From assembly GCA_004524535.1 (NCBI GenBank), contig SDNY01000077.1:1-16795 (forward strand): 16,795 nucleotides of DNA, read 5' to 3'. Positions 1 to 16,795 of the stretch are shown one piece after another; the first letter of the stretch is position 1; each line of letters opens with the position of its first letter. This stretch comes from Promethearchaeota archaeon (GTDB taxonomy: Archaea; Asgardarchaeota; Lokiarchaeia; Sigyniarchaeales; SOKP01). The notes under the pieces were generated by a model. It saw only the letters and a program-made list of their open reading frames with translations. It did no database searches and had not been told where the DNA came from. A program made the translations under genes and the position numbers.

Positions 1-27
1 CCCTTGTACTCCAATTATATTTATCAT
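1..27 (-). CDS. Probable 5' end of a gene running off the left edge (MINIIGVQG...)
   Basis: ATG at 27-25 on the minus strand, with an in-frame TAA a few codons upstream and an AT-rich intergenic region beyond. Only 9 codons are visible. Confidence 0.3.
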
Positions 28-327
28 CTCTTCAAATCCTTATTTGATTATTTCTCTACAATCAATTTTTTGGCTAATTTCCAATATCTTTATCATTTTA
101 TTTATCTTTTTAATGAATTTAAAGCAAAAAAATTTATTGAACCAATTATAGATTTTCAATGATTTGTCTGATGAACTTTAGTTAAAATATTAATTGAATC
201 TAAAAGTGATTATCCTAATATTGCATTCTTAATATCAGAGGAAATATATTTAAATTTTAGCTTTTTCGAAGTTAAACAAAGTGTTGCTTTAAAAAAAATA
301 TTAATAAGTTAATTTTTAGATTTCTGT

Positions 328-3102
328 TTATTTACTTGTTTTTGAATATTTCCGTTTTATTACTTGTTTTCGAAGGGCTTTCCTTATCTCATCACCAATA
401 AATACAGAGCTCGAGATTAAAACAATCAATAACCAATCAAATGGCAAAAGTGGGACGGTACCTAAAAGAGCATTAAATATAATTAGGTAGACCGCACATA
501 TCTGAAGTGTAATTGAGAGAATTATTGCTCCGATAAGATATTTATTACTGGTCATTCCCATTTCAAAAAGAGATTTTGTTCTTGATCGACAATTGAGTGA
601 ATTAAACACTTGAAACATAGCCATAGTCGTAAAAGCCATAGTCTGCGCTTTTAGAAGAACATTATATTGGTTTAATGCGTAAATAAACATAAAAAGCGTA
701 CCAAACATCATCAATACCCCAACAAAAACAATATTTACCAGTATTTCTTTATTAAAGATAGGTTCTTCCGGACGCCGGGGTTTATGTGCCATAACATCGC
801 TTTCTTTGCCTTCCATTGCTAAGGTAACATCCAATACACCGTCTGTTACGAGATTCACCCAGAGAATTTGTACAGGTGTAAAGATTAGGAAAGTTTCACC
901 AAATAAAATAGGTAATAATATCAATGCTAGTATAATAACTGCAATCTCGCCTACGTTGGTACAGACTAAATATTTAACTACTTTTCTGATATTTTGAAAT
1001 ATTACACGTCCTTCTTCAACAGCACTTACAATACTTGAAAAGTCATCATCAGTTAGAACCATTTCAGAAGCCTCTTTAGCAACTTCTGTTCCTGCAATCC
1101 CCATAGCAACGCCTATATCTGCTGCTTTAAGTGCAGGCGCATCATTTACACCATCACCAGTCATACAAACAATATGATTTTTTCGCTTTAAGGAAGAGAC
1201 TATCTTATATTTATCCTCAGGTGATACACGTGCAAATATGCTAATATTATCTATTTTATCATCTAGTTCTTCTTCACTCATTGACTTTAAATCTTCTCCG
1301 GTTACTATGAGAGAGCCTTTCTTAAGAATGCCAATTTCAGTACCAATCGCTTCTGCAGTAATTTTATGATCACCTGTAGCCATAATCACCATAATTCCTG
1401 CTTTCTTACAGAGTTTAATTGAATCTTTTACTTCTGGTCTTGGGGGATCAATCATACCTACAACACCTTGAAAGACTAATTTTTTTTCTCCCCTTTCTAA
1501 AGCCTCTTTAAAACTTTCAAGTTGATCTATACTAATAGTTTGAGATGCAAAAGCAAGATTTCTCAATGCATTTTTTGCCATTTGGAATGTTATTTCATTA
1601 ATCTTATCAATTTCTACTTGTGTTAAATCTATTATATCACCATTTAGAAATATTTTGGAGCATAAATTTAAAACTACTTCGGGAGCACCTTTGAGATATA
1701 CAAGAATCTCTTTTGAAGAGTTTTTATGAAATGTAACCATATATTTTAATTTTGAATTAAATGGAATTTCATCTATACGCGTATAATTTTCTTCAATTTC
1801 CTCTTTATGGATACCTTTTTTGGCGGATAAAACTAATAATGCTCCTTCCGTAGGATCTCCATAAACGTCCCATACTCTTTCTTCCGTTTCCAATTTATGA
1901 CTCCTTAAACGTGCGTTATTACAAAGAGTTGCCGTTTTAAGTAAAGGAATAAGAGTTTTTAAAGAATTAATTTCGATTTCCTCACCATTAATTTCAAACT
2001 TTCCTTCAGGAGTAAAACCCGCTCCCGTAACATCAATAAATTTATTATCGACAAAAATTTTTCGAACCGTCATTTGATTCGTCGTTAATGTGCCAGTTTT
2101 GTCAGTGCAAATTACAGTTGCAGCACCTAAAGTATCTACAGCATGTAATTTACGGATTATAGCTTTTCTTTTTGCCATTCTATTTACGCCAACTGCTAGT
2201 GTTATAGTCATTACTACAGGTAGCCCTTCTGGAATGGCAGAAACTACAGAAGCCACTGCAAAGAAGAATATCTCAAATAATTCTATCCCCAATATAATTC
2301 CTAGTAAAAATGTTGTACCGCTCGCAATTAGGGCAACTATTGCAAAAATCTTTACTAAATCCGAAAGTTTGCTTTGGAGGGGGGTCTTTTCTTTTTCTGT
2401 ACCTTTAATTAATTCAGCAATTTGTCCAATCTCTGTATTCATGCCTGTTTCTACAACCACTGCTTTACCCCTTCCATAAGTTATAACTGTTCCCGCATAA
2501 GCAATATTCCTTCTATCTGCCACATTCACTTCCTCATCTATAGCATTTACGATCTTTTTGACAGAAACAGATTCTCCTGTCAACATGGATTCATCGATTT
2601 CAAGATTTATTGCTTCAAATATTCGGGCATCAGCAGGAACTTTATCTCCGCCTTCAAGAAGGATAACATCACCAGGAACTATTTCATTTGCTTTAATGCG
2701 CATTTCAATACAAGTTTTTTCCTCCGGACAGTCTCTTATCACATCACATTCAGGGCTAACCATTAGTTTAAGTGCTTGTAAACTCGTTTCAGCTTTATAC
2801 TCTTGAAGATAACCTATAATCGTATTAAATAAAACCACTAATATGATTACTATTGTATCAGCATATTTTCCAAATATAAAAGTTATAAATGCCGTTATGA
2901 GAATAATAGAAATTATGGGATTTTTTAATTGGGCAATAAGAATGGCAAATTTATTTATTGGTTCATCTTCTTTTAATTGATTAAAACCATATACCGCTAA
3001 TCTTCTCTTGACTTCTTCTTCAGATAACCCTTTTGGAGTTGATTTCAACTTATTAAATACTTCTTCCTTATCAATGCTATGCCAATTCATTTTAAAATCC
3101 AT
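328..3102 (-). CDS. Cation-transporting P-type ATPase, type IIA (Ca2+/Mn2+, SERCA/PMR1-like)
   Basis: 924-aa ORF with TGES (A domain), IPEGLP (M4), DKTGTLT phosphorylation site, KGAPE, DPPR, TGD, GDGVNDAPAL and QILWVNLVTD (M6). The true start may be the second Met (MNWHS). Confidence 0.96.
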   Translation of the reverse strand: MDFKMNWHSIDKEEVFNKLKSTPKGLSEEEVKRRLAVYGFNQLKEDEPINKFAILIAQLKNPIISIILITAFITFIFGKYADTIVIILVVLFNTIIGYLQEYKAETSLQALKLMVSPECDVIRDCPEEKTCIEMRIKANEIVPGDVILLEGGDKVPADARIFEAINLEIDESMLTGESVSVKKIVNAIDEEVNVADRRNIAYAGTVITYGRGKAVVVETGMNTEIGQIAELIKGTEKEKTPLQSKLSDLVKIFAIVALIASGTTFLLGIILGIELFEIFFFAVASVVSAIPEGLPVVMTITLAVGVNRMAKRKAIIRKLHAVDTLGAATVICTDKTGTLTTNQMTVRKIFVDNKFIDVTGAGFTPEGKFEINGEEIEINSLKTLIPLLKTATLCNNARLRSHKLETEERVWDVYGDPTEGALLVLSAKKGIHKEEIEENYTRIDEIPFNSKLKYMVTFHKNSSKEILVYLKGAPEVVLNLCSKIFLNGDIIDLTQVEIDKINEITFQMAKNALRNLAFASQTISIDQLESFKEALERGEKKLVFQGVVGMIDPPRPEVKDSIKLCKKAGIMVIMATGDHKITAEAIGTEIGILKKGSLIVTGEDLKSMSEEELDDKIDNISIFARVSPEDKYKIVSSLKRKNHIVCMTGDGVNDAPALKAADIGVAMGIAGTEVAKEASEMVLTDDDFSSIVSAVEEGRVIFQNIRKVVKYLVCTNVGEIAVIILALILLPILFGETFLIFTPVQILWVNLVTDGVLDVTLAMEGKESDVMAHKPRRPEEPIFNKEILVNIVFVGVLMMFGTLFMFIYALNQYNVLLKAQTMAFTTMAMFQVFNSLNCRSRTKSLFEMGMTSNKYLIGAIILSITLQICAVYLIIFNALLGTVPLLPFDWLLIVLISSSVFIGDEIRKALRKQVIKRKYSKTSK

Positions 3103-3561
3103 TTATTTATTTTTTTTATATTTAATTATATAAACTATAAATGCATAAGCAAGAAAATAACCTCTTAATTTATTTTCTGGGTCTTCTGATCTCAAGGATT
3201 CTCTGGATAATAATAATCCAGTTATAAGAAGAGTTATCATAACAAATAACGTCCATATAGATACAATACCCTTATATTCTACATCGAATGGTCCCTTAAA
3301 TTCCCCTATTGCGTTATAATCAAATATAAGATAATAAAGCTGAGGATGAAGAGGCTGACCCGTAAGTAAGATTAGAACGAAAGAGATTGCTGGAGGATAC
3401 CAACCATTGAAAACACCACACCATGCAAAACCTATAAATAGAAGATTTCTATTATTGAATTTACGATATCTTGAAGCAATATAAAGCCCTATGTAGAGAG
3501 ATAAAATTATTAAAATTAGGCTAAATAATCCCGATAAAAACTCGATTATAGTTAATTCCAT
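3103..3561 (-). pseudogene. Multi-pass membrane protein, probably internally deleted and C-terminally truncated
   Basis: Hydrophobic segments. Aligns by eye with the 5800-6294 product (YYLIFDYNAIGEFKGPFDVEYKGI / YYLLTDPRKMGILQGPVDVKYTGI; SRESLRSEDPENKLRGYFLAYAF / ARESLKSEQKESKIRGIFMLYAF) but ends in low-complexity IIKYKKNK where the paralog continues about 50 aa. Its stop abuts the ATPase ATG. Confidence 0.55.
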
Positions 3562-3647
3562 TATCTTCTCACAAATATAAAATTTATAATTGTAATCTAT
3601 TCCATCAATTTAATCATTTGCATTATTAATTATTCAAATTTTAAATT

Positions 3648-3673
3648 CGTGAGTTACTAAGTTAATACTTTCT
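3648..3673 (+). repeat. Left terminal inverted repeat of the IS
   Basis: CGTGAGTTACTAAGTTAATACTTTCT; the first 17 nt are identical to the reverse complement of the right end. Confidence 0.92.
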
Positions 3674-3820
3674 TAAATTTTTTTATTTAATATCTTACGA
3701 AAAATTGACCGACTTTATTTTTATGAGAGTGTTTTAGAATTAAAACTATAATTTTTAGGAAGATATCAGATTATTTTTCCAAGACTAATTTTTGTCAATC
3801 AGCGAGACGATTTTCGTTCT

Positions 3821-5616
3821 CTGTCCCCTACCGATAATACAGCAATTGTATATATATTTATATCAAAATCACGTTTTCCCATTAAACTTAAATAGATCTG
3901 TCCCCTATATTTATATATGGTTCATTTAGCTAAAAAGAAAAAGAACGGAAAGACCTATTTATACTTAGAGGAGCGTAGTTGGATTAATGGGAAGTCAAAA
4001 CGGCTTTGGCAAATTTATTTAGGACCTGAACACGAGTTTAAAAAAAGATCCAAATTGATTACGATTCCCGAAGTCGAAACTGAAACGATAGAATTCGGAT
4101 TAATTGCGGCATTACTGTTAATAGCAAGAAAATTGGGGGTTGTTAAGATTATTAATAAATTTACACATAAAAGGGAACAAGAGCTGAGCGTTGGTGAGCA
4201 CATGTTATTCGCAGCCATCAATAGGTGCGTGGAGCCGGTTTCTAAGAGTCAGTTGAAAGATTGGTTTGATTTAACCGTGTTAAAAAAGATCTACTCTAAA
4301 CCTGGATCGGCTTTAGATTCGAGGTCTTATTGGACTCATTTTCGCTATTTAAACGATAAAAACATTGAACGTATCGGAAATGCATTCGCTCAGGCAGTCA
4401 TCAAAGAATTTAACGTCTCTTTTCATAATCTCTTATTTGATCCTACGAATTTTTTTACTTATATTAACCCTAAAAAACCGAATCAAACCTATCCTCGACA
4501 TGGACACTCGAAAGAAGGTCGAAACACACTTCATCTGGTTAATTTTTCCCTGTTCTGTACTATAGACGGCGGCATTCCGTTATTACACTTAGTGTATCCT
4601 GGAAACGAGCAAGATGCGAAGCATTTCAGAACTGCATTGAAAAAACTCAAACAACGCTTAGATGGGTTAAATATTACCCCCTCCACGATTACGCTCACAT
4701 TTGACAAGGGAAATCTTTCAAAAGAAGCATTTAAATTCATTGACGAGGAGGAGCTTAACTATATCGCTTCAATTCGCCCCTCAACCCAAAAGGAGTTGCT
4801 TACAATCTCTCCCGAGGAATTTAAGTTGAAAATACTGCCTAATGGTAAAACAATTGGATTCAAACAGTTCACTCGCACGATTTACGGTAAAGAACGCAGA
4901 TTAATTGCAATCTATAATCCTAAACAAGCAAGATGGTTAGAAAAGAATTATGAAATTAAATTAGAAGAGAAAATTGCGGAAATTAGAGCATTTTTTCAAG
5001 CTCGTCTTAATAATACACGTTGGTCCAAACCAGATAAAATAAGAGAGAAGTGCCAGAGAGTATTAGGCTCTAAAAAATTTAAAAATGCGATAAAATTGGA
5101 GATTAACGGAAAAGAAGGAGCTCTATCCTTCTCAATTACTAAAGATGAGGAGGGATTTAGCCGACACGCGGTAACTTTGGGAAAGTCATTTTTAATGACA
5201 AATCGATTCGACTTGACTCCCATTGAAATCATTTGGGCATATCGTCAGCAATATATGATCGAGAAAGCTTTTAAACTCCTAAAAAATCCAAGTTATTTGA
5301 GCATCAGACCCATGTTCGTGAGCGTAGATTCCAGCATCAGGGGGCATTGTTTCACGTGCTTTCTTGGCTTATTGCTCTTGACTTTATTGGTACGTGATTT
5401 GATCAACCGAGAAATTCCAATGAGCATTCCAAAAGCAATTAAAACCTTAAATAGAATCAAGATTACCAAATTAACGATTCCGGGTAGAAAGAAAGCATTA
5501 TATAAAGTTAATAAAATGGAGGATCATTCGAAATTGATATATAATGCCTTAAACCTAAGCCAATTTGAGTGAATATTTCACGTTTTTGCATCAAGTTTTC
5601 AAACCTGTCCCCTACC
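3821..5616 (+). repeat. Internal direct repeats CTGTCCCCTA(CC) at 3821-3832, 3898-3907 and 5605-5616
   Basis: An exact 10-12-nt GC-rich motif occurs three times in the IS non-coding ends. The copies at 3898 and 5605 are each preceded by TCACGTTTT (3869, 5578). Confidence 0.75.
3917..5572 (+). CDS. IS1634-family DDE transposase
   Basis: 551 aa. N-terminal KKNGKTYLYLEE...W.NGK, LLFDPTNF (D1), GHSKEGR, TFDKGN (D2), YRQQYMIEKAFKLLK (E) and IRPMF...IRGHCFTCFLGLLL, typical of IS1634/IS4-clan enzymes. Confidence 0.92.
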   Translation: MVHLAKKKKNGKTYLYLEERSWINGKSKRLWQIYLGPEHEFKKRSKLITIPEVETETIEFGLIAALLLIARKLGVVKIINKFTHKREQELSVGEHMLFAAINRCVEPVSKSQLKDWFDLTVLKKIYSKPGSALDSRSYWTHFRYLNDKNIERIGNAFAQAVIKEFNVSFHNLLFDPTNFFTYINPKKPNQTYPRHGHSKEGRNTLHLVNFSLFCTIDGGIPLLHLVYPGNEQDAKHFRTALKKLKQRLDGLNITPSTITLTFDKGNLSKEAFKFIDEEELNYIASIRPSTQKELLTISPEEFKLKILPNGKTIGFKQFTRTIYGKERRLIAIYNPKQARWLEKNYEIKLEEKIAEIRAFFQARLNNTRWSKPDKIREKCQRVLGSKKFKNAIKLEINGKEGALSFSITKDEEGFSRHAVTLGKSFLMTNRFDLTPIEIIWAYRQQYMIEKAFKLLKNPSYLSIRPMFVSVDSSIRGHCFTCFLGLLLLTLLVRDLINREIPMSIPKAIKTLNRIKITKLTIPGRKKALYKVNKMEDHSKLIYNALNLSQFE

Positions 5617-5674
5617 AATTTTTTTAATGTCTATAAAACACATTTAAAAAGAATCTAAACAATAAAATGCTTTG

Positions 5675-5700
5675 AGAAATTACTAACTTAGTAACTCACG
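5675..5700 (-). repeat. Right terminal inverted repeat of the IS
   Basis: AGAAATTACTAACTTAGTAACTCACG, the reverse complement of the left TIR with 2 mismatches. Confidence 0.92.
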
Positions 5701-5799
5701 AAATTAATTATAATCTTGTAATGGAATTAATATTTAACTTTAATCATAATTCTTTTAGTTTAAAAAAAAAGATAAAAGAAAAAAATTGTTTAGTTTTAT

Positions 5800-6294
5800 T
5801 TATTCTTTTAATAGAATCTTCTTAGCAAACTTTGGCATTAAAAATCCGATATATGATGCTATATTACTTGTTATAAGAATTATTCTTATAATAGGTAATG
5901 TTATGAGATTTAAGTCAACAGATGCATCTAAAATTGAGCCAATACCCCAAGATAGAAAAGCATATAGCATAAAGATACCTCTTATTTTACTTTCTTTTTG
6001 CTCAGATTTCAATGATTCTCTTGCAAATAAAACACCACTAATAGTAACGAATATTAAAAGAGCAATTAAAAATAACGGATATATACCTGTATATTTAACA
6101 TCCACGGGTCCTTGCAATATCCCCATTTTTCTTGGATCAGTTAGGAGATAATAGATTATTAGTCCTTCAAAAACAAAGGCAAATATTAAGAAAAAAAGCT
6201 TCCATATCCTCTCCAAATAAAATATAAATTCCATCAACATTTTCTGTTCTTTGAATGATTTCTTCATAAATTTTTTGTATTTTATCAGTTTCAA
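5800..6294 (-). pseudogene. C-terminal half of a multi-pass membrane protein, paralog of 3103-3561; native N-terminus apparently missing
   Basis: The hydrophobic, paralog-matching sequence begins only near 6195 (FFLIFAFVFEG...). The upstream part overlaps the 6167-6445 ORF in another frame and looks spurious. A T-rich tract follows the stop on the minus strand (about 5761-5785). Confidence 0.55.
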
Positions 6295-6445
6295 GTCGTC
6301 CCTTAATCAGATTTAAATAAAATTCTCTATTGATCATAATTGATTGGCCATCCCAACCTCTTACGTCTATAAACTGTAATATATCATTTGAGAAGGGTAA
6401 ATAAGAGGTAATTGTTGTTGGAAATAGGTTCTTTATAATAATCAC
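6167..6445 (-). CDS. Hypothetical soluble protein, probably a truncated N-terminal fragment
   Basis: GTG start downstream of the CARF gene. About 83 globular-looking residues precede a T7 run (6191-6197) where the sequence switches to the membrane-protein remnant. Confidence 0.4.
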   Translation of the reverse strand: MIIIKNLFPTTITSYLPFSNDILQFIDVRGWDGQSIMINREFYLNLIKGRLETDKIQKIYEEIIQRTENVDGIYILFGEDMEAFFLNICLCF

Positions 6446-6553
6446 CCTAATTAGAAAATAATTAACAAAATGTAATTGTAGTTTTTGTCATAATAACATA
6501 ATAAATATTAATTATAAAATCTTTTTGTGAAAAGCTTTTTCAATGATAAAAAA

Positions 6554-7327
6554 TCAAATTTCAAATAATTTATTTAGAAAGTATGCGATTCCAAGATAAC
6601 TTATTCCAATAATTTTCTTTTTTCGATCTTCAGGATTAACAGAAATTTCTAACAAGGATAAATTATCCAATTTATTTATATAACCATTTATTGCTCCTCT
6701 TGAATACTCTTCTCCTCGTTTCTCATCTAATGCAATCTTAATTTCATCGATCGATTCATACGACTTGGTTTTAGCAAGTAATTCATTCTCATCAAAAGAT
6801 AATTTAGGATTAAAAAATTGTTCTTTATTCTCAAAATCATTAAAGAAGAGTTCTAAGAATTCATGTTGCTTATCGGTAATGGAATTAAGTTGGACGGTCA
6901 TAATCTTAATATTCTCCTTTAACCCTTGTTTATCGCCGACTGTTTTATAAATCCCATGCATAATTTCGGTATTTGTAATACAACACGCTAAATAAAACCA
7001 AATATCGATATATATGAGCCCTCCGGAAATATTTACTTTAACTTCTTCTATCCCCGATTGCTTTTGTTGTAATATCTTATGGGTTAATTCTGCAATAGGT
7101 TTATTAGATATATGAAAACTAAATTCAGCACTTTCGACTTTTATTATCCTTTCTTCATAGTGTTTGATTAATTCATTTAAGGTCTCTTTAGCTTTATCAG
7201 TGCCAGATAGGGGTTCTTTTTCCGTTATAAAAATAATTTTATCTACAATTTCTTTATCAATTGATAAAATAAGTCGATCTGAGGTATGACCTACTGGTAC
7301 AATTTGGCAATAATTTATTTCCATCAT
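6554..7327 (-). CDS. CARF-domain plus winged-HTH transcriptional regulator (Csa3/DUF6293-like)
   Basis: N-terminal IVPVGHTSDR strand-loop and VNISGG motif characteristic of CARF folds. C-terminal SRGAINGYINKLDNLSLLEI...DRKKKIIGISYLG is a wHTH recognition helix and wing. Confidence 0.8.
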   Translation of the reverse strand: MMEINYCQIVPVGHTSDRLILSIDKEIVDKIIFITEKEPLSGTDKAKETLNELIKHYEERIIKVESAEFSFHISNKPIAELTHKILQQKQSGIEEVKVNISGGLIYIDIWFYLACCITNTEIMHGIYKTVGDKQGLKENIKIMTVQLNSITDKQHEFLELFFNDFENKEQFFNPKLSFDENELLAKTKSYESIDEIKIALDEKRGEEYSRGAINGYINKLDNLSLLEISVNPEDRKKKIIGISYLGIAYFLNKLFEI

Positions 7328-7350
7328 TCCTATTTCTTATTACGATTCTA

Positions 7351-7402
7351 TATATATAAATATGTAGAAAAGTTTATGACTACTAGAGAATATTTATATA
7401 TA
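7351..7402. promoter_or_regulatory. Back-to-back archaeal TATA boxes forming a 13-bp inverted repeat (divergent promoter)
   Basis: TATATATAAATAT (7351-7363) and ATATTTATATATA (7390-7402). The minus-strand TTTATATA lies 26-33 nt upstream of the CARF gene ATG. Confidence 0.6.
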
Positions 7403-7453
7403 CGAATTATTATTTAATTAATAATAAAAAATCTAATAAAGGATCAGGTTAGG

Positions 7454-8032
7454 ATGATATTAAAAAAAATGTGGTGGATTAATTCAAAATTATGTATGAA
7501 ATTCTCCAAAACTAATTCTAACAATTTTTTCCCTAATAAATTCATTAAAATCGTAAATTTGCAAGTCATTTTTCAAGTATTTGGAAAAAAAGATCAGACA
7601 GAAACATCTCGAACAATTGATTTGAATGATATAAATCTTAACTATGATTCATTGATAATTAAATTTGAATTTAATAAGACTCCTGGCATTGAAATAAGAA
7701 TTATAAGACTCGATATGAAACTGGAGAATGGGGATTATAAAAGAATTCCAATAAATAGTGATTTTTATTGGTTATGCAAATTAGAAAATTTAACAGAGCA
7801 ACCTCCTTTACCAGAGTTTAAAGAGAAATATATAAAAGAGAATCCTGTCGAAATATTCAAAGCAGTTTCAGATTTGACAGACACTAATTTTGATGCTAAG
7901 ATGTTAGATGAAATTGACGAAATTCAAGACAATTCTTGTAGATATGATATTCAGAGCATATGTTTTCAGACAATGAACTCTCTGTATTACGATCACTTTC
8001 AGAGTTTTTACGCAGTTAAAGAAAATATATAA
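7454..8032 (+). CDS. Hypothetical protein
   Basis: 192-aa ORF with a purine-rich AGGTTAGG just before the ATG and a TATA box upstream. No recognised motif. Confidence 0.6.
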   Translation: MILKKMWWINSKLCMKFSKTNSNNFFPNKFIKIVNLQVIFQVFGKKDQTETSRTIDLNDINLNYDSLIIKFEFNKTPGIEIRIIRLDMKLENGDYKRIPINSDFYWLCKLENLTEQPPLPEFKEKYIKENPVEIFKAVSDLTDTNFDAKMLDEIDEIQDNSCRYDIQSICFQTMNSLYYDHFQSFYAVKENI

Positions 8033-8051
8033 ATCCTATCTTCTCTATTTT

Positions 8052-8744
8052 TCAATAATCTTCTATAACTTTTATTTCTCCTAAACTAGGAAACCGAATG
8101 AGATTTAATTTAAAGAATCTTTTATAAAGAATTTTCATCTCTTCTTTTAAACAGCTTAAATTATGATTCAAAATCAAATCATAATGTCCATATTTATAGT
8201 GCAAATCAATATCTTTAGAATTTCTCAATAAAGGTTCTGGATCAACAATAGAACCAATTTTATTAACAGCAGCGGATAATGATTCGTACTTATTTTCTTG
8301 CAAATTAACCATTACCAAAGAATCGATGAATTTTATATTATCATTCTGAAGGCCCTCCTTAGCTAGATATTTGATATAATTAATAATTCGTTTCTCCTTA
8401 TCAGAAAAACAGAACAAGTAAAAATTCTTTATAATTTGAAGCAATTTTATTATAAATTCATAAAAATCTTGGTTATATCTTTCATCCTTAATGTAAAATT
8501 GATATATCCAATTGAACAATAAAATACCAATAAATTTTGGTTCATTACATTCAAAATCTATAATTGAATATTTCAATAAATCAAGATTTCTAACAATTAT
8601 TGTTCTCTTGACGTGGATAATAGAATATAATTTAATCTCTTTTATGAGATTTTCAAATTTTTGAATAATAATTTCGAATTCTAAAGTATCGCAGAAAATT
8701 TCCTTATTTATATTAAAAAGATGATATTCTTCTAAATCATTCAT
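8052..8744 (-). CDS. Hypothetical protein translationally coupled to the AEP gene
   Basis: The ORF track gives 8052-8780 (TTG start). The ATG at 8744 overlaps the upstream stop as ATGAATGA, which is the more likely start (230 aa). No recognised motif. Confidence 0.65.
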   Translation of the reverse strand: MNDLEEYHLFNINKEIFCDTLEFEIIIQKFENLIKEIKLYSIIHVKRTIIVRNLDLLKYSIIDFECNEPKFIGILLFNWIYQFYIKDERYNQDFYEFIIKLLQIIKNFYLFCFSDKEKRIINYIKYLAKEGLQNDNIKFIDSLVMVNLQENKYESLSAAVNKIGSIVDPEPLLRNSKDIDLHYKYGHYDLILNHNLSCLKEEMKILYKRFFKLNLIRFPSLGEIKVIEDY

Positions 8745-11019
8745 ATATCCAAGCTCGTAAAAAATATCTTTTAAATTCAATTAAAATATTGTATAAACAT
8801 ATGATATGAGCTAAGTCAGCCAAATTTTTAAGCCTTAAAGAAGAAATATTTTCTAAATTAAGCTCTTCCAATCGCTTTTTCAAATGTACTAAGCGTCGAT
8901 GATATAATTCAAGCGCTTTATCTTTTATCTCCGTTCTTAATTCCGGATTGATAATAATAATTTCAGAATAATAATTAGCCCAAGTTTCCACGATATTTTG
9001 AAGTATGTAAAATTTTTTAAGAAATTTTCTGCGCTCTTCCTGATCTTTCATAAATACTTTAATTTTACTTGGGTCCATTTTCATTAATTCTTCATATTTT
9101 AATTCATAATAGAATTCCCAATTATAGAAATCTGTCAACTTCCGATTAAGAGCCCTATAGCTTATTTTTTGATTAAAAAACTTATTTATATAAAAAATTG
9201 AATGTTTACCCGAATTTAGATTACTATTTTTAAACAAATCAATTGTCATTTTATGAGCGTTTTCCAATTCTTCTTTTGTATCAGTTTCAAAATCTATTAG
9301 CATTAACTCATTTAATATATATCCATAATACATTTTTAAGGAGTATAATTTTATCCAATAATTATAAGATCCTTGAGTCCTATCTGTTGCCCATCTTTCT
9401 GAAAATCTTACAATAAAAGCAATATAAGGGAGTAAAGCATCTGGCCGAAGTAATCTTTCTAAATCATCCTTAGTTATATATGGGGGAACTTGGAAATATC
9501 GTAAATAATCTCCATTATTAAGGTTTTCCAATATCTTTTCTGATTTGCTTTCTTCCATTAAGTACTCGTAATCCTCGAATCCTTTAATGATCTCTCTATT
9601 TTTAGGCTCTGTTATTGGAATTGCAATTCTCCCACTACTTGGATGAAAAGAAAAGATACGATGAACTGATGCATTATTTGCACTTGTATCCAATAGAATG
9701 GCAATATCACTATTTTCAGCAAAGGGGCTGAGGATAAAAAGGTCTAAAACTCGAATAAGACCTAATTTAGATTGAATTTCCTCTTGAATTTTATCTCCTT
9801 CAAGAGTATATATCGTATATAAAAGAATGGCTTCCATTATTACTCTAAAGAATGTAAATTTGTTATGCAATAAAGATTTTAAATTGGTTGTAAGAGTTTT
9901 TTGAGCGGGAAGAAGATAAACTTGCCATTTATTTATGTATTTATATTGATCGCTGACACAATCAGGGGTTAATCTCCATAATAGATGCACTCCCCTTTTA
10001 CCAGAAAAAATAACTAATGGTTTTTTTAATCCAAACTTTTTGGCATTTTCTATGATTTCTCTTGTAAGAGTTAAAGTAAAAGACCATAATGTTTGTTCAT
10101 CAATAAGATCTCTGAGAAATTTGCTCATATCAATATCAATCAAGCAGGATACCATGTGATCTCTTAAAACAGATCGAACTCCGGGATAAAAAGCTAAGAT
10201 TTTATTTTCTCTTATAAATTTGATAAATTCTGCTTGGGTAGTAAATTTCGTATAGAGTTCATGAAAATTCACATAATTTCCTGAAATCATTTGCAATCGC
10301 CTTCTCTTTTGTGGCGCAGTATCTTCTTTTAAAATGTCGATAGTAATTTCAGTCTTAATTGGACAATCTTTTCCATAAGGGAAAAAATGAAGGTCTAATA
10401 TCTCTTTAACTAAAGGATGGCTATAAAAATTTAATACTTTTTCCATCTCATTAATCGTTATCATTGAAGGGTTGTCTACAAGTCTATACGGCGTCAAATA
10501 ATCTTGAAAGTATTGTTTCTGTTCTTGTTTGTCTTTGGAAACCTTGAAAATTATAATTTTTATTAGATTACAATAACCTAAAGACTTATCATTGAACTGA
10601 TTAATCAGTGTGAATATCGATTTTTCATTAAACACTTCAATATTTTTAATTTTTATCGAAATAATGAATTTTCGTAGCTGACTACTTAATTTTACTTTTA
10701 CATTTTCTTTAAATTTAGGAAATCTTGTAAATGATTGATTTAGATTTTTATCTAAAGCACCTTTTATTAATTTTCTTATCTTAACAAGAATTTCATTTTG
10801 CTGATGGCTTTTAATGATTCCTTTTTGACAAAACTCGTAAAAAACATCATTATTAACATCAGGAGGAACTATTTTTAAGATGATTTTAAGATTATATTTA
10901 TTAATATCACTTTCATTTAGAAGTTTAACTAATTTATCCTTAAGAAAATTAAAGTTATAGCCATAAATGAGCATATCCTTTATGATATAGCCCATATTTT
11001 CATCATTATATCTGGACAT
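8737..11019 (-). CDS. Large protein with a central archaeo-eukaryotic primase (AEP / Prim-Pol) catalytic domain
   Basis: Motif I hhDhD (CLIDID, 10129-10137), motif II SGKRGVH (9985-10005), motif III ILLD (9688-9690) followed by HRIFSFHPSSGRIAIPI. GGTGGT RBS upstream. Long uncharacterised N- and C-terminal extensions. Confidence 0.8.
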   Translation of the reverse strand: MSRYNDENMGYIIKDMLIYGYNFNFLKDKLVKLLNESDINKYNLKIILKIVPPDVNNDVFYEFCQKGIIKSHQQNEILVKIRKLIKGALDKNLNQSFTRFPKFKENVKVKLSSQLRKFIISIKIKNIEVFNEKSIFTLINQFNDKSLGYCNLIKIIIFKVSKDKQEQKQYFQDYLTPYRLVDNPSMITINEMEKVLNFYSHPLVKEILDLHFFPYGKDCPIKTEITIDILKEDTAPQKRRRLQMISGNYVNFHELYTKFTTQAEFIKFIRENKILAFYPGVRSVLRDHMVSCLIDIDMSKFLRDLIDEQTLWSFTLTLTREIIENAKKFGLKKPLVIFSGKRGVHLLWRLTPDCVSDQYKYINKWQVYLLPAQKTLTTNLKSLLHNKFTFFRVIMEAILLYTIYTLEGDKIQEEIQSKLGLIRVLDLFILSPFAENSDIAILLDTSANNASVHRIFSFHPSSGRIAIPITEPKNREIIKGFEDYEYLMEESKSEKILENLNNGDYLRYFQVPPYITKDDLERLLRPDALLPYIAFIVRFSERWATDRTQGSYNYWIKLYSLKMYYGYILNELMLIDFETDTKEELENAHKMTIDLFKNSNLNSGKHSIFYINKFFNQKISYRALNRKLTDFYNWEFYYELKYEELMKMDPSKIKVFMKDQEERRKFLKKFYILQNIVETWANYYSEIIIINPELRTEIKDKALELYHRRLVHLKKRLEELNLENISSLRLKNLADLAHIICLYNILIEFKRYFLRAWIYE

Positions 11020-11123
11020 TTAACCACCATTTACAAATCCCCCCTAATTATGAGTTCATTGAAATAGAATTTAAACTTTTGAAATTTCTAAATACTCATT
11101 AAATAGAGACAATAGCATGAGGA

Positions 11124-11813
11124 CTTATCGGCACGATTTATGATTTATTTGATTTGTAAATATAATCAAAATTTGATTTTTAAATATTTAAACTACGATT
11201 GAAAGAAAGGATCTAAATATTAAATTTTAAAATATAAAAATTTATAAGTCAATTTTTTCTTATAGGAGATAAGTGGGGTAAAAAATGAGTGATTGAAAAT
11301 TAGCTGGACTAAATAAAGTTTTTTACCCACTTATCAAAAATAAGATATAGCCATTCCAAAATGGCTTAAAGAATTGATATATAAAGATAAACCCCTCATG
11401 ATTTTATAGCCTATCATCTTAAAATAGCACTCTCTTTTCAATAAAAATACGATGCTTATCGGTCGAACTTTTTTAAAGATTAAAATATCAGATAAATCCA
11501 TATAGAAATTTATCTTTACAATATTTTCGTTATTTGCTTTAATATAAAAATACGTGGACTGTGCTGAATTTCAAAAAAATTTTTCCTTTAAATAAGTTTT
11601 CAGAAAATTTACTCTCTCAACCTAATTAAATATCAAAATTTATTTGAATTGAATGTGAAATTATATTTCACTTGGACTAAATAAAGAAAGATAAACTTAT
11701 AGAAATATAAGTGAATTTTCGAAAAAGCCCAGCAGGATACGGGAAGATTAAATTTTGGTAAATTAATTAGAATATTAATACCATATGGGGTAATACACTT
11801 GCTTATCGGACGA
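11124..11813. repeat. Dispersed direct and inverted repeats in the 880-bp divergent intergenic region
   Basis: CTTATCGG..CGA at 11124, 11455 and 11802; TGGACTAAATAAAG at 11305 and 11673; inverted pair GATAAGTGGGGTAAAAAA (11268-11285) / TTTTTTACCCACTTATC (11319-11335). Confidence 0.7.
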
Positions 11814-11899
11814 GAAAAGAAATTTCTTTTTTAAAATGGCAAAATATAATTATGAATAATTTTAAATCATAATTTTTTTCCTATGGAGATATAATTCTA

Positions 11900-13951
11900 A
11901 TGACGAATAAATTTATTCATAATAATTTAGAAGTATTTATAAATAAAATTTATACCGATACCGATATTGAGTTTTGGATTCACATTTTTGAGATGGAATA
12001 TTCTGGTGGATCTTGGTCTAGAGTACATCAGTATATTCAAGATTTTAACAAAAAAAAACATACAGATTATAAAATTCCTCCTTTTTACAATGGGATGATA
12101 CCAATAGTCCAGCGTTATTTTGAAACTAGGGGATTGGATTATGATAATTGGATAAGGAAATTTGGGAGACGTAAAGCAAGGGGACCACGAACAGACGAAG
12201 AAATTCTTGAGATGATTAATATTTATGAAGATCCAGATTTCGGGGGCTCTATTAATTGTGTTAGAGAATTTTTATTTGAAATTGAGGGGTATGTTTTAGG
12301 TGAAACTACGATAAGAAGAGATATTCAGAATTTCTTTGATGAGGGAAAATATTATCAATATAAGAAAATAGACCTCACTTATAAAGATTGGATAAAGAGA
12401 TATAAAAAGTCTTATATAAGAGAGTTGATGACTCCTGATAAAACGAATCAATCAAATGAATATATTATGGTCTATAATGCTATAAAAGATATTTTCAGAC
12501 GATATAAACTTGCGGACTTTAACAATTTGAATAATTATAATGATTTTTTAATATTTGGTATCCAAGAGGGGTATCAACCAATAAAGCTAGGAGTTAAATC
12601 TGTTATTGAGACACATTCTCAAAAAAGTATTGAACTCATTTGTACGCATGGCTCTATTATAATTGACTCAAATCAAACACTTTTTACTATTGACGATGAT
12701 TGCAACATTATAGAGATTCAAGGAAATATGATTAAAAAAGGCACTCCTTTATTGATACCACGATTATTAAATGTTAAAATTAATGATAACCCTCTAGACC
12801 TAGCTAATTGTGGGAGAAGATTTTTGAAAGATGGTATTGAATATATTGAACAATTTAATAAGACAGCTAAGAGATTCATCAGAAAGGACTTTTGGTTAGG
12901 TTTTATCTTAGGACAGTATGTTGCTGAAGGAACTATGGGCTCAAGATTGCGCCCCACAACAATCTTAACTTCTAGTACAGATTTAAATATAGCGGAAAAA
13001 GTAAAAACTTTAGCATTTCAATTGTTTGGATTAACATTCAATCTCAGAAAAACGAGAGTTAAAAAATGCAAAAGATGTGGGTTGCGAACACAAATTATTA
13101 ATGACGATGCTAATGAATGTTCCGAATGTGGTTCTATATATTACAGACAATATGCTGTGGCCACGAAAAAGCGAGTAGCTCAATGTATTTTCACAAGAGG
13201 GTTAGACTTAGAACCAGTTTATTCATATTTAAAGGAGATCCCTCCTATTATTTATAATGCTCCAATTGAATGTGTAAAAGGTTTTTTATTTGGATATTTT
13301 TTAGGAGATGGTTCTCGAAGAGATTATAGAGATAGAGGTAGAACATTTGATCTAAATTTTGAGACCAGTTCTCGGAGATTGATTTTTGGATTGAAGTTCT
13401 TATTAAAACGATTAGGTGTAATTTCAATTGTAAACAGACACGAACCACCACCTGATCGAGAGAATTCTAAAATTATGTATAGTCTAATTATACGAGGGTC
13501 CAGCAACTATGAAATTCTAAAGCAATTTTTAAGTTTCTTACCCGCTATTGATTATACTACGACTGATATTAAGACTTCCGCTAATACGCAAGAATTTATG
13601 AAAAAATTGAACGATGAACTCCAGAAGATTCACCAAATAACCTTAAGGAAATTGAGTAATGAAGGTATAATTCCCCCTAATGCAGCACATGTAGCAACTC
13701 AGATTCAGAGAAAAACAAATCTTTCTGAGATTTTACTTTTAAAAACTATTGAAGCACTAAGAAAGACAGGTTATATAACACCTATCGTGGAAAAAATGGA
13801 AGCGATTTTTAAGCATAATACATTTACTCATGTGAAAAAAATCAACCCCATCATTATTAGTGATGAGAAAGAACCTACTTACAATATTTCTGTGGGAGGA
13901 TATGCTTACTGTGTTGGAACTGCATATATATATATATCAAAAGCGGAGTAA
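11900..13951 (+). CDS. Intein-derived LAGLIDADG endonuclease-like protein with degenerate Hint domain, Zn-ribbon insert and duplicated N-terminal domain
   Basis: Block C LGFILGQYVAEG, block E FLFGYFLGDGS, block H TSSRRLIFGLKFLLKRLGV, Hint-like VKSVIETH...IELICTHGSIIIDSNQTLFT...IKKGTPLLIPR, block F-like TYNISV, and CKRC/CSEC. GGAG RBS upstream. Confidence 0.82.
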   Translation: MTNKFIHNNLEVFINKIYTDTDIEFWIHIFEMEYSGGSWSRVHQYIQDFNKKKHTDYKIPPFYNGMIPIVQRYFETRGLDYDNWIRKFGRRKARGPRTDEEILEMINIYEDPDFGGSINCVREFLFEIEGYVLGETTIRRDIQNFFDEGKYYQYKKIDLTYKDWIKRYKKSYIRELMTPDKTNQSNEYIMVYNAIKDIFRRYKLADFNNLNNYNDFLIFGIQEGYQPIKLGVKSVIETHSQKSIELICTHGSIIIDSNQTLFTIDDDCNIIEIQGNMIKKGTPLLIPRLLNVKINDNPLDLANCGRRFLKDGIEYIEQFNKTAKRFIRKDFWLGFILGQYVAEGTMGSRLRPTTILTSSTDLNIAEKVKTLAFQLFGLTFNLRKTRVKKCKRCGLRTQIINDDANECSECGSIYYRQYAVATKKRVAQCIFTRGLDLEPVYSYLKEIPPIIYNAPIECVKGFLFGYFLGDGSRRDYRDRGRTFDLNFETSSRRLIFGLKFLLKRLGVISIVNRHEPPPDRENSKIMYSLIIRGSSNYEILKQFLSFLPAIDYTTTDIKTSANTQEFMKKLNDELQKIHQITLRKLSNEGIIPPNAAHVATQIQRKTNLSEILLLKTIEALRKTGYITPIVEKMEAIFKHNTFTHVKKINPIIISDEKEPTYNISVGGYAYCVGTAYIYISKAE

Positions 13952-13952
13952 G

Positions 13953-13972
13953 AAAGACGAGAGAACGTCTTT
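13953..13972 (+). terminator. Hairpin immediately after the stop codon (possible terminator or 3' stability element)
   Basis: AAAGACG-AGAGAA-CGTCTTT, a perfect 7-bp stem starting at the second nucleotide after the TAA. Confidence 0.4.
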
Positions 13973-14299
13973 ATTTAGACCATTTTTGCAATAATCATTG
14001 GGGGAAACTCTTTTCTAACCGAAATAATGGAAGGGATAAATTTTATTGCTACTCTCCGAGTGATTAATTAAATTTACTATCTTTTATAATATTGATATTA
14101 ATTCCTTTGTTATTATAATTTAAGCAAATGTGATCTTTTTGTTTTTTTCTTTACATTCATTTCCTTGTTTGATAATAAAATTCTTAGACACAAGATCAAA
14201 AATTGATTGACATTTAGAATACAAAAAAAAATAAGGAATGGAGAATTAAAATATCAAAAAATAATTGGAGGAAACAAGTAAAAATATAGTTGATTAAGA

Positions 14300-16795
14300 A
14301 TGACAGAATATAATCCAAAAAAAATTGAAGTTAAATGGCAAAAAAGATGGGAGAAAGATAAAATATTTGAAGCGAAGAAAGATCCTAAAAAACCTAAATA
14401 TTATGTATTAGAAATGTATCCTTATCCATCTGGAAAACTTCATATGGGACATCTCAGAAATTATACTATTGGTGATTGTTTTGCGAGATATAAAAGAATG
14501 AGTGGTTTTAATGTTCTTTACCCCATGGGATATGATTCATTCGGGATGCCCGCTGAGAATGCGGCAATAGATCATGGTGCTAATCCTGAGGAGTGGACAG
14601 ATAAGAACATTGATACAATGAAAAATCAACAAAAGCGAATAGGACTCTCTTATGATTGGACACGGGAGATTTATAGTCATAATCCCGCTTATTATAAATG
14701 GGATCAATGGTTTTTCCTAAAGATGTTTGAAAAAGGGCTTGCATATAAGCAGGAAAGCTATGTAAATTGGTGCAATACATGTGCTACTGTATTAGCAAAC
14801 GAACAAGCTCAAGGTGGTAAATGTTGGCGCTGCAATAACGATGTAGAGCAGAAATTCTTAACTCAATGGTTTCTAAAAATTCGCGATTATGCTGAAGAAC
14901 TTTTAGATGGTTTAAATACGGTAGATTGGCCTGAAAAAGTGAAACTCATGCAGCGAAACTGGATTTCAAAATCGGAGGGTTCAATTATCAAATTTCCTAT
15001 AGTAGGTGAAAATAAGACTGTAGATATTTTTACAACTCGACCGGATACTCTTTATGGTGTGACTTTCATGATATATGCTCCTGAACATCCAGACGTTAGA
15101 AGTTGGGTTCAAGGAACTGAATATGAAGAAGAGTTTGAAAAATTATATCAAGAGGTAATGAAGGAGAACAAATTCGAGCGAACTGATATTGAAATTGAAA
15201 AAAAAGGAATGTTCATCGGGAAATATGCAATTAATCCTATAACAAATGAAGAGGTTCCTATATATATTGGTAATTTCGTTATTTATGAATATGGTGCTGG
15301 GGCAGTCATGGCAGTTCCCGCGCATGACCAACGGGATTTTGAATTCGCAAAAACATATGATATCCCCATAAAAATCGTGATCCAACCTCATGACTATGAA
15401 ATAAATGTTGATAAGATGGTGAGAGCCTATGAAGGAGATGGAATTTTAGTCAATTCGGAAGAATTTAATGGTATGGAGAATCGTAATGCAATAAACGCTA
15501 TAACAGAAAAGTTAGATAAAATAAAAAAAGGTTATTCTACAATTAATTATAAATTGAGAGATTGGGGTATTTCAAGACAGCGCTATTGGGGATGTCCAAT
15601 ACCAATTATATATTGTGATGATTGTGGGACCATTCCTGTTCCTTATAAAGATTTACCAGTATTTCTTCCTAAAGATGTAAAATTTACAGGTTCAGGTAAT
15701 CCCTTGGAGACCAGCGAAAGCTTTATAACTACCAAATGCCCGAAATGTGGGAAATCAGGAACACGAGAAACGGACACGATGGATACATTCATAGATAGCT
15801 CATGGTATTTTTTTGCATTCTGCGACCCACCTTCAATAGAGGGAGACATACCTTATAATAAAGATCTTATAAATTATTGGGGTAATGTAGACCAATATAT
15901 TGGAGGTATCGAACAGGTATTTACTATTCGTAGAACCTCGAAAACGCAGTAATGCATTTAATTTACGCAAGATTTTTTACTAAAATTGCGAGAGATTTAG
16001 GACTCCAGAAACACGATGAACCTTTCCAAAAGCTCTTGACTCAAGGAATGATTAACAAAGCTCATCCTTATTGCCCTCAATGTGATCGATTTGCGATGAA
16101 AGCTGAAATGAACGATGATATATGCAAATTATGCGGGACGAGATATATTTTAAAAAGTGTAAAAATGAGTAAAAGTTATGGTAATACTGTTGATCCTGGT
16201 GCCATTATAGATGCCTATGGTGCTGATGCAGCAAGATTTTTTATACTTTTTGGAGCGAGTCCTGCCTCTGGATTAGAATGGTCGGATGAAGGAGTTGGCT
16301 TTGCAAATAAGTTTATGAACAGAACTTATCAACTCTTTACTGACTCTATCGAAAGTTTTAGAAAAGAAAAGACCACCCGAGACGAGTTAATGGTTTTTCA
16401 TCTAAATAAAACAATAAAATTAGTCACAGAAGCATTAGAAAAAATTGCTATTAGAGAAGCTGTTAATAATATTATTCAATTTACCACAGAATTAAGCAAA
16501 TATAAAACTGAAGGAGTAATTGAAGAAATTTACCAAGAATGTTTAAAAAAATTAGCATTACTTTTACATCCTATCGTTCCTCACATAACTGAAGAAGTTT
16601 GGGAATTTATTGGTGAATTTAAAAATAAAGGTTATTTAAGCTTGGTCTCTTGGCCGTCCTACGATGAACAACTACTTACCCCAGAATCTGATTTTAAATG
16701 GAAGCTTATGAATAATATAATGGACGATATTAATAGCATTAAATTAGCTATGAAAAAAGAAATATTAGAAGATATTTCAATCATTATAGCTGAAG
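14300..16795 (+). CDS. leuS: Leucine--tRNA ligase, bacterial-type core; two exons (14300-15914 and 15944->16795), truncated by the window edge
   Basis: MYPYPSGKLHMGH (HIGH), CNTCATVLANEQ..CWRC, CP1 editing TTRPDT and GAVMAVPAHDQRD, RDWGISRQRYWG, DTMDTFIDSSWYF. After the 29-nt insert the frame continues AVMHLIYARFF, KMSKS (16162-16176), YGADAARFF and PIVPHITEEVW with no stop to the window end. Confidence 0.96.
15915..15943 (+). other. Candidate 29-nt bulge-helix-bulge (tRNA-splicing-endonuclease type) intron in leuS mRNA
   Basis: TCGA-AC^A-GGT...ACC-TCGA-AA^A: 4-bp central helix, two 3-nt bulges and an internal hairpin. Removal gives ATC GAA CAC GCA = I-E-H-A. Confidence 0.85.

Follow-up and report, generated by a model that had tools for sequence, protein, structure and literature searches.

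The leuS locus and its interrupted reading frame

The window, by which is meant the whole 16,795-nt stretch of DNA analysed, carries on its + strand, from 14300 to its end, a gene for leucyl-tRNA synthetase (leuS) whose reading frame is lost after the motif GGIE in the ORF list. The first leuS ORF (14300..15952) ends in GGIEQVFTIRRTSKTQ and a stop codon, reading then resumes in a different frame, which is open from 15934, with AVMHLIYARF...KMSKS; this is the break and resumption that an earlier note on this DNA had reported. Deletion of the 29 nt at 15915-15943 gives an 822-aa frame that is free of stops to the end of the window and contains GGIEHAVMHL. The alternative cut at 15916-15944 leads to the same product, and a cut shifted one base earlier replaces H by N in this motif. 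The His codon is obtained solely with cuts after 15914 and 15943 (or 15915 and 15944), the one-base shift giving Asn, and the motif with His was found in 29/29 of the relatives' leuS loci and in 7/7 further loci. The proposal that cuts after 15914 and 15943 regenerate GGIEHAVMHL was therefore borne out, both by the 822-aa frame and by the match to all 29 relatives.

Divided in this way, exon 1 (14300..15914, + strand) covers the N-terminal part of the catalytic core, the CP1 editing domain and the sequence as far as GGIE and the first base of the His codon. Pfam finds in it tRNA-synt_1 (profile 1-226) together with the LeuRS editing domain, and it is 78-82% identical to the LeuRS of relatives. 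Exon 2 (15944..16795, + strand) contributes the remaining bases of the His codon, AVMHL..., KMSKS and the anticodon-binding domain, and runs off the end of the window, the C-terminus being found on another contig (C54:2-472). Between them lies the 29-nt insert (15915..15943, + strand, with an equivalent placement at 15916-15944), which is proposed to be a bulge-helix-bulge (BHB) intron of the HBh' type. An unspliced message would meet a TAA 12 codons past the 5' splice site. No tRNA was detected by ARAGORN within the window, and an Rfam search over 13900-16795 at E values up to 1 returned 0 matches.

Under translation table 11 the leuS frame is broken, and annotation pipelines would accordingly miscall the gene, as the earlier note anticipated. 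The same break could be taken as the mark of an inactivating insertion, leaving leuS a young pseudogene and charging to another enzyme or an unassembled copy; the draft state of the genome (198 contigs) and the restriction of the insert to this species among 119 family genomes would suit this explanation. Against it, the genome is 99.1% complete and holds one copy of leuS. No second leuS, intact or otherwise, was found in it, the next-best matches being partial in length and only 35% and 31% identical, so the second intact gene that the earlier note had named as part of a refutation did not appear. The restored frame shows no further stops or frameshifts, and identity to the relative L017 is 79.6% upstream and 69.6% downstream of the insert, compared with 80.0% and 66.7% between two intact relatives; judged from these alignments, the downstream part is conserved equally to that between intact relatives. 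The insert is moreover fixed at a depth of 48, the contigs showing no other allele; it recurs in a diverged strain in a second sample, and an insert of the same type is found in some 20 further genes that are essential or conserved. Inactivation is thus considered very improbable, and a functional, intron-bearing leuS is preferred.

The insert as DNA and its occurrence among relatives

The window comprises an entire 16.8-kb contig of a metagenome-assembled draft, a circumstance in which an assembly or sequencing artefact has to be considered. When the likely source run was assembled independently, an 11,004-nt contig (depth 48.3) matched 15300-16500 throughout, with 0 differences and no gap. 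From a second sample, a 289-nt contig spans 15846-16134 without gaps and with 3 differences, among them T15925C in the hairpin loop, the only variant seen within the leuS intron. A contig from another study begins inside the insert, at 15926, and extends to 16227. The DNA check of the 29 nt called for in the earlier note was in this way addressed at the level of independent contigs, two with the insert whole and one with part of it. Inserts of the same type also occur in many genomes from other assemblies, and an artefact can be given practically no weight. The 29-nt leuS insert is real and present as DNA in at least two samples.

The insert was absent from all 29 of the relatives' leuS loci read (0/39 genomes), and none of the 119 further genomes of the family in which leuS was matched yielded it; in this larger survey seven of the shortest frames were read individually, all being free of the insert, and one locus at a contig end (G129:C30) was left out. 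The earlier note had proposed comparing the leuS genes of relatives for the insert, and conservation of the insert among them is not supported by these counts. Because it is missing from the 119 other family genomes, the leuS intron looks like a recent gain, as far as comparative sequence can suggest.

Fold of the insert and geometry of the predicted splice sites

The elements described in the earlier note are present. The central helix is formed by TCGA in exon 1 (15909..15912) and TCGA in the intron (15938..15941), paired in 4/4 Watson-Crick positions. The 5' bulge, ACA (15913..15915), is enclosed by this helix and by the GGT/ACC end of the intron hairpin, or h' helix (15916..15937), which is made up of GGT (15916-15918), an unpaired A (15919), TTTAC (15920-15924), the loop TATTC (15925-15929), GTAGA (15930-15934) and ACC (15935-15937). 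In the canonical BHB register the cut follows the second nucleotide of the bulge, which places the predicted 5' cut after 15914. The predicted 3' cut falls after 15943, within AAA (15942..15944); this can be termed a bulge in a loose sense only, since the exon-exon outer helix beside it has 0 bp (H1 = 0) and no closed 3-nt bulge is formed. A strict hBHBh' motif has two 3-nt bulges, both closed by helices, and the leuS insert differs from it in the missing exon-exon helix, so that it is assigned to the relaxed HBh' form, which is described in the available text of PMC5829648. The relaxed BHB of the earlier note thus stands, and its outer exon-exon pairing does not; what is left of the latter is a distant pairing of TATTG (15898-15902) with CAGTA (15947-15951) contributing -2.5 kcal/mol.

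The BHB conformer has a constrained energy of -12.0 kcal/mol (core -7.5), which is 2.3 above the unconstrained minimum-energy fold of the 76-nt region, a different and competing hairpin of -14.3 kcal/mol (z -1.93). Among 521,343 genome positions, 125 (2.4e-4) offer a Watson-Crick central helix of 4 bp next to a helix of 3 bp or more, and 890 do so once G-U pairs are permitted; these null values were computed for a 29-nt pseudo-intron with a fixed cut, and leuS allows two cut placements.

A class of insertions of about 30 nt in coding genes

A structure-free census, in which 2,398 ORFs of a genome of the same genus (G005, 1.95 Mb) were compared with this genome by tblastn, provided 20 further coding-gene insertions for analysis, of 29 nt (3), 30 nt (13) and 31 nt (4). 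The genes concerned include those for EF-2, RpoA', ArgG (argininosuccinate synthase) and RNase HII; introns of this kind were also seen in genes for CODH/ACS subunits, an ABC ATPase, a MoxR-like ATPase and an E2-like enzyme. Eight events of 12-19 nt or otherwise outside 25-39 nt, all from upstream stretches of stop-to-stop ORFs or from stretches of low identity, were dropped from the count, as were a duplicate of C100-, the MoxR intron picked up in antisense (C26 +, with 0/4 central pairs) and a 31-nt event on C7 with no long ORF at the site and a central helix of 1/4. The census also caught one 27-nt intron in a tRNA-Ser gene (C22), which was likewise set aside. One more coding-gene insertion of 29 nt (C169), skipped by the boundary routine and analysed separately, has a central helix of 3/4 and a 7-bp helix.

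With leuS the class numbers 21 members, which were scored at the cuts permitted by their orthologues and compared with 378 shifted cuts as controls. A complete central helix (4/4) was found in 15/21 members against 25/378 controls, and one of at least 3/4 in 21/21 against 124/378. The combination of a 4/4 central helix with an intron helix of 3 bp or more was seen in 13/21 members and 1/378 controls. The weaker members are 6/21 in which the central helix reaches 3/4 only and 5/21 in which the adjoining helix is shorter than 3 bp. In the E2-like gene, the join in the G005 orthologue is exactly that predicted by the BHB register. The earlier note had advised scanning other frameshifted genes of this genome for the same BHB geometry, and such genes do exist. 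Its further suggestion, a link through the intron between tRNA maturation and charging capacity, found no support: introns of the same kind sit in many unrelated genes, and leuS is consequently not singled out.

On the antisense strand the same combination of helices was found in 0/21 members, and this restriction of the signal to the sense strand (13/21 vs 0/21) points to RNA rather than DNA. It bears directly on other ways in which the insert might be removed, namely DNA excision of the IES type in some copies, another RNA endonuclease, or spliceosome-like splicing of a GT..AG segment at 15917-15933. Rare DNA variants are beyond what contigs can exclude, and those 17 nt do begin with GT and end with AG, their deletion also restoring the frame. 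That deletion, however, yields GGIEQNLENAVMHL, in which the invariant His is lost and four residues are added, and in none of four runs was there a contig joining 15914 directly to 15944. Such alternatives are regarded as distinctly unlikely beside cleavage at the BHB sites.

Translational bypass has also to be weighed. In T4 gene 60 and in the 'byps' of Magnusiomyces mitochondria, short structured insertions in coding sequence are absent from the protein, and matching take-off and landing codons are needed. There are points of likeness: a direct repeat, TCGAA, flanks the leuS insert, the insert contains a hairpin, and the yeast-mitochondrial case likewise comprises short, similar-sized insertions in many genes. 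A ribosome would leave GAA at 15911-15913, skip the insert and land on GAA at 15940-15942. Such a landing gives Asn where 29/29 relatives have His, however, and the take-off codon has no stop codon after it. Boundary microhomology is 0-2 nt in 16/21 class members and at least 3 nt in 5/21, so that most of the class cannot have matching triplets for take-off and landing, and the enrichment of the BHB register lies far above the controls. Bypass is accordingly held to be extremely improbable, and RNA splicing remains the preferred reading.

The similarity among the 21 introns is about that of shuffled sequences (mean 5.77 vs 5.74; best 12 vs 11). Copying of a single mobile sequence was therefore rejected as their source. 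A blastn-short search found no copy of the leuS insert elsewhere in this genome, the best match being 14 nt long (E 0.37). G005 in turn has five credible insertions, at sites different from those above, and in all of them the central helix scores 3/4 or better.

The EF-2 intron allowed its fold to be followed across the family. Of 24 EF-2 sequences compared, 19 (G000 included) have this 30-nt intron, which thus recurs in 18 other genomes of the family, and in two carriers the insertion lies six bases upstream. In 16 of the carriers 96.9% of cells were paired, compared with 27.7-49.2% when the partner was slid. Compensatory changes were seen at two pairs, and the covariation score of 0.148, against 0.074 in shuffles, was reached in 0/500 shuffles.

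Other searches for interrupted genes served mainly as leads. When the whole genome was scanned for ORF pairs that a BHB core could join, 1,461 candidates in 904 ORF pairs emerged, mostly chance matches at ordinary gene junctions, and the scan was dropped as a census. Scans for continuity with paralogues recovered true cases in the ABC ATPase (C138, 34 nt), MoxR-like (C26) and E2-like (C123) genes. HdrA/MvhD-type pairs on C147, C152, C15 and C162 proved to be ordinary neighbouring genes and not intron-split ones; several same-frame breaks have TGA aligned with Cys and are probably selenocysteine sites; C36 shows a simple frameshift with no insert; and C145:14728-15132 is a duplicate in decay. 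Separately, ACS (C52), AOR (C144) and aldolase (C16) genes were noted as candidates for further insertions of 30-32 nt.

At least about 25 mini-introns have been seen in this genome, and their total is probably 35-50. They show an apparent 5' bias. Further ones occur elsewhere in the Lokiarchaeial family. The leuS intron would then be a recent addition to a large class of mini-introns of 29-31 nt, for none of which do we infer a function beyond tolerance.

Splicing enzymes and proposed mechanism

The genome encodes two EndA paralogues (107.9 and 70.7 bits, on contigs C100 and C84), each with N-terminal and catalytic domains, one of which has as its best match the catalytic subunit of the Aeropyrum pernix (A. 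pernix) heterotetramer (3p1z_B, E 7.6e-37). An RtcB ligase is also encoded (561 bits, on contig C101). Alignment and a paper were the basis for the putative roles given to the two subunits and the L1 loop, and the subunit type may confer a broad specificity extending to relaxed motifs, in keeping with the available text of PMC5829648.

In the proposed mechanism, exon positions 15909-15912 of the leuS transcript would pair with intron positions 15938-15941 to form the 4-bp central helix, and the intron hairpin (15916-15937) would close the 3-nt 5' bulge. The two-subunit EndA would cut after 15914 and after 15943, and RtcB would ligate the exons, creating CAC (His) and GGIEHAVMHL with the predicted junction peptide GGIEHAVMHLIYAR. 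We give a probability of roughly 0.85 to the reading that 15915-15943 is an archaeal BHB intron, relaxed to the HBh' form and carried by the pre-mRNA of the sole leuS, its cleavage and ligation at the RNA level being deduced from these features.

Comparison with known systems

To our knowledge, enzyme-spliced introns in archaeal protein-coding genes have until now essentially concerned one gene, cbf5 of Crenarchaeota, whose pre-mRNA intron was reportedly the subject of work by Watanabe in 2002, Yoshinari in 2006 and Yokobori in 2009 (PMC2738675). Splicing of this BHB intron has reportedly been shown experimentally. Both cases involve a short intron with a BHB-type fold in an archaeal coding gene, present in some lineages and missing in others, and a hetero-oligomeric tRNA-splicing endonuclease followed by ligation, both of which are predictions for leuS. 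They differ in that the present introns, in leuS of a Loki-type host, number dozens per genome, measure 29-31 nt, are mostly of the HBh' form and occupy many unrelated genes. The cbf5 gene of this genome is itself intron-free, its TruB_N match lying in one stop-free frame of 353 aa.

Introns of Asgard tRNA genes offer a second comparison. The available portions of two sources treat tRNA genes only, 'mRNA' occurring 0 times in one (10.64898/2026.10.13.758758) and 'protein-coding' 0 times in the other (PMC11291895). As far as those portions go, the two sets of introns share the host group, the presumed enzyme, BHB sites and repeated lineage-specific gains, and in both of them copying between sites is undetectable, for the coding-gene introns by the similarity test above. 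In contrast to tRNA introns, the leuS intron lies in a message that is translated and lacks a tRNA body to aid recognition, and the unspliced forms of the coding genes have stops or frameshifts. The literature, supplementary tables aside, yielded no account of introns of this kind in Asgard mRNAs; those tables could bear on novelty.

In HAC1/XBP1 mRNA a very short coding intron is removed by IRE1, which cuts structured sites, and an RtcB-type ligase joins the exons with a change of frame. The leuS case as proposed resembles it in the short intron within coding sequence, the protein endonuclease with an RtcB-type ligase and the frame change, but the nuclease is another one, the endonuclease step is non-homologous, the sites are twin stem-loops and not a BHB, and a regulated stress switch on one message stands against a genome-wide class here. 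IRE1 splicing is named in the available text of PMC13149111.

Implications

It is probable, though less so than the splicing of leuS itself, that mRNA splicing by EndA and RtcB is routine in this family of Lokiarchaeia, with dozens of mini-introns of about 30 nt gained and lost at the level of species, often placed in the most conserved motifs and present also in core genes of translation and transcription (leuS, EF-2, RpoA'). Expression of leuS and, by the same signature, of EF-2, RpoA', ArgG, RNase HII and CODH/ACS subunits appears to need the tRNA-splicing machinery. Genes of this kind are called as pseudogenes or split, and those with in-frame introns resemble stop-codon recoding; as a result, what many Lokiarchaeial genomes encode, and how complete they are, is misread.

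Asgard archaea are the group closest to eukaryotes. If this family-wide reading is true, a prokaryotic near-relative of eukaryotes must already remove introns from its messages before or during their reading by the ribosome. For introns that carry stops, this raises the order of splicing relative to coupled transcription and translation, a question that is central to ideas on the origin of the nucleus and that is testable here. Being young, uniform in size, without mutual similarity and different between congeneric species, the mini-introns of this family would also form a natural system for the study of intron origin.

The leuS insertion

In this draft genome (G000; 3.66 Mb in 198 contigs, 30.4% G+C, 99.1% completeness), of which the window is one entire contig (C185, 16,795 nt), leuS is read on the forward strand in two frames. 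The first, from 14300 to a TAA at 15950-15952, ends in ...GGIEQVFTIRRTSKTQ*, and the second (AVMHLIYARF...KMSKS...) is open from 15934 to the end of the window; the C-terminus was found on contig C54 (2-472). Excision of the 29 nt at 15915-15943, or equivalently 15916-15944, yields an 822-aa stop-free frame containing ...GGIEHAVMHL..., and a removal shifted one base to the left replaces His by Asn in the product. The frame break and the insert had both been reported in the earlier note, and are confirmed in the window sequence and in independent DNA contigs. The base positions given there all proved correct on inspection of the sequence, and the cut pair proposed from the bulge register (after 15914 and after 15943) is exactly the one restoring the His of GGIEHAVMHL.

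Four public sequencing runs, all of DNA and all as contigs, were compared over 15300-16500. The likely source run gave an independently assembled contig of 11,004 nt (depth 48.3) with no differences and no gaps over this region. A second sample of the same study gave a gap-free 289-nt contig over 15846-16134 with three differences, and its T15925C is a change in the hairpin loop. In a run from another study, a contig begins at 15926, within the insert, and extends to 16227. The insert is thus present in independent contigs of several samples, and none of the four DNA runs held a contig joining 15914 to 15944. An artefact is excluded, as these contigs and the family-wide pattern described below both speak against it.

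The same samples also contain insert-free relatives; in one run (X3) a loose end after 15906 leads into an unbroken ...IEHAVMH... frame. Amongst 39 matching genomes of the order, GG[IVA]EH[AS] was uninterrupted and its His invariant in all 29 leuS loci read, and none of the 119 other family genomes with a match had a frame ending at the insert site. The seven frames read from amongst the shortest in the family all carry GGIEHA unbroken. Since no interrupted leuS was found in these other order and family genomes, the insert appears to be a species-level novelty.

A broken frame might also mark a pseudogene, and leuS identity to seven relatives does fall from 78-82% before the insert to 62-75% over the 280 residues after it. 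The same fall is seen between intact relatives (e.g., 80.0% then 66.7%), so that leuS shows no sign of decay and its downstream part is normally conserved. Nor does a pseudogene fit a gene that is single-copy in G000, where the other matches, in frames of 866 aa and 685 aa, cover parts of the query at 35% and 31% identity, respectively, or an insert that is fixed, seen in several samples and of a kind found in many essential genes.

Directly upstream of leuS lies a 683-aa ORF (11900-13951, +) with a LAGLIDADG_3 domain (E 1.2e-15), which looks like a free-standing homing-endonuclease-like gene. The window also encodes a P-type cation ATPase (328-3102), a DDE-type transposase ORF (3917-5572, +) and a protein whose N-terminal domain is Csa3/HFX_2341-like (6554-7327, -); four other long ORFs have no Pfam match.

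Geometry of the insert and the splicing enzymes

In its register the insert agrees with the canonical archaeal bulge-helix-bulge (BHB) motif. The central helix of the insert is formed by four exon bases (15909-15912) and four intron bases (15938-15941), and on the 5' side a 3-nt bulge is closed by the intron's own hairpin. With the cut fixed and the length set to 29 nt, 125 of 521,343 genome positions offer such a core when only Watson-Crick pairs are allowed, and 890 when G-U pairs are allowed too. The exon-exon helix adjoining the 3' bulge is absent, which bears out the description of a relaxed BHB motif in the earlier note and corresponds to the HBh' form. The unconstrained fold of the region is another hairpin (-14.3 kcal/mol), the best fold containing the BHB core having -12.0 kcal/mol. 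A segment at 15917-15933, beginning with GTATTT, containing TACTAT and ending with TAG, resembles a very short GT..AG intron that has a branch-site-like box. Taking out these 17 nt restores the frame at the cost of the conserved motif, and the resemblance is taken for coincidence.

According to PMC5829648, the HBh' form is cut only by (alpha-beta)2 and epsilon2 endonucleases, and Asgard archaea have an (alpha-beta)2-type EndA (tRNA-splicing endonuclease) with an L1 loop. In G000 there are genes for two EndA paralogues, both with the two domains, and for a single RtcB ligase. The catalytic subunit of the Aeropyrum pernix heterotetramer (3p1z_B, E 7.6e-37) is the nearest match to one of the paralogues, in an alignment that spans the loop region.

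BHB introns in archaeal mRNA are reported for cbf5 only, in the portions of the literature consulted; cbf5 itself is uninterrupted in G000. Heavy intron loads have been described for Asgard tRNA genes (PMC11291895, of 2024, and a 2026 preprint, 10.64898/2026.10.13.758758), and no report of BHB-type introns in Asgard protein-coding genes was found in the literature searched outside subscription journals and supplementary files. In the 99%-complete G000, ARAGORN recognised only 22 tRNA genes, of which 13 contain introns; many others are probably too interrupted for recognition, as reported for Asgard archaea.

Further insertions in coding genes

Scanning other broken genes of G000 for the same BHB geometry, as proposed in the earlier note, uncovered further coding-gene cases. 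A search for ORF pairs that a BHB core could join gave 1,461 candidates and was too noisy, but restricting it to pairs that join two halves of a protein with an intact paralogue left three clean cases: an ABC ATPase (34 nt), whose DEPTTG... Walker B region is restored on removal; a MoxR-like ATPase (29 nt); and an E2-like enzyme (29 nt), in which removal restores HPN.

A structure-free census was also made, in which 2,398 stop-to-stop ORFs from 1.95 Mb (about 59%) of a same-genus genome (G005) were searched against G000 for single proteins matching with extra DNA that bears a stop or frame change. Around 1,200 queries had an orthologue-like match, and insertion boundaries were set from DNA identity to G005 alone. 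After row exclusions there were 20 insertions in 16 genes, plus one (C169) skipped by the boundary routine; every census insertion is 29, 30 or 31 nt long. Among other genes, they interrupt EF-2 just before EQERGITI (C129:~9460), RpoA' twice (once within GHFGH|IEL), argininosuccinate synthase (ArgG) at SGGL|DTS, RNase HII at DEAGR|GP, two genes for CODH/ACS-type subunits, and genes for GyrB-like, small GTPase, TldD, Elp3-like, MoxR-like and E2-like proteins. The positions on the + strand are C129:9460; C17:338 and 452-472; C104:12303, 6214 and 6346; C8:15448 and 3086; C32:3639 and 3791-3818; C98:21997 and 11115-11141; C100:23207 and 12034; C134:3701; C115:18054; C50:3919-3933; C180:283; C26:5939-5969; C123:17017-17035; and C169:13365-13380. 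None of these 21 insertions occurs in G005, and the BHB register (a cut after the second base of each bulge) fits all of them; the intron reading of the leuS insert draws its main support from these cases. When the 20 are scaled by the 59% sampled and the cases from other searches are included, G000 would have roughly 35-50 such introns, as an estimate and not a count. Many interrupt the best-conserved motifs (P-loop, Walker B, HPN, GHFGH), and raw counts (first 58% of the orthologue ORF in 19 of 20, first 14% in 8 of 20) lean towards a bias to the 5' part of genes.

Several other loci were rejected. HdrA-like genes (C145:21186-22509, +; C27, 2083-3985; C83, 5301-7077; reverse-complement coordinates for the - strand) and MvhD-like pieces (C96, C27, C83) have a single in-frame stop exactly at the paralogues' Cys (...DDCSI*ILGP..., ...GADGV.I.G*Y..EC..), probably selenocysteine and not an intron. 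Two loci resemble ordinary pseudogenes and not introns: a plain frameshift with no extra DNA in a 740-aa-type gene (C36, - strand, ~5566-5589 in reverse-complement coordinates) and a copy of the 3' end of the adjacent 453-aa gene, decayed and frameshifted (C145:14728-15132). At C7:~20170-20200 (+), 31 nt extra relative to G005 contain a GCGCG...CGCGC hairpin, and the BHB register does not fit on the tested strand (central helix 1/4). No long ORF lies here, and the insertion may be intronic to a non-coding RNA encoded on the opposite strand.

The register was tested on 20 census insertions and leuS (21 in all) at an orthologue-permitted cut, with cuts shifted by 6-14 nt as controls. A full central helix (4/4) was found in 15 of 21 against 25 of 378 controls, and at least 3/4 in all 21 against 124 of 378. 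When the full helix also had to adjoin an intron helix of 3 bp or more, 13 of 21 qualified against one of 378 controls, and none of the 21 on the antisense strand, which argues for a signal in RNA and against one in DNA. Excision at the DNA level is unlikely, although compatible with the contigs; it predicts no such register confined to the sense strand. An exon-exon helix of at least 2 bp was present in 7 of 21 against 54 of 378; with so weak an exon-exon helix the entire class is HBh'-type, and leuS is typical of it. The 29-nt C169 insertion has a central helix of 3/4 and a 7-bp helix. Of the 21 introns, 16 begin with A and 15 end in AA, and they resemble one another in sequence no more than expected by chance. 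In the E2-like gene, the join predicted by the register is the exact reading of the G005 orthologue. Bypass of the leuS insert by the ribosome is very improbable, since it would place Asn at the invariant His and requires matched codons, impossible for 16 of the 21 class members.

G005 has five credible insertions of its own, 30-36 nt long and each with 3/4 or more of the central helix, at sites where G000 has none. Its coding-gene insertions (29-36 nt) lie at C4:215762, C5:191663, C2:89800, C6:91560-91595 and C4:125372, in genes for acetyl-CoA synthetase-like, glycerol-kinase-like and thiolase-like proteins, among others. The intron sets of these two species of one genus are unlike.

The putative EF-2 intron across the family

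An EF-2 search of 150 class genomes gave matches with some 30 extra nt and internal stops in at least 24 genomes including G000, all from its own family (f1; 125 genomes with a match); none occurred in 24 genomes of other families among the matches listed. In a phylum sample of 251 genomes, stops in the first 200 residues were confined to f1 among the matches listed, where at least 11 of 54 f1 genomes with a match, G000 included, show them. The 24 sequences read contain 25 insertions of 30 nt each, 19 before EQERGITI and six within AHIDHGKTT. Two of the 19 (L146 in G001 and L161 in G020) lie six bases upstream of the usual place, with the 3' tetranucleotide CTGT for CTGA and a matching exon ACAG or ACGG for TCAG, and represent either intron sliding or independent gain.

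In 16 genomes with the intron placed as in G000, 96.9% of cells are paired in the BHB structure compared with 27.7-49.2% with slid partners, and the loop is freely variable. Two pairs have changed on both sides (G-C to A-U in three sequences, U-A to A-U in four). The covariation score was 0.148 against 0.074 ± 0.015 in shuffles, with 0 of 500 shuffles as high, a count that overstates independence because the genomes are related; the slid-partner controls keep this relatedness and still fail.

Given the geometry, the comparisons and the presence of the enzymes, the leuS insert is best explained, in line with the earlier note, as a relaxed BHB intron that would be spliced by EndA and RtcB, to which we assign a probability of about 0.85. 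A regulatory link between tRNA splicing and leucine charging, as raised in the earlier note, is unsupported; the leuS intron looks like one more insertion of a tolerated class, and we propose that the class is tolerated because a broad-specificity endonuclease removes the introns. The larger result is the class itself, in which the coding genes of one family of Lokiarchaeia carry uniform mini-introns.
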